Source: a virus (Duplodnaviria > Caudoviricetes). From it: 64,000 nt of DNA. Below are positions 1-64,000 of this stretch, piece after piece (positions within the stretch are counted from its first letter, which is position 1; each line of letters starts with the position of its first letter). A program made the translations under genes and the position numbers. The stretch spans positions 1 to 64,000 of the IMG/VR virus record IMGVR_UViG_3300038443_001692. One strand, given 5' to 3'. The notes under the pieces were generated by a model, which worked only from the letters and a program-made list of their open reading frames with translations, was not told the DNA's origin and searched no databases.

Positions 1-71
1 GGCGAGGTCGGCCAGGGCTCGCTTTTCGGCGTCGAGATCAGGCGCGCCGGCGGTGGCATGTGCGAGGCGGC

Positions 72-257
72 TCACGGTTCCTCCTCGATCTGCGCTACCA
101 CCCAGTCCCAATAACCGCGCAGCGTGTAGCCGCCTTCGACCTCGTGCTGCCAGTGCGCGATCAGGAACTGCGGATGCTCATTGCGGTATTTCTGACGCAG
201 CTCGTCGGCGGACAGCAACCGATCGGCGCGAGCAAGCTCGGGTGGGTAGTGGCTCAT
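72..257 (-). CDS. hypothetical early protein
   Basis: 61-aa ORF, stop/start overlap with neighbour in a coupled minus-strand operon. Confidence 0.65.
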   Translation of the reverse strand: MSHYPPELARADRLLSADELRQKYRNEHPQFLIAHWQHEVEGGYTLRGYWDWVVAQIEEEP

Positions 258-436
258 GGCGTCTCCAGAGACGCCAGGTAGTGGTTGAGACGGTGGCGCG
301 CGGCCTGGGCATCGTTTTCGATCTCGATGCGCTGAACCAGATCGTTGTACGCAAACTGCGACTCCGCTTTGGTCACCTCAGCATCGCGATAGTCCTCGAT
401 CAGGCGGCGCAGGTGCATTAGCTGAGCGGGTGTCAT
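254..436 (-). CDS. hypothetical early protein
   Basis: 60-aa ORF, ATGA-type coupling on both sides. Confidence 0.65.
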   Translation of the reverse strand: MTPAQLMHLRRLIEDYRDAEVTKAESQFAYNDLVQRIEIENDAQAARHRLNHYLASLETP

Positions 437-663
437 TCGAGCTCTCCGATCTGCAGCTTGAGCACCTCGACCAGGCCGCGCAGCTGGCCCTCGGCGTCGT
501 CGAGACCCTTCTGTGCGCTGGTCATTGCGGCTTCCGGCCAGACGTCGGCGATGACCTGCTGCTCGGCGTAGCGCAGTTTGTTGTTGGCGTTCAGGACTGC
601 CAGCGCCGCGGCGCTGACATCGGCCGCGGCGCGGCCGAGAGTTTCAACTCTGGTACGGTTCAT
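433..663 (-). CDS. hypothetical early protein (helical)
   Basis: start reassigned to MNRTRV; AAGGAG RBS upstream. Confidence 0.7.
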   Translation of the reverse strand: MNRTRVETLGRAAADVSAAALAVLNANNKLRYAEQQVIADVWPEAAMTSAQKGLDDAEGQLRGLVEVLKLQIGELE

Positions 664-875
664 GTGGGCTCCTTGGGAATGTTTAAACGATCCAGACAGG
701 CCGGGCAGTCTACCTGTCCGGTCTTGCGGGTGCACTTCGCGTGGTAGCTGCCGTTGTTACACAGCGGGCGCAGGCGGTCCTCGAAACAGCTGGGATGCTT
801 GCCGACTCTGGACGCGAATTCAATGCGCGTCAGGCCGTAATGGGTAACCACCTTGACGAACTCGGGATGGCTCAT
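660..875 (-). CDS. hypothetical Cys-rich protein (C-terminal CxxC)
   Basis: MSHPEF start with GGAGG RBS; VDCPAC motif. Confidence 0.65.
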   Translation of the reverse strand: MSHPEFVKVVTHYGLTRIEFASRVGKHPSCFEDRLRPLCNNGSYHAKCTRKTGQVDCPACLDRLNIPKEPT

Positions 876-1273
876 GTCAGGTCCTCCGGAAGGTCGACCA
901 CGACGTTCAGGTTGTCGTGCACAACGTACTGCAAGCCGGTGTGGCGCGTCGTGAACACGCGGCGCCAGCGGCCGTCGATGCGCACCTCGTAGCGGGTCGG
1001 GATTTTGCTGGCCGACACACGGTAGCCGGGCACCTCGCTGATGCGCACGTTCTCGCCCGGCGGCCGGATGACGCGGCGCTCGCACGGCTTGGCTGCCAGC
1101 GTCTCGAAGCCGTGTTCGTCGACGGCGCGCACGCGCCGGATCGCCCGGGCCGGACAGCGCTCGTTGACCATGACGCTCTCGCGCGCCGCCGCTTCGGTCG
1201 TGGAGTACACCTCGAAGGTGATGAGGCCCTCGTCGTGCCGCGTCGTGATGAGGAATTTGTGGACGATGCTCAT
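872..1273 (-). CDS. hypothetical early protein
   Basis: MSIVHKF start with AAGG RBS, coupled to the next gene. Confidence 0.7.
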   Translation of the reverse strand: MSIVHKFLITTRHDEGLITFEVYSTTEAAARESVMVNERCPARAIRRVRAVDEHGFETLAAKPCERRVIRPPGENVRISEVPGYRVSASKIPTRYEVRIDGRWRRVFTTRHTGLQYVVHDNLNVVVDLPEDLT

Positions 1274-1274
1274 G

Positions 1275-1475
1275 TCAGCCTTTCGGTGTGATGTCGTAAC
1301 GTTCGAGGAGCCAGGTGGCAAGGTCTTTCGCCTGGCTGCTAAACAGCCTGCCGAACCCCTCGAAGATCGCATCTGCGAGGTTTCGCACGTCGTCGTGGGC
1401 CTGTGCCTCGTCGAGGGTCTTATGCTCGACGCCGTCGTCGGTTTGGTACCGGGTTACTTCGATGATGCCGGTCAT
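1275..1475 (-). CDS. hypothetical early protein
   Basis: 66 aa, GGGAG RBS; Y-x-T-x-DG-x-E-H motif typical of small phage proteins. Confidence 0.7.
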   Translation of the reverse strand: MTGIIEVTRYQTDDGVEHKTLDEAQAHDDVRNLADAIFEGFGRLFSSQAKDLATWLLERYDITPKG

Positions 1476-1837
1476 GGCCTGCTCCCTGCGGTGTCGTTGT
1501 CATCCAGCACCCGCCAGGCGCCTATGTCCAATCTGACGAGTCGCTTCCAGCCGTTGCAGCGTACGTTCTCACGCAGGATGCGCAAGTCGTCGCCCTTCAG
1601 TGCCAGCACCTCTTCGGCAGGCACCTCGACGCCGAAATAGCGCCAGCCGCTGTAGTTCTTCGCCTTGCCGATCAGAGTCTCGCCGTCAAGCACGACCTCC
1701 TCGCGCGAAAAGAAGCGGTAACCGACGGCGCCGCGCGGCACCTCGGACTGCAGCACGTCACGCTGATCGACCAGGAAGCTGTTCGTCTCGGCGACGAAGC
1801 TGCCGGGGTACATCCATTGAATGTAGTGTTGAAGCAT
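1472..1837 (-). CDS. hypothetical early protein
   Basis: 121 aa, GAGGAG RBS. Confidence 0.75.
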   Translation of the reverse strand: MLQHYIQWMYPGSFVAETNSFLVDQRDVLQSEVPRGAVGYRFFSREEVVLDGETLIGKAKNYSGWRYFGVEVPAEEVLALKGDDLRILRENVRCNGWKRLVRLDIGAWRVLDDNDTAGSRP

Positions 1838-1840
1838 GGC

Positions 1841-2023
1841 TTACTCCTCGTCGTCGCCGGACGACGTCCAGCCCATGCTGGACGACGTCTCCACGTCATG
1901 GATAGCGGCGATCGGCCCGATGACGTGGCCCTGCAGGCGTGCGGCCGTAAGCTGCATCATGCTGTTCTCATCGATCTGGGCGTCGTCGCCAAAGTCGATG
2001 ATGATTTTGATTTCGAGTTGCAT
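1841..2023 (-). CDS. hypothetical early protein
   Basis: 60 aa, GAAGG RBS. Confidence 0.6.
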   Translation of the reverse strand: MQLEIKIIIDFGDDAQIDENSMMQLTAARLQGHVIGPIAAIHDVETSSSMGWTSSGDDEE

Positions 2024-2026
2024 GGC

Positions 2027-2527
2027 TCACCCTTCGGAGTGTGGGTTGGTAGGGGCATCGCTGGTCGCAGATTCGGCGTCGCGGCTGGCTGCGAGGGTTG
2101 CGTGTGGCGCATGGCTGGCGCCCATAGCGGCGTCGATAGCTTCGCGGAACGACAGGTGCCCGTCGCCGCCAGCTTCGCCCATGCGGCCGCCACGGGCCTG
2201 CCACGTGGCGTATTCAGCGCCGGGGTACAGCACGTCGAAGCACTGGCGCTCCAGCCAATCCAGCCGGGCGGTGTCGCCACGGCCCGCAGCCTGGGCGGCG
2301 GTGGGTGCGGCGCCTTCGGCACAGGCCGGGCACATGACTTCTGGGTTGTCCGGGTCCGTGGTGCCGTCGCAACCCAAGCACTTCTGGCGGTCGCCAGCCT
2401 GGGCGGCGGGGGCCGTAGGGTGCAGGTACGCCATGTCGTGCCCGTCCGTCTTGCCGCAGTACATGCAGCCGATGTCGGCCGCGATCACGTCAGCCGGCGG
2501 AACAGCGGTGTGGTCGGGGCGGGTCAT
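2027..2527 (-). CDS. hypothetical protein with Cys/His zinc-binding motifs
   Basis: CMYC, CLGC and CPAC motifs; coupled start. Confidence 0.65.
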   Translation of the reverse strand: MTRPDHTAVPPADVIAADIGCMYCGKTDGHDMAYLHPTAPAAQAGDRQKCLGCDGTTDPDNPEVMCPACAEGAAPTAAQAAGRGDTARLDWLERQCFDVLYPGAEYATWQARGGRMGEAGGDGHLSFREAIDAAMGASHAPHATLAASRDAESATSDAPTNPHSEG

Positions 2528-2814
2528 GGCTGTGGCCCGCCATCAAAGACGTGGTAGACCTCACCGCTGCGACACTGGACGGTGCCTACGAAGTGAAGTG
2601 GGCTCACTCCGTAGGTATCGGTGTCTGGCCACCCGGTGCCGATGATGTGCAGCTTGCGGTGCACGATCGGGTTTTCGGTATCCACCAGCGCCCAAACGAA
2701 CAGGGCGTAGTGATCATGGCCGATATGTTGCTCGCCGACGTGCAGCAGCTGCGCATCGGCCGGCATAACAACGAGGCTGGCCGGACCGATCCGGTACTTG
2801 TAAATGATCTTCAT
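2524..2814 (-). CDS. conserved phage protein (DUF7352-like)
   Basis: IYKY...LLHVG...VWALVD...IIGTG...VGT...VYHVF pattern; GGAGG RBS. Confidence 0.7.
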   Translation of the reverse strand: MKIIYKYRIGPASLVVMPADAQLLHVGEQHIGHDHYALFVWALVDTENPIVHRKLHIIGTGWPDTDTYGVSPLHFVGTVQCRSGEVYHVFDGGPQP

Positions 2815-3347
2815 GCTACCTCCGGCCAGATGCCCAGCTTCTGGTGTGCCATCATCGCGGCCTCAGCCTGCGCGATGGCATCGTCCAGCGCGTTGTGGTG
2901 CGTGCCCTTCGTGCGGTCCGGACTCACGCCGGCCAGCTCGTACAGCGTGCGGGTGCAGCGCACGTTGTAGAATGCCCATGGCGGCGTCATCGACATCGCG
3001 CGATAGGCGGCGTCCAGCAGCGGCACGTCGAACGTGGCGCCGTGGCACCAGACACGCTCGCCCTGCGTGCGCGCAAACCAGGCCTGCAGCTCGTATAACA
3101 CTTGGCCCAAGGTGCAGGCCACCTCGGGGAAGGCTGCGGCGCGCGCGGCGTCGCTCTGGCGCATCCACCAGGCCACGGTGCTCGGGTCGATGGTCAGGCC
3201 GGCGGCCGTGCAGCTGGCCGCGCTGATGGCCATGTGGAAGCCGTCCTGCGTGAACACGCCGCGCTCGTCGAACGGCACAGCGCCGACGGAAAGGATCAGG
3301 GAGCCGGGCGTGGTGCCGAGCGTTTCGATGTCGATCATGATGTTCAT
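2811..3347 (-). CDS. 3'-5' exonuclease, DEDDh (Rv2179c/DUF5051-like)
   Basis: MIDIETLG, W-x-HG-x-x-FD and HNALDDA motifs; GGAG RBS. Confidence 0.9.
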   Translation of the reverse strand: MNIMIDIETLGTTPGSLILSVGAVPFDERGVFTQDGFHMAISAASCTAAGLTIDPSTVAWWMRQSDAARAAAFPEVACTLGQVLYELQAWFARTQGERVWCHGATFDVPLLDAAYRAMSMTPPWAFYNVRCTRTLYELAGVSPDRTKGTHHNALDDAIAQAEAAMMAHQKLGIWPEVA

Positions 3348-3805
3348 GGTGTGTAAATCTCCGTGGTGGTGAGGTCGATGATGGGCAGGCCGGCCAGCGG
3401 CACGAAGGCGACCCAAGGGTTGGCGATCATGTTGGAGTCGCTGGCCACGATCAGCGCGTGGCCATACGGCTCCCAGGCGATGATCTTGAAGGATCCGATG
3501 TAGTCATCAGAAGCGCCATTGATGCGCGGCGTGCAGCGGCTTTCCACGCGCCGGCGGACATCGCCCAGAGGCTTGGCGTACAGGTGTTGGTTGAACATGC
3601 TGCGCAGCTGGTCGTCGCCCCAGGTCTTGATCGACGCAGTTTCCGACGCCATGAAGAAGTAGCCGGGCGGGTGGATCGTGCGGGTTCCTCCATGCTTCCC
3701 GAGCCGCTCCTGCCGGCAATAGATGAAGTCTTGGAACAGGCTGTCCAGGTCGGGCATGATGCCGAATAGCGTCTTGCCGACGACTGAGTCGTCGAGAGGT
3801 TTCAT
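3344..3805 (-). CDS. hypothetical early protein
   Basis: 153 aa, GGAGG RBS. Confidence 0.7.
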   Translation of the reverse strand: MKPLDDSVVGKTLFGIMPDLDSLFQDFIYCRQERLGKHGGTRTIHPPGYFFMASETASIKTWGDDQLRSMFNQHLYAKPLGDVRRRVESRCTPRINGASDDYIGSFKIIAWEPYGHALIVASDSNMIANPWVAFVPLAGLPIIDLTTTEIYTP

Positions 3806-4287
3806 TCGTCCTCCGGTATCGAGTCCCAGTCGATCGAGCCCTTCCAGCCCAGCGTCATCTGGCGCATCTCGTTCTTACTGCGGGCCACTGCGCACACGTC
3901 GTGCGGGTGCTCGTTGCCGGCCTCGTACTGTGCGCGGTAGCGCGTCTGGCGCAGCTCGACGAAGCCGCGGGTATCGCGCGTCAGATAGTCGGTGAAGGCC
4001 AACGGCGTCGGCACCGGCGCTGCGCCGCGCAACTGCGCATTCTCAGCGCGCAGCCGCTCGATCTCGGCCGTCATCAGGTCGGCGCGGTGTTTCCCGGCGG
4101 CGCCCGGAAAGGCCTTGCCCTTGGTGTATTCCATCTGCACCCAGTCGGTCTTGTCGAGGAAGGTCTGGAAGCCCTCGACCATGGTGGCGGCCATTTTCAG
4201 CACATACTCGGCGTCCTCGGCGTAGAGGAGGCTGGTAGGGTTGTCGATGGCGGCACGCAGCCGTGCGGCGATTTCTTTGGATGTCAT
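3802..4287 (-). CDS. hypothetical early protein
   Basis: MTSKEIA start after TAGGAA RBS; coiled-coil segment. Confidence 0.7.
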   Translation of the reverse strand: MTSKEIAARLRAAIDNPTSLLYAEDAEYVLKMAATMVEGFQTFLDKTDWVQMEYTKGKAFPGAAGKHRADLMTAEIERLRAENAQLRGAAPVPTPLAFTDYLTRDTRGFVELRQTRYRAQYEAGNEHPHDVCAVARSKNEMRQMTLGWKGSIDWDSIPEDE

Positions 4288-4295
4288 GATGGTTC

Positions 4296-4580
4296 CTATT
4301 GAGGCGTGGGTTCGAGTTGTTCGGTGAGCCAGTAATGCAGGTCCTCGTACGTGACGTGCCACTCGAATTCCTGATCGAGCGAGGCGGCCACGATGCTGCC
4401 GTCCTCCGCGACCAGAAAGCGGGTGCCGCGCGCCTCGATGATCTGCGGCGGACCTTGCAGGTGTGGGTAGATGCTCAGGCGCTCTCGCACTGCATACGTC
4501 TTGCTGCCCTTGATCTTGGTGACGGTGGCACGCTCGGGCACATCGCCGATCGGCAGGGTGACACGCAGGGTTGTGCTCAT
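4296..4580 (-). CDS. hypothetical early protein
   Basis: 94 aa, same leader sequence as the downstream gene. Confidence 0.7.
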   Translation of the reverse strand: MSTTLRVTLPIGDVPERATVTKIKGSKTYAVRERLSIYPHLQGPPQIIEARGTRFLVAEDGSIVAASLDQEFEWHVTYEDLHYWLTEQLEPTPQ

Positions 4581-4777
4581 GATGGTTTCCTATTGAGGGC
4601 GAGTTTGGCAGCTTGCACAAGGTCGTCCATCCGCTTCTGGTAGACGGCTCGCGATTCCACGATGGGCGCCGTGCCGCAGGACTTCTGGTTGCGGCCGGCC
4701 GCGTGCTTCCAGGTGCCTCCCGGGCAGCTGTACACGGCCAGGCCGCAGCGCCGGCACACGAACTCCGAGTGGCTCAT
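4577..4777 (-). CDS. small Cys/His zinc-finger-like protein
   Basis: CRRC...WKH...C; AAGGAG RBS. Confidence 0.7.
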   Translation of the reverse strand: MSHSEFVCRRCGLAVYSCPGGTWKHAAGRNQKSCGTAPIVESRAVYQKRMDDLVQAAKLALNRKPS

Positions 4778-5016
4778 GTCGGCTCCTTCGTGGTCAGCCG
4801 GCGCAGGCCGGTGACGTTGTAGTCATAGCGCCAGCGCGCGTCGGTGATGCGCTGGTCGAGGGCGTTTTGCAGGCTGGGCGGCCAGGCGTCGATGCCCTGA
4901 TGCCGGCGCAGCGACTCGAAGCGGCAGCCGTCGGCTTCGGCAGCCAGCAGCTCGCGCGCGGCGCGGTGAACTTCGGCCGCGGCGGCCGCGACGGCCGCGA
5001 TCAGGGCGCGGTTCAT
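4774..5016 (-). CDS. hypothetical early protein
   Basis: 80 aa, AAGGAG RBS. Confidence 0.65.
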   Translation of the reverse strand: MNRALIAAVAAAAAEVHRAARELLAAEADGCRFESLRRHQGIDAWPPSLQNALDQRITDARWRYDYNVTGLRRLTTKEPT

Positions 5017-5222
5017 TGGGATGCTCCTTTCACGATCGTGATCGCGTTGAGGTAATGCGCCTCGCGCATCCTGCTGTAGTCGATGGCCGCGCGCAGCGCT
5101 TCGACCACGCGCCGGTCAGCCGGGCGATCGGCGCGCTTGTACGGCGCGGCGATGGCAAGCAGGTCGAGGTAGGCCTGGGTCCAGGCGTTGGCCTCAGCCT
5201 GGAGGGCTTCGACGGCGTTCAC
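5013..5222 (-). CDS. hypothetical early protein
   Basis: 69 aa, GTG start, GGGAG RBS. Confidence 0.6.
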   Translation of the reverse strand: MNAVEALQAEANAWTQAYLDLLAIAAPYKRADRPADRRVVEALRAAIDYSRMREAHYLNAITIVKGASQ

Positions 5223-5575
5223 GGCTGGCTCCCGATCAGCGCGCGGATGCGGGCGATGACGTCGACGGCAGTGGCGCCGGATGGCGAATCACCGTCGTCG
5301 CTGTACTCCTCGTCGCTGAACAGGTGGTAGACCTGCGTCGACGTCAGCTCGAAGAACACCTTGACGGCGTCCCACGACTTGAGCGTCTCATGTTCGGTGC
5401 GCAGGTGCGGGATCGTGTTAAACAGGTAGAAGCCCTCGGCGTTGAAGTTCTTGTCGACGGCGGCCCAGCCTACAGCGCAAGCTGTCGTACCGCAGCTCCA
5501 GGTCCCGAGATCGAAGCGCTCGGGCGGTACGTTTTCGAGGATGGTGATCAGGTGGTTTAATCTGTCGATGCGCAT
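5219..5575 (-). CDS. conserved phage hypothetical protein
   Basis: W-x-CGT-x-AC-x-x-GW motif; GGAG RBS. Confidence 0.75.
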   Translation of the reverse strand: MRIDRLNHLITILENVPPERFDLGTWSCGTTACAVGWAAVDKNFNAEGFYLFNTIPHLRTEHETLKSWDAVKVFFELTSTQVYHLFSDEEYSDDGDSPSGATAVDVIARIRALIGSQP

Positions 5576-5940
5576 GGCAGTTCTCCGAAAAGTTCGAGGT
5601 GGACAGCGGCGATTTTCTGTTCCAGCTCGCGCGCGGCCGCAAGGCGCTCGCGCTCGGCCAGCACCTGGCCGGCGATGCGCAGCTGCTGCTCGTTGATGAG
5701 CGGATAGAGGGTAGTGTCGCTGTAGTTGTGGCCGATCTCGGCGACCAGGTCACCTCGCGAAGTGCCGAACTTGTCCTGGAAGCCGCTGTCGTACACAGCG
5801 AATTCGACGTGGATAGGCGACTGCACGATGGCGTCGACCTCGTACCACGATATGGCGCGCGTCGGATTCTCGACACAGAAGCGAATCCACAGTGCCTCGC
5901 TATTGCCGCGTGACAGAATGAAAGGGTAGATGTCGTGCAT
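5557..5940 (-). CDS. hypothetical early protein
   Basis: MHDIYPF start fits the operon packing. Confidence 0.65.
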   Translation of the reverse strand: MHDIYPFILSRGNSEALWIRFCVENPTRAISWYEVDAIVQSPIHVEFAVYDSGFQDKFGTSRGDLVAEIGHNYSDTTLYPLINEQQLRIAGQVLAERERLAAARELEQKIAAVHLELFGELPCASTD

Positions 5941-5942
5941 GA

Positions 5943-6260
5943 CTAGATGATCTCGTTGAGGTGGAGTTGCTCGATCGTCGTAACGACGACGCCGTACATC
6001 TCGGTCCGGTGCTGGTAGGCGCCGAACTGGCGCAGGTAGGTCTTCATGCCGCGCGGCGCCTCGTCGCCAGCGAAAGAAAGGGCGGCCTGTAGTGCATCGG
6101 CTTTCGTCGTGCAATAGGCGCGGCTCTCGCTCAGGCAGCCGGGCAGGTGCCACTCGGCGACCCACAACTTGCGCCCAAGTGCGCTGGCCAGCACGTCGCT
6201 GGCATGGACCGCGCGGCCGTCGTCCAGGCGCTCGAGCGCCTCATCAAAAGTGAGCTTCAT
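5943..6260 (-). CDS. hypothetical early protein
   Basis: MKLTFDE start, CAGGA RBS. Confidence 0.7.
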   Translation of the reverse strand: MKLTFDEALERLDDGRAVHASDVLASALGRKLWVAEWHLPGCLSESRAYCTTKADALQAALSFAGDEAPRGMKTYLRQFGAYQHRTEMYGVVVTTIEQLHLNEII

Positions 6261-6262
6261 GG

Positions 6263-6445
6263 TCAGGTCCTGTACGTGACGCCGGCCAGTACGGCCTCGT
6301 TGATGGCGGCGGCGAGCTGGGTGCGCCACAGGCGGTCGTTCTGAACCGGCTCGTTGTCGCAGATGAATAGCTGCAGCAGCGTGTCACTGCCAAGCAGGCA
6401 GGCTTCCGTAGCCTCTTCGAAAGTGGGCAGGGGTAGGGTGGTCAT
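6263..6445 (-). CDS. hypothetical early protein
   Basis: 60 aa, GGAG RBS. Confidence 0.65.
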   Translation of the reverse strand: MTTLPLPTFEEATEACLLGSDTLLQLFICDNEPVQNDRLWRTQLAAAINEAVLAGVTYRT

Positions 6446-6645
6446 GCTTTCTCCAGTCGGTCGTAATAGGATTGCCAATCAGCGCGGCGTCGCTCGGCGC
6501 CGGCCTGCGTCCGGGCCCGGTCCACAACACCGAATGGGCCGGCGATCTCGTAGCCGGTCGTGGGCCCGTGCTCGGTCCATTCGTGGCCGCTGATCGGATT
6601 CTTGCGGTCGATATTCTTGAAGATCTCACGAATGGCGACGGTCAT
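6442..6645 (-). CDS. hypothetical early protein
   Basis: 67 aa, coupled start. Confidence 0.65.
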   Translation of the reverse strand: MTVAIREIFKNIDRKNPISGHEWTEHGPTTGYEIAGPFGVVDRARTQAGAERRRADWQSYYDRLEKA

Positions 6646-6857
6646 TTCAAGGCCTCGATCAGACGTCGGATTGCGCAGGCGTCTTCTTTCACTGCAAACG
6701 TAAAGCCGCTGGCCATATGGACCATGGTGACGTAACGGTAGTCGTTGTCGCCGGGGTCTCGCATGCGGCGGGTACCGATGACCTCGACATGCTCGGCCCG
6801 CACGCAGGTTGGGTGCGGGTTGCGCGAATCGGTGATGTCGGTGAGTTCGATGAACAT
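6642..6857 (-). CDS. hypothetical early protein
   Basis: MFIELT...V-x-E pattern; AAGG RBS. Confidence 0.7.
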   Translation of the reverse strand: MFIELTDITDSRNPHPTCVRAEHVEVIGTRRMRDPGDNDYRYVTMVHMASGFTFAVKEDACAIRRLIEALK

Positions 6858-6859
6858 GG

Positions 6860-7279
6860 TCAGCCTTTCTTCTGGGCGGTGGCTCGGTTGACGATCTGCT
6901 CCACCCGGTAAGCCAGCCCAAAGCGCGCCTCGATGACACGCTCGGTGTCCTCGGCGCTTCGCATGTTCTCCACGGCGCAGCGCAGGGTGTGGATCTCTTC
7001 GTCGGTGAGCCAACGGCACGCCAGCTGCGCGCCCTCCGGCAGCGCCGCCCGGACACGCTCGGCAAGGTTGCGCAGGTCGTCCGCTGCGCGCGGCGAGCCC
7101 TCGCGCGTCATGTGGGCGGCGATGGCGTATAGCATGCGCACGTCGGTGTCGGTGAATTGGGTCAGCGAAAGCAGCTCCTCGGCGGCCGCGTAGACGTACG
7201 GCTTGAGGTCAGTCTGGCCTTCCTTGATCGTGAAGCCGTGTTTCATGAACACGGCGCGGATGGTGTCGCGGTTGATCAT
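6860..7279 (-). CDS. conserved phage hypothetical protein
   Basis: IRAVFMKHGFTIKEGQTDLKPYVYAAA motif, recognised from proteobacterial phages; GGAGG RBS. Confidence 0.8.
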   Translation of the reverse strand: MINRDTIRAVFMKHGFTIKEGQTDLKPYVYAAAEELLSLTQFTDTDVRMLYAIAAHMTREGSPRAADDLRNLAERVRAALPEGAQLACRWLTDEEIHTLRCAVENMRSAEDTERVIEARFGLAYRVEQIVNRATAQKKG

Positions 7280-7704
7280 TTCTGGTCCTCCCGCAAGGTC
7301 TGGCGATCCAGGCGCTCGATCTCGGCCAGCAGTAGGGATGCGGCCTTGACCAGGTCGCGCCGGCGATCGGTGGGCTTGTACCACTCAGCGGCCCACGGCC
7401 AGAACAACTCGTCCCGGCCGCGGATACGGACACGCTCCGATATCAGGACCGGAGCAGCGTACACGGCAGCTGCGCGCGGCAGCTGGTGCTCGGTGTACTT
7501 GTCGTCGAGCTCGGCCGTCCAGCCCTCCTCCTCGACCTGCCGGCGGCGCTCGGCCAGCACATCGCGCGCGGCCGGCGTCATGAGACGTTCGGTCTGGTCG
7601 AGTATCTCGAAAGCCAGGTCGATGGCGCGGCGATCGGCGTGTGAGACGCCTCGCCAGAAGTTGCCAGTCCAGAATCTGCGTATGGTCTTGAGCGCGGCCT
7701 TCAT
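7276..7704 (-). CDS. conserved phage hypothetical protein
   Basis: AARDVLAERRRQ..EGWT...DD...WPW...W-x-KP...RRDLVKAA-x-LLLAEIERLDR family motif. Confidence 0.85.
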   Translation of the reverse strand: MKAALKTIRRFWTGNFWRGVSHADRRAIDLAFEILDQTERLMTPAARDVLAERRRQVEEEGWTAELDDKYTEHQLPRAAAVYAAPVLISERVRIRGRDELFWPWAAEWYKPTDRRRDLVKAASLLLAEIERLDRQTLREDQK

Positions 7705-8015
7705 TTCAGCCCCAGCACGGTGTCGAGGGCGTTGTCCCACTCTTCGCCGCTGATCTTCTCGTCTTCACTGGAGAGCGACGGGCATAGCTGCTCCATGCGT
7801 TCGAAGAAAGTCTCATCCTGGTTGACGAGGGCGGCGCGCAAGCCGCGGTAGCGTGCGGCGTCTTTGAGCTCGGGCGCCAGCTGGGTGCGCAGCTTGGTGA
7901 AGTCGCGGCTGAGCGCCTCGACTGCGCGGCGCGTGTCGCCCGGGTTGGTATGGGACAGGGCGAAGCCTATCCCTATGTCGAATACGACGATGTCGTCCTG
8001 CAGGTCTTTGTTCAT
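7701..8015 (-). CDS. hypothetical early protein
   Basis: MNKDLQ start, AAGGA RBS; DAARYR motif. Confidence 0.7.
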   Translation of the reverse strand: MNKDLQDDIVVFDIGIGFALSHTNPGDTRRAVEALSRDFTKLRTQLAPELKDAARYRGLRAALVNQDETFFERMEQLCPSLSSEDEKISGEEWDNALDTVLGLK

Positions 8016-8121
8016 GTCGGTGTCCTTTACCATTGGCGGTCGATCCAGCTTTGAAGCTCGTCGCCTTCGAGGGGCTCGGAGGGCTTGTTCAGCCAGGCGA
8101 TGAGGCGCTTCCAGAGAGTGG

Positions 8122-8493
8122 TCATTTCGGGTTCTTTTGCATGAGGGTGGTGATGGCTTGGAGGTCCTCGATGGAGAAGCGGCCGTCGAGGACGGCCACG
8201 CCATCCTCCGTGTCGATATCGATCCAGGCGGGGTGGTCGTCCGTGATCTGGTGGGCCTGCTCGATGGTCATGGGCTGGCCGTACGGTGCCTCGAATGCCC
8301 GGCTCAAGCCGGCCGGGCGCGCACCTTCACGCGCTTCGATCCAGATGCGCACACCCGTGTCGGTGTACTGGCGCACCAGCACGGCCTGGTCGGGCGTGTA
8401 GCCGAGGTGAGCCAGCCACGCCTTGGTGATCGCGTCGATGCCTTGCGTCTCGGCTTCGGCGATCTTGCGGGCGAGTTCGTCGATGGTGATCAT
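8122..8493 (-). CDS. hypothetical early protein
   Basis: MITIDE start, AAGGAG RBS. Confidence 0.7.
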   Translation of the reverse strand: MITIDELARKIAEAETQGIDAITKAWLAHLGYTPDQAVLVRQYTDTGVRIWIEAREGARPAGLSRAFEAPYGQPMTIEQAHQITDDHPAWIDIDTEDGVAVLDGRFSIEDLQAITTLMQKNPK

Positions 8494-8672
8494 GTCGGCT
8501 CCTTGGCGGTAGGTTGGGTGGCGCATGCTTCGATCATCAGGCGCTCGGCGACGTCGCGCGGCAGCTGGCCGTCGAACTCCATCCGCGTGCCGCTCTCGGT
8601 CTTGTACGCGATGACAAAGTGAGCGTGGCCGGGGCGCGGCTTGGCGCGGGTGAACGGGACTTTCCACTCCAT
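8490..8672 (-). CDS. hypothetical early protein
   Basis: 60 aa, AAGGAG RBS. Confidence 0.7.
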   Translation of the reverse strand: MEWKVPFTRAKPRPGHAHFVIAYKTESGTRMEFDGQLPRDVAERLMIEACATQPTAKEPT

Positions 8673-8674
8673 GA

Positions 8675-8869
8675 TCACTCCTTCCGAAAGCCGAGGAACC
8701 ACTCGCCCTTTTCGGCGAACAGGCGCATACCTTCGGTGCTGCCGCAGGTGTTGGAATGTCCTTCCTCGTCCTGGCACATCTCCTTCGCCTCGGCCAAGGT
8801 CAGGCCCTCGGCGACGATTTCCTGCGGGTGGCCTTCGCGGTAGAACCGCACAACTTCGTAGGTGTCCAT
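8675..8869 (-). CDS. conserved small phage protein
   Basis: GLTLAEAKEMC...WFLGF motif; GAGGAG RBS. Confidence 0.75.
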   Translation of the reverse strand: MDTYEVVRFYREGHPQEIVAEGLTLAEAKEMCQDEEGHSNTCGSTEGMRLFAEKGEWFLGFRKE

Positions 8870-8871
8870 GA

Positions 8872-15916: not shown

Positions 15917-16660
15917 TCAGGCAGTGACGGGCTCTGGAGTGCTAGCAGCAGCGATGGCGATATCGGTATCGCGGATCGACAGCGCGACGCGCAGCGCCAT
16001 CTCCAGGTCATGCGACAACAAGCCACCCTTGAGCATGTCGATAACGGTTTCGACCATGGCATCCGGCGCCGTGGCGCGTTCCACACGTGCCGACACTTCA
16101 GCGTCAAGCGCCTTGCGCGCATCACGTTCCGCGTCGCGCGCCAGCTTGACAGCTTCCGCCTCTTTCTCGGCTTTCTTGGCTTCCCGTGCGGCGGCGGCGG
16201 ACGCGCGCTCCTCGTCGGTCTTTTGCGGCATCATCATGATCGACGTGAAAACGGACGTGAAAGAGTCAGCGTAGTCTTGCGCCAGCGGATCAAGGATCAC
16301 GCGCCGTGCGTCCGCGTTCGCCTTGCCTTGCGGCAAGTCTTTTTGCATGTCGGACGGGATGCCGCACTGGCGTAGCGCTTCAGCCACGGCAAAGTAGGTG
16401 CGCTGGAAATGTTTCGCGGCGGTGTTCATCGCCTTGATGCCGAACAGTGCGCGGATAGTCTTGCTCGCGTCCGTGCTGGTGCCGTACATGGATGCGTCAG
16501 CGTCCAGCTTGGCGAACTGGGTTTTGTTGCCGGCCTCCATAATGGAGTAGGCAGCGCTGTAGACGGTGCACGCGATGACGTCGTACTGCGATTCGGCGTC
16601 ACCAGCCAATGCGCGGAACAGATCCGACATGGCGATGTTACGGGATTGAACGGTTTTCAT
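15917..16660 (-). CDS. unknown alpha-helical protein (247 aa)
   Basis: long ORF with phage-like codon usage and TAGGA RBS. Confidence 0.8.
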   Translation of the reverse strand: MKTVQSRNIAMSDLFRALAGDAESQYDVIACTVYSAAYSIMEAGNKTQFAKLDADASMYGTSTDASKTIRALFGIKAMNTAAKHFQRTYFAVAEALRQCGIPSDMQKDLPQGKANADARRVILDPLAQDYADSFTSVFTSIMMMPQKTDEERASAAAAREAKKAEKEAEAVKLARDAERDARKALDAEVSARVERATAPDAMVETVIDMLKGGLLSHDLEMALRVALSIRDTDIAIAAASTPEPVTA

Positions 16661-16819
16661 GAGTGATGTCCTATGCGGGTTGAACTACGATCGAAAGGCG
16701 CCTAGCGCCGCGTCACTGTGTGAGCTGACGTAAGAATGGTAACAAAACTGTGAGCCTAGCGGTAATTGTATTTTTTAATTGGGTAGATAGTTTTTATCTA
16801 TTGGCCTGATAGGTGAGGG

Positions 16820-16859
16820 AATTGGTCAGACCAATTAGTGTGAATTGGTCTGACCAATC
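16820..16859. promoter_or_regulatory. two tandem palindromic operators, GntR/FadR (PdhR/LldR-type) box
   Basis: AATTGGTCAGACCAATT (16820-16836) and AATTGGTCTGACCAATC (16843-16859). Confidence 0.7.
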
Positions 16860-16946
16860 GACATTGTTGCTTTAGAGAAATGCCCCTAGAACGCGTCAGA
16901 ACTGCGTAGGTTGAACGCGGTTTTGGGATGGGTGTTGGCATGGTCG

Positions 16947-16958
16947 GGTGCGCTGACG
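16947..16958. other. candidate cohesive-end (cos) site
   Basis: GGTGCGCTGACG upstream of a GpA-type terminase module; resembles the chi cos sequence as recalled. Confidence 0.3.
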
Positions 16959-17037
16959 GCGTGTGGCGCATCCTGGTGCGAACTGACGGGGATACTTTCT
17001 GGCAACATCGCAGGCCGGCGCGCGCTCCTGGGTGCCC

Positions 17038-17140
17038 AAAAATTTCCGTCAAATTTTTAAACTTTTCGCCAATTTTCCAAAAATTTCTCAAAATTTTCCA
17101 ATTTTTCTGAAATTTTCGTCAATTTTTGGCCGAAATTGAC
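17038..17140. repeat. phased AATTT tracts (bent DNA)
   Basis: AATT starts at 17041, 17052, 17071, 17082, 17092, 17100, 17111, 17121, 17134. Confidence 0.85.
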
Positions 17141-17157
17141 GCTGGAACAGAAGTTGC

Positions 17158-17186
17158 TAGGCAAAAAGAATGCTTCATGGCATACT
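17158..17186 (+). promoter_or_regulatory. sigma70-like promoter of the packaging operon
   Basis: TAGGCA-17-CATACT, flanked by the inverted repeat GGCAAAAAG/CTTTTTGCC. Confidence 0.5.
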
Positions 17187-17193
17187 TTTTGCC

Positions 17194-17481
17194 ATGCTAA
17201 GCGAACGCCTAAAACCCTACATCGACCGCATCGTCAAGCGCGAGATCACCAACCGTGAGCTCGCCGACCTGCTCGGCACCCACGAGACCTATATCTGTCG
17301 CGTGCTCAAGCGCATGAAGGTCGTACGCGACCCGATTCCCGTCAAGCCCAGCACGAAGGAACTCAACGCCGCGCGCGCCGACCACCGGCGCCACGTCGCC
17401 GCCACCATGTCGGTCAAGGACGCTGCCGCGGCCGCCGGCTGCAGCGAGCGCACCATCTACCGCATCCGGAGCAAAGCATGA
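17194..17481 (+). CDS. double helix-turn-helix DNA-binding protein
   Basis: TNRELADLLGTHETYICRVLKR and SVKDAAAAAGCSERTIYRI HTH motifs. Confidence 0.8.
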   Translation: MLSERLKPYIDRIVKREITNRELADLLGTHETYICRVLKRMKVVRDPIPVKPSTKELNAARADHRRHVAATMSVKDAAAAAGCSERTIYRIRSKA

Positions 17482-17624
17482 GCACGCCGCGCAGCCCCAA
17501 CAACGGCAGCATGTGCGTGCTGCTCATCGGCAGCACCCTTGCCATCCTCGTGCTGGCCTGGCTGCTGGCCAACCTCGCTTTCGCCTTGAGCGAGATCTGG
17601 TCGATCCTCCAAGGAGCCTGGTGA
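17478..17624 (+). CDS. small membrane protein (48 aa)
   Basis: coupled at both ends; one hydrophobic segment. Confidence 0.5.
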   Translation: MSTPRSPNNGSMCVLLIGSTLAILVLAWLLANLAFALSEIWSILQGAW

Positions 17625-18058
17625 TGGCGATCAAAGACTACTCGATGAAGCCCAAGGCGGCCGAGCTTGCGGATCCGCTTGAGGGCCTGGACGACGAGCA
17701 GCTGCTGGCCCTGCGCCATCGGCTCGACAAGAAGCTCAACCTCGACCTGACCAAGCTGAACCTGGCTGACGAGCTGGGTTCTCAGTATCGCGCGGGCACG
17801 CTCCTGCTCTCGTCGGTGCAGGAGGACAAGGACGTGCCGGCGAACCAGCGCGCGCAGGTATTCAACTCGGTGTCGGCGATGCTGGAAAAGATCGTCAAGC
17901 AGCAGAAGATCGTCTATAGCGCGGAGCGCCTGAAACGTTTCGAGTCGGCGTTCATCAAGGTGCTGGAAGAGCTGCCGCTGGACCTGAAACGCAAATTCTT
18001 CGATATGTACGGTGAATTTTTGCAGGAAGAGAAACCCGCCGAGGAGGCTGCCGAATGA
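17624..18058 (+). CDS. probable terminase small subunit
   Basis: helical 144-aa protein upstream of TerL; AAGGAG RBS; function inferred from position. Confidence 0.55.
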   Translation: MAIKDYSMKPKAAELADPLEGLDDEQLLALRHRLDKKLNLDLTKLNLADELGSQYRAGTLLLSSVQEDKDVPANQRAQVFNSVSAMLEKIVKQQKIVYSAERLKRFESAFIKVLEELPLDLKRKFFDMYGEFLQEEKPAEEAAE

Positions 18059-18282
18059 GCCACGTCATCACCATCGCTTCATACATCATCGTGGCCACCG
18101 GCACGCTGCTGGTGGCTGCAGCGCTACTTGCACTGGCCGGCCTGCTGGCCTGGATCGCCGGCACCATCCTGTGGCAGCGCATGCGCCGCATCTATCGCCT
18201 GGCCACGATCTGGCACTACCTGGGGCAGCTGGAGAAGACCGGCCGCTACCACTTCCCGCCGCCGGACGAGGACAACCCATGA
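18055..18282 (+). CDS. small membrane protein
   Basis: long N-terminal hydrophobic segment; GAGG RBS. Confidence 0.65.
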   Translation: MSHVITIASYIIVATGTLLVAAALLALAGLLAWIAGTILWQRMRRIYRLATIWHYLGQLEKTGRYHFPPPDEDNP

Positions 18283-18542
18283 GAATCGAATCTGGCAAGC
18301 ATCCGGCCGCCGCGCACATCACCGACGTGCTGGTCAGCGGCGTGCCGCTGATGCGCGGCACCTGCGTCTGGGTCGACCTGGAGCGCGGCGAAGCCTGCAT
18401 CTACCTCACCGACGGCAACGGCGCACCACTCGTCGATGGCGGCCAGTGGGTCGAGAAGATCATCACTGGCGCCATCAGCGTCCGGATTCCTGACGAGCAC
18501 CGGCACCTGCTGCGCTGGGGCCAGATGGCGGTGTACGCATGA
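18279..18542 (+). CDS. hypothetical protein
   Basis: 87 aa, GAGGA RBS, coupled to terL. Confidence 0.65.
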   Translation: MRIESGKHPAAAHITDVLVSGVPLMRGTCVWVDLERGEACIYLTDGNGAPLVDGGQWVEKIITGAISVRIPDEHRHLLRWGQMAVYA

Positions 18543-20233
18543 GCCACGCCGATCCCGCACTCACCGAACACCTGCGGCGCCTCGAGCAGGCGCTGTTCAA
18601 CAGCTACGACCTGGGCGATGTCGTGCGCTACCTCGAGGACAAAACCTACCTCAAGGGCGACCGATTCTCGTTCGTCGATCACGAATTCCAGAAGGACATC
18701 CTGTCCGACACCAGCAAGACGCTGTACGTGCAGAAGTGCGCCCAGGTCGGCATGTCGGAATGTATGGCGCGCTACGCGCTGGCAGTGAGCCGCGTGATGC
18801 CCTACTTCTCGGTCATCATGACGCTGCCGTTCGCCAACGACGCGACCAACTTCACCAAGACGCGCCTGGACCCCATCATCGACGAGTCGCCCGACCTGCG
18901 CGATTCGGTCGACAAGGACCTGGACAACGCGGCGATCAAGTCGATCGGCACCAGCTTGCTCTACATGCGCGGCTGCTCGGGCACGACCACCGCGCTGTCG
19001 GTGCCGGCCGACATGCTGATCCACGACGAGGTTGACCGTTCCGATCCGGACACGCTGGCCCAGTTCCAGTCGCGCATCAAGCACAGCAAATGGAAGCTGA
19101 CGCGCCGCTTCGGTACGCCGACGACCGAAGGCCGCGGCATCGCGCTCGAGATGAAGACGGCGCGGCGCATGCGCCGTGCTTGCACGTGCTGCCACTGCGG
19201 CCACCAGTTCGTGCCGAACTTTCACACCGACGTCAAGATCCCGGACTACTTCGGCGAGTTCAAGGACATCAACAAGCACAATATCGACACGCTGCGTTGG
19301 AAAGAAGCGCGCCTGCACTGCCCCAGCTGCGACGGCGAGCCGGACCTGTCGCCCGAGCATCGCGAGTGGATCTGCGAGAACCCGGGCGACAACTACGAGG
19401 CGATCGGCTATTACGTCACGCCGTTCGAGGTGCCCAACGTCGTCACGATCCCGTCGCTGATCCTGGAGATCACGAAGTACAAGACGTGGGCTGAATTCGT
19501 CAACCAGGCGCTGGGCGAGACGGCCGACGCCGGCAGCGCGCAGCTGACCGAAGCCGACGTCGAGTCCTGCCGTGCTACCTTCCCGCTGCGCTCCAACGAA
19601 CTGCACGCCATGGGCATCGACGTGGGCCAGACCTGCCACATCGCGGTCGGCCGGCGCACCCTCGACGGCAAGCTGCTGGTCGTCTACCGCGAGCAGTGCC
19701 CACTTGCCAAGCTGGCCGAGAGAAAGCGCCAACTTGCGGTGCTGTGGCGCGTGCTCATCACTGTGGTCGACGCCTTTCCGGAGACGAACCTGGTGCACCA
19801 GATGCAGCGCCAGGACAAGAACCTGTATGGCGGCGTCTACTCGATCAACGTCAAGCTGGCGACGTACCAGATCGTGATGGTCGACGAGAGCAAGGCCGAT
19901 GGCAAGCTGCCGATCAACCAGGCGCAGATCCACCGCGACGTCAATTTCGACGAGGTGATGGCGCTGTACAAGTCGGGCAACCTGCTGTGGGAGCCGATGG
20001 GTGACCACACGGACAGGCTGTGGACGCTGCACATGCTGGACATGAAGCGGGTGCAGGACTTCGACAAGCACCAGGAGATTTTCTACACCTGGAAGAAGTC
20101 GAAGGACGGCAACGACCACTTCATGCACACGCTGGGCTACCTGCACGTGGCGTCGCAGCTGATGTCGACGGCGTCGCGCGATATTCCGTTCGTCGGCATC
20201 CCGCTCTTCTCGACGTTCCGGGTGCGGCATTGA
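18539..20233 (+). CDS. terL: terminase large subunit, lambda GpA-like
   Basis: Walker A QKCAQVGMSE, Walker B IHDEVD, CxxC pairs, nuclease GIDVG and NDHFMH. Confidence 0.92.
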   Translation: MSHADPALTEHLRRLEQALFNSYDLGDVVRYLEDKTYLKGDRFSFVDHEFQKDILSDTSKTLYVQKCAQVGMSECMARYALAVSRVMPYFSVIMTLPFANDATNFTKTRLDPIIDESPDLRDSVDKDLDNAAIKSIGTSLLYMRGCSGTTTALSVPADMLIHDEVDRSDPDTLAQFQSRIKHSKWKLTRRFGTPTTEGRGIALEMKTARRMRRACTCCHCGHQFVPNFHTDVKIPDYFGEFKDINKHNIDTLRWKEARLHCPSCDGEPDLSPEHREWICENPGDNYEAIGYYVTPFEVPNVVTIPSLILEITKYKTWAEFVNQALGETADAGSAQLTEADVESCRATFPLRSNELHAMGIDVGQTCHIAVGRRTLDGKLLVVYREQCPLAKLAERKRQLAVLWRVLITVVDAFPETNLVHQMQRQDKNLYGGVYSINVKLATYQIVMVDESKADGKLPINQAQIHRDVNFDEVMALYKSGNLLWEPMGDHTDRLWTLHMLDMKRVQDFDKHQEIFYTWKKSKDGNDHFMHTLGYLHVASQLMSTASRDIPFVGIPLFSTFRVRH

Positions 20234-20257
20234 CATCTGGAAATTGTTTGCTATCAT
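20230..20257 (+). promoter_or_regulatory. sigma70-like promoter
   Basis: TTGACA-16-TATCAT. Confidence 0.75.
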
Positions 20258-20282
20258 GGCGGCTCCACCCACAGGAGCTACC

Positions 20283-20582
20283 ATGAATGCCCGTTTTGGA
20301 CAAAATATCGAAGGTTGTGTCGGCGTTGCCAGTCAACCTCGCACACCGCAAATTCCCGCCGCCATGCAGGAACTCGACCAGACCCTTTCGTACCTGATCG
20401 AGAGCATCGCGCAGTTGGCGCAGCGCCTCGTACCTGTCACCCAGCCGACGCCCGCATCAGGCAACAGCGGGAAGACCGCCGGCGGCCAGGTCGATCTGGC
20501 TGAAGCGATTAACAGACAGAGCGAGCGGGTCCGCGCCCTGAAGGAGCAGATCGACGGCTTGCTTTCCGGACTGGAACTCTGA
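20283..20582 (+). CDS. coiled-coil hypothetical protein (moron-like unit)
   Basis: CAGGAG RBS; own promoter and terminator. Confidence 0.75.
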   Translation: MNARFGQNIEGCVGVASQPRTPQIPAAMQELDQTLSYLIESIAQLAQRLVPVTQPTPASGNSGKTAGGQVDLAEAINRQSERVRALKEQIDGLLSGLEL

Positions 20583-20706
20583 TAAGCTGCGACCAGCGCG
20601 TGGGGCGTCAGAGGCAGGCATCGGCCTGCGGCTGCGGCCGCGTCCCACAAGCTGCCACCGGGTGCCGACGTCCGGAGGCAAGGGTCGGGAGTTCCCGGCC
20701 GAGACG

Positions 20707-20731
20707 AAGCCCGCACAGCGGGCTTTTTCTT
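20707..20731 (+). terminator. intrinsic terminator
   Basis: AGCCCGC-ACA-GCGGGCT followed by a T tract. Confidence 0.85.
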
Positions 20732-20744
20732 TGGCGCAAAATTC

Positions 20745-20774
20745 TTGCGGGCAACGCAATTTCCGTGCCATACT
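20745..20774 (+). promoter_or_regulatory. sigma70-like promoter of the portal gene
   Basis: TTGCGG-18-CATACT with TTCCGTGC before the -10. Confidence 0.55.
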
Positions 20775-20783
20775 CGCGGCATC

Positions 20784-22391
20784 ATGCTCGATGCCGCCTG
20801 GAAATTCCTTGCCAAAACTGCCACCGCCGTGAAAAACGGCGCGAAGCAGGCGCTCGTCCCTGTGACTGGCCAGCCCGACATGCCGACGGTGTTGACGCCG
20901 AAGGTTGCAAATAAGCAACAGACGCAGCCGAGCTATGTGCCGAACACGACCTTCGTGTCGGCGCCGCTGCTCAAGAGCGACAGCCGCGCGGCAACCGCCG
21001 ATATCAGCGCAGTGGCGCGCCAGGCCGCGTCGACGCCGGCGACGATCCGCGCGCTGGCGCGCCTGACGCCGGACCTGTCCGCCGCGGTGAGTGCGTACCT
21101 GCGCGTGGGCATCCCGGAAAATTACAAGGTCGTCGCGCGCAACATCGACGGTACGTTCAACCGCGACGCCACCGCCCTGGCTGCTAACATCCTGCGCCAG
21201 TTCGACCTGATGCCGGACTATGCGTCCGGCTTCTCCCAGGTGGCCAATATCCGCTCGCTGTCCGAAGCCTTGGGCAAGGAGCTCATCATCGAAGGCGCCG
21301 CCGCGATGGAGCTCGTGCTGGACAAGAATCGGATGCCGTACAAGTTCCAGCCGGTGTCGGCCTCGCAGATCATCTTCCGCGAGGACAAGGACACCCAGCA
21401 CATCTTCCCGCAGCAGCTGATCGCAGGTACCTACATCGACCTGGACCAGCCGACCTTCTTTTACACCTCGCTCGACCAGGACCTGCTGACCGCATACCCG
21501 ATCAGCCCGCTGGAAGGCGCGGTGCAGCCGGTGCTGGCGTCGGCTGACTTCGTGTCCGACATGCGCCGCATCTGCAAGCGCCACGTGTTCCCGCGCTACG
21601 ACGTCGAGATCGACGAGCAGAAGCTGCGCGACCGCATGCCGCCGGAGACGCTGAACGACACGCAGAAGGCGAACGAGTTCCTGAATGCGACGATCTCGTC
21701 GATCCAGAGCGTCATCAATACGATGAACCCGGAAGACGCGATCGTCCACTTCGACTTCTTCACCGTCCAGGCGGTGAAGATGGACAGTTCGAACAGCGCG
21801 AACGAGTTCGAGACCGTCAAGAACATCTACGACGAGAAGGTGTCGACCGGCGCCAAGGTGATGCCGTCGATCCTGGGTCACGGCTCGGGCTCGCAAAACG
21901 TGGCGAGCACCGAGACCATGATCTTCATGCTCAGCGCCAACGGCATGGTGCGCCTCAAGCTGCAGGAGATCTTCTCCAAGGCGATGACGCTGGCCGTCCG
22001 CCTGTTCGGCATGGACGTCACCGTCGAGTTCAAGTACGACTCGATCAACCTGCGTCCGGACAGCGAGCTCGAGTCGTTCCGCGCGATGAAGCAGGCCCGC
22101 ATCCTCGAGCTGCTCAGCCTTGGGCTGATGACCGACGACGAAGCGTCGCTCGAGCTGACGGGCGAACTGACCCCGGTCGGGTTCAAGCCGCTGTCGGGCA
22201 CCGGCTTCTTCACGCCGATCACGGGCCCGGGCGAGCGCGGCAATCCTGCCGCCGGCGGCGCCGGCGATGGCTCGTCGAGTGACCCGACCAACCCGAACAA
22301 AAAAGCGTCGCCGCTGGGCAACAAGCAGGGCGCCGCGCAGCAGGGGCAGAAATCCGACGCGCCCAGCAAACCAAAAGGACCGCAAAAATGA
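20784..22391 (+). CDS. portal protein
   Basis: 535 aa, between terminase and protease; helical with a low-complexity C-terminus; function inferred from synteny. Confidence 0.8.
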   Translation: MLDAAWKFLAKTATAVKNGAKQALVPVTGQPDMPTVLTPKVANKQQTQPSYVPNTTFVSAPLLKSDSRAATADISAVARQAASTPATIRALARLTPDLSAAVSAYLRVGIPENYKVVARNIDGTFNRDATALAANILRQFDLMPDYASGFSQVANIRSLSEALGKELIIEGAAAMELVLDKNRMPYKFQPVSASQIIFREDKDTQHIFPQQLIAGTYIDLDQPTFFYTSLDQDLLTAYPISPLEGAVQPVLASADFVSDMRRICKRHVFPRYDVEIDEQKLRDRMPPETLNDTQKANEFLNATISSIQSVINTMNPEDAIVHFDFFTVQAVKMDSSNSANEFETVKNIYDEKVSTGAKVMPSILGHGSGSQNVASTETMIFMLSANGMVRLKLQEIFSKAMTLAVRLFGMDVTVEFKYDSINLRPDSELESFRAMKQARILELLSLGLMTDDEASLELTGELTPVGFKPLSGTGFFTPITGPGERGNPAAGGAGDGSSSDPTNPNKKASPLGNKQGAAQQGQKSDAPSKPKGPQK

Positions 22392-23188
22392 GCCACATTC
22401 TCTGGGCCGGCTCCGAGGAGAGCTATGAGGTAGTGCTGCGCGCGCAGGCCAGCGTGCAGGCCATGGCCCGCCAGATCCTGGCCGGCGAGGCTGAGCAGCC
22501 CGACACGCCGAAGGCGTGGCAGAAGCAGGGCAACCTTGCGATCGTGCCCATCTCCGGCTCGCTCATCATGGGCAAGGCTGGTTGGATGGCTTTCTTCGGC
22601 TGCTCCGGCTACGAGGACATCGAGTCCGCGCTGACCGAGGCCGCGCTGGATCCGGACGTCAAGTCGATCCTGATGCTGGTGAAATCCGGCGGCGGCGCCG
22701 CGCAGGGCGCGCAGCCGCTGGCCGATTACATCAGCCAGGTCAAGAAGATCAAGCCGATCTCCTCGCACATCGCCACGACCGGCGCGTCCGCCGCGTACTG
22801 GGCCGCCAGCGCGGCGGACGGCATCACGATCGACCCGATGGCCATCGCCGGTTCGATCGGCGCCGTGATGATCCACACCTCGATCGCGCGCCAACTTGCC
22901 GACGCCGGCGTGGACAAGACCGTGATCCGCTCGGGCGAATTCAAGATGCTGGGCAATCCGTACGAGCCGCTATCGGACGCCGCCAAGGCTGAGATGCAGG
23001 CCCAGGTGAACGACGTCAACGCAATGTTCGAAGCCCATGTGGCAAAGATGCGCGGCGTTTCGACCGACGAGGTCAGCGCACGCATGGGCCAGGGCAAGAC
23101 CTTCCTCGGCAAGCGCGCGGTGACCGCGGGCCTGGTCGATAAGGTGCAGACGCTCGATCAAGCTGTTGCCGCAGCGAAAAATCGTTGA
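22388..23188 (+). CDS. prohead protease, S49 (SppA/ClpP-like)
   Basis: SGGG, ASAAYW-x-AS, GSIGA and SGEFK S49 motifs. Confidence 0.92.
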   Translation: MSHILWAGSEESYEVVLRAQASVQAMARQILAGEAEQPDTPKAWQKQGNLAIVPISGSLIMGKAGWMAFFGCSGYEDIESALTEAALDPDVKSILMLVKSGGGAAQGAQPLADYISQVKKIKPISSHIATTGASAAYWAASAADGITIDPMAIAGSIGAVMIHTSIARQLADAGVDKTVIRSGEFKMLGNPYEPLSDAAKAEMQAQVNDVNAMFEAHVAKMRGVSTDEVSARMGQGKTFLGKRAVTAGLVDKVQTLDQAVAAAKNR

Positions 23189-23213
23189 CACAGCAAAAAT
23201 CGTGCCCAATAAT
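23185..23213 (+). promoter_or_regulatory. sigma70-like promoter of the capsid genes
   Basis: TTGACA-17-AATAAT with CGTGCCC before the -10. Confidence 0.7.
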
Positions 23214-23238
23214 TGCCACTGTTCAAAAGGATGCTCAA

Positions 23239-23874
23239 ATGAAACTCAATAAAGCCCAGCTTGCTGCCCTGGCCGCAGGCGCAACCGAAGCAGAAATCGC
23301 GGCACTCGCCACGGTGGCCGATCCGGCCGATGCAGCTGCTGGCGCTGGTACGACCGCAGCCGCCGGCACGACTGACGTCGCTGATGCGGGTACGACCACG
23401 ACCGATACGACCACGGCCGGCACGACCGCGAGCGGCACCACCGAAGCCGCGGACACCACGACGGCTACGACCGCCATCGCCGCCGCTGTCGCCGCCGCCG
23501 CGCCGGCCGTCACCGATCAGACCGCAATCGTCGATCACCTGAAGGCTGAGCTGGTCGCCAAGGACACCGCACTGATCGCGGCCAAGGTGGAAGCCGAGAC
23601 CTTCAAGGCTCAGGCAGCCGCCGTCGACGGCCTGGTCACCACCCTGCGCGCCGCGCTGGGCGAAAAGCTGGTGGCGCTGGGCGCCTCGGCTGACGTCGCC
23701 GCCGGCTACAGCGCCGCGAATATCGTTGCGGAGTACGCCCGCATCGACGCCGTTTTCAAGAAGCAGTTCCGTGTCGGTGGTGTCGCCGCCGTCGCGTCGC
23801 CGGAAGAAAAGGACGCCAAACCTGCCATCGACCCGATGCTGGCTGAGGCGCTGAAACACTCTCTCATCAAGTAA
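23239..23874 (+). CDS. probable scaffolding protein
   Basis: Ala/Thr-rich linker plus coiled coil, between protease and capsid genes. Confidence 0.65.
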   Translation: MKLNKAQLAALAAGATEAEIAALATVADPADAAAGAGTTAAAGTTDVADAGTTTTDTTTAGTTASGTTEAADTTTATTAIAAAVAAAAPAVTDQTAIVDHLKAELVAKDTALIAAKVEAETFKAQAAAVDGLVTTLRAALGEKLVALGASADVAAGYSAANIVAEYARIDAVFKKQFRVGGVAAVASPEEKDAKPAIDPMLAEALKHSLIK

Positions 23875-23886
23875 TAGGGGATCACC

Positions 23887-24438
23887 ATGTCCAAAGCACA
23901 TTACATCGTACCGACGGGTGCTACCCCCGACGTCATGACCGTCCGCCTCGGCTCTGCCATCGCGGTCGGCGGCGTCCCGGGCACCGGCGGCTCCATGACG
24001 CCCGGCGTCGACGACGGCAAGCTGGTCAAGCTGGTCGGTGAATCGCAGTATGACGTGTGCGCCAATGGCGACATGATCGAAGGCTGCATCACCTCGGTCG
24101 AGCAGGCCACCGCCGGCGGCTGGACCATCGGCGGCATCATCGAGGAAGAAGAGCTCTTCGTTACCGCGAACGGCCTGCAGGCCACGCCGGGCACCGGCAA
24201 CCTTGCGGTCGGCGACTACGTCGTGGCTGGCGCCCAGGAAGCCAAGGGCACCAAGATGGTCAACACCTTCCCGCTCGTGGTCAAGTCGACCGTCCAGCTG
24301 GGCACCACCCCGGCAGATCTGACCGCCGCCGGCGTCCAGTCGAAGCTGGCCCTTTTCGCCTGGCGCGTTGTGTCGCTGGGTACCGCAGGTACCGGCGCCC
24401 CCGGCACCACCATCGTCATTTCTCGCGTCGGGAGCTAA
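23887..24438 (+). CDS. capsid decoration/cement protein
   Basis: Gly-rich beta protein directly before the major capsid gene. Confidence 0.6.
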   Translation: MSKAHYIVPTGATPDVMTVRLGSAIAVGGVPGTGGSMTPGVDDGKLVKLVGESQYDVCANGDMIEGCITSVEQATAGGWTIGGIIEEEELFVTANGLQATPGTGNLAVGDYVVAGAQEAKGTKMVNTFPLVVKSTVQLGTTPADLTAAGVQSKLALFAWRVVSLGTAGTGAPGTTIVISRVGS

Positions 24439-24444
24439 TCAATC

Positions 24445-25659
24445 ATGGCATTCATCATCGACTCCAAGGGTGGCCAGCACGAAGTCAAGCTGGACGCATC
24501 CATCTATATCGAGGCAAAGGACCAGAAGAAGTCGGTCCCGCAGCTGCTGAACTCGAAGTACAAGGACATCGACCCCTCCAAGGGCTCGGCGTTCGCCCAG
24601 CTGTGCGCTTCGGAAGGCATCATCACCGCGCCCAAGGAGAACCCCTTCGGCCTGCGCGCGCCGACCATCGCCGAGATCCTCGACGGTACCAGCGGCTTCC
24701 AGTCGGCTGTGACCAACACCGAGCAGCGCGGTACGCCGTTCGGCACCCAGTCGCGCACCCTGTTCCCGGCCGCGCTGATCGCATATGTCGAAGCCCAGGT
24801 GGCCGTCGACCGCAAGTCCGACACCGTCATGTTCGAAGACATGGTGGCGCAGAAGTTGTCGATCGGCGGCGACGTGTTCGAACAGCCGATCATCAACTAC
24901 AACAACGGCAACGGTCCGCAGCAGGCCAAGCACCAGCGCATCGCGCAGATGGCTGATACGCCGACGATGCTGGCGATCACCACCAGCGACAAGTTCCGTC
25001 GTCTGCCGACCTACGGTATGGGCATCGAGATGTCGGCCCAGGCCGCCAAGGCTTCGACCATCGACACCTTGGCCTTCACGGTCAAGCGCTACCTGGAAGT
25101 CGAGAAAGACCAGCGCATCTACAACTACCTGTCGAGCCTGTGGACCGGCGACAACGACATGGTGACGGGTTCCATCCCGGTCGTGACCGCTTCGACGCTG
25201 GACGCAGCTGCCACCGGCGGCGTGATGACGCACAAGGCCTGGATGAAGTTCCTGGCGCGCAACCGCAAGAAGCGTCGCATCACCCACATCATCGGCGACA
25301 TCGACGCCTACCTGGCGTACGAATCGCGTACCGGCCGTCCGGGCCTGTCGGCTTACGATCCGCGCCTGTCGACCATCGACGCGCAGGTCGCGCTGCAGAA
25401 CTCGAACTTCGCCCAGGACGTGAAGTTCTTCCTGGTCGAGAAGGCTGTGGACGGCGGCCCGGTGCCGGCAAACACCATCTGGGCAGTCGACGCTTCGCAG
25501 GCGATCACGATGGTGACCAACACCGAAGCCGAATACACCGCGGTCGAAAGCTTCGTCTCGCGCCGCAGCGAGAAGATGGTCATGCACTGGTCGGCTGAAG
25601 TGTTCCGCTTCTTCGGCGATTCGGAGCTCAGCCCGTTCGACGCGCTGTACTTCGGCTAA
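24445..25659 (+). CDS. major capsid protein
   Basis: 404 aa, strongly biased codon usage, followed by a terminator; position in the head module. Confidence 0.85.
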   Translation: MAFIIDSKGGQHEVKLDASIYIEAKDQKKSVPQLLNSKYKDIDPSKGSAFAQLCASEGIITAPKENPFGLRAPTIAEILDGTSGFQSAVTNTEQRGTPFGTQSRTLFPAALIAYVEAQVAVDRKSDTVMFEDMVAQKLSIGGDVFEQPIINYNNGNGPQQAKHQRIAQMADTPTMLAITTSDKFRRLPTYGMGIEMSAQAAKASTIDTLAFTVKRYLEVEKDQRIYNYLSSLWTGDNDMVTGSIPVVTASTLDAAATGGVMTHKAWMKFLARNRKKRRITHIIGDIDAYLAYESRTGRPGLSAYDPRLSTIDAQVALQNSNFAQDVKFFLVEKAVDGGPVPANTIWAVDASQAITMVTNTEAEYTAVESFVSRRSEKMVMHWSAEVFRFFGDSELSPFDALYFG

Positions 25660-25674
25660 TCCAGCCGACCCCGT

Positions 25675-25698
25675 AAAACGGCCCTTCGGGGCCGTTTT
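25675..25698. terminator. intrinsic (bidirectional) terminator
   Basis: AAAACGGCCC-TTCG-GGGCCGTTTT. Confidence 0.9.
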
Positions 25699-25716
25699 TA
25701 TTGATAGCAAACCTCG

Positions 25717-25745
25717 TTGCCACCTGACAGTTTCCGTGGCACAAT
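25717..25745 (+). promoter_or_regulatory. sigma70-like promoter
   Basis: TTGCCA-17-CACAAT with TTTCCGTGG. Confidence 0.65.
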
Positions 25746-25773
25746 CCCTTGCACTCACCACTCAGGAGAATTT

Positions 25774-26082
25774 ATGAACATCGCAGACAAGAACGGCACC
25801 TGGTTGCAGAACGAGGGCCAGTACGCCATGGTCGACCCGATCTCCGGCACTCGCTTCGAACCGGGCGAGCCGATCAAGGCGACCCACACCCAGTGGGTCA
25901 AGGATCAGCCGACCATCAAGCGCTGCGGCGATCCGACGTCGGACCTGTCCGAGAAGGATGCGATCCGCCTGGCAGCTCAGAACGAGGCCGACGAGCGTGC
26001 ACGCCAGGAAGCGCTGGCCGCGGCCGAAGCCGCCCAGGCCGCCGCGCGCGGCGAGCAACCTGCTGGCGAGGTGCAGGCATGA
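25774..26082 (+). CDS. hypothetical virion-associated protein
   Basis: CAGGAG RBS. Confidence 0.7.
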   Translation: MNIADKNGTWLQNEGQYAMVDPISGTRFEPGEPIKATHTQWVKDQPTIKRCGDPTSDLSEKDAIRLAAQNEADERARQEALAAAEAAQAAARGEQPAGEVQA

Positions 26083-26321
26083 GCACCACCATGCGCGCAA
26101 AGCTGCAAATCAACCGCATCGAGCAGTTCGCCACCTGCGAAACCTTGCACTTCAACGCGGTCTGCGCCAAGTCGTACCCGACGGACGGCAGCGACGAGGA
26201 CAACACCTTCGCCAAATTCTCTCCCTCGGCGACCCTGCAGATCCAGATCACCAATCCGGCGCTGCTGGGTCAGTTCAAGGTCGGCGAGAAATACTACGTC
26301 GATTTCACGCCGGCCGAGTGA
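26079..26321 (+). CDS. conserved small phage protein
   Basis: N-x-x-FAKFSPS...ITNPA...FKVG-x-x-YYVDFTPAE family motif. Confidence 0.85.
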   Translation: MSTTMRAKLQINRIEQFATCETLHFNAVCAKSYPTDGSDEDNTFAKFSPSATLQIQITNPALLGQFKVGEKYYVDFTPAE

Positions 26322-26338
26322 TCCAGGCCGCGCCACAG

Positions 26339-26366
26339 AAAGCCCGCCCACGAGGCGGGCTTTTCT
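26339..26366 (+). terminator. intrinsic terminator
   Basis: AAAGCCCGCC-CACGA-GGCGGGCTTT followed by TCTTT. Confidence 0.85.
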
Positions 26367-26394
26367 TTGCCAGAAGCAATTTCTGTGCCACAAT
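26367..26394 (+). promoter_or_regulatory. sigma70-like promoter
   Basis: TTGCCA-16-CACAAT with TTTCTGTGC. Confidence 0.65.
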
Positions 26395-26415
26395 ATCTCC
26401 ATCCAAGGAGAAACT

Positions 26416-26901
26416 ATGGCCAATCTCGTCACCACCGACAGCGTGCGCGCCGTGCTGGGCGTCTCTGCCCAGGAACTGCCCGACAGCGTCCTGACCAACT
26501 CGATCTATTCGGTGCGCCTGAGCGAGGATCTGCGCGATCTGAATTCGCAAATGGTCTCCGATTTCATCACGATCTCGGCGCTCGCCAGCCCGACGCCAGA
26601 CCAGACGCGCTTCATCGACCTGCTGCAGACGTACGCTGCGTACAACGTGGCACGCCAGTGCCTGGTCTCCCTGCCGATGTTCGCGCCCCTCACGATCAAG
26701 GACGAGAAGGCCGAGCTCACGCGCAACGTCAACTCGTATGCGCAGCTCAAGACGGACGTGGGCGAGGTGCTGTCGATCATGCGCACGCGGTTGCTGACGG
26801 CGTACACGGCAGTGAATTCGTCCGCGCTGGCACCGACCGTGACCGACCGCGTGTTCGGCCTTGCAGTCGGCCTTGGTACCGATCCGGTCACGGGATCCTG
26901 A
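26416..26901 (+). CDS. head-tail adaptor/connector
   Basis: 161 aa, AAGGAG RBS, first gene of the neck module; function inferred from synteny. Confidence 0.6.
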   Translation: MANLVTTDSVRAVLGVSAQELPDSVLTNSIYSVRLSEDLRDLNSQMVSDFITISALASPTPDQTRFIDLLQTYAAYNVARQCLVSLPMFAPLTIKDEKAELTRNVNSYAQLKTDVGEVLSIMRTRLLTAYTAVNSSALAPTVTDRVFGLAVGLGTDPVTGS

Positions 26902-26903
26902 TC

Positions 26904-27743
26904 ATGGAATTTTCCGCCGTCGCCTCGTACTTCAACAACGATCCGGTGTACGACGCGTACACGGGCGCCTACCTGTTCAACTGCCATTCGAAGGCGAACA
27001 CGGACCAGACGTCGGCCGGCGCCACAATTCGCCGGCGATCGATGACGACGACCGTCGATGTGACCGCGCCGGCGCGCGGCGTGATCACGCTGCTGGGCGA
27101 ACCCTGGCTTGTGGGTAACAGCACGGTTGACAGCTTCCAGGGTGTGGAGGTGCGGCGTGTCTGGGACATCAAGCGCGGCACCAGCGCGCTGGAAATGCTC
27201 ACGCCGGCCCAGGCTTGCGCGGATGCCGAGGGCGTTGGGCTGTATGCCCAGAAGGAGCTGTACAAGGATTCCGGCAACCCGAAAGCGTACAGCGACTGGG
27301 ATCCGTTGTGGAGCATCTCCGTGGCGCGCGCGGAGGCTGATGGCGCGCGCGGCAAGTTCCTGCGCGAGGGCACCAAACTCTATCGGATCCGCGGCACCTA
27401 CGCCGAGATCAATGGCCTGGCCGTGCTGGAAGCCGACGAGCTCGACGCCGACGCGCGCCAGGACGCAACGTTCATCACGACCGGCCGGCTCGACCTGCAG
27501 ACCGACAAACTGGAGGTGATCTCAAACACCTTGCCGGTGGTGCAGGCTGATTCGCTCAAGTTCTACCGTTATCGCGTCCAGGCCGAGGCCGACAACCAGC
27601 CGGGCGACCGCGTGGTGTTCGTTGCGGCCGCCAGCATCGCACCGGTCCCCAACAGCGAGCTGACGATGATGGGCATGCGCTGGCGCGTGCTGACCACGAT
27701 CGTGGAGCAGGATGCGCGTGTCCTGCGCGTGAGGCCAGTGTGA
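26904..27743 (+). CDS. head closure / head-tail joining protein
   Basis: 279-aa beta-rich protein in the neck module. Confidence 0.55.
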   Translation: MEFSAVASYFNNDPVYDAYTGAYLFNCHSKANTDQTSAGATIRRRSMTTTVDVTAPARGVITLLGEPWLVGNSTVDSFQGVEVRRVWDIKRGTSALEMLTPAQACADAEGVGLYAQKELYKDSGNPKAYSDWDPLWSISVARAEADGARGKFLREGTKLYRIRGTYAEINGLAVLEADELDADARQDATFITTGRLDLQTDKLEVISNTLPVVQADSLKFYRYRVQAEADNQPGDRVVFVAAASIAPVPNSELTMMGMRWRVLTTIVEQDARVLRVRPV

Positions 27744-28288
27744 TCGCGGTGCGCGCGGATACGATCCGCCTGAACCTGCAGAAGCTCAAGGCCGTGCGCA
27801 AGAAGATCGCTGATACGGCCGACGGGCGCTTTCGCCAAAAGCTGTACTACCTGTACGAGCGGCTGGTGATCGTGTCGCCGCAATACTCGGGCGATTTCAC
27901 CAGCAACTGGAACATCGTCGTCGACGGCAACATGCCGGTCTACAAGCCGTGGCCCGGGAAGTTCGATCTGCCGATGCGCGCGCATACGCACGACAACGGC
28001 ACGACAGCCTACGCCGCGCAGCCGCACCAGGCCGGCGATCCGGAGGCGGTCAATTCCGCGAAGGCGCGCGGCGCGGCGCAGCTCCGCGGCGTGACGATGA
28101 AGAGCCGTGTGCACTTCGTCAACGCGACCGAGCTGCGCGTCGACGAGACCGGCCACCTGATGGAGGGGCCGGACGGCGTCGAGCGCCTGCGGCCGGAGAA
28201 CGTTATCCCGACCGGCACCAGCCTTGAGGTCTACGTCAAGACGCTGGCCCAGAACATCAAACCCAAACCACTGCCGGAGGCCGAATGA
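27740..28288 (+). CDS. tail completion protein (HK97 gp10-like)
   Basis: SPQYSGDFTSNW motif; position. Confidence 0.6.
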   Translation: MIAVRADTIRLNLQKLKAVRKKIADTADGRFRQKLYYLYERLVIVSPQYSGDFTSNWNIVVDGNMPVYKPWPGKFDLPMRAHTHDNGTTAYAAQPHQAGDPEAVNSAKARGAAQLRGVTMKSRVHFVNATELRVDETGHLMEGPDGVERLRPENVIPTGTSLEVYVKTLAQNIKPKPLPEAE

Positions 28289-28713
28289 GCGTCACCATGA
28301 ACCAGAGCCAGGCGCGCGCCGCGATCATGGCCATCGTCGATCAGATCGTGATCGATCACACCGACTATCCGCTGGTGGTCGAAACCACCAACCGTGCCGT
28401 GGTCAACCTTGCCACCCAGGCCGACCCGTTCCTGCAGATCAGCGTCCAGCACCTGCACGGCGAGCAGGCCGAACTTGGGTTCAATCCGAACATCCGGAAC
28501 GACGGCCAGATCCTCATCTCCGCGGTGGTCAAGGAGGGCGCCGGTGTGGCCGATGCCGAGGCGCTGCTCGACTTCGTGCTGCCCTATTTCAGCACCCAGG
28601 CGTTCGGTGTGCTGCAGTGCGAGGCGGCAGCGCGCGTGCGCGGCCGGTCCCACCTTGGGCTGTGGTATCAGCCGGCGATCGTGCCCTTTTACTATTTCAG
28701 CCCGGCACGCTAA
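28285..28713 (+). CDS. tail terminator protein
   Basis: 142 aa immediately before the tail tube gene; G...I...V.EG.G pattern. Confidence 0.65.
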   Translation: MSVTMNQSQARAAIMAIVDQIVIDHTDYPLVVETTNRAVVNLATQADPFLQISVQHLHGEQAELGFNPNIRNDGQILISAVVKEGAGVADAEALLDFVLPYFSTQAFGVLQCEAAARVRGRSHLGLWYQPAIVPFYYFSPAR

Positions 28714-28717
28714 ATAA

Positions 28718-28746
28718 ACGGCAAACAATTTACACGTGGCAATACT
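28718..28746 (+). promoter_or_regulatory. sigma70-like promoter of the tail tube gene
   Basis: ACGGCA-17-AATACT with CGTGGC. Confidence 0.5.
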
Positions 28747-28786
28747 TCTTTGTTAGACTCCGAGAAAATTTCCTCGGAGAATTGTC

Positions 28787-30028
28787 ATGCCCAACTTCGC
28801 AGCAGCCAATCGCGTTCAGCTGGCTTACGTGCCCGAATCCGTTTTCGGCACCATCCCGACCACCGGCAACCCGTATGCTCTGCGCACCACGGGCGAATCC
28901 CTGGCGTTCAACCTGACCAAGGAGAACGACAAGGAGATCAATCCGACGGCCCAGCTGACCTCCTCGACCACGACCGGTGCCCAGGCCGATGGCGACATCA
29001 AGGTGCACGTCCAGTACGCGGAATATGACCGCCTGCTGGCCGGCGTGATGCGCTCGAGCTGGAGCGCCTACGGCACCAACGGCGTCGGCACCACGTTCTC
29101 GGCTTCCGTCACGGCCGGTACGCTGGGCACGGTCGCTTCGGTGATCACCGCCGGCGCCGCGCCGACCGGTGCGAACGCATTCACGACCCTGAAGCCGGGC
29201 CAGTGGTTCCGCGTCAACATGCCGGGCGACCCCAACGACGGCAAGCTGGTGCGCAACTCGACCTCGGTTGCCGCTACCTCGACGACCATCACACTGGACG
29301 TCAACACGCCGCTGGCTGCCTCGACCTCGGTCGCCGGTAGCTCGATCGCGACCTCGCGCCTGACCAACGGTGTCACGCTGCAGCCGTTCACGATCGAGAA
29401 GCAGATGCTGGACGTGGGCCAATACCACACCTTCCGCGGCATGAATGCGTCGAAATTCTCGACCACGTTCGCCTCGAAGTCGCTGACCGAAGCCACGTTC
29501 ACTTTCCTTGGCAAGGACATGCTGGCCAACACGTCGACCCAGCTGACGGGCACCGTGGCCGCTTCGAACACGTACGACATCCAGAACGGCGTGCGCGGCC
29601 TGGGCCAGCTGTGGGAAGGCGGCGCGCCGCTGACCTCGACCTCGATCAAGTCGGTGTCGATGGACATCGACAGCGGCTTGCGCGCGCAGGACGCGGCCGG
29701 TACGCTGGGCCTGGTGGGCGTCGGCATTGGCACCTTCAAGGTGACCGGCAAGCTGACGGTCTACTTCGCGACCGGCGCGCTGTACGCCAAGTTCCTGGCC
29801 GACACGTACACCTCGTTCGTGATCGCGACCCAGGACACGGCCGGCAACGGCTACGTCATCACCGCGCCGAAGGTCATGCTGACCAGCGGTAAAGTGTTGG
29901 CCGGCGGCCAGGATACGGATATTATGGCCGAGTTCGATTACACGGCGTACGCGGACAAGACGAACGCTGTCGCTGCCCTGCAGCAGACGCTGTTCATCGA
30001 TCGCGTGGGTGCCGCAGTGGCGCCGTAA
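28787..30028 (+). CDS. major tail tube protein
   Basis: LAYV.E..FGT.P...LR.TGESL N-terminus; 413 aa; followed by a terminator and the chaperone gene. Confidence 0.88.
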   Translation: MPNFAAANRVQLAYVPESVFGTIPTTGNPYALRTTGESLAFNLTKENDKEINPTAQLTSSTTTGAQADGDIKVHVQYAEYDRLLAGVMRSSWSAYGTNGVGTTFSASVTAGTLGTVASVITAGAAPTGANAFTTLKPGQWFRVNMPGDPNDGKLVRNSTSVAATSTTITLDVNTPLAASTSVAGSSIATSRLTNGVTLQPFTIEKQMLDVGQYHTFRGMNASKFSTTFASKSLTEATFTFLGKDMLANTSTQLTGTVAASNTYDIQNGVRGLGQLWEGGAPLTSTSIKSVSMDIDSGLRAQDAAGTLGLVGVGIGTFKVTGKLTVYFATGALYAKFLADTYTSFVIATQDTAGNGYVITAPKVMLTSGKVLAGGQDTDIMAEFDYTAYADKTNAVAALQQTLFIDRVGAAVAP

Positions 30029-30055
30029 CAGTTCTCAGGGGTGGGAAGTGGGTGT

Positions 30056-30085
30056 GGGCGCGGCTTCGGCCGCGCCCTTTTTATT
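30056..30085 (+). terminator. intrinsic terminator
   Basis: GGGCGCGGC-TTCG-GCCGCGCCC-TTTTT. Confidence 0.9.
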
Positions 30086-30097
30086 TCCTGCGGGATC

Positions 30098-30126
30098 TTG
30101 ACAGGTGGCAAGTGTTTCTCCAAACT
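30098..30126 (+). promoter_or_regulatory. sigma70-like promoter
   Basis: TTGACA-17-CAAACT. Confidence 0.65.
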
Positions 30127-30158
30127 GACACCTCCCAAACCCACCAGGAAATTTGAAC

Positions 30159-30596
30159 ATGGATATCTTTGCACAGTACGCGACCGACCCGAAAGCCGAG
30201 CTGGAGGGCCGTGAAGTTTCGTGGGGCGGTGGCATCACCTTCCTGATCGCGCGCGCCCACAACCCGAAATACACGCGCATGCTGGCACAGCAGTTCGAAG
30301 CGCACAAACATACCCTCGAGCAGAAAGACAGCGACGAGCAGCTGGCCACGGCCGAAGACCGTTCGAACAAGATCATGGCTTACGTCATGGCCCGTTCGAT
30401 CCTGCTGGGCTGGACCGGTCCGGTCGAGTACCAGGGCCAACCGCTGCCGTACAGCGTCGCGAATGCCGAGAAGCTGCTGCTGATCAAGGACTTCCAGGTC
30501 GAGGTGACCAAGAAGGCGAACGACTTCCGCAACTTCCGCGTGAAGGCCGAGGAGGCGGACGAAAAAAACTCGCCGACTACCTCCGCTGGGACCTGA
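30159..30596 (+). CDS. tail assembly chaperone (gpG-like)
   Basis: between tube and tape measure genes; F-x-IARA-x-NP-x-Y motif; CAGGA RBS. Confidence 0.85.
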   Translation: MDIFAQYATDPKAELEGREVSWGGGITFLIARAHNPKYTRMLAQQFEAHKHTLEQKDSDEQLATAEDRSNKIMAYVMARSILLGWTGPVEYQGQPLPYSVANAEKLLLIKDFQVEVTKKANDFRNFRVKAEEADEKNSPTTSAGT

Positions 30597-30904
30597 CCTG
30601 GGGCCCGCAGCTGGATTACCTGCTCCAGCTGCAGGAAGACCTGGGGCATCCGCCCCAGGCGCTGGCTGAGCGGCCGGTGCTGGATTACCGCCAGTACCAC
30701 TACTACACGGCATACCAGACTCTCTCTCGAAGCCGTAACGTGAGCATGGCAGGTCCGCTGCCCATACCGATGTCCGAGATCTTGTCGTACTGCTTGATGT
30801 TCCAAATAGACAACCTGACAGAACGAGAGCGTATCCTCAGATTCGTGAACCGGCTTGACAGCACCTACCTTGAGCACGTGGCCGCTCAACAGGCGAAAAA
30901 GTAG
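30563..30904 (+). CDS. -1 frameshift extension of the chaperone (gpGT-like)
   Basis: slippery A AAA AAC at 30563-30569 in the G frame; the -1 frame is open to 30904. Confidence 0.8.
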   Translation, partial: KKLADYLRWDLTWGPQLDYLLQLQEDLGHPPQALAERPVLDYRQYHYYTAYQTLSRSRNVSMAGPLPIPMSEILSYCLMFQIDNLTERERILRFVNRLDSTYLEHVAAQQAKK

Positions 30905-30919
30905 TACCTGGCAGAAAAC

Positions 30920-30948
30920 TTGCTTCATGGAAGCCCCCGTTAGATAAT
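30920..30948 (+). promoter_or_regulatory. sigma70-like promoter of the tape measure gene
   Basis: TTGCTT-17-GATAAT. Confidence 0.5.
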
Positions 30949-30972
30949 GGCAATCTAACGGGGGCTTTGCTT

Positions 30973-33900
30973 ATGAGCGACAATATTGATATTCCAGTCA
31001 CAGCCAGTGGCGATGACGACGTCAACAGGGTAACGTCGGCGGTCGATCGCCTGACGGCGGCCATGGAGCGGCTCGGCAGCAACTCGGCCCTCGACCGGCT
31101 GGCCGAGCAGATGCAGCTCATGCAGGCCACCATGGTGACTGGCTTCGCCAATCTGGCCGCGACGTCGGACAAGATGCTGCAGGCCCTGGCCGGGCGCCAG
31201 GTGGCGGCCATTGAGGCCGGCGCCGAGAAAGCAACAGCCGCGATCGAGGCGGCCGGCCTGCGCATGAAGGCGGCCGACGCACGCACGTGGGAACAGTTTG
31301 GGCGCGGCTCGGCAGCCAACGTCACAGCGGCGTTTTACCAACTTGCCAAGGATATTCCGGTTGAGGCTGTCGAGGCACGATTCGGCCAGATGGCCACGTC
31401 GATGGCACAAGGTCTCGACGGCCAGCTGGCCAAGCTGCGCCAGTTCCAGGAGAACGCCAAGTCCCTGTATCTGACCGACTACAAGCCGATGGCCGGCGCG
31501 ACGAAGGCCGACAACATCATCGACCTGGCGAAGGAAGAGGAACTCGCCGTGCGCTGGGAACGCATGCTGGAAGAGCAGCGCGATAAAGTGCTGGCCGGGG
31601 AAGCCCTCTTTGACGCGACGGTTGCGAAGATGGGCGCTGAGCGCGTCGCGCAGCGCGCGCTCGACCTGGCGCGCGAGGAGGAAATCGCGGTGCGCTGGGA
31701 GCGCATGCTGGAAGAGCAGCGTGACAAGGTATTGGCCGGAGAGGCGCTGTTTAACGCGACGGTCGCCAAGCTGGACGCTGAGCGGGTCGGGCAGCGCGCG
31801 CTGGACGCCGCACGCGAGGAAGAAATCGCCGCGCGCTGGGAAACCATGCTGCAGGCTCAGCGCGACAAGGAGCTGGAAGGCGAGGCCGTGTTCAACCGCG
31901 CTGTGGCCAAGCTGCAGGCTGATCGACTTGCCGCCGCCGAAGCGGCCGCCGAGCGCCAGCGCACCCTGAACACGAACTACCTGACAGCCAGCCCGGCCGC
32001 GCAGGTGCGTACGGCCACGCAAGCCCAGACTTATGCACAGCTGGGCGGCGACGCCGCGGCGCGCTACGGCAGCGCAGCGGCCGGCGCCGACGCGCTTGCC
32101 GCCGCCGAAGCACGTCTCGCCACCAGCTCGCGCGGTGCGGCCGCCGCGCAGCTGGAAATGGATGGCGTGCTGCGCCAGGTCGAAGGTGCTTTCCGCGGCG
32201 CCGCGCACGAAGCTGGCATTTACGGCCTGCACCATGGCCAGCTGATCGCACTGCTCGCCGGCGGCGCCGTCGCGGCCGGGCTGCACCACATCGCTGAGAC
32301 CGGGGCCGAGGTGGAATTCCAGCTGGCATCGCTCAACGCGCTGGCCGGCTCCATGACGAAAGTCGACCTGAACCAGTTCGTCGCTATCACCTCCGGCACG
32401 ATGACCAGCCTGACGGACGCGGCCGAAGGCGTGCATGCGCTGGCCCAGGCTGGCCTGGACCAGAAGGCTGCCTATGCCGCGCTGCCAGACGTCATGCGGC
32501 TTGCGTCGCTGGGCGAGATGACGGTGGCGCAATCGGCCGAGATGGCCGTCGAGTCGATGCACGCCTTCGGCAAGAGCATCACGGACCTCGGCGCCATCGG
32601 CGACATCCTGGTCGCGGTCGGGTCGAAGGCGAACGTGTCTGTGCACACCCTTGCCGAGGACATGAAGAGCGCGGCCGTCACCGGCGCCATGTTCAACCTG
32701 AACATGGAAGAGATCACGGCGACCGTCGGCGCGCTGGCTGAGCGCGGCCTGACGATCCAGCCGTTGTCGTCCGCGCTGATGAAGCTGTACGAGCCGAGCG
32801 ACAAGACCGCCAAGGCGATGCAGGCCCTGGGGCTGTCGACGAAGGATGCCTCTGGCAACCTGAAGACGTACACCGTTTTCATGGAAGAGCTGGCCGAGAA
32901 AGTCGCGCAGTTCAAGGTCCCGGCCGACATCTTCAAGCAGCTGGGCATGTCCTCGCGCGACAGCAAGGCAATTGAGGTCATGACGCAGGACTTCGAGGGA
33001 TACAAGCACCTGCTGCACGAGGCACAGGATGCCCACGGCAAGATGTTCGATGCCATGACGGCCAAGGAAGACACCGTCGAGGGTACGTGGAAGCGCCTGG
33101 GCAGCACGGTCCAGGGTTCGCTCGTCACCGCGTTCGACAACGCCAGCCCGGCCCTCCAGCATCTCGAAGAAGAGCTGCTGCGCGTGACCGGCGTGGGCAG
33201 CGACTTCCAGAAGAGCCTGTCGGCCATCGTCGCCGGCTTCGCGCGGCTCGCCGAGACCGTCGTCACCGGCATCGGTCCGCTGGCCGCGCTGGCCGGCGCC
33301 TACGTTGCCCTGCGCGTTATTTCCAGCGCCGCAACCTGGACCGCGGAATTCGCGGCAGCCCAGCGCCTGCAGGCGGAAGCCTCGCTCGCCGGCGCCGCCG
33401 CGCTGCGCACTGAGTCGACGCAGCTGGAACTGTTCGCTGCAGCCGAGAATGCGGCTGCTGCCGGCGGCGCTCGGCTTGCGCTGACGACGACCGAGGTGGC
33501 CGCCGGCGCGCGCCTGCTGGCGTCTGCATTCGGCTGGATCAGCCTTGCGGTGGTGGGCGTGACGACAGCGATCGACCTGATGGGCGGCGCGATGACGGAG
33601 AACGAGCGCGAGCACCTGAAGCAGCAGAACACCTACGACACGACGAGCGATGCGATCACTCGGGAGATCGAGCGCCTGAAGGGTCTCGAGGACCAGTTGC
33701 GCAAGACCGGCGAGACCGGCACGGCCGCCGCGGCCGCTGTGATGCTCTCTTTCGCGCAGATGGAAGAAGGCAACGCCAAGGCGGATCTCGAGAAGGCCAA
33801 GCTGGCCGCGCCGAAGATCACGGCCACGACCGGAATGTCGATGGTCGGTGGCCTGGCCCCGACGGTCAGCGCGGATGTCACGGTGCGCCAGGCCGCGCTC

Positions 33901-36900
33901 GACAAAGCCCAGATCGCCTACGACACTGCGCACGCACGCACCGTCTCGGCTATGAACAAGCTGGCCGAGCTGGACACGCGCGAGGAAGAAGTCGCATCGC
34001 TGACGCAGGTGGCCAAGCTGAAGAAGGAAATTGAGAAGCTGCCGTCGCACGTTGAGCCGATTGCCAAGACTGATGCCGCGCGCGAGGCGGCTAAGGCTGC
34101 CAACGAAGGCCTTGCCGCCCTGCGCCAGCAGGAGGTGCTCGAATCGAACGTGATCGATCTGGCCAAGGTGTACGAGAAGGTCCAGAAGGACATCTCCGCG
34201 ACCAAGCTGGATGCGACTAAGGCCGCCCTCGGCGACAAGGACGCTGCGCGCGCTGTGATCGAGCAGCTGCAGGAACAACTGCGCCTGGCGCAGATGCTGT
34301 CCAAGTCCCGCCTGGAGGATGCAAAGTCGGAGAACAAGCGTGGCGAACTGGGCGATCTGCAGCTGATCAACACGACGCTTGCCGAGAACCTTGCTCTGCA
34401 CCAGCGCGCTGTGGATATTGCGAAGCAGGAGCTGGCCGCGGCCGGCCCGCTCAAGCCGGGCCAGCAGGAGAAATACAACAGCCGCATCCAGACTGCCAAA
34501 CAGCAGCTCGTCGACGATCAGGCGACGGCGGCGCGCGCGATCGCGGATCTCTTCGACAAGATGGATACGCAGGAGCTGCAGGCGCGCGCCAAGGCGCTGG
34601 AGAGCAAGGGTCGGCTGGAGGACGCCTACAACCTGACGTGGCAGGCCAAGAACGCCAACCTGATGGCCAATCTGGCGAGTGATATCGCGGATGCCGAGAA
34701 CGCCCAGTACCGTGACCGTCTGGTGCGCTTCCAGCGCTTCATGGAAGACCAGCGTCGGCTGGGCGCGAACGACGCGCGCTTCAAGGAGGGCAAGGAGCAG
34801 TTTGGCAGCGCCGCATCCGCGCTCGACCTGCGGTTGAGCACCATCCAGCAGCAGACCTCCGGACCGGGTTCGAGCCTTGGTGACCAGCTGCAGGGGTTGG
34901 ATGCACAGCGCTCGGCGTACGCCGAATTGATCCCGGCCATGCAGGCCGCGCAAGCGCGCGTCGCCGCTGCGTCGTCCAGCCTATTCGGCGGTGACGACAG
35001 CAAGCTGAAGGAGGCTCAGAACGAGCTGAAGGCGATTCAGGACCGCATGGCCGCGATGCGCAATATCGGCGTCTCTATGGCAGACGCCATCGGCAAGGCC
35101 CTATCGGACGCATTCGGCCAGGGCGGCGCCGCGCTGGCAGGCATGATCAGCGCCACGATGGCGTACGACGCGCGCGTGCAGGCCATCAAGCAGAAGCAGG
35201 CCAGTGATGGCGATGGCGCCGCCGCGGCCCAGGCCATGGCATCGGCCCAGGTCAAGGCGTACGGCGACATGGCCGGCGCTGCGAAGGGCTTCTTCGACAC
35301 CAATTCGAAGGGCTACAAGATCCTGCAGACGACCGAGCAGGCGTTCCGTGCGATCGAGCTGGCTGACGCGGCGGCTGTGATGGCCAAGAAGATCCTGTTC
35401 AAGAGCGCCGAGGTGTCGGCCGTGGTTGCCGGCGACGGCGCCAAGATGACGTCGGGCACGGCCGCGACGGCGGTGGACCTGGTCAATGCTGGCGCCTCGG
35501 CGACGGCTTGGGGCATCGCGGCAGTCGCGCGCGCCATCGAGTCGCTCCCATTCCCTGCGAACCTTGCGGCTGGCGCGGCAACGGCGGCCGCCCTGGTGGC
35601 GCTGGGCGTCAAGATGACGAGCGGCGGTGGCGGCCAGACCGAGGCCCAGAAACAGCAGCAAAATGCCACCGGTACGGTGCTGGGTGATCCGGACGCGAAG
35701 AGCGAGTCGGTTTCGAAATCGCTCGACCTGGTCGAGAAGAACACCTACAACAACCTCGTCGTGGCGCAGGGCATGCTGTCGTCGCTGCGCTCGATCGAGT
35801 CGAACATCAAGGGCTTCGTCAGCCAGCTGTTCAAAGCCGGCGCTGTTGACGGCTCGGCGTTCTCCGCGTCGAATAGTGGTCTGTATGGTGCGCTGAAATC
35901 CGGCTCGGCGACTGGCGCCGGTTCGCTGCTGGGCGCGGGCGCCGGGTATGCGGCTGGCGCAGGCCTGTCGGCTTTCACCGCGCTGGCATCCATCGGTGGT
36001 CCGATCGGTATGGTGATCGGTGCCCTGGCTGGCCGGTATTTTGGTAGCGCGCTGGCGTCGATCTTCGGCGGCAAGCAGACGATCGATGCTTCCGGCTTCA
36101 CGATGAGCTCCTCGACCCTGGGCCAGGTGGCATCCGGCGGCGCCAACGCCATGTCGTACGCCGACATCACGACGTCGGGTGGCTGGTTCCGCGGCAACAG
36201 CCACGACACTAAGACGCAGTCGCTGGGCGCTGACGCCAACCTGCAGATCACGCGCGTGATCACGGGCATGGGTGACGCCATCACGGCGGCCGCCGGCTTG
36301 CTGGGCGAGAGTGGCGCCGACTTCAAGGACAAGCTGAACGGCTTCGTCATCGATATCGGCAAGATCGACCTGAAAGGCCTCTCCAGCGCGGACGCGCAGG
36401 CCAAGGTCGCAGCCGTGTTCTCCAAGCTGGGCGATCAGATGGCGCAGGCAGCATTCGGCGGCCTTGAGCAGTTCCAGCAGGCAGGTGAAGGCTACCTTGA
36501 GACGCTCACGCGCGTGGCCAACGACTATGCCACCATCGACACCGTGTTCAAGTCGTTCGGCACAACGTACGCCGAGGTGGGCACGGCTTCGATCGCCGCG
36601 CGCGAGGAATTGATCAACATGGCCGGCGGCCTGGACAAGTTCACGTCGCAGGCCAGCTGGTTCTTCCAGAACATGCTGACGAAGGCGCAGCAGACCGCGG
36701 CAACGAGCGCAGCGATCAACCCGACCCTTGCGAAATACGGTCTGTCGACGCAGGGTGCTGACGCCGTCCAGAAGTTCACTGACCTGACCATCGCGATGGG
36801 TGCGATGGGCAGCGCCGGCGCGACCGCGTACACCGAGCTGATGAGCATCGCGCAGGCGTTCAAGTCGGTCACCGACGTGACCAAGAGCCTGCAGGACCAG

Positions 36901-38187
36901 ATCGACGAACTGACCTTGTCGCAGGCCGAGAAGGATGCTGCCGCGCGTGCTCAGCTGGATCCCTCCAACCAGGGTCTGTACGATGAACTGGTAAAGGCCA
37001 AGGCCGTGGCCCAGGCCAAGCAGGAGCTGCTCAGCGCGTACCAGAGCGAGAGCTCGGCGATCCAGAGCACGATCGACCGCCTGAAGTCGCTCAGCCAGTC
37101 GCTGCGCAACTTCGTGAACGGCCTACAGATCGGCAACATGTCGCCGCTGAATCCGGCCGACCAGTACGGCGCGGCGCGGTCGCAGTTCGAGGCCACCCTG
37201 GCCAAGGCCAAGTCTGGCGACATCGCGGCGCAGGGCAACCTGCAGACGGCTGCCCAGGCGTTCCTGACGGCGTCGAAGGCGGCCAATGCCTCCAACAGCA
37301 CGTACCAGTCGGACTACCAGCGCGTTGTAGCCACCGTGACGTCGATGGCCGACAAGGCCGATAGCCAAGTCACGACGGCACAGACCAGCCTGGCTCTGCT
37401 GAACCAGCAAGTCTCGCAGCTGATCAAGATCGACACGAGCGTGACGACGGTGGTGGACGCCATCAACAACCTTGCGGTGGTCCTGTCGAACGGCAAGGAC
37501 ACGGGCACCAACACGGTGTCGCTGACCTCGCTGTACCAGAGCCTGTTGGGCCGCGCACCGGATCAGGCCGGCCTGGATTACTGGAACAAGCAGCTGCAAA
37601 GCGGTGTGTCGCTGTCGGACATCATCGCGGCGATGAAGAACTCGTCCGAGTACGTCAACCACTCGACCACGACGACCCCGACCACGGTCGTCACGCCCAG
37701 CACGAACACCGGCACGGCCCTCGGCAACGTCAACCCGACCAGCAACTCGTCGGCGATCTCGGCGCTGTACCAGAGCCTGCTGGGCCGCTCGCCCGACCAA
37801 GCCGGCCTGGACTACTGGGTCAAGCAGATGCAGAGTGGGACCACGCTGGCGTCGATCACGGCGGCCATCAAGAGCTCGTCCGAGTACCAGAGCCATGCCG
37901 GCACGGGCACGATGAGCTCTACCAGCGCCAGTGTCGCTCCGGCTGTTCCTGTGACGAAGGACACCTATGCCAGCTCGACGGCGCAGACGGCCGCTATCGT
38001 CGCGCAGCTGACGACCCTGAACAAGCAGGTGACCGAACTGCGCACCGAGCAGCAAACCCAGGCTGACCACCAGACCAGCGCGACGATGACGGCCGCAGCA
38101 AACAATTCGGCAAAAGTGGCAGATGCTGTTACAATTGCCAGCCAGAAAGCTTCCTGGTCGGCAAAATCTGCGGTCGCACTCCGATGA
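30973..38187 (+). CDS. tail tape measure protein (TP901-type core) with two C-terminal DUF4214-like motifs
   Basis: about 2400 aa, Ala-rich and helical; TP901-like segment; follows the G/GT chaperones. Confidence 0.95.
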   Translation: MSDNIDIPVTASGDDDVNRVTSAVDRLTAAMERLGSNSALDRLAEQMQLMQATMVTGFANLAATSDKMLQALAGRQVAAIEAGAEKATAAIEAAGLRMKAADARTWEQFGRGSAANVTAAFYQLAKDIPVEAVEARFGQMATSMAQGLDGQLAKLRQFQENAKSLYLTDYKPMAGATKADNIIDLAKEEELAVRWERMLEEQRDKVLAGEALFDATVAKMGAERVAQRALDLAREEEIAVRWERMLEEQRDKVLAGEALFNATVAKLDAERVGQRALDAAREEEIAARWETMLQAQRDKELEGEAVFNRAVAKLQADRLAAAEAAAERQRTLNTNYLTASPAAQVRTATQAQTYAQLGGDAAARYGSAAAGADALAAAEARLATSSRGAAAAQLEMDGVLRQVEGAFRGAAHEAGIYGLHHGQLIALLAGGAVAAGLHHIAETGAEVEFQLASLNALAGSMTKVDLNQFVAITSGTMTSLTDAAEGVHALAQAGLDQKAAYAALPDVMRLASLGEMTVAQSAEMAVESMHAFGKSITDLGAIGDILVAVGSKANVSVHTLAEDMKSAAVTGAMFNLNMEEITATVGALAERGLTIQPLSSALMKLYEPSDKTAKAMQALGLSTKDASGNLKTYTVFMEELAEKVAQFKVPADIFKQLGMSSRDSKAIEVMTQDFEGYKHLLHEAQDAHGKMFDAMTAKEDTVEGTWKRLGSTVQGSLVTAFDNASPALQHLEEELLRVTGVGSDFQKSLSAIVAGFARLAETVVTGIGPLAALAGAYVALRVISSAATWTAEFAAAQRLQAEASLAGAAALRTESTQLELFAAAENAAAAGGARLALTTTEVAAGARLLASAFGWISLAVVGVTTAIDLMGGAMTENEREHLKQQNTYDTTSDAITREIERLKGLEDQLRKTGETGTAAAAAVMLSFAQMEEGNAKADLEKAKLAAPKITATTGMSMVGGLAPTVSADVTVRQAALDKAQIAYDTAHARTVSAMNKLAELDTREEEVASLTQVAKLKKEIEKLPSHVEPIAKTDAAREAAKAANEGLAALRQQEVLESNVIDLAKVYEKVQKDISATKLDATKAALGDKDAARAVIEQLQEQLRLAQMLSKSRLEDAKSENKRGELGDLQLINTTLAENLALHQRAVDIAKQELAAAGPLKPGQQEKYNSRIQTAKQQLVDDQATAARAIADLFDKMDTQELQARAKALESKGRLEDAYNLTWQAKNANLMANLASDIADAENAQYRDRLVRFQRFMEDQRRLGANDARFKEGKEQFGSAASALDLRLSTIQQQTSGPGSSLGDQLQGLDAQRSAYAELIPAMQAAQARVAAASSSLFGGDDSKLKEAQNELKAIQDRMAAMRNIGVSMADAIGKALSDAFGQGGAALAGMISATMAYDARVQAIKQKQASDGDGAAAAQAMASAQVKAYGDMAGAAKGFFDTNSKGYKILQTTEQAFRAIELADAAAVMAKKILFKSAEVSAVVAGDGAKMTSGTAATAVDLVNAGASATAWGIAAVARAIESLPFPANLAAGAATAAALVALGVKMTSGGGGQTEAQKQQQNATGTVLGDPDAKSESVSKSLDLVEKNTYNNLVVAQGMLSSLRSIESNIKGFVSQLFKAGAVDGSAFSASNSGLYGALKSGSATGAGSLLGAGAGYAAGAGLSAFTALASIGGPIGMVIGALAGRYFGSALASIFGGKQTIDASGFTMSSSTLGQVASGGANAMSYADITTSGGWFRGNSHDTKTQSLGADANLQITRVITGMGDAITAAAGLLGESGADFKDKLNGFVIDIGKIDLKGLSSADAQAKVAAVFSKLGDQMAQAAFGGLEQFQQAGEGYLETLTRVANDYATIDTVFKSFGTTYAEVGTASIAAREELINMAGGLDKFTSQASWFFQNMLTKAQQTAATSAAINPTLAKYGLSTQGADAVQKFTDLTIAMGAMGSAGATAYTELMSIAQAFKSVTDVTKSLQDQIDELTLSQAEKDAAARAQLDPSNQGLYDELVKAKAVAQAKQELLSAYQSESSAIQSTIDRLKSLSQSLRNFVNGLQIGNMSPLNPADQYGAARSQFEATLAKAKSGDIAAQGNLQTAAQAFLTASKAANASNSTYQSDYQRVVATVTSMADKADSQVTTAQTSLALLNQQVSQLIKIDTSVTTVVDAINNLAVVLSNGKDTGTNTVSLTSLYQSLLGRAPDQAGLDYWNKQLQSGVSLSDIIAAMKNSSEYVNHSTTTTPTTVVTPSTNTGTALGNVNPTSNSSAISALYQSLLGRSPDQAGLDYWVKQMQSGTTLASITAAIKSSSEYQSHAGTGTMSSTSASVAPAVPVTKDTYASSTAQTAAIVAQLTTLNKQVTELRTEQQTQADHQTSATMTAAANNSAKVADAVTIASQKASWSAKSAVALR
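31522..31944 (+). repeat. three 141-nt (47-aa) tandem repeats in the tape measure gene
   Basis: DLA(K/R)EEE(L/I)AVRWERMLEEQRDKVLAGEALF units start at 31522, 31663, 31804. Confidence 0.9.
38107..38135 (+). promoter_or_regulatory. sigma70-like promoter inside the tape measure 3' end
   Basis: TCGGCA-17-TACAAT in a locally AT-richer patch. Confidence 0.45.
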
Positions 38188-39680
38188 CAAATGATCAATA
38201 CATCGCCTGGCTTAACGATCCCACTGCCATCCGTGTGGTGCTGGTGGAGGCCGTCGCCAATGTGTCCGGCGTCGACACGACTTTCTACCTGTCGACGCGC
38301 CCCTTCGTGAGCCAGGCGAGCGACACGCCGGCCAGTCAGCCGTATCGTGCCGTGCTGATCGAGGACGACCTGGAGACGACGGAAAGGCTGACGCTTGACG
38401 GCAACGCCACGATGAACGTTGGCGACGTCGGCATCGCCAATGACGACGGTGCGTTTGACGCATGGCTGACCTACGTCTGGACCAACCGGCCTATCAAGAT
38501 CCTGATCGGCGATGTGCGCTGGGCGCGCAGCGATTTCCAGCCGGCGTTCACTGGCGTCACGGCTGACATCGGTAACAAGTCGCGCGAGACGATTGGCTTG
38601 AAGGTGCGCGACAACCTGGAGCGCCTGAACGCGGCCATCACCGAGCACTTGTTGGGTGGTACGGGTGCCAACCAGGGGTCGATCGTGCCTGCCGTGTTCG
38701 GCGAGGTGGTCAACATGACGCCGCTCCTGATCGACTCGTCCACGCTGCAATACCAGGTGCACGACGGTCCGATCAACGGTCTGATCGAGGTTCGCGACAA
38801 TGGCGTGCCGATCGCCAACGATACGATCGGCTGGGCCGCGGTGACGCGGGACCTTGTGCACGGCACGTTCCGCCTTGCCAGCCCGCCGGCCGGCACTATC
38901 ACGGTCTCGCTGCAGGGCGAGGCCTATGGCGGCTACGTCAACACGGTGGCCAGCATCGTCAAGCGCATTGTGAAGAACTGGGGCTATGGCGGCAACCGAT
39001 TCGTCGACAGCGAGATCGATCTTGCCAACTTCGTCGCGTTTGACCAGGCGCATCTGCAGGTCGTGGGTGTGGCGGTTACCGGCAGCACCAATACGATCTC
39101 GGTGATCCAGCAGGTGACAGGCGCGATACAGGCGCAACTGACCACCTCGCGCGCCGGCTTGCTCCAGCTGCAGCAGATCGATTTCTCGAGCCTGTCGCCG
39201 ACCTTCGACATCACGACGCAGCACATGGTCGAGCACACCCTGTTCCCCGCCTCCCGCGAGCTGGTGCAGGGCGCCGTATTGCTGTCGTTCTGCCAGAACC
39301 TGACGCAGCAGGCCGGCCTGCAGACCAGTCTGCCGGCTGAGGCCCTGTCCCTGATGGGCATGCCCTACCAGACCGTGCTGGCGCAGGACGCCACGACCAA
39401 GTCGACATACAAGCTGACGATGGAGCCGACGCGCGAGGACACCTTCCTGGTGTCGCGCACCGACGCGACGAACGAAGCCCTGCGCCGACTGAACATCCGC
39501 AAGGTGCCGCGCACGACGTATCAGTTCGATGGCTTTGCCGCGCTGTTCCAGCTGCAGCTGGGCCAGGCCGTGCGCCTATTCCACCCTCGATTCAATCTCG
39601 CCGTCGGCGTCACCGGCCTGGTCGTCTCGATGACGACGAAGTGGGCCGTCGGTCGCACCACCGTAGGAGTAATGGCTTAA
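38184..39680 (+). CDS. tail tip / hub protein
   Basis: 498 aa right after the tape measure gene; P..FG...N.TP and V.EVRDNG motifs. Confidence 0.75.
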   Translation: MTNDQYIAWLNDPTAIRVVLVEAVANVSGVDTTFYLSTRPFVSQASDTPASQPYRAVLIEDDLETTERLTLDGNATMNVGDVGIANDDGAFDAWLTYVWTNRPIKILIGDVRWARSDFQPAFTGVTADIGNKSRETIGLKVRDNLERLNAAITEHLLGGTGANQGSIVPAVFGEVVNMTPLLIDSSTLQYQVHDGPINGLIEVRDNGVPIANDTIGWAAVTRDLVHGTFRLASPPAGTITVSLQGEAYGGYVNTVASIVKRIVKNWGYGGNRFVDSEIDLANFVAFDQAHLQVVGVAVTGSTNTISVIQQVTGAIQAQLTTSRAGLLQLQQIDFSSLSPTFDITTQHMVEHTLFPASRELVQGAVLLSFCQNLTQQAGLQTSLPAEALSLMGMPYQTVLAQDATTKSTYKLTMEPTREDTFLVSRTDATNEALRRLNIRKVPRTTYQFDGFAALFQLQLGQAVRLFHPRFNLAVGVTGLVVSMTTKWAVGRTTVGVMA

Positions 39681-42529
39681 TGGTCGCGCCAGTCAACGAA
39701 TTCGACAAAATCCTGCAGGCCGAGACCTCGCGCACGCTCGCCGCGCGCGGCGGCATCATCCTGTCCACGACAGCCAACACGGTGCTGGTCGACGGCACCG
39801 GCGCCGGCACGCCGTCGATCATCACGCTCAAGGCTACGCCGCTGGTAGTGGCTGGCAGCGTGACCTGGGCGACGTCGCCGACGGTGCCGCTGACGATCGA
39901 TTCGACCGGCCTGATTGCGACCCTGCACTTCGCGGACATGGGCTCAAGCAGCATCGCCGTGACGGTGACGCTGGTATCGAACGGGCTCACGTACACCGAT
40001 TCGAAGACGGTCGGCCAGGTCCGCATCGGCAGCCTTGGGTATCAGGGCGCGCTGGACGCCACTCGCAATAACACCGCCCAGGGTCTGCTGTCAGCGCGCC
40101 CCGCCGGTGCTGACGGCGACTTTTATTTCGCGACCGACGCACTGACCCTGTACCAGAAGCTGAGTGGCACTTGGCAGGTGGCTGGCAACAACTTCACGAA
40201 CACGAACCAACTGACCGATGGTGCCAACCTGGGCGGCACCGCGGTGTGGACTGGCGTGTCAGGCACGGGCAAGCCGTCCGACAACGCGTCAGCGGACCTT
40301 GTGCTGACGGGTCGTGGTGTAACGGTGGTGGGTAACACGCTCACTCGTACCAACGCTGCGAGCGGTAACTGGGACGCTGACGCATATTCGCAAGACAGCT
40401 TCACAGGGGGTGCGTTTGCCAGCGCGACTGCGGTCGGCACCACTTCCCTGATGTTCGGCCTGAACAGCGATCCTGTGACGGATGCCAACTACACTAGCCT
40501 GGATTACGCAATTTACCTGCGCGTAGATAACGCTGTCGAGGTGTATGAGAGCAACGCGGCGTCTGGCGCCTTGACGACCTATGTGGCCGGCGATGTGTTT
40601 GCCGTGGTCTACGATGGCTCGTCGGTCCGGTACCTGAAGAACGGGGCAGTGTTCTACACGTCGAATTCGGCGGCATCGAGGGTGCCCGGTCAACGCTTGT
40701 TTTTTGACAGCTCGTTCAACGCGACAGGGTCCTCCATCCGAAACGTGCGCTTCGGGCCGCTGACGTCTAACAACTGGGCGGACGTGGGCGGTACGGGCAA
40801 GCCTGCGGACAACGCCAGTGCCGACCTTGTGCTGATCGGGCGTGGCGTAGTCGTCACCGGCAACAGCGCCACCAAGGCGTCTGGTAACCCGAACTGGGAC
40901 TCTGACGCTTATTCGAAGGACAGCTTCACGGGCGGGGCCTATGCGTCGATTGCTGCGGCTGACACGACCAGCCGCGTGATGTTCGGCCTGAACAGCGATC
41001 CCGTTACGGATAGCAGCTATTCCAGCCTGGATTACGCGCTGTACTTCGACACCACCACAACACCGCTTGTGGTGAGTGTCTACGAAAGTGGCACCTTCAA
41101 GGCATCGTTCGGTGCGTGGGTTGCTGGAGACGTATATGCCATCCTGTACGACGGCTCCAGTGTCAAGTACCTCAAGAATGGCGCGGTGTTTTACACCTCG
41201 ACATCCACAACGGCTGGTAACCCGAACCAGACGTTCTTTTTCGACAGCTCATTCTTTAATGTGGGGGCTGTGATGAAAAACATCCGCTTCGGCCCCCTGT
41301 CTTCGAACAACTGGACGAGTATTGGCGGCATCGGCAAGCCTGCGGACAACGCCAGTTCCGACCTTGTGCTGATAGGCCGCAACGTCACAGTGACCGGCAA
41401 CAGCGGAGTCAAAACCGGAGGCTCGAACGGTCTCTGGGACGCTGACCTGTACAGCAAGGACAGCTTCACCGGAGGTGCCTTCGCCTCGGCGTCACCAGCA
41501 GTGGCGACCGATTCTATGATGTTCGGGCTGAACAGCGATCCGGTAACCGATTCGAGCTATACCAGCATCGACTATGCGATCTACCTGGACGGGGGAACCA
41601 GTTCAGCTCTCCGGGTCTATGAAGGTGGCAGTTTGGCGGGCACTTTCGGTACGTACGCGGCCGGGGATGTGCTCGCGGTCGTCTACGACGGGTCCTCCGT
41701 CAAGTACCTGAAGAACGGCGCGGTGGTCTACACCTCGATCCTTGCCGCCTCGTTCCAACCCAATCAGGTCCTCTATTTCGACAGCTCGTTTGCCAACCTC
41801 AACGGGAAACTCAATAACATCCGCTTCGGCCCGCTGTCGTCTAACAACTGGCTGACGATTGGCGGCCGCCCGCAGGACGGCAACAACCTTGTGCTTAAGC
41901 CCACGTTCGAGGACGGGGCCATTGGTGACTGGGACGGCGGCCCTATCGTAACCGTGACCGGGCAGGCTTTTACGAAAGCACTGCAGGTCAGCGCCAGGGA
42001 CAGCTACGCGAACAACAGCGGATTTCCTGTGAACGTGGGCGAGACACTGTATGCCGAGGCCTGGCTGGACGCGTCCACCGCAAACTACACTTTGAATTTC
42101 GGCCTCTATTTTGTCAAAGCCGACGGCACCTACGTCACCTGGATAGCTATGGTCGCGAGGAACGCCGGGTCAGGCTGGGCATTCGGCGCTGGCTCGTGCA
42201 CGGTTCCGGCCAACGCTGTCAAGGCTTACCCTTGGGTACAAATAAGTGGCTCCAGCAGCCTCGGAACCGGTCGGGCAACCCTGCTACGAGTCAGCCGCTT
42301 TCAGTCCGGCGCGACCGTTGGCGCCACGTTGGGCTCGAACGTCAACGGCCAGATCACAGGCAGCAACGCCAGCAGCCTGATGAACATCCCGAACCTTGGG
42401 GTAATGTCCTCGTCTGGCACGTTCCGGACTGCATCATCTGGCGGCCGAGTGGAAATCGCCGATAACGTGATCAAGGTATATGACTCCAGCAACGGCTTGC
42501 GCGTAAAAATCGGAAACCTTTCGCTATGA
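39680..42529 (+). CDS. central tail fibre / receptor-binding protein with three repeated beta-sandwich domains
   Basis: three 176-179-aa repeats, a CBM-like domain, and a J-like C-terminus RVEI..NVIKVYD..NGLRVKIG. Confidence 0.85.
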   Translation: MVAPVNEFDKILQAETSRTLAARGGIILSTTANTVLVDGTGAGTPSIITLKATPLVVAGSVTWATSPTVPLTIDSTGLIATLHFADMGSSSIAVTVTLVSNGLTYTDSKTVGQVRIGSLGYQGALDATRNNTAQGLLSARPAGADGDFYFATDALTLYQKLSGTWQVAGNNFTNTNQLTDGANLGGTAVWTGVSGTGKPSDNASADLVLTGRGVTVVGNTLTRTNAASGNWDADAYSQDSFTGGAFASATAVGTTSLMFGLNSDPVTDANYTSLDYAIYLRVDNAVEVYESNAASGALTTYVAGDVFAVVYDGSSVRYLKNGAVFYTSNSAASRVPGQRLFFDSSFNATGSSIRNVRFGPLTSNNWADVGGTGKPADNASADLVLIGRGVVVTGNSATKASGNPNWDSDAYSKDSFTGGAYASIAAADTTSRVMFGLNSDPVTDSSYSSLDYALYFDTTTTPLVVSVYESGTFKASFGAWVAGDVYAILYDGSSVKYLKNGAVFYTSTSTTAGNPNQTFFFDSSFFNVGAVMKNIRFGPLSSNNWTSIGGIGKPADNASSDLVLIGRNVTVTGNSGVKTGGSNGLWDADLYSKDSFTGGAFASASPAVATDSMMFGLNSDPVTDSSYTSIDYAIYLDGGTSSALRVYEGGSLAGTFGTYAAGDVLAVVYDGSSVKYLKNGAVVYTSILAASFQPNQVLYFDSSFANLNGKLNNIRFGPLSSNNWLTIGGRPQDGNNLVLKPTFEDGAIGDWDGGPIVTVTGQAFTKALQVSARDSYANNSGFPVNVGETLYAEAWLDASTANYTLNFGLYFVKADGTYVTWIAMVARNAGSGWAFGAGSCTVPANAVKAYPWVQISGSSSLGTGRATLLRVSRFQSGATVGATLGSNVNGQITGSNASSLMNIPNLGVMSSSGTFRTASSGGRVEIADNVIKVYDSSNGLRVKIGNLSL
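40262..41863 (+). repeat. three tandem 528-537-nt domain repeats
   Basis: GxGKPxDNA units start at 40262, 40790, 41327. Confidence 0.9.
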
Positions 42530-43641
42530 CATTCGGAACTGAAACCTACCGTGCAAATGGTAGCACCATTATGTCAGGTGCCAATAAGCCAGGTATTTTT
42601 ATCGAGAACATGGTAATTGCATACAGCAGCGCTAGCGGGAGTAAGACATACAGTCAAATTCCTGCTGGGTCTATGTATATCCTGATCATGAGTTCGGGAG
42701 GTCAGTTCTCGGTCACAATCAGTGATGACGGTGCAGGCCACGCCAAGCTAGTGTGGACGAAGGTATCGAGCACGAGCCCCTACCTGAATTCAACCGCCGC
42801 CACCCAAGTGCTGGTATTCGCTAAAAAGCTGACGCAAAGCGAAACCTACGGTATTCTGCTGTATAACGACGATGGTGATCAGCTTACGGATTTTAATTAT
42901 CCAGTTCCGCAATACATCACGACTCTGCAGCCGGCAGCCACCCCGGCTTTTAACTCCTACTGCAATGGAAATGACGTTGTTGCCCGGCACGATCACACGG
43001 TCGTGCTCAATTCGGCCACCACCCGCAATCGATTCGTGGTAGTGAATCTGCCGGACTCCACTAGCGCAGACATCTGGTACTCCTGCACGTCGTTTGTTCC
43101 GGCAGGATCAAGCAACGTCACCCTAACCCTGACCATCGTGCGCCCGAGAGGCACAGCCTACCAGGTGCCCACCCTGCATGTGTTTGCGCTGGATGGCCCG
43201 ACCAGCGGAGGTGGTACATACGGAAACCAGTATTTCAAGTCCGACGGGTCGCTTGTGTACGACTCTTCTGCGGAGAATGTATCTATCTCCGCTATCCAGA
43301 ATATCGACTATCCGCCATCGCTGGCGGTACAGACGTATCCCATGGTTCTGCCTTCGACTCCCGGATTGGCGGTCCCATATTACGAGCAAGATGACTGGGT
43401 GGATTATGCCGAGCCGGATATCAATGGAAACATTGGATATTTTTCGGTGAAGCGCGGCCTTATGCAGCGCAAGGGGTCGACCATCTATACTAAGCTGTAC
43501 GAGATTCGCGAGGATCTGCGCAGCGGAGGCAATACGTTTAATTCTAAATCCGGCCTGAGCCCGAACTTCACGCTTGCCATTGATATCTCTCAGCAGAGCC
43601 CGAGCAGCGTAACCGGCACCCCACCCACCTCTTACCAATAA
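42526..43641 (+). CDS. tail-tip accessory protein
   Basis: recurring (F/Y)G...(Y/F)..DG subdomain starts; lower GC; follows the J-like gene. Confidence 0.7.
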   Translation: MTFGTETYRANGSTIMSGANKPGIFIENMVIAYSSASGSKTYSQIPAGSMYILIMSSGGQFSVTISDDGAGHAKLVWTKVSSTSPYLNSTAATQVLVFAKKLTQSETYGILLYNDDGDQLTDFNYPVPQYITTLQPAATPAFNSYCNGNDVVARHDHTVVLNSATTRNRFVVVNLPDSTSADIWYSCTSFVPAGSSNVTLTLTIVRPRGTAYQVPTLHVFALDGPTSGGGTYGNQYFKSDGSLVYDSSAENVSISAIQNIDYPPSLAVQTYPMVLPSTPGLAVPYYEQDDWVDYAEPDINGNIGYFSVKRGLMQRKGSTIYTKLYEIREDLRSGGNTFNSKSGLSPNFTLAIDISQQSPSSVTGTPPTSYQ

Positions 43642-43649
43642 GGATTATC

Positions 43650-44339
43650 ATGGCCCTGATCATGAATCACACTGCACCCAACGGTGCAACAGGTAATTAC
43701 TTCCGCATCAATCGGATTAACGGTATTTGCGCGCCAGGCGTATTTCCTCACTGGGAAATCTGGGTGGGGTTTTATGCCAGTGCGGATATCCGAGCTGAAA
43801 ATACAAACCCTCTCTGGCAATACACGATCGAGATTCCGTTTTCGGATCTGCAGGTCGACCCGCGATCCGGCCAAATGCCAGGGCTGTATTCCGTGGTGAA
43901 GAATTATGCCCCATTCGCCGGCGAATCGACCCTGGACGCGGCCGAGGACTCGCCGGACATCACGCTGGACGCGGTCAAGGCCACCAAGATCACCGAGATC
44001 AACAAGGCCCGGCTGACGGCGAACACGACCTCGTTCCCTTATCTCGGCAAGCAGATCGCATGCGATGCGCTCAGCCGCAGCGATATCGACGGCGTCAACG
44101 GCTACGTGGCGCTCATGGGAGCCTTCCCGTCCAGCTGGGTCGGAAAGTGGAAGGCGGCGGACGACACCTACCTGACGATCGAGACGCTCGATGACTGGAA
44201 GGCGTTCTATAGCGCGATGGTCAATCAGGGGCAAAGTAACTTCGTGTACTCGCAATGGCTGAAGCAGCAGGTGGCGGCCGCCACCACCGCTGCAGACGTG
44301 GACGCAGTCTACTGGGGCCTCACCCCACCGGCCCCGTAG
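43650..44339 (+). CDS. tail fibre assembly protein with C-terminal DUF4376-like domain
   Basis: K..K..EI...R...F...D..SR..I.G...W.AAD...W.AF pattern. Confidence 0.75.
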   Translation: MALIMNHTAPNGATGNYFRINRINGICAPGVFPHWEIWVGFYASADIRAENTNPLWQYTIEIPFSDLQVDPRSGQMPGLYSVVKNYAPFAGESTLDAAEDSPDITLDAVKATKITEINKARLTANTTSFPYLGKQIACDALSRSDIDGVNGYVALMGAFPSSWVGKWKAADDTYLTIETLDDWKAFYSAMVNQGQSNFVYSQWLKQQVAAATTAADVDAVYWGLTPPAP

Positions 44340-44365
44340 CCAAACAGGCTGCCTTGTGGTATTTT
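44337..44365 (+). promoter_or_regulatory. sigma70-like promoter
   Basis: TAGCCA-17-TATTTT with TTGTGG; hairpin CGGTAGGAAA/TTTCCTGCCG follows. Confidence 0.45.
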
Positions 44366-44395
44366 CGGTAGGAAATTTTTCCTGCCGGAACTACC

Positions 44396-45808
44396 ATGCC
44401 CAACCTCCGCGTCATCTCTGACAACGCAATTGATCGCGCCACTGTGACGTCACAGGACACGGCCGCGAACTTTTCCGTGGCCAGCCTGCAGACCCAGCGC
44501 AAGTCTGACAAATGGCGTGCGGTGCTGGGTACGGGTGCATCGCTGCGCGCCGCCTGGGCCGCGCCGGAAACCTTGCAGGCCGTGGCCCTCCCGTTCTGCA
44601 ACCTGTCGCCGACGGCGACAATGCGCGTGCGCGTGACGAGTGAATCGCAGACGACAAACCTGATCACGTTTTCCCAGCAGTTGGACAACCCGTCAGGCTG
44701 GTCGCAGACGGCCGTCTCTGTTGCTCCAGGCGTCACGGCGCCGGACAGCTATGCCGCGGCCGTGACACTGACGGAGAACACGGCCGCGTCGACGCACGAG
44801 ATCCGCTCGTCATCCGTCAACTTCAGCGCTGGGACCACTTACACCGTCTCTGCTTTTTTGAAGGCTGGCACGCGCACCTTCGGCTATGTGGGATTGCCCA
44901 GCGTGGCTTTCGGATCCTCGACCTACGTCATCTTCGACCTCACTACCGGCACGGCGGTCTTGACGATCGGCACGCCGACCAACACCACCATCGCGCCGGT
45001 GCCCGGCATGCCTGGATGGTATCGCTGTTCGGTGACCGGTACTGCCACCGCCACGGCCAGCGGCACCTGCTACCTTGGCATGAAGGCCACTGCTACCGCA
45101 GGCTCGTACACAGGGGATGGCACCAGCACATTGATCGCCTGGGGCGCCCAGGTAGAGGCAGGCGCGCTGTCCAGCTACTACCCTACCGGAGGGTCTGCCG
45201 CCATCCGGCCGCTCGGCTATATCGACGGGTGGCAGAGCTACGCGTACGACAGCGGCTACGTGCTGGCCTGCCCGGCACCGGCTATTACGCTGCGCGGCTT
45301 TACCGCGGCCCAGGCAGCCAGCGCCTGGGCATTTGGCGGCGGCGCCACCGCGCGCCACTGGATGCCGACCGCGCAGCAAGCTTACGGCCTGGCCATCGAC
45401 ATCGTCGACGCTAGCAATGCGGCCGGCTACATCGAGGCCGCCTTCCTCGTCGCCGGGGCGTACTGGGAGAGCGCCACCAACTTCGATTACGGCGCCAGCG
45501 CGCAGCTGATCGACTCGACGAAGAATTCCCGCAGCGACGCTGGCGACCTGATCAGCGACGCCGGCACGGTAAGCAAGAAGGTCAGCATTCCCCTATCCAA
45601 GCTATCCCCGACGGACCGCGCCGCCCTGTGGTCGATTCTGCGCAGTGGCGGCACCCGTTACCCAGTTTTCCTCAGCATGTTCCCCGGGAGCTCAGACCTT
45701 GCGCTCGAGCGCGACCATCAGGTCTACGGCAAGCTGGTGCAGCTGCCTGCCATGGCTCTCCCTTTCTACAACATCGCCTCGGCCACTGTCGAGGTCGAAT
45801 CCATATGA
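44396..45808 (+). CDS. distal-tail (Dit)-like protein with an inserted carbohydrate-binding-like domain
   Basis: MPNLRVISDN...CNLSPTA.MRVR N-terminus; insert NLI.FS...W...WYRCS...WGAQVE.G..SSY.PT. Confidence 0.6.
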   Translation: MPNLRVISDNAIDRATVTSQDTAANFSVASLQTQRKSDKWRAVLGTGASLRAAWAAPETLQAVALPFCNLSPTATMRVRVTSESQTTNLITFSQQLDNPSGWSQTAVSVAPGVTAPDSYAAAVTLTENTAASTHEIRSSSVNFSAGTTYTVSAFLKAGTRTFGYVGLPSVAFGSSTYVIFDLTTGTAVLTIGTPTNTTIAPVPGMPGWYRCSVTGTATATASGTCYLGMKATATAGSYTGDGTSTLIAWGAQVEAGALSSYYPTGGSAAIRPLGYIDGWQSYAYDSGYVLACPAPAITLRGFTAAQAASAWAFGGGATARHWMPTAQQAYGLAIDIVDASNAAGYIEAAFLVAGAYWESATNFDYGASAQLIDSTKNSRSDAGDLISDAGTVSKKVSIPLSKLSPTDRAALWSILRSGGTRYPVFLSMFPGSSDLALERDHQVYGKLVQLPAMALPFYNIASATVEVESI

Positions 45809-45815
45809 GGAAGTC

Positions 45816-46349
45816 ATGGACTATACGCTTGCCCGCCCCCGGATCCAGACCGGCGATCTGATCGCCGTGCGCGACGTGCATGGCCTGCTGGGCCGTGCCA
45901 CGACATTCTTCACGCGCTCGCCCTATACGCACACCGGCGTGGCCGTGTGGCTGGGCGACCGCCTTTTCATGGCCGACCTGAACTCCGGACGCAACCACCT
46001 GACAGCCGTGTCCTGCCTTGAAAAATTCGACGTCTACGCGCCACCGCCCGGACTCGATCGCAAGTACATCGAGCAGGCGGTATTCGACTGGCTTGCCGTG
46101 CCGATCTCGTACGGCTATGCCGCATTTATCTTGATCGGCCTGAAGGACGCCCTGAGCATCAAGCGCTTCATCCACTGGCGCCGGATCGTCGTGTGCTCAG
46201 GCGGTTCGATTCAGATTTACGAAATGGCCGCAGCCACCATGGCGCTGGACGACCGGCCGGCACCGCCGGAATGGGTCGAGCACGACCGCACCCTATCGCC
46301 CGGCGACCTGTGTGCAGAGATGCAAGTTAGATTTCCTGTGGGATATTAA
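45816..46349 (+). CDS. permuted papain-like amidase (YiiX/YebB, NlpC/P60 superfamily)
   Basis: IQTGDLI, YTHTG (His) and downstream VCSG (Cys) in permuted order. Confidence 0.8.
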   Translation: MDYTLARPRIQTGDLIAVRDVHGLLGRATTFFTRSPYTHTGVAVWLGDRLFMADLNSGRNHLTAVSCLEKFDVYAPPPGLDRKYIEQAVFDWLAVPISYGYAAFILIGLKDALSIKRFIHWRRIVVCSGGSIQIYEMAAATMALDDRPAPPEWVEHDRTLSPGDLCAEMQVRFPVGY

Positions 46350-46368
46350 TCACAGGCATGATTATTGC

Positions 46369-46397
46369 TGGACGGCATTGCCGTCAATCTATAAAAT
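46369..46397 (+). promoter_or_regulatory. lysis-cassette promoter with overlapping palindrome
   Basis: TGGACG-17-TAAAAT; GACGGCA-T-TGCCGTC at 46371-46385. Confidence 0.6.
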
Positions 46398-46422
46398 TCC
46401 GGTAATCAACTTCGAGGTGAAC

Positions 46423-46515
46423 ATGTCCGCACTGGCTATTTTCCAGATTTGGGTCGCGATGGTGCAGGACTTCATCTCGAGCCTTTTCGACAACGACTAC
46501 GAGGCACGTCAATGA
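46423..46515 (+). CDS. 30-aa micro-protein
   Basis: GAGGTG RBS; coupled to the holin. Confidence 0.45.
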   Translation: MSALAIFQIWVAMVQDFISSLFDNDYEARQ

Positions 46516-46769
46516 ACCTGGCATCTGCCAAGCACCACTGGGCAGCTGCCTGGGAAGCCATAGAACCTATCAAGCCTCATCTCGATGTGGCCGTGGTGGG
46601 TACTTTCGTAGCCAGCCTGCTCAGCATGCTGCCTACCGTAATGACTGCACTCACGACAATCACCACATTCGCCTGGTCCTGCATCCGGCTGTACGAGACC
46701 CAGGCGGTCCAGAACTGGTTGGCGCGGCGCCGCGCCAGAAAGGAAGCCAAGTCATGCTCCAACATCTGA
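46512..46769 (+). CDS. putative holin
   Basis: hydrophobic core, W..IRLYET..VQ motif, basic C-terminus, upstream of the endolysin. Confidence 0.65.
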   Translation: MNLASAKHHWAAAWEAIEPIKPHLDVAVVGTFVASLLSMLPTVMTALTTITTFAWSCIRLYETQAVQNWLARRRARKEAKSCSNI

Positions 46770-47014
46770 AGGCTGCCGCAGCGATCGAATTGCGCAAGTT
46801 GCGCACCAAGGCCTGCGCCGTGCTGCTGATCGCACTGCCCTGGGCGTCTGACATCAAGGCCCTGGTGGCCACCAACCTGCCCGCGCTGCAGCCCTACCTG
46901 CCCGAGAACGTCTACAAGTTCATGGGCGCCGCCGTCGTCATCGCCGGCATGGTGCTGAGCCTCATCGCCACGCACCGCGCAGTGAAAGCTGCCAATGAAT
47001 CCGATAACGCCTGA
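46754..47014 (+). CDS. second lysis membrane protein (holin or antiholin)
   Basis: two predicted TM segments; overlaps the endolysin start. Confidence 0.6.
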   Translation: MLQHLKAAAAIELRKLRTKACAVLLIALPWASDIKALVATNLPALQPYLPENVYKFMGAAVVIAGMVLSLIATHRAVKAANESDNA

Positions 47015-47636
47015 CCAGCTGCGGCGCGTCGTCCGGACTATGGGTCCGGCTACTGCTATCGACGCCGCCAACGCGTTGAACAAATACCTGCCGAAGTTCG
47101 AGATCAACACGCGCGACCGCGCCGGCGCGTTCATCGCGCAGGCGCTGCACGAGTCGCTCGGGTTCACACGCATGACCGAGAACCTGAACTACACCGCCGA
47201 AGCGCTGCTGAAGATCTGGCCGAAGCGCTTCACGCCCGACCAGGCGGCCATGTACGGCCGCAGCGACAGCCTGAAGAAGCCCGCCAATCCGCAGATGATC
47301 GCCAACGTGGCGTACGCCAACCGTATGGGCAACGGCTCGATCGAGTCGGGCGACGGCTGGCGCTACCGCGGCCGTGGCCCAGGCCAGCTGACCGGCGCCA
47401 GCAACTACAAGCTGTGCGGCAAGGCGCTGGGCCTTGACCTGCTGACCTATCCAGACCAGGTCGCGCAGATCGAAACCGGCCTTGCAGCGTTCGCCTGGTT
47501 CTGGCGCAACAACGGCCTGAACGAGCTGGCCGACAACGTCGAGATCAACCGCATCAGCGGTCGTGTGAATGGCGGCGACCTTGGGTTGCAGGCCCGCTAC
47601 GACCTGACGGTCGACGTCTTGAAGGCGCTGGCATGA
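46995..47636 (+). CDS. endolysin, glycoside hydrolase family 19
   Basis: FIAQ..HES..F....ENLNY and GDGWRYRGRG..QLTG..NY. Confidence 0.95.
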   Translation: MNPITPDQLRRVVRTMGPATAIDAANALNKYLPKFEINTRDRAGAFIAQALHESLGFTRMTENLNYTAEALLKIWPKRFTPDQAAMYGRSDSLKKPANPQMIANVAYANRMGNGSIESGDGWRYRGRGPGQLTGASNYKLCGKALGLDLLTYPDQVAQIETGLAAFAWFWRNNGLNELADNVEINRISGRVNGGDLGLQARYDLTVDVLKALA

Positions 47637-47725
47637 GGCTCTCTACCTACTTTCTGATCGGCGCCGGCCTCGGCCTGGCTGCCGCCGGCGGCATCGCGAC
47701 CGCTGTCCTGTGGAGGATGCCATGA
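47633..47725 (+). CDS. 30-aa single-TM micro-protein
   Basis: coupled at both ends; hydrophobic. Confidence 0.45.
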   Translation: MRLSTYFLIGAGLGLAAAGGIATAVLWRMP

Positions 47726-48267
47726 GCTTTCTGACCGACATCATCGTTCCGGTCTGGGCGCGCTGGATCGCGATCCTGGCGCTGGCCGGCGCCAGCTACG
47801 CGGCCGGCTGCCTGCATGAGGCTCGGCATGAGTCGGCGGTACAGACCGCCAAGGTCGTCACCGTCGTCAAGCACGAGATGCAGACCGTGACCCAGGTGCA
47901 GACGGTCTACAAGGACCGTATCCAGAAGATTTACGTTCAGGAGAAAGAAATTGAAGCCGACATCCCACGTTTCATTCCACCTCATGTGGATGCTGAGTTT
48001 GCTGTTCCTGTTGGCTTCGTGCGCGTCGCCGCAGCCGGTTGGTCAGGCGATCCTGTTGGACCCGCCGGAGACGCTGACGCAGGACCCTCCGACCTACAGT
48101 TTTCCGAACTCGCCACCGCCGAAGTCCGCAACGCCGCAAGCTGCCGCGCCTGGCGCGAGCAAGCCTTAGGCTGGCGCGAGTTCTACGCCAAGCAGCAGGA
48201 GACCTTCAATGGACGACATGGGGATTGGTTCCGAGTGGATGCCAGGCCTGCAACTCTGGGTCCTTGA
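47722..48267 (+). CDS. Rz: inner-membrane spanin (Rz-like)
   Basis: N-terminal TM, coiled coil and VP.GFVR motif, after the endolysin; GGAGG RBS. Confidence 0.8.
   Translation: MSFLTDIIVPVWARWIAILALAGASYAAGCLHEARHESAVQTAKVVTVVKHEMQTVTQVQTVYKDRIQKIYVQEKEIEADIPRFIPPHVDAEFAVPVGFVRVAAAGWSGDPVGPAGDADAGPSDLQFSELATAEVRNAASCRAWREQALGWREFYAKQQETFNGRHGDWFRVDARPATLGP
47951..48169 (+). CDS. Rz1: outer-membrane spanin (Rz1-like lipoprotein) embedded in Rz
   Basis: +1 frame, TTG start after CAGGAG, lipobox LASC, Pro-rich mature part. Confidence 0.7.
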   Translation: MKPTSHVSFHLMWMLSLLFLLASCASPQPVGQAILLDPPETLTQDPPTYSFPNSPPPKSATPQAAAPGASKP

Positions 48268-48358
48268 GCCTCAGCTGCACGAGGATGGCACGCTCGAGAT
48301 TGTGCAGATCCTTATCGGCACCGTGATCGACGGTCGCCTCCACTTTCCGGACGAATAG
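48209..48358 (+). CDS. small acidic protein (49 aa)
   Basis: CAGGAG RBS; abuts the next start. Confidence 0.5.
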   Translation: MDDMGIGSEWMPGLQLWVLEPQLHEDGTLEIVQILIGTVIDGRLHFPDE

Positions 48359-49123
48359 ATGGACATCCTCGTCATCCCAGATTCCCAGGTCCGCCCTGGC
48401 GACGACCTTGAATTCCTGCGCTGCATCGGCCGCATGATCGTGGCCAAGAAGCCCGACGTCGTGATCCACATCGGTGACTTTGCCGACATGCCGTCGCTCT
48501 CGTCCTACGACAAGGGCAAGAAGGCCTTCGAGGGTCGCCGCTACCGTGCCGACGTCGAGGCCGCGCACGCTGGCATGGAGGCCCTCCTTGGGCCTCTGCG
48601 CGACTATAACGTGCGGCGCCTGGCCAGCAAGCACGGCATCTATCGGCCGCAGATGGAGCTCCTGTACGGGAATCACGAGGCGCGCATCTCGCGCGCGATC
48701 AACGAGGACCCGATGCTGGAAGGCGCTATCGGACTCGAGGATTTGAAGTTTGCCGAGTACGGCTGGAACGTGCATCCGTTCCTCAAGGTGCTGGTAATCG
48801 AGGGTGTCGCGTTCTGCCACTATTTTCAAACTGGCGTGATGGGGCGGCCGGCGTCGACCGCCCAGGCGCAGCTGAACAAAAAACACATGAGTTGCGTGGC
48901 CGGCCACCAGCAGGGCCGCCAGATTTTCACCGCGTTCCGTGCCGACGGCCGCCAGATCACGTCGATCATCGCCGGCAGCTGTTACGAGCACGAAGAGGAC
49001 TATCTCGGCCCGCAGGGCAATCAGCACTGGCACGGTGTGGTTTGGCTGGGCAACGTCGAAGACGGCTGCTTCGACGAGCGATTCATCCCGCTCGACGAGA
49101 TTAAAAAAGACTACGCCGCCTGA
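48359..49123 (+). CDS. calcineurin-like metallophosphoesterase
   Basis: IPDSQ, GDFAD, GNHE, HY and GHQQ motifs. Confidence 0.92.
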   Translation: MDILVIPDSQVRPGDDLEFLRCIGRMIVAKKPDVVIHIGDFADMPSLSSYDKGKKAFEGRRYRADVEAAHAGMEALLGPLRDYNVRRLASKHGIYRPQMELLYGNHEARISRAINEDPMLEGAIGLEDLKFAEYGWNVHPFLKVLVIEGVAFCHYFQTGVMGRPASTAQAQLNKKHMSCVAGHQQGRQIFTAFRADGRQITSIIAGSCYEHEEDYLGPQGNQHWHGVVWLGNVEDGCFDERFIPLDEIKKDYAA

Positions 49124-49137
49124 GCGTTCAGGCGGCG
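49114..49137. terminator. hairpin between convergent transcription units
   Basis: CGCCGCCTGA-GCGT-TCAGGCGGCG; no U tract. Confidence 0.55.
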
Positions 49138-49160
49138 CCCATGTTCACGTTACGTGAACA

Positions 49161-49373
49161 CTACACGCCCACAGGCAACTTGCCCTGCTGCTCCAGCCAT
49201 TCGCGCGCGCGAGCCTCGTGCACATAGCCGACGCCGCCAGACGGCGTCGAGTAGAACTCGCCGCGCGGCCATGTGCCGTCTGCCACCCGCTTGTGCACCG
49301 TGTTCTTGCGCTCGCCGTACTTCGCGCAGTACGCCTCTACTTCGATCCAGCCGTCGAATTCCCGGGCGGTCAT
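49161..49373 (-). CDS. excisionase-like (winged-helix) DNA-binding protein
   Basis: W..V..YC...GE....V..R...G.W..G pattern of Xis-like proteins. Confidence 0.6.
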   Translation of the reverse strand: MTAREFDGWIEVEAYCAKYGERKNTVHKRVADGTWPRGEFYSTPSGGVGYVHEARAREWLEQQGKLPVGV

Positions 49374-49630
49374 GCCAGGACCTCCTTCGTCACGCCCATC
49401 GAGACGACCGGGTGTGAGCCACCGTCACCACCGAGGCGCACGCCCAGCTGGATGGCGCCGCCAGCATTGAGCGCTTCGAGCTCCTGGCCGCTGGGCTTCC
49501 AGTACGAGCAGGCCCAGGTGCCGTACTCGTCGCGAACGATAACGACCGGCAGCGACTCGCAGCTGCCGTCCTGCATGTCAGCCGGCGCGCCGAAATTGTG
49601 ATTGGTTTTGGGATGTCGGACGATGTCCAT
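49370..49630 (-). CDS. conserved phage hypothetical protein
   Basis: FGAP.D...C..LP...S.WKP...EL..LNAGG...L...HPV motif. Confidence 0.8.
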   Translation of the reverse strand: MDIVRHPKTNHNFGAPADMQDGSCESLPVVIVRDEYGTWACSYWKPSGQELEALNAGGAIQLGVRLGGDGGSHPVVSMGVTKEVLA

Positions 49631-49640
49631 ATGTGTCTCC

Positions 49641-51833
49641 TTAAACAGTGATGATGCGGTCAGCGACGGCGTCGACCAGCGGGTTGTGGCTGATCATGAT
49701 GATCTGGCCGAAGTCCAGTTTCGACAAGAGGCCCAGCATGCGCGTCTCGCGCGCGTCGGAACACGCAGCGCCTGGCTCGTCCAGGTGGAGCATATTCGCG
49801 CCGGGAAGAAAGGTGCGTGTCAGCGTGATGCGCATGGCCAGGCCCAGCATGTCCTCGGCCGAGCCGGACAGGCCCGAGACCGGGAAGCCGTTGCATTTGA
49901 ACATGCCGTCGGCGCGCGTGATCGTCGACGGCGTGTCGCGGATCTCGCTCAGGTGCTTACTCACGCCACCCAGCACGATGTTCCACAGCTTGTTCGTGAT
50001 GACCGGCCGCGCCGCGCGCACCTTCTTGATCAGGAGGTTGTAGCGCTGCATGTCGGCCAGCTCGGCCTGCGCGGCTTCCAGCTGGGTCTTCGTCTGTTCC
50101 AACTGGCGCGCAGCTTGCGCGGCAAGGGCTTCCTTCGTCGCAAGGTCGCCCTGCAGGTGCTGCAGGGTGGTCTGCTGCAGCCGCAGCGCCTGTTCAGCGC
50201 TGAGAATGTCCGCACTGAGTCGCTGAGCCCGGTCCAGCGTCTCCAGCGCGTCCTTCAGCTGCAGGCTGTTGCGCTCGACGATGTCGGCACCGCGGCGCGC
50301 CTTCAGGCGGTCGCGCTGGGCCTTCTTCTCGGTGCGCATAGCGGCGTCCGCCGTCGCGGCGCGCGCCTCGCGCTCCAGCTTCGCCAGCTCGCTGGCGACG
50401 GCTGGCCGTACGTCCGAGATGGCCGGGCCGGTCCACGTCCAGCGGCCCGGGACGACGCTGCGGTCGACCGCGATGAAGTCCGCGGCGCGCGCATACAGCT
50501 GCTCGACCTTGGCGTTGGCGGCGACGACATCCTGCAGATCCTTGAGGTACTGGGTCTGCTGGTCGAGCAGCAACTGCTCGGCCGCCAGCACCTTCGCCTT
50601 CAGTTCGATCTTGCGGGCGAGGTCGGCGAGGGCAGCCTTCGTGCGGTCGCGCTCTTCCGTGATCTGACGTTGCAGATCGCTGTTCGCGCGCACCACCTCC
50701 GGCACATCGGTCAGGTCCTTCTGGCACAGCGCGCAGGTCGTCTCCCGAATCAGCCGGCCCTCCAGCTGAGCTATCAGCACGTCGGAACGCCGACGCTCGT
50801 CGGCCTCCTCACGGCGCAGCGCCTGCAGGGCCTGGTCGGCCTCCTTGCGGCCCGCCTCCGCGGCGGCGATGTTGAGCTGCGTGCGCCGGATGTCGGCCTC
50901 GAGCGCGGCCAGATCCTCGTCCCACAGCTCCTCGACGTTCGCACGCACCAGCTCGGCGTGCAGCGCGGCCGCGCGGCTGTAGAGCTTCTCTTCTTCGACG
51001 TCGGCGCGCGCCGCCGCAAGTTCACGCTCCGACGGTCCCAGCACGGCCGGCTGCGCCAACGCACGGTCGATCTCGTCGATCTCGAACGTGGACGTCTCGA
51101 TCATGCGGTCCAGTTGCACCTTGCGCTGCTCGATCTGCTTCGCCTGCTCTACGTCCAGTTCGGCGCGCGAGGCGCGCAAGGTCGTCAGCTGCAGTTCGGC
51201 GCCCGCCACGACAACCTGAGCCTTGGCGACCTCAACGCGCAGCGGCGCAAGGTCTTCAGGCGGTGTGTCGACGATCTGCGCCTGCAGCGTCGCGATGCGG
51301 CCCTCGACGCCGGCCGTGTTGCCGGTCTGCCGCCGCGCAGCGATGGCGTCGGCCACGCGGTCGATCAGGTCGAAGTTGGCCAGATCCTCGATCATCTTGC
51401 CGGCCGCTGTCGGGCCTGCCTTGAGCGATTCGGCCAGCGACTTCTGGCTGGCGAACATCAGCCTGCCGGCCATGTCAGCCGACGTGCCGAACAGATCCTC
51501 GAAGAATTTCGTCACATCGCGCTGGCCAGTGACCAGCACCTTGCCGCCGGCACTGACCTCGGCGCCGGACTTGCCGCGATAGCCGCGGTACGTCACGCCC
51601 AGGTGCTCGATCTCGCACTCGACGCGCAGCTTGCTGACCGGGTGGTGATAGGTCACGACGTCTTCCAGCGACTCGCGCAGCGCGCCGACGCCGAAGCAGA
51701 AATAGGTGAACGACTCAAAAATTGTAGTTTTGCCAACTTCGTTCTCCCCGCGGATCGCATTCAACCCTGTGCTGAAGTCGAACTCCCTGTCGAGGTGTTG
51801 CCTGAAAAATTGCAGCCGGAGCTTACGCAGCAT
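49641..51833 (-). CDS. sbcC: SbcC/Rad50-like SMC ATPase
   Basis: Walker A GENEVGKTT, CALC zinc hook, signature LSGS, Walker B LDEP, H-loop ISH. Confidence 0.92.
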   Translation of the reverse strand: MLRKLRLQFFRQHLDREFDFSTGLNAIRGENEVGKTTIFESFTYFCFGVGALRESLEDVVTYHHPVSKLRVECEIEHLGVTYRGYRGKSGAEVSAGGKVLVTGQRDVTKFFEDLFGTSADMAGRLMFASQKSLAESLKAGPTAAGKMIEDLANFDLIDRVADAIAARRQTGNTAGVEGRIATLQAQIVDTPPEDLAPLRVEVAKAQVVVAGAELQLTTLRASRAELDVEQAKQIEQRKVQLDRMIETSTFEIDEIDRALAQPAVLGPSERELAAARADVEEEKLYSRAAALHAELVRANVEELWDEDLAALEADIRRTQLNIAAAEAGRKEADQALQALRREEADERRRSDVLIAQLEGRLIRETTCALCQKDLTDVPEVVRANSDLQRQITEERDRTKAALADLARKIELKAKVLAAEQLLLDQQTQYLKDLQDVVAANAKVEQLYARAADFIAVDRSVVPGRWTWTGPAISDVRPAVASELAKLEREARAATADAAMRTEKKAQRDRLKARRGADIVERNSLQLKDALETLDRAQRLSADILSAEQALRLQQTTLQHLQGDLATKEALAAQAARQLEQTKTQLEAAQAELADMQRYNLLIKKVRAARPVITNKLWNIVLGGVSKHLSEIRDTPSTITRADGMFKCNGFPVSGLSGSAEDMLGLAMRITLTRTFLPGANMLHLDEPGAACSDARETRMLGLLSKLDFGQIIMISHNPLVDAVADRIITV

Positions 51834-52854
51834 TTTCTTCTCCCATGATTTTGTCAACCTCGGCCGCGTCGTCGGGCCCAAGGTATTCGCGCAGCGCTTC
51901 CATCACGTTGAACGTGGTGACGTCCTCATGCGACAGCTGCAGCGCCTCGCCGTCGACGACGCCTTCGATCTTCACCGCGTTGGTGATGACCAGCGCCGCG
52001 GCCTCGCGCCGGAAGCGGCCCAGCGCCGATACGACCTTGTCGGCTTCGGCGGCTGTGGCCGTGCCGGTGACGCGGATGAAGCGCCCGATGTCTTTGAGAT
52101 CGCGCCAGTCCTGCTCAGAGAACGTGTCCTCGGCATCCCAGGTCTGGTGGAACTTCAGGCCGTTGGGCGCCAACTCAAGGCGGTATTTCTGAGCCGGCCC
52201 GAGGCAGTCGCTGATGCTGGAGCTGATCTGGTTGCCGACGATCACCACCTTGCCGCCAAGCTCTGTGCGTGCCTGGTGCTCGTGGCCAAAGATGATGTAC
52301 TCGACCGGCAGTTGCTCGGCCACCTCCTTCGACAGGTTCAGACTGTGATCCATCTCGACCGCAAACTGGTTGTCGTAGTTCATGTGAACGAACAGTGCCC
52401 GGCACGGCGGCACCTTGGCGAGCTCAAGGTTTGCCAAATCCTGGTTGGGTACGTGCGGCAGAACGTAGGTGTCGTGCTGATCAAGATAGGTGCCTTCCGT
52501 AATATGCGCTACACGCTCCGGATACAGGCCGCACAGCAGCTGCGCGAAAAACTGGAAAGACGACAGGCGCGTGCTGTTGCGATCGACGTCATGGTTCCCG
52601 TTTGCGAGGAACAAATCGCCGACGCCGCGCTCGATCCACGCGCTGAACATGCGCACAGCTTCCAGCAGGTCCGCACGCGGGATGTCCGGGCCGTCGAACA
52701 GGTCGCCGTTGATCAGCAGATCGCCGTTGATCTGCTCGAGCATTTCGCGCGTGCCGTCGAGCAGGTACTGCCGCAGCTGGTACGCTGTAGCGGGGGTGGT
52801 GCCTGCACTTCGGACGGCGCCGAGATGTAGGTCATTAAGGACGTGAAGGGTCAT
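51823..52854 (-). CDS. sbcD: SbcD/Mre11-like nuclease
   Basis: NDLHLG, GDLFD, GNHD and FGHEH motifs; adjacent to sbcC. Confidence 0.92.
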   Translation of the reverse strand: MTLHVLNDLHLGAVRSAGTTPATAYQLRQYLLDGTREMLEQINGDLLINGDLFDGPDIPRADLLEAVRMFSAWIERGVGDLFLANGNHDVDRNSTRLSSFQFFAQLLCGLYPERVAHITEGTYLDQHDTYVLPHVPNQDLANLELAKVPPCRALFVHMNYDNQFAVEMDHSLNLSKEVAEQLPVEYIIFGHEHQARTELGGKVVIVGNQISSSISDCLGPAQKYRLELAPNGLKFHQTWDAEDTFSEQDWRDLKDIGRFIRVTGTATAAEADKVVSALGRFRREAAALVITNAVKIEGVVDGEALQLSHEDVTTFNVMEALREYLGPDDAAEVDKIMGEENAA

Positions 52855-53353
52855 AGTTATTATTCGGGAAGTTGAGACGAGCGAACTCGCCATGTAGTTG
52901 GATTGCCGCTGCATCATATGCTCGCGCTGCGGCCTCTTCGTCACTGTGGTAGCCGAGATGGTAGTTCTTTCGATTGGCCATAATCTTTGCGTGCCAGGCA
53001 CTGCACACCTTGCTCCAGTACACACCCTTGAATCGAGAAGCGCCGACCCGGGAAGTGCTATTTTGGTGGTTCTGAAGGTCGGTCACGACTCGCAATTCGC
53101 TGCGACGGTTGTCCAGGGTGTCACCAAGCCTGTGGTCCACCTCTTGCTCCGGCGCCGCCTGCATGATCAGACGATGCATCTTCACCTGCGTGGTCTGGAT
53201 GCCCAGATGCCCGAACAGCAGCCTGAACTTTTTGCCTTTCGTGCTGGTGACAGCATAGCCGTTACACCAGCACCACTTCAGCTGCGTCAGCCATTCGTAG
53301 TCTTCATCATCCACCAGCGCGACGAATCCCTTCGTGAGGGGAATCTCCTTCAC
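52835..53353 (-). CDS. free-standing HNH-AP2 homing endonuclease
   Basis: MHRLIM...VDH..GDTLDNRRSELR plus AP2 domain FKGV.W...W.A.I...LG...AARAYD.AA..LHGEFA.LNFP; GTG start, GGAGG RBS; lower GC. Confidence 0.92.
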   Translation of the reverse strand: MKEIPLTKGFVALVDDEDYEWLTQLKWCWCNGYAVTSTKGKKFRLLFGHLGIQTTQVKMHRLIMQAAPEQEVDHRLGDTLDNRRSELRVVTDLQNHQNSTSRVGASRFKGVYWSKVCSAWHAKIMANRKNYHLGYHSDEEAAARAYDAAAIQLHGEFARLNFPNNNYDPSRP

Positions 53354-53368
53354 AGTGCCTCCAAACAA

Positions 53369-53500
53369 AAGCCCTCCTGACCGTGCTCTCGACCCGAGGG
53401 TCGAGTTGGCGGACGTCGAGTAGACGCAGCACGGTCAGGAGGGCTTACTCAGGTTCGCCGCCAAGCGAACCTGCAGACTACAGCAGGAAATTACCTGCCG
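53369..53500 (-). ncRNA. candidate pseudoknotted cis-regulatory RNA ending in a terminator-like stem
   Basis: 19-bp perfect stem 53369-53387/53428-53446, four further helices, loop-loop complement 53458-53464/53406-53412. Confidence 0.6.
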
Positions 53501-53953
53501 TCAAGGAAACAACAGCGCCATCACATCCTCGACCTTGGGGTAGGCTGGGAACATCGAGACGTCCCAGGATGCTGCTCGCTCGTAGAAGTGCGAAGCCGGC
53601 ACCACCCGCCACTCGCGCACACCGCCACGGCCCTCGGTCAGGTGGCAGATGACGACCCAGCCAGGCGAGCCGGCCAGCGCCCACTTGCGCATGCGGGCCA
53701 CCTTGTCGGCCGCGAAGTTCGCCGCCGGCAGCCGCCGGCTGGAGACGGTCGTGATCTTGACCTCCTTCACCTCGACCTTAAAGTTCGTGCCGCGGTGCGT
53801 CACCTCGAAGTCGGACGGCGCCGGCTGGGCCGAGCCCGCCCTGGCATCCGGGTACCGGAGAAACGCCAGCTGCGCATCAGCCTCGCTACGTCGGGCAAGC
53901 CAGTCACGGACCTGCTTCTCGGCCCACTTGCCACGTTGTCCTACTGTTGCCAT
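53501..53953 (-). CDS. Holliday junction resolvase, PD-(D/E)xK
   Basis: G..AE, PSDF and VEVK motifs; located among recombination genes. Confidence 0.75.
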   Translation of the reverse strand: MATVGQRGKWAEKQVRDWLARRSEADAQLAFLRYPDARAGSAQPAPSDFEVTHRGTNFKVEVKEVKITTVSSRRLPAANFAADKVARMRKWALAGSPGWVVICHLTEGRGGVREWRVVPASHFYERAASWDVSMFPAYPKVEDVMALLFP

Positions 53954-53954
53954 G

Positions 53955-54128
53955 TCAGTCTCCTTCCCCGTCGAGCAGCTGGCACGCATCCTGCAAGCTG
54001 TCCTCGATTGTCTCGAGGGTGATTCGCAGTTTGCTGCCCGGCTCGGCAGCCTCGATGAGCGGCTTGACCTTCTGCAGCGCGCGCTCGATTTTTGTGACCG
54101 CTGCCTCGATCTTTCTGACGGCGCTCAT
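53955..54128 (-). CDS. small coiled-coil protein
   Basis: 57 aa, coupled to thyA. Confidence 0.6.
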   Translation of the reverse strand: MSAVRKIEAAVTKIERALQKVKPLIEAAEPGSKLRITLETIEDSLQDACQLLDGEGD

Positions 54129-55018
54129 ACGGCCATCGGCGCTTTGATCGCCGCGTGGGATTGGTAGTCGACCAGACGGATGCTGTCGGGCGTCAGCGCG
54201 CGCAGGAGCGACTCCAGCTCCATATCGACCGCGCGCTCTGGCGTGTCCAGCAGCAGCCTCGGCGCCGGCAGCACTTCGCGCGTCAGCTGCTCCTTCACCT
54301 GCTCGATGTGATTCTCGTAGATGTGGGCGTCGGCCAGGAACATCGTCAGCGTGCCGGCCGTGTAGCCGGTCCACGCCGCGAACAGCTCCAGCAGCAGCGC
54401 GTAGCTGGCGATGTTGAAGGGCACGCCGAGGAACATGTCGCAGCTGCGCTGGTACATCGTCATGTGCAGCACGCGGCCGTCGACGTGCGGCAGCAGCTGG
54501 AACAGGACGTGGCAGGGCGGCAGGGCGGCTCGCCCGAGCTTTACGTCGACCGCATTCCAGGCGTTGACGATGATGCGGCGGTTGGTCGGATCGTAACGCA
54601 CCAGGTCGAGGGCCTGCGCCAACTGGTCGACCGTGGCGAAGGCCGCGGTATCGTCCAATTCGGTGATGCGCTCCATCTGCTGGCGCCACTGCACGCCATA
54701 GATGCGCCCCAAGTCGTCCGGACCCTTGCGGTAGGGAGAATTCAGCCAGGCCGGCGTCTCGTTGGCGTTCTGGTCCCAGATAGTACAGCCCAGCGCGCGA
54801 AATTCCGACGCGTTCCGGCAGCCGCGCAGGAAGCCGATCAGCTCGCCCTTGACCTGGTTGAAGGCCAGCTTCTTCGTGGTGATGGCCGGGAAGCCGTCGC
54901 GCAGATCGAACTTGAGCATGGCGCCGGGCAGCGTCAGGGTGTCGATGCCGGTGCGGTTGGACTGGCGGATGCCGCGGACGAGGATCTCGCGCAGCAGGTT
55001 CAGGTAGTTGTCTTCCAT
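54125..55018 (-). CDS. thyA: thymidylate synthase
   Basis: RTG, LPPCH and YQRSCD.FLGVPFNIASY. Confidence 0.97.
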   Translation of the reverse strand: MEDNYLNLLREILVRGIRQSNRTGIDTLTLPGAMLKFDLRDGFPAITTKKLAFNQVKGELIGFLRGCRNASEFRALGCTIWDQNANETPAWLNSPYRKGPDDLGRIYGVQWRQQMERITELDDTAAFATVDQLAQALDLVRYDPTNRRIIVNAWNAVDVKLGRAALPPCHVLFQLLPHVDGRVLHMTMYQRSCDMFLGVPFNIASYALLLELFAAWTGYTAGTLTMFLADAHIYENHIEQVKEQLTREVLPAPRLLLDTPERAVDMELESLLRALTPDSIRLVDYQSHAAIKAPMAV

Positions 55019-55019
55019 G

Positions 55020-55229
55020 TCATTTGCTTTCAGATTTGAGGGTGAGAGTGAACGCGTAGCTCGGGTAGATCTGCCCAAGGCCGTGGATCTGCTCGGCGCC
55101 GACAATCTCATGAGCGGTACGCCCGGTGTGGGTCAGGACGTAGGCACGCAGCGCCTCGTACACCTCAGCGGGCGAGAGCTCGATGCGGTCCAGTGGCACC
55201 GGCTGCGGCTTGCCTTCGATGATCTTCAT
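55020..55229 (-). CDS. hypothetical protein
   Basis: 69 aa, GGAGG RBS. Confidence 0.65.
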   Translation of the reverse strand: MKIIEGKPQPVPLDRIELSPAEVYEALRAYVLTHTGRTAHEIVGAEQIHGLGQIYPSYAFTLTLKSESK

Positions 55230-56206
55230 GCTGCCTCCACCGGCATGTCGTACTTCTCGCGGCGGCGCACGAAGCGGGCCTGGCGCGGCGCGTCCTTCAC
55301 GCCGGTGTCGAGCGAGCAGTATTCGGCCGGCCAGCCGACGATCTGCGTCGGATCGTTGAACCATTCGACGCGCTGCGCGTGGGTCGAGCTGCCTGGGCCG
55401 AGGCGGATCGGCTGGCCAGTCGCCGTGTCGGTCGCGAGGAACGTGCCGATCATGCCCTTGCCGACGAGACCCGCCTTGGCCGTGCTGCGTTCAGTGCGGC
55501 CCAAGGCGTTGGTCGTCGCCTCGTTCTGGTTTTCCATCGCTTCCTCGAAGCCGGTGATGACGCAGTCCTTGACGGACGCCGGCTTGAAGCGCCAGAAGTC
55601 GTTTGCCTTGGGCGTCGCGCGGCCGTGCTTGTGCTTGGCCTTCGGGTCGCGGAAGACGGCGCCTTCGTAGCCCAGCAGGATCGATTCGTCGATGAAAGCC
55701 TGCGCCTGCCCGGCGTCGTTAATGACGACGTAGTCGAGGACGCGCACGTGCGGCAGCCCTTCGGCGCGACACAGCAGCTCCTTATACCGCTGCTCATAGA
55801 CCATGCCAGTGTCTGCATGGTCCGGATGCAGCCAGTCGAACAGATTCCAGACGACGTTCGTCGGCAGCACCGTCTCGCCCTTCTTGATCTTCGCGCGATT
55901 GGTGATGCCGGTCGTTAGCGAGCACAGTGTCTCGTTGCCCTCAGGCCGTAAGGTTGCGGGCAGCTCGCGGTTGGTCAGGTAGCCATCGATCGTCAGCTCG
56001 CCATCGAACCAGGCGTATTCCGGGCCGCTGAACTTCTCGGCCAGCGCCGTGTTCTTCATGTCTTCCAGCGAGCGGCCGGTGAACTTGCCCTTGACATGGC
56101 AGCCGCGCACGCCGTCGATCTTACGGAAGCCCCAAACGGGGAAGCGCATGCCGGCGAAGTCCGGTTTGACGTCGATGGCGAGTTGGGGCAGGGTCTGGGT
56201 CGTCAT
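55226..56206 (-). CDS. ATP-dependent DNA ligase
   Basis: KIDGVR (motif I), FDGEL, FD and EGAVFR (motif IV). Confidence 0.92.
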   Translation of the reverse strand: MTTQTLPQLAIDVKPDFAGMRFPVWGFRKIDGVRGCHVKGKFTGRSLEDMKNTALAEKFSGPEYAWFDGELTIDGYLTNRELPATLRPEGNETLCSLTTGITNRAKIKKGETVLPTNVVWNLFDWLHPDHADTGMVYEQRYKELLCRAEGLPHVRVLDYVVINDAGQAQAFIDESILLGYEGAVFRDPKAKHKHGRATPKANDFWRFKPASVKDCVITGFEEAMENQNEATTNALGRTERSTAKAGLVGKGMIGTFLATDTATGQPIRLGPGSSTHAQRVEWFNDPTQIVGWPAEYCSLDTGVKDAPRQARFVRRREKYDMPVEAA

Positions 56207-56415
56207 TATTTTTCCTCCGTGATGATGGTGATGTCAGCGTTGAAGTGGGCGGGCAGGGCGCGATGCGAGGTCGGTGGCAGCTGCTCGTGGTTGTCGTCGA
56301 TCAGCTTGACGTTCAGGCCGTGGCGGATCTTCAGGTCGCTGGCGATGTAATCGGCCAGCGTGGACTTGCCGTGGCCGGCCAGCCCGGAAATGGTGATCGT
56401 GATCTTACGGTCCAT
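56206..56415 (-). CDS. minimal P-loop protein (69 aa)
   Basis: ITISGLAGHGKST Walker A with no other NTPase motifs. Confidence 0.65.
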   Translation of the reverse strand: MDRKITITISGLAGHGKSTLADYIASDLKIRHGLNVKLIDDNHEQLPPTSHRALPAHFNADITIITEEK

Positions 56416-56469
56416 GTTGTTGCCTTTCAGGGTTGTTGTGCCCGGCGCGCGGCCGGGCGGGTGGGGTTG

Positions 56470-59400
56470 TTATGCTGCTTCCCTCAGTTCGCCACGCTCG
56501 CGCATGGCCTTGTACATTTCCGCCAGCCCGGCGTCGATTGCCTCGCGAGTCGGGTACGGCCCGATCTCGGTCTGGCGGTAGAAGTTCGGGCCGAACGAGA
56601 TGGTCGACACGACCTCCAGATCCATGTTGGCGTACGGCGCCGTCATGGCCGCGTGGCAGCGCGGCAGGAAGGCGTGCAGATCGCAGATGCGCACCGACCA
56701 GACCACTTCATCGTGAATGGGCCCGTAGCAGACCGCGTCGAAGTCGTACGCCAAGTTGTCGCGCCACATACGGCCTTCCGCAAGTTTCGTCTGCTCGCCT
56801 GCGGCGCCCTGCACCTTGAAGTTCACGGCCTGGCGCTCGGCCTTGCTCTTCTCGAAGTTGGTGCCGTTCTGCAGCACGTCGCCCAGGTGACGCACGGCGC
56901 CCATCATGGTCCGCACGACACCCTTCTCCTTCACCTCGTCGCGGATCGCGGCCTTCCACTGCTCGGCAACCGGATACATCGCCGCACGAGCATCAAGGAA
57001 CAGCTGGGCGCGCTCGACCGAGATCATGAGCGTGGCGGCCACCTTCTCGGCCATTGCGCCGTATTCGGCCGTGAAGTTCACCTTCTTGCCCAGGCCGCGG
57101 ATCTCCTTGGCCACCTTCTTCATCTCAGCGTTCAGTGCACCTTCCAGCGCCTGCTCGTAGTCCTCGTAGGTCCAGTCGAGTTTGTTCTCCTCGCGGATGA
57201 TGCCCAGCGCCGTGATGGTGTGTGGCGACTTGCGCTTCTCGCCCTGGAAGCAGGACAATGCGTTCGGGTCTTGCGACTGGAACGCGATCAGCACCATCTC
57301 CTGCGAGTCGAAGTCCATGGAGACGATGACGGCGTCGGGCCGGTGCGGCACGATCACCTCGCGGAATTTGGCCTCCTGCCCGTCGATCTTCGCGTGCTTG
57401 GGCAGCTGCTGCTTGTTCGGCTTCGATTCGCTGGCGCGGCGCGTCACGGTCGCCGCCTGGTTGTGCTGCGAACGCACCTTGCCATCCTTCCAGTGCGGGT
57501 AGTACGGGTACTTCGAGTAAAACAGCGAGCGGCGCGTCGTGACCATGCCCATCAGCTTCAGGGCTTCCAGCACGGGCCTCTGCTCGTACATGCAGTCCTG
57601 CAAGGCGTAGGCCACGGCCAGTGCGTCCGTCTTCGGCGTGCCCTCGCGGATGCCGGCCTTCTTCATCGTGTCAGTCGGCATGTTGCGCACGCGGATCGGC
57701 AGGCCCATCACCTCGTACATCAGCTTCTGCATCTGCAGCGGCGAGCCCTTGTTGAACTGCGGCTCGCCCTTGAAATGGCGGCGGACGTAATCGGTGAATT
57801 CCTTCTCGACCTCGGCTGGGATGGTGCCGTCCGGCAGATCGTGCTTCTCACCGCGCACGGCCGCACTGGCCTGCACCAGCCGATCCAGCATGCGAGCGAA
57901 CTGCAGATGCGGCGTTTCGGTCTCGATGAATTTGACGATCTTCGACGGCGTGCGCATCATCGTGTCCAGCGTTTCGCCAGTCACGATCGTGTACGCCTCC
58001 TTGATCTGCGCCGGCGTGATGTCGACCGTGTACTGGGGCGGCGACGTGCCGGCCCAGCCCTGCGCGATCAGGTACTCGCGCACCACGGCCCAGGCAGCGT
58101 CGAACGTGGCGTCATCCTCGCGCTCGAGCTCCTTGCAGCGCGCGATCGACACCTCGGTGCCGTCGATGAAGTTCTTCGCATGCTGGTAGGCCGCGTCGAT
58201 CTCCACCTCCAGATAGACCTGCCACGAGTGCTCCAGCTGCAGGAACAGCTTGTAGTAGTTGTGCAGGGCGATCGTGCAGATCGTGTCGTCCGCGCCATAC
58301 CCAAGCACGTAGGCCGCCGGCAGCTCGCGCATCTTGTAGCGGCGCGTCTGCGTGGCCACGACCGGCAGCCCATCCTCGCCCTCCACCAGCTCCGTCTTCG
58401 TGATCTCCATCGGCTGGACGCCGGCGGCGATCTCCTCGTCTGTCAGCGGCTCGAAGCGGCCCGTGCCGACCGTCCGGTACTGATACTCCTCGCGCACGAA
58501 CCTGCCACCCTTGAACAGCTCGGACGGATGCGCCGTGATCACGCACGTCTCCTCGTACGTCTGCTGGCGGTAGCCCAAGGTGCCGTGCGAGCGCTGCTTC
58601 AGGCCAGTCGGGATGTTCTCGTCGACGTAGTTCGCTTCGAACTTCGTGTCGAGCACATTCGGCAAGAAACCGTGATAGCCGTTGTCCAGCTGGCGCGCGC
58701 CCCACTCGTTAAACAGGACCGCCAGCTCGAACGAGACGTTCTGGATGACCAGTGGGATCTCCTGTGGAATCGACGCGATGAACTGGCGCAGAGCCTCACT
58801 GGCGATGTTGTCCGTGTCGGCATGGTCGACCGAAAAGTAGAGCGTGTACTGGTTGTTCGGGCCGAACGTGAGCGCCAGGCCGGTGAGAGTCGAACCGAAC
58901 ACGTCTACGCCGTCCGGATCGCCCAGCGCAGCCAGCCACTCGTCGGACTCGTCCGGCGTCGAGGTTTCGATGTCGAGCGCGACCTCGCGCGAAGCACGAA
59001 TGTGCGGCGCGGCCCACTCGCAAGCCGCCTTGAACGACTCGCGCGTGATGAGCCGCGTGCGGCCGTACCAGGGTTTCAGGCGCGGATCGTTGTCAGTGGG
59101 CGCCAGCTGGCGCACCATACCGGCCTCCCAGTGGATCGGCTGGCGCATCGTGTTGACCCACTCGGGGCGCACGCGAGCAAGGTCGAAGCAGCGGATCACC
59201 TGCGACGCATTGTCGAGGATCATCTGCAACAGCTTGTCGTCCGATCCGATGTACTCGGCCAGCGGCGCCAGATCGCTACGCAGCAGCATGCCGTGGATCT
59301 CGGCCAGGCCGTCGTAGCCGTACTTGTCGCACAGCGCCTCGAACTTCTTCGGGCCGAAGCCCGGGCAGCCCTTGATGTTGTCCGAGCTGTCGCCGACCAG

Positions 59401-59982
59401 CGCCTTGTACGTGGTGACGAGGTGATAGTCGAACGTGCCGTACTTGTTGTGCTCGAACATCTCGTTGATCCACGTCGACACGCGCGCGCCGTGGGCATTC
59501 GGATGCAGGTTCAGCACCGTCAGGTCGTTGTCAAACGTGAAGACGATCAGGTCGTCCTCGGTATTGAAGGACAGCCAGGCGAGCGTGTCGTCGCCCTCGG
59601 CGAAGTCCTGCGTGAGGACCTGCGCACCCAGATCAAGGAAGGTCCGCCTGAGCATTTCGCGGCACTTCTCGAACTCGGCGTACGCCTCCGGCGGCCGGCT
59701 GCTCGCACCGCCGCCCTTATACTGGTTGTCGATCAGCAGGCGCTTGCTCTTGCTGTTCTGACCTTCGAACACGAGGATGACGTCGATCGGATTCAGCTTG
59801 TACGCCTTCATGCAGTCGAGCATGCGGCCGAGCGTATTGTCGTAGCCGTACTGCGCCGAATTGATATAAACAGTTTTCCCTTCATGCTCGACTTCGTAGC
59901 CGTTCTCTTTGTCCTTGGACCACGACATCATCGTCCACATGAAGGACGAGCAGTCAAAGGCGCCGCGACGATATTTTTTCAT
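56470..59982 (-). CDS. polA: family A DNA polymerase with N-terminal 5' nuclease and 3'-5' exonuclease
   Basis: FEN-like EGDD..D.D..GDSSDNIKG.PG.G; ExoI DIETS; motif A DFDSQE; motif B KKVNF...YG; motif C IHDE. Confidence 0.95.
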   Translation of the reverse strand: MKKYRRGAFDCSSFMWTMMSWSKDKENGYEVEHEGKTVYINSAQYGYDNTLGRMLDCMKAYKLNPIDVILVFEGQNSKSKRLLIDNQYKGGGASSRPPEAYAEFEKCREMLRRTFLDLGAQVLTQDFAEGDDTLAWLSFNTEDDLIVFTFDNDLTVLNLHPNAHGARVSTWINEMFEHNKYGTFDYHLVTTYKALVGDSSDNIKGCPGFGPKKFEALCDKYGYDGLAEIHGMLLRSDLAPLAEYIGSDDKLLQMILDNASQVIRCFDLARVRPEWVNTMRQPIHWEAGMVRQLAPTDNDPRLKPWYGRTRLITRESFKAACEWAAPHIRASREVALDIETSTPDESDEWLAALGDPDGVDVFGSTLTGLALTFGPNNQYTLYFSVDHADTDNIASEALRQFIASIPQEIPLVIQNVSFELAVLFNEWGARQLDNGYHGFLPNVLDTKFEANYVDENIPTGLKQRSHGTLGYRQQTYEETCVITAHPSELFKGGRFVREEYQYRTVGTGRFEPLTDEEIAAGVQPMEITKTELVEGEDGLPVVATQTRRYKMRELPAAYVLGYGADDTICTIALHNYYKLFLQLEHSWQVYLEVEIDAAYQHAKNFIDGTEVSIARCKELEREDDATFDAAWAVVREYLIAQGWAGTSPPQYTVDITPAQIKEAYTIVTGETLDTMMRTPSKIVKFIETETPHLQFARMLDRLVQASAAVRGEKHDLPDGTIPAEVEKEFTDYVRRHFKGEPQFNKGSPLQMQKLMYEVMGLPIRVRNMPTDTMKKAGIREGTPKTDALAVAYALQDCMYEQRPVLEALKLMGMVTTRRSLFYSKYPYYPHWKDGKVRSQHNQAATVTRRASESKPNKQQLPKHAKIDGQEAKFREVIVPHRPDAVIVSMDFDSQEMVLIAFQSQDPNALSCFQGEKRKSPHTITALGIIREENKLDWTYEDYEQALEGALNAEMKKVAKEIRGLGKKVNFTAEYGAMAEKVAATLMISVERAQLFLDARAAMYPVAEQWKAAIRDEVKEKGVVRTMMGAVRHLGDVLQNGTNFEKSKAERQAVNFKVQGAAGEQTKLAEGRMWRDNLAYDFDAVCYGPIHDEVVWSVRICDLHAFLPRCHAAMTAPYANMDLEVVSTISFGPNFYRQTEIGPYPTREAIDAGLAEMYKAMRERGELREAA

Positions 59983-60224
59983 TAGGCCCTCCGTTGCAGT
60001 TTCTGACGCTTTTCAATCTCGGTCTGGCAAGCCGCGCACCGCACGCGCTTATAGGCGATGCGCACCGGCGCCAGCTCGTCGCCGCAGCCGACGCAATTCA
60101 CGCCGTCGAAGTCCGGATGGTGCTCAGCCTTGAGATGTTCACGCACCTGCGCCAGGCCGAAGTCCGAGGTTTCCTGGCGCAGGTTTTCTGCCGTCTCAAG
60201 TTCGTCTGCCGTACGTTCGCTCAT
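59982..60224 (-). CDS. DksA/TraR-family C4 zinc-finger protein
   Basis: CVGCG...R....RCAACQ; acidic N-terminal DELE. Confidence 0.88.
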   Translation of the reverse strand: MSERTADELETAENLRQETSDFGLAQVREHLKAEHHPDFDGVNCVGCGDELAPVRIAYKRVRCAACQTEIEKRQKLQRRA

Positions 60225-60748
60225 GCCATACCTCGCAGGACAGCACGGATCTGCTCAAGCGTGTCTGACAGGTCGCCGCTGTTGTCAATAAGTGCGTCGA
60301 TCGAGTCGATGCGCAGGCCTGCTTCCGAAACGTGCATTCGCTGCGCGCCGAGATCGGCCTGCCGCCCGCGGATAAACACCACCCTGCCGCCCAGCGCGCG
60401 GATCATCCTCGCCTCATTCTCGAAGCGGACGTCAGAAAGGACGACGCGCGCATTGTTATCGAAATTACTCAGCCTCAACCCCATGACCTTGACCCAGATG
60501 TCCGGATCCAACTTGCGACCCCACTCCGTACCGAGAGCCTGTGCAGCCATGCGCCAGCTGAAGTCGAAGCCAGGAATCGGCTGCTCCTTCGCATCGCGGT
60601 CGGCCGGCTCCGGCATGCCGGCGGCCGCCAGCATCGCCTTGAGCGGACCAGCGAACGACAGCTTGACAAAACCGTGCTCACGCACGAGGTAGTCGGCGAC
60701 GGTATCCTTACCTGCACCGGCCTTGCCGGTCATTCCGATCAAAATCAT
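60221..60748 (-). CDS. deoxynucleoside monophosphate kinase
   Basis: GKAGAGKDT, SFA.PLK, Q.LGTEWGR and DVRF.NE. Confidence 0.92.
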   Translation of the reverse strand: MILIGMTGKAGAGKDTVADYLVREHGFVKLSFAGPLKAMLAAAGMPEPADRDAKEQPIPGFDFSWRMAAQALGTEWGRKLDPDIWVKVMGLRLSNFDNNARVVLSDVRFENEARMIRALGGRVVFIRGRQADLGAQRMHVSEAGLRIDSIDALIDNSGDLSDTLEQIRAVLRGMA

Positions 60749-60963
60749 TTCTTGACTCCCAATTTATTGAAAATTCTTCTGAAAATATAGCTCCGCACCA
60801 GCGATACCGCGGTGAAGAACAGGGTGATGGCGACGCTGTCGGTCGGCGACGAGTGCAGATGCCATACGGGATTGACAAAGTAGTGCTGCAGTAGCGCGCT
60901 GATGAGAAATGCGGCGCCGGTAGAGACAACCACTTCGATCAGGGTATGACGGTGGCTTTGCAT
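60745..60963 (-). CDS. small membrane protein (DUF7220-like)
   Basis: MQS...LIE...T.VSL.RSY.FRR.FN pattern. Confidence 0.8.
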   Translation of the reverse strand: MQSHRHTLIEVVVSTGAAFLISALLQHYFVNPVWHLHSSPTDSVAITLFFTAVSLVRSYIFRRIFNKLGVKK

Positions 60964-62009
60964 ACGCCCTCCTGTTGCAAGTTGGCCGGCAGCCGTTGGT
61001 ACTCAGCTTCCAGCCACATACGGATCGACTCCAGTTTCGCCTGCGACAGCGAGAACGGGAACTGCGCGCTGGACCAGATCCGCTGCCTGAACTTCGAGAC
61101 ACTGATCACCTCGGGCACCAGCAGGTTTTGCCAAATCTGCAGCTTGCTCCGGTCCGAGATTGCCAGGTCGTCGACGATCCCCAGGCAATCACGCAGCACC
61201 TGCTCGTTGCGCCGTAACTGCGACATGTCCATCGCCGTCAGGCGCATCTGCGTCACCAGTTCCGGGCAGTGTGAACCCAGGGTCAGGAGGCGCAGCGCCT
61301 GCAGGGCGTAGTCCAAGCCCTGGAACTCAGGGAAGCGCTTGCGGTGCACGTTCACCACGGAGCGCACCAGCGCAAGCTGGTCGAAGCGCAGCGTGCAGTC
61401 TGCCTCGCCACGGCTCATCTCCAGCATGTCCTGCACCATGCCAGCCACGCTCTCGCCCCAAGGCGAATCGCATGCCGGTCGACCGTTGCGCACGCCGATA
61501 ATCGTCCGGTCTGGCAGCACCGCGTAGTAGTTGTCGTCATCGCTGACGACGTCCAGCACCGGCAGCGACTGCGCGGCAGCATGCGCGACCTCGATCGAAA
61601 ACATGGCGCCGGCGCTGGCTTCCAGGTGGCTGGGAAAGCCGATCGGCGTCGAGAACAGGAACGCACGCTGACCGACCTTGAGGCGCGGCATGCCCCAGGC
61701 GCAGTTGGCGTAGGCGCCGCGCCGCATGGCCGACGAAGGGCGATGCCACAAGTCGTCCAGCGTCTTCGACCAGAACCGGTGCAGCTGCGTCTCGTCCAGC
61801 GCCATTGGCACGTTCAGGTAGTCCTGCAGCGGGACACCACCCAGGGTGGCCTGGCATCTTAGTGGCGGGGCGACCCACGGCAGGTCTGGGATTTCGATTC
61901 GGCCTGGGTTGCGCTCCTCTTCCGAGAGCGCAGACGCGGCAAAAGCGGCCGAAACCGCTTTTGCCAGAGACCGGATCTGCGCCGCGGCGCTGATCAGGTG
62001 GGCCGCCAT
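60939..62009 (-). CDS. unknown protein (356 aa)
   Basis: long ORF filling the gap between MazG and DUF7220 genes; no motif recognised. Confidence 0.65.
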   Translation of the reverse strand: MAAHLISAAAQIRSLAKAVSAAFAASALSEEERNPGRIEIPDLPWVAPPLRCQATLGGVPLQDYLNVPMALDETQLHRFWSKTLDDLWHRPSSAMRRGAYANCAWGMPRLKVGQRAFLFSTPIGFPSHLEASAGAMFSIEVAHAAAQSLPVLDVVSDDDNYYAVLPDRTIIGVRNGRPACDSPWGESVAGMVQDMLEMSRGEADCTLRFDQLALVRSVVNVHRKRFPEFQGLDYALQALRLLTLGSHCPELVTQMRLTAMDMSQLRRNEQVLRDCLGIVDDLAISDRSKLQIWQNLLVPEVISVSKFRQRIWSSAQFPFSLSQAKLESIRMWLEAEYQRLPANLQQEGVCKATVIP

Positions 62010-62010
62010 G

Positions 62011-62619
62011 TCAGCTGTTCCGCGCGTCTTCGCCACCCTTGTCGGCGCGCGCCTCGGCGGCCACGTCGCTGTACTTGTCCGGGTAGCGGGCTTGCAGCTT
62101 GGCGATGTTGTCGGCTGCGATCGTAAGCAGATTCAGGCCTGCTGCGTTACACAGATCGATCAGGTCGATCATGATTGCCTGCGCCGCCGGCACGATCGTA
62201 CCGCGCAGGTCCTGCGCCGTGTAAAGCATGCCGGTGGCCGGGTCGAGCAACTCGACCGCGCCGCAGATCAGGCCGGTCTGGGTGGCCAGGCCGCGCGCGA
62301 TAGCGCAGAGCGAATACGAACGAGAGCGCACGACATCAGCCATGCGAGCGAAGATGCCGGCATTGTAGACGTTGTCGATGATGGCGATGTACCACAGCAC
62401 GTCGCCGATCTCCTCGGCGATGTTCTGGCGCAGCGTGGTCTTGCCGTCCTTGTTCATGCTGTCGAGCGTCATGCCGTAGATGGCGATACGCTTGATCGGT
62501 GTGGCGATCTCGCCGGTCTCGGTCTGGATACCGAGCGCGGCGTGCTCGAGGCGCAGGAAGTCGGTCGACAATTCTTTTTCGGTGCGGGCGGCGAGGGCGG
62601 GGTATTGGGCAAGGTTCAC
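62011..62619 (-). CDS. mazG: MazG-like nucleotide pyrophosphohydrolase
   Basis: LG...E.GE...K, EEIGDVLWY and NI.KL..RYP. Confidence 0.88.
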   Translation of the reverse strand: MNLAQYPALAARTEKELSTDFLRLEHAALGIQTETGEIATPIKRIAIYGMTLDSMNKDGKTTLRQNIAEEIGDVLWYIAIIDNVYNAGIFARMADVVRSRSYSLCAIARGLATQTGLICGAVELLDPATGMLYTAQDLRGTIVPAAQAIMIDLIDLCNAAGLNLLTIAADNIAKLQARYPDKYSDVAAEARADKGGEDARNS

Positions 62620-62632
62620 GGTGATTCCTTTC

Positions 62633-63346
62633 TTATTTCATCGTTTTGAGGACTTTGTCGATCGAGCTTTTCAGATTCGCTTCGACCTCAGGCTGCTTCT
62701 TGAACCACTGCAGATAGTCCTTGGGCGTTTCCATCAGCAGCATGCCGCGGTACTTGCCGAACGGCCAGCGGTGGATCGTCGTCTCCTGTGTGGCGTGGAA
62801 ATCGCGCAAGGTGCGGCGGCCGGCGCGCGCCATCACTTCCTTGAGCAGGCGGTGCGTCGTGGCCACGTCGGCCATCGCACGGTGCGCCTCGTTCTTCGGA
62901 AAGCCGAAATGCTCGCGCAAGGTGGTCAGCTTGTGGTTGGCCGCTTCCGGGATCAGGCGGCGCGCGTGGAACATCGTGCATACCGACGAGACGATGTTGC
63001 CGATCATGTGCAGGCGCTTGACGTCGAACGGCGCGTTGTGGGCGATCAGGACGATGTCACGCCCGTCGAAGGCGCCGTCCAGGTAGCCGGGCGTCTCGAT
63101 GAACTCCTGCATCGTCGGCGCGGTAGCGACCATCTCTTCCGTGATGCCGTGCACTTCCATCGCACCGGCCTCGATCGGGCATTGCGGATCGATCAGCGAC
63201 TGGATCTCACGGATCGTCTCCAGCGTGTCGGGATCGATCTCGCGGAAGGCGACTTCGCAGGCCGGGCCGGTCAGGCCGGTGGTTTCGGTATCGGCGATGA
63301 CCCACGCGATCTCGCGGACTTGTTCTTGTGGTTGTTGCATGTCCAA
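62633..63346 (-). CDS. DEDDh 3'-5' exonuclease (DnaQ/ExoX-like)
   Basis: DTETTG, AHNAPFD, HRA..DV; C-terminal PFGKYRG. Confidence 0.92.
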   Translation of the reverse strand: MDMQQPQEQVREIAWVIADTETTGLTGPACEVAFREIDPDTLETIREIQSLIDPQCPIEAGAMEVHGITEEMVATAPTMQEFIETPGYLDGAFDGRDIVLIAHNAPFDVKRLHMIGNIVSSVCTMFHARRLIPEAANHKLTTLREHFGFPKNEAHRAMADVATTHRLLKEVMARAGRRTLRDFHATQETTIHRWPFGKYRGMLLMETPKDYLQWFKKQPEVEANLKSSIDKVLKTMK

Positions 63347-63362
63347 GATGTTTCTCCTGTAG

Positions 63363-63390
63363 AAAAGGGACCGCCGAAGCGGTCCCTTTT
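63363..63390. terminator. intrinsic (bidirectional) terminator
   Basis: AAAAGGGACCGC-CGAA-GCGGTCCCTTTT; UUCG loop on the minus strand. Confidence 0.9.
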
Positions 63391-63409
63391 GGGTGGTGGT
63401 GGCTGACGA

Positions 63410-64000
63410 TTACGCGGCGGCTTCCGGCCAGCGGCTGAAGTTCGCCACAGTCCAGTCCTTGCCATTCTTCGACTGCGGTGCGCACTCGATCTTCAGCAGT
63501 TGAGCCCCATCCGGCGAGATGAAGCCCTTGCCGATCTTGAATGCCTGATCGAGCGTGTAGCGATCGAACGAAGCCTTCGAGGTCGGCGCCAGGCTGATCT
63601 GCACCAGCGAGTCCTGCAGCTCCGGCAGAACCTTGCGGCCCTTATCGCCGATGTCGAACAGCGCGCCGGCAACCACCGTACGCTTCGACATCTTGGCTTC
63701 ATCGAAGCCGGCCTTCTTCAGCTTGGCCAGGTAGTCGTTGCAGTCTTCACCCTGCGTAGTCGTGTGGCCGTCGTCGGAGTAACGGACGTGTTCCTTGCCC
63801 TCGTCACCGTCGACGCCCGGGGAGATCACCCATTGATCCTGGTAGGACAGCAGTTCCATGCCGAGGGTATCGCCGATGACCTTGCCGGTCATCTGGTCGA
63901 CGAAGTTGCCGTTGGTGACCTTCAGGCCGCGCAGCGTGTCGAACTGTACCGGGAACGCGTTCTTCAGCAGCTCCAGCGGATTGACCATCGGCTTGCGTGC
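63410..64000 (-). CDS. probable single-stranded DNA-binding protein, 5' end outside the window
   Basis: frame is open to the window edge; followed by a strong terminator; function inferred from context. Confidence 0.5.
   Translation of the reverse strand, partial: ARKPMVNPLELLKNAFPVQFDTLRGLKVTNGNFVDQMTGKVIGDTLGMELLSYQDQWVISPGVDGDEGKEHVRYSDDGHTTTQGEDCNDYLAKLKKAGFDEAKMSKRTVVAGALFDIGDKGRKVLPELQDSLVQISLAPTSKASFDRYTLDQAFKIGKGFISPDGAQLLKIECAPQSKNGKDWTVANFSRWPEAAA

Follow-up and report, generated by a model that had tools for sequence, protein, structure and literature searches.

A phage leader RNA family with two pseudoknots and a terminator-like stem, a candidate attenuator ahead of replication and homing endonuclease genes

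The element directly upstream of an HNH-AP2 homing-endonuclease-like gene in the phage DNA analysed here belongs to a large family of uncatalogued phage leader RNAs, ~105-111 nt in length. Throughout, the window denotes the whole stretch of 64,000 nucleotides. With moderate confidence we model the leader as a cis-acting, promoter-proximal attenuator, in which a knotted fold and the lower half of a terminator-like stem would exclude each other and behind which endonuclease genes would have inserted.

Results

Architecture of the leader

The initial annotation had listed hairpins, a 19-bp stem enclosing a three-way junction, a U-tract and the complementary strands UUGGCGG and CCGCCAA, all on the minus strand. 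Each was found in the minus-strand sequence where it had been placed. The features of the leader and its surroundings are as follows.

53501..53989, minus strand: upstream ORF of 162 aa, a marker of the phage lineage (76-83% identical in four related phages)
53499..53504, minus strand: -35-like hexamer TTGACG, sharing bases with the stop codon TGA of the upstream ORF
53481..53500, minus strand: hairpin P1 of the initial annotation, CGGCAGG-UAAUUU-CCUGCUG, which folds and coincides with the promoter spacer
53475..53480, minus strand: -10-like hexamer TAGTCT, weak, 3/6 (A2, T6)
53363..53472, minus strand: whole leader RNA, as matched by covariance model R1
53450..53473, minus strand: hairpin H1 (P2 of the initial annotation), CAGGUUCGC-UUGGCG-GCGAACCUG, from sequence and fold
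53458..53464, minus strand: pseudoknot 1, 5' strand UUGGCGG (H1 loop and first 3' stem base), complementary to 53406-53412
53446..53450, minus strand: pseudoknot 2, 5' strand GAGUA (linker 5' of stem S), pairing with 53418-53422
53428..53446, minus strand: long stem S, 5' arm of 19 nt, perfect inverted repeat
53413..53427, minus strand: hairpin A, G, CGUC-UACUC-GACG, U (GCGUC/GACGU), from fold and family alignment
53418..53422, minus strand: pseudoknot 2, 3' strand UACUC (hairpin A loop), pairing with 53446-53450
53406..53412, minus strand: pseudoknot 1, 3' strand CCGCCAA (junction between hairpins A and B), exact complement of 53458-53464
53388..53405, minus strand: hairpin B, CUCGACC-CUCG-GGUCGAG, from fold and family alignment
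53369..53387, minus strand: long stem S, 3' arm of 19 nt, with the U-run of intrinsic-terminator shape
53363..53370, minus strand: U-run UUUUGUUU after the long stem
53358..53362, minus strand: Shine-Dalgarno sequence GGAGG of the HNH-AP2 gene, start codon 4 nt on
52835..53353, minus strand: HNH-AP2 homing-endonuclease-like gene, 172 aa, GTG start at 53351-53353 (Pfam HNH_3 1.4e-5, AP2 1e-5)
51823..52854, minus strand: sbcD-like nuclease gene, ATG at 52852-52854 (Pfam Metallophos)
49641..51881, minus strand: sbcC-like ATPase gene (Pfam AAA_23/SMC_N)
49113-49138: terminator-like site after the sbcC-like gene, from a terminator scan

Nowhere else in the 64-kb window is there a perfect inverted repeat as long as stem S whose arms are separated. 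RNAfold returned the same nested fold for the minus strand at -89.6 kcal/mol (200 shuffles, z = -8.97). For the plus strand it gave -80.3 (z = -8.1), and no U-run follows the stem there. Hairpin P1, taken at the outset to be part of the RNA, is present and folds, but its position is that of promoter DNA. It probably lies outside the RNA unit because it is conserved neither in the relatives of this phage nor in the leader family.

A family with two covarying pseudoknots

The covariance model R1, built in this analysis with 109 positions, matches the window over positions 1-109 of 109 (76.7 bits, E about 1e-16). An R1 search found one copy of the leader in the 84,888-bp genome. A single 20-base pattern matched at least 119 IMG/VR phage contigs, where ~5 were estimated by chance, and the full-length architecture is complete in 112 of the at least 119 matches. 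Compensatory double changes were seen at 25 of the 32 nested pairs. Almost all pairs of stem S covary across the members, and the H1 stem occurs as CGC/GCG, CCC/GGG and CAC/GUG, with AU, GC, UA or CG as its outermost pair; the H1 core kept across the family reads UCGC-UUGGCG-GCGA in the window (53455-53468). Hairpin B of the window exceeds the 4-6 bp of most members. A G.U pair at the base of hairpin A is invariant (columns 50/68, 57/57). The sequence is near-invariant in phages that span 44-64% G+C. Moreover, the conserved bases are almost all engaged in pairs, and there is little obvious space for a pocket that could hold a small molecule.

The pseudoknot between the H1 loop and the junction, as first proposed from the window, is real, conserved and covarying in the family. 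Its duplex energy in the window is -10.9 kcal/mol, and the window conforms to the family form, a UUGGNNG loop against an NNNCCAA junction strand. Covariation is also seen in members whose retrieval query left out the pseudoknot sequence. Variants are UUGGCAG:CUGCCAA (L327, L331) and UUGGUCG:CGACCAA (L302), and in L377 UUGGCAG faces CUGCCAG, which gives one G.U pair.

A second pseudoknot, absent from the initial annotation, joins GAGUA to the hairpin A loop UACUC. In the window it comprises 5 bp in the same register as the family, and the final A of GAGUA doubles as the first base of S. Across the family, helix positions 3-5 are each occupied by four Watson-Crick types (AU, GC, CG, UA), with pairing at 88-95%. 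On average the contiguous helix has a length of 4.65, against 2.80 +/- 0.13 after loops were exchanged at random between sequences; there are 39 helix variants, and no shuffle control reached the observed length.

Searches against catalogued RNAs and genomes returned little. Rfam 15 was scanned at permissive thresholds with the window region and six canonical members, and no family reached its gathering threshold; the best scores were chance matches to microRNA hairpins (24-28 bits against thresholds of 57-80). The families covered include C4/CI, HEARO and the pistol, hatchet, twister-sister and HDV-like ribozymes. An assignment to a catalogued self-cleaving ribozyme or riboswitch family was thus not upheld. 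ARAGORN found no tRNA or tmRNA gene in the window. The exact 19-mer of the stem had no match in IMG/VR, and blastn of the window region against GenBank phages gave no match; three other members gave two metagenome-derived records, both from a single spring, and no cultured phage or host. A pattern scan of genome contigs, in which chance matches from G+C-rich genomes dominated the listing, gave one match at the thresholds used among the 120 loci listed, in an uncultured Paraburkholderia MAG. R1 matched 2 of 151 genomes of that MAG's order and, in a sample of its class, nothing beyond the centre genome itself. Literature searches with sequence strings and keywords gave no description of the leader; an IMG/VR catalogue of 10,006 candidate RNAs may contain it (PMC10690425).

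Promoter, terminator and position in cis

The last base of TAGTCT lies 7 nt ahead of the C of CGCUUGG, with TTGACG 18 nt upstream; a generic promoter scan gave no call here. In the family, a -10 box ends 7-12 nt before the same C in 48 of 55 representatives, and TATAAT is matched at 5 or 6 of 6 positions in 40. The related phages L003-L005 carry TTGAC at the matching place, followed 17 nt on by GAGAAT or CAAAAT.

At its 3' end the leader has the shape of an intrinsic terminator, a G+C-rich hairpin followed directly by a U-run on the transcribed strand. A simple terminator scan did not list the element because canonical terminators have a much smaller loop. A U-run follows the stem in 112 of the at least 119 pattern matches listed. 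Of the 7 that lack one, 5 look like chance, and the other two (L097 and L177) are leaders of the L032 type. Members of this type keep the fold despite a poor U-run (UCUUUCG), which suggests a function beyond termination.

A predicted promoter and a long U-run of its own would delimit a discrete RNA. The leader might then be a stand-alone small RNA gene, whose ~105-nt knotted product works in trans, perhaps by titrating a host protein, nuclease or defence sensor as a decoy or sponge, while downstream genes are expressed only by leakage. A compact, nearly fully paired fold that opens with a hairpin and closes with a terminator would suit a stable RNA, as would its retention across very different phage backbones and, in L032-type members, in spite of the weak U-run. 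Abundant short 5'-UTR RNAs are also known in phages (PMC10914365). Nevertheless, we regard this reading as unlikely. A same-strand start codon lies 0-27 nt past the U-run, mostly 7-15 nt, in 104/104 distinct members with downstream sequence (9 nt to the GTG in the window), an arrangement that an independent RNA gene would not need. Moreover, the ribosome-binding site directly after the U-run leaves no space for another promoter, and once both pseudoknots are counted no conserved single-stranded seed remains.

Genes behind the leader

Most members precede replication genes. The leader sits between P22_Cro-like and DUF1376/primosomal genes, or before ParB-helicase or PolA genes, and at 61 of 98 loci a member of the DUF1376 superfamily is encoded downstream. 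The backbones of the carrier phages are very different. Conversely, only 7 of 80 DUF1376 loci have the leader, which is therefore dispensable for expression of the replication genes. A dedicated protein partner was rejected, as no single protein family recurs at every locus and the window genome has no DUF1376 gene.

At about 15% of loci, a homing endonuclease from one of several families stands between the leader and the usual first gene. Pfam searches with the 104 first downstream proteins gave HNH_3 in 11, NUMOD4 in 9, GIY-YIG in 2 and T5orf172 in 1. The usual first gene (PolA, DUF1376, KNWxKFQHFKDR or IKPEFW type) follows directly in 15 of 17 nuclease-first loci; of the remainder, L127 has a helicase-like gene next and L150 a gap. 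Judged from these gene orders, the junction between leader and gene is a recurrent landing site for endonuclease genes.

The same fold was sought upstream of related HNH-AP2 genes, and it is mostly absent there. The leader occurs at 0 of 80 metagenome loci (the metagenome scan with the HNH protein yielded relatives of at most 50% identity only) and at only 3 of 53 viral loci, all of them near-identical. Many HNH-AP2 genes sit behind plain terminators. These counts, and the replication genes behind most members, speak against the proposal that the element is specific to HNH genes or an RNA partner of the nuclease. A second HNH-AP2 gene, 40% identical, was found behind the same leader type (L032/L097/L301). 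A leader and HNH-AP2 cassette shared by the window and L032 was considered and rejected, as the window leader is closest to those of L124 and L064.

The proximity of an AP2 domain raises the question of a DNA-level element, in which the CCGCCAA motifs would be AP2 sites, for autoregulation or as a homing target, or the 19-bp repeat an insertion scar. We hold this to be very improbable. Most members have no AP2 protein nearby, and none of 80 further HNH-AP2 loci has CCGCCAA-type motifs. The two motifs of the leader are inverted, GC-rich and similar to a GCC box, and AP2 domains reportedly bind GC-rich DNA; endonuclease genes also insert repeatedly at the leader-gene junction. Against this, the G.U pairs, in pseudoknot 1 of L377 and in the stems, are meaningful in RNA only, and the U-run and promoter are strand-specific. 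A DNA-binding site as the primary role is largely refuted by these pairs and strand-specific features. The element could be a homing target besides being an RNA.

The locus in its phage lineage

The HNH-AP2 protein has 3383 homologues, the closest 84% identical, and P0002-P0005 share 84-59% identity with it. The final 20 nt of its gene overlap the start of sbcD, which was fixed by comparison with the related phages L003-L006; the sbcD-like protein is 94% identical to that of L006. The upstream ORF has no credible Pfam match.

Leader and HNH-AP2 gene are both missing from 5 of 5 complete related phage genomes, and likewise from alleles bridged by contigs of soil and rhizosphere runs; among contigs of four runs, none covers the leader itself. 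In the relatives, the slot is empty or occupied by another endonuclease, and in L003-L006 it holds a plain hairpin with or without a U-run. The claim that the element travels with the endonuclease thus holds within this lineage, where the two are present or absent together, but not across HNH-AP2 loci. Most likely, leader and HNH-AP2 gene arrived together in this lineage.

Discussion

Proposed mechanism

Of the functions initially offered for the window element (attenuator, riboswitch-like element or RNA partner of the endonuclease), an attenuator-type gate is favoured, and the RNA partner, the HNH-specific element and the known riboswitches and ribozymes are not. Such a gate on the HNH gene and on sbcD/sbcC, as predicted from sequence, is the most economical reading because the terminator-like stem and U-run stand directly before the ribosome-binding site. 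Transcription would start from the predicted sigma-70-type promoter a few bases before H1. The nascent RNA would fold H1 and then S enclosing hairpins A and B, and both pseudoknots could form. Polymerase would either stop at S and its U-run, yielding a short RNA, or read through into HNH-AP2, sbcD and sbcC.

On geometric grounds, pseudoknot 2 and the lower half of S appear mutually exclusive, because the last base of the linker is also the first base of S and would be needed beside hairpin A, atop a helix of 17-19 bp. If so, read-through would correspond to the knotted fold, in which only the upper half of S is formed, and stopping would correspond to full S. Folding kinetics, or else a host factor or ligand, may decide between the two. 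Endonucleases of several families would have been inserted between this gate and the usual first gene.

The lower part of S is worth about -12.6 kcal/mol against about -6.3 kcal/mol for pseudoknot 2. With S some 6 kcal/mol the stabler, the element may simply terminate unless an extra factor intervenes. This thermodynamic dominance of S would fit a constitutive structure that does not switch, either an efficient insulated terminator or a 5' stabiliser against 5'-end-dependent decay, in which pseudoknots merely hasten or rigidify folding. The pairing of nearly all conserved bases would also agree with it. Moreover, plain hairpins fill the slot in L003-L006 and plain terminators precede many HNH-AP2 genes, so a simple hairpin suffices for the position. 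Yet two covarying pseudoknots and near-invariant sequence in genomes of such different G+C content exceed what a plain terminator or stabiliser needs, and pseudoknot 2, which has one base in common with S, seems unable to form beside it for steric reasons. We therefore judge a constitutive structure quite unlikely and retain the attenuator.

Were the attenuator reading true, a widespread, well-defined RNA fold with more than 100 members, two covarying pseudoknots and a built-in terminator, absent from Rfam, would sit at the entry to the replication genes of many uncultivated phages. Promoter, leader and terminator would form a compact, portable gate, one that might represent a new mechanism of antitermination, riboswitch-like or directed at the polymerase. 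The reading would also explain where free-standing homing endonucleases land in phages, and their low expression. The leader RNA is small enough for structure determination and simple in vitro transcription.

A bolder version, which we offer only tentatively as a possibility, would make the leader a new class of RNA antitermination, a double-pseudoknot "knot-versus-terminator" switch that answers a universal host cue, serves as master gate of replication modules and is exploited by at least four endonuclease families. Candidate cues would be RNA polymerase itself, a nucleotide-type metabolite or another conserved factor.

Comparison with known RNAs

HK022 put and lambda nutR-tR1 are cis-acting RNAs, located after cro and before the replication genes, that decide passage through terminators. 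In the case of put no phage protein is needed; it consists of a pair of stem-loops, has neither pseudoknots nor a terminator of its own, and affects terminators further downstream. The likeness is positional only, as in L062, where the leader is flanked by a P22_Cro-like gene and a replication gene. Unlike put, the leader has a predicted promoter of its own, two pseudoknots and a terminator-like stem.

Among virulent Pseudomonas phages, ONT-cappable-seq mapped 5'-UTR terminators at most 250 nt after a promoter, with two modes of output: either an abundant short RNA is made or transcription continues into the genes. One of these terminators precedes a primase/helicase gene (PMC10914365). The order of promoter and 5'-UTR terminator is the same in the leader family, which is known from sequence alone. 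The Pseudomonas leaders, by contrast, are lineage-specific, have mapped transcripts and share no fold, whereas here one double-pseudoknot architecture recurs in many unrelated phages.

The preQ1, fluoride, ZTP and THF riboswitches resemble the leader in being promoter-proximal, with a compact pseudoknotted fold, a near-invariant core, a terminator and a ribosome-binding site just after it. However, riboswitches and attenuators compete by strand exchange, whereas here the terminator stem encloses the knot; few conserved bases are unpaired, and no Rfam riboswitch family matches.

The C4 antisense RNA of P1/P7 and the CI RNA of P4 (Rfam RF01695) are likewise small, structured, leader-derived phage RNAs with internal complementary boxes. 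C4 and CI RNAs control downstream early genes via termination or translation. Their architecture and sequence boxes differ from those of the leader, and the permissive Rfam scans gave no match to them. HEARO, the omega RNA of IscB, is another structured RNA adjoining an HNH nuclease gene, and is the parallel at which the initial proposal of an RNA partner hinted. The leader is one third its size, does not match it in Rfam, and in most members has no HNH gene beside it.

Lastly, the promoter-stem-loop (PeSL) cassettes of T4-type phages are said to flank shuffled or selfish genes and may serve recombination. There is a likeness in that the leader and HNH gene replace a unit of promoter and simple hairpin found in the relatives of this phage. 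PeSLs, however, are simple stem-loops, whereas the leader is a conserved, complex fold with two pseudoknots.

Structure of the leader

The initial annotation had placed two hairpins, a long stem containing a CCGCCAA strand, a U-run and a GGAGG on the minus strand directly upstream of the HNH-AP2 endonuclease gene. All of these are present, followed by a GTG start, and RNAfold returned the nested structure exactly as read, at -89.6 kcal/mol; relative to 200 dinucleotide shuffles this is z = -8.97.

Features of the leader and the genes that follow
Within 53363-53500, minus strand: hairpin CGGCAGG/CCUGCUG
Within 53363-53500, minus strand: second hairpin (H1), CAGGUUCGC-UUGGCG-GCGAACCUG
53428-53446 with 53369-53387, minus strand: perfect 19-bp stem (S) enclosing two short hairpins (A and B)
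Within 53363-53500, minus strand: CCGCCAA, single-stranded, between the two enclosed hairpins
After the stem, minus strand: UUUUGUUU, GGAGG and GTG start, in that order
52835-53353, minus strand: HNH_3+AP2 endonuclease gene
52852-52854, minus strand: ATG of sbcD, giving a 20-nt overlap with the end of the HNH gene
49113-49138, minus strand: terminator-like site after sbcC

The preference for the minus strand was borne out: the plus strand is less stable (-80.3 kcal/mol) and has no U-run 3′ of the stem. When the window was scanned, the 19-bp repeat was the sole perfect inverted repeat of such length with separated arms. The CGGCAGG/CCUGCUG hairpin, on the other hand, is probably not part of the element. 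It is unconserved and forms the spacer between TTGACG and TAGTCT, which occupy the -35 and -10 positions of a promoter-like site common to relatives. ARAGORN found no tRNA. The proposed Rfam scan yielded no family for the element or for canonical members of its family; against Rfam 15 the element gave chance hairpin matches only (24 bits, threshold 80).

Elsewhere in the window, a GCCGG/CCGGTAT repeat-rich block at 12200-12340, with 22-nt inverted arms at 12226-12247 and 12289-12310 and a plus-strand fold of z = -7.5, resembles an iteron, origin or operator region. Further perfect hairpins lie at 30931-30967 (15 bp, AAGCCCCCGUUAGAU, 7-nt loop, terminator-like) and 16821-16858 (16-bp palindrome, ATTGGTCAGACCAATT).

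A leader family with two pseudoknots

The upstream regions of related HNH-AP2 genes had been proposed as the place to look for the same fold. Folding the upstream regions of 53 IMG/VR homologues recovered the architecture in three near-identical loci (L032, L033 and L035; HNH-AP2 protein ~40% identical), where stem sequences differ and the UUGGCG loop and CCGCCAA strand are the same. Other HNH-AP2 genes have elaborate leaders of different kinds: two hairpins with loops complementary over 8 nt (L034:1861-2012) and a long stem with a three-way junction and U-run (L044:1861-2012). At ~15 further loci a plain terminator lies directly 5′ of the ribosome-binding site.

Two strings common to the window and the L032 type, 30-60 nt apart, were then used as a pattern on IMG/VR. 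At least 119 contigs matched, a lower bound on family size, against ~5 estimated by chance; spacing was nearly constant, and the whole element with its U-run was found in 112 of the matches listed. An alignment of 57 diverse members contains 32 nested pairs, of which 25 show double compensatory changes. With the covariance model built from it (R1), the window reaches 76.7 bits and the L032 type 79.6 bits. Literature searches by sequence string and keyword returned no description, although a published catalogue of 10,006 IMG/VR candidate structured RNAs may include the family. Hosts are known from a single order only, through two prophage-like copies in its genomes.

Since the pattern itself fixed the pairing of the H1 loop with the junction strand (pseudoknot 1), we sought members independently of it, by R1 searches in 151 genomes that belong to the same order as an uncultured Paraburkholderia genome, and in 80 loci retrieved with the DUF1376 protein.

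Pseudoknot 1 in family members (H1 loop / junction strand)
Most members: UUGGCGG / CCGCCAA, canonical
Loci L331 and L327: UUGGCAG / CUGCCAA, both strands changed at one pair
Locus L302: UUGGUCG / CGACCAA, both strands changed at two pairs
Locus L377: UUGGCAG / CUGCCAG, one G.U pair

The UUGGCGG/CCGCCAA pseudoknot of the initial annotation thus covaries in members found without the pattern, and none of 65 sequences carries a mismatched pair. The H1 loop always keeps UUGG and the junction strand keeps CCAA (tabulated for L377 as CUGCCAG); speculatively, this recalls the NCCA/UGGN pairing of T-box and RNase P systems.

A second pseudoknot is formed by the 5-7 nt directly 5′ of S and the loop of hairpin A. 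Its helix takes 39 different forms, among them CACAGU/ACUGUG, CAGGUA/UACCUG and CGCAAUA/UAUUGCG (GAGUA/UACUC in the window), with four Watson-Crick pair types at each of three positions, which are 88-95% paired. The mean contiguous helix is 4.65, against 2.80 ± 0.13 (maximum 3.31) in 2000 shuffles of loops among sequences. As judged from these comparisons, both pseudoknots are real.

A purely DNA-level reading is ruled out by the G.U pairs, by a U-run present on one side only and by the promoter. A DNA site for the AP2 domain in particular is argued against by the RNA-only pairs and by the lack of AP2 genes near most members; the leader-gene junction may be a homing target in addition.

Predicted promoter and distance to the next gene

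A -10 box ends 7-12 nt 5′ of the first hairpin in 48/55 representatives; in 40 of these it retains 5 or 6 of the 6 TATAAT positions, often with an upstream TG. A -35 of TTGCG/TTGAA type is seen in subfamilies. Wherever downstream sequence was available (104 distinct members), a same-strand start codon lies 0-27 nt (mostly 7-15) after the U-run, with a GG-rich ribosome-binding site directly 3′ of the run. This tight spacing is the main argument for a cis role: the leader is, on sequence grounds, promoter-proximal and tied to the next gene. A trans-acting small RNA would suit both the rigid fold and its place in a discrete unit running from promoter to terminator, but would leave the invariant spacing unexplained, and we consider it unlikely.

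Proposed mechanism

The comparisons establish, at the level of sequence, a leader that has a conserved two-pseudoknot fold with a terminator-shaped end, lies just downstream of a promoter-like site and keeps a fixed distance to the next start codon. Polymerase arriving from the leader promoter or the upstream operon would either stop at S and the U-run or continue into HNH-AP2, sbcD and sbcC. Pseudoknot 2 and S share one base, the last of the linker and the first of the stem. In the knot, this shared base would have to stack on hairpin A, a hairpin that emerges from the top of S; it would thus sit 17-19 bp (~50 Angstrom) away from the foot of the stem, with zero spare nucleotides between. The knot is therefore predicted to exclude the lower half of S and to be compatible with the upper half only. 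In a knotted state, lower S would be open and no hairpin would precede the U-run, allowing read-through; full S would give termination. Two-mode 5′-UTR terminators have measured precedents in phages (PMC10914365).

Lower S is the more stable (family mean -12.6 kcal/mol, against -6.3 kcal/mol for pseudoknot 2), so read-through would depend either on kinetic trapping while the RNA is being transcribed or on a stabilising factor shared by hosts of 44-64% G+C, for which RNA polymerase, a metabolite and a conserved protein are candidates. These energetics agree with a purely structural terminator or stabiliser, a reading that we regard as quite improbable because it leaves both the covarying pseudoknots and the near-invariant core sequence unexplained.

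Downstream genes and probable nuclease insertions

Leaders are found between a P22_Cro-like gene and a DUF1376/primosomal gene, before a ParB-like gene and helicase, and between exonuclease and nucleotidyltransferase genes and a NUMOD4-HNH gene followed by DNA polymerase A. Just downstream, 61/98 distinct loci encode a member of one single-linkage cluster, which includes the DUF1376 proteins. Pfam assigned the 104 first downstream proteins to DUF1376 (21), HNH_3 (11), NUMOD4 (9), AP2 (3), GIY-YIG (2) and T5orf172 (1). A 60-84-aa protein family with a '...G.I.I.Q' motif comes first at L073, L083, L110, L118, L134, L146, L147, L160 and L168.

Where a nuclease came first (17 loci examined), the usual first gene (PolA, DUF1376, KNWxKFQHFKDR and IKPEFW types) was immediately next in 15; the others have a helicase-like gene next (L127) or a gap before a replication gene (L150). 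The nucleases would therefore be insertions at the leader-gene junction. The leader is present in only 7/80 DUF1376 loci, and the phage genome that holds the window lacks a DUF1376 gene. At L032/L097/L301-type loci it precedes HNH-AP2 gene(s) only. The window's leader has no special closeness to that type, so the two leader/HNH-AP2 associations look independent. In the uncultured Paraburkholderia genome, two tandem HNH-AP2-like genes (L301:230-847 and 1014-1550) follow the leader beside an apparent host metabolic gene.

The slot in related phages

The source record is a complete virus genome of 84,888 bp with terminal repeats. Its minus-strand order is ATP-dependent ligase, thymidylate synthase, 162-aa ORF, element, HNH_3+AP2 endonuclease, sbcD and sbcC. 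The 162-aa ORF is encoded by four related phages (76-83% identity). In two of these (L003 and L004) its stop codon precedes a promoter-like site (TTGAC-N17-GAGAAT/CAAAAT) and a plain GC hairpin, after which sbcD comes directly, with no endonuclease gene in the slot; in the other two (L005 and L006) it precedes a plain hairpin and U-run, a different endonuclease gene (220-228 aa) and sbcD. That endonuclease-like gene (L005:3587-4273, L006:3547-4209; the slot corresponding to 52835-53500 of the window) carries CxCxCG...SCGC and YxxWxxMxxRC motifs and overlaps the sbcD start.

Covariance-model searches found exactly one copy of the element in the window's own genome and none in the four relatives or a more distant fifth (L007), all complete genomes. 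In four soil/rhizosphere runs, contigs bridge the slot in two forms, an empty one of 153 nt that reaches high depth and one of 673 nt that holds the other endonuclease, and no contig covers the leader. From these relatives and bridging contigs, the element and HNH-AP2 gene would then be a joint rare allele, in this lineage, of a slot that is an endonuclease-gene hotspot. The proposal that the leader travels with the endonuclease holds for this lineage but does not extend to 80 further HNH-AP2 loci from metagenomes, none of which has the leader. The slot has mosaic flanks: on one side SbcD (51823-52854) shares 94% identity with its L006 counterpart, and on the other the 162-aa ORF (53501-53989) shares only 76% with L006 and 83% with L003. 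This unequal identity to the L006 phage suggests a recombination breakpoint at the slot.
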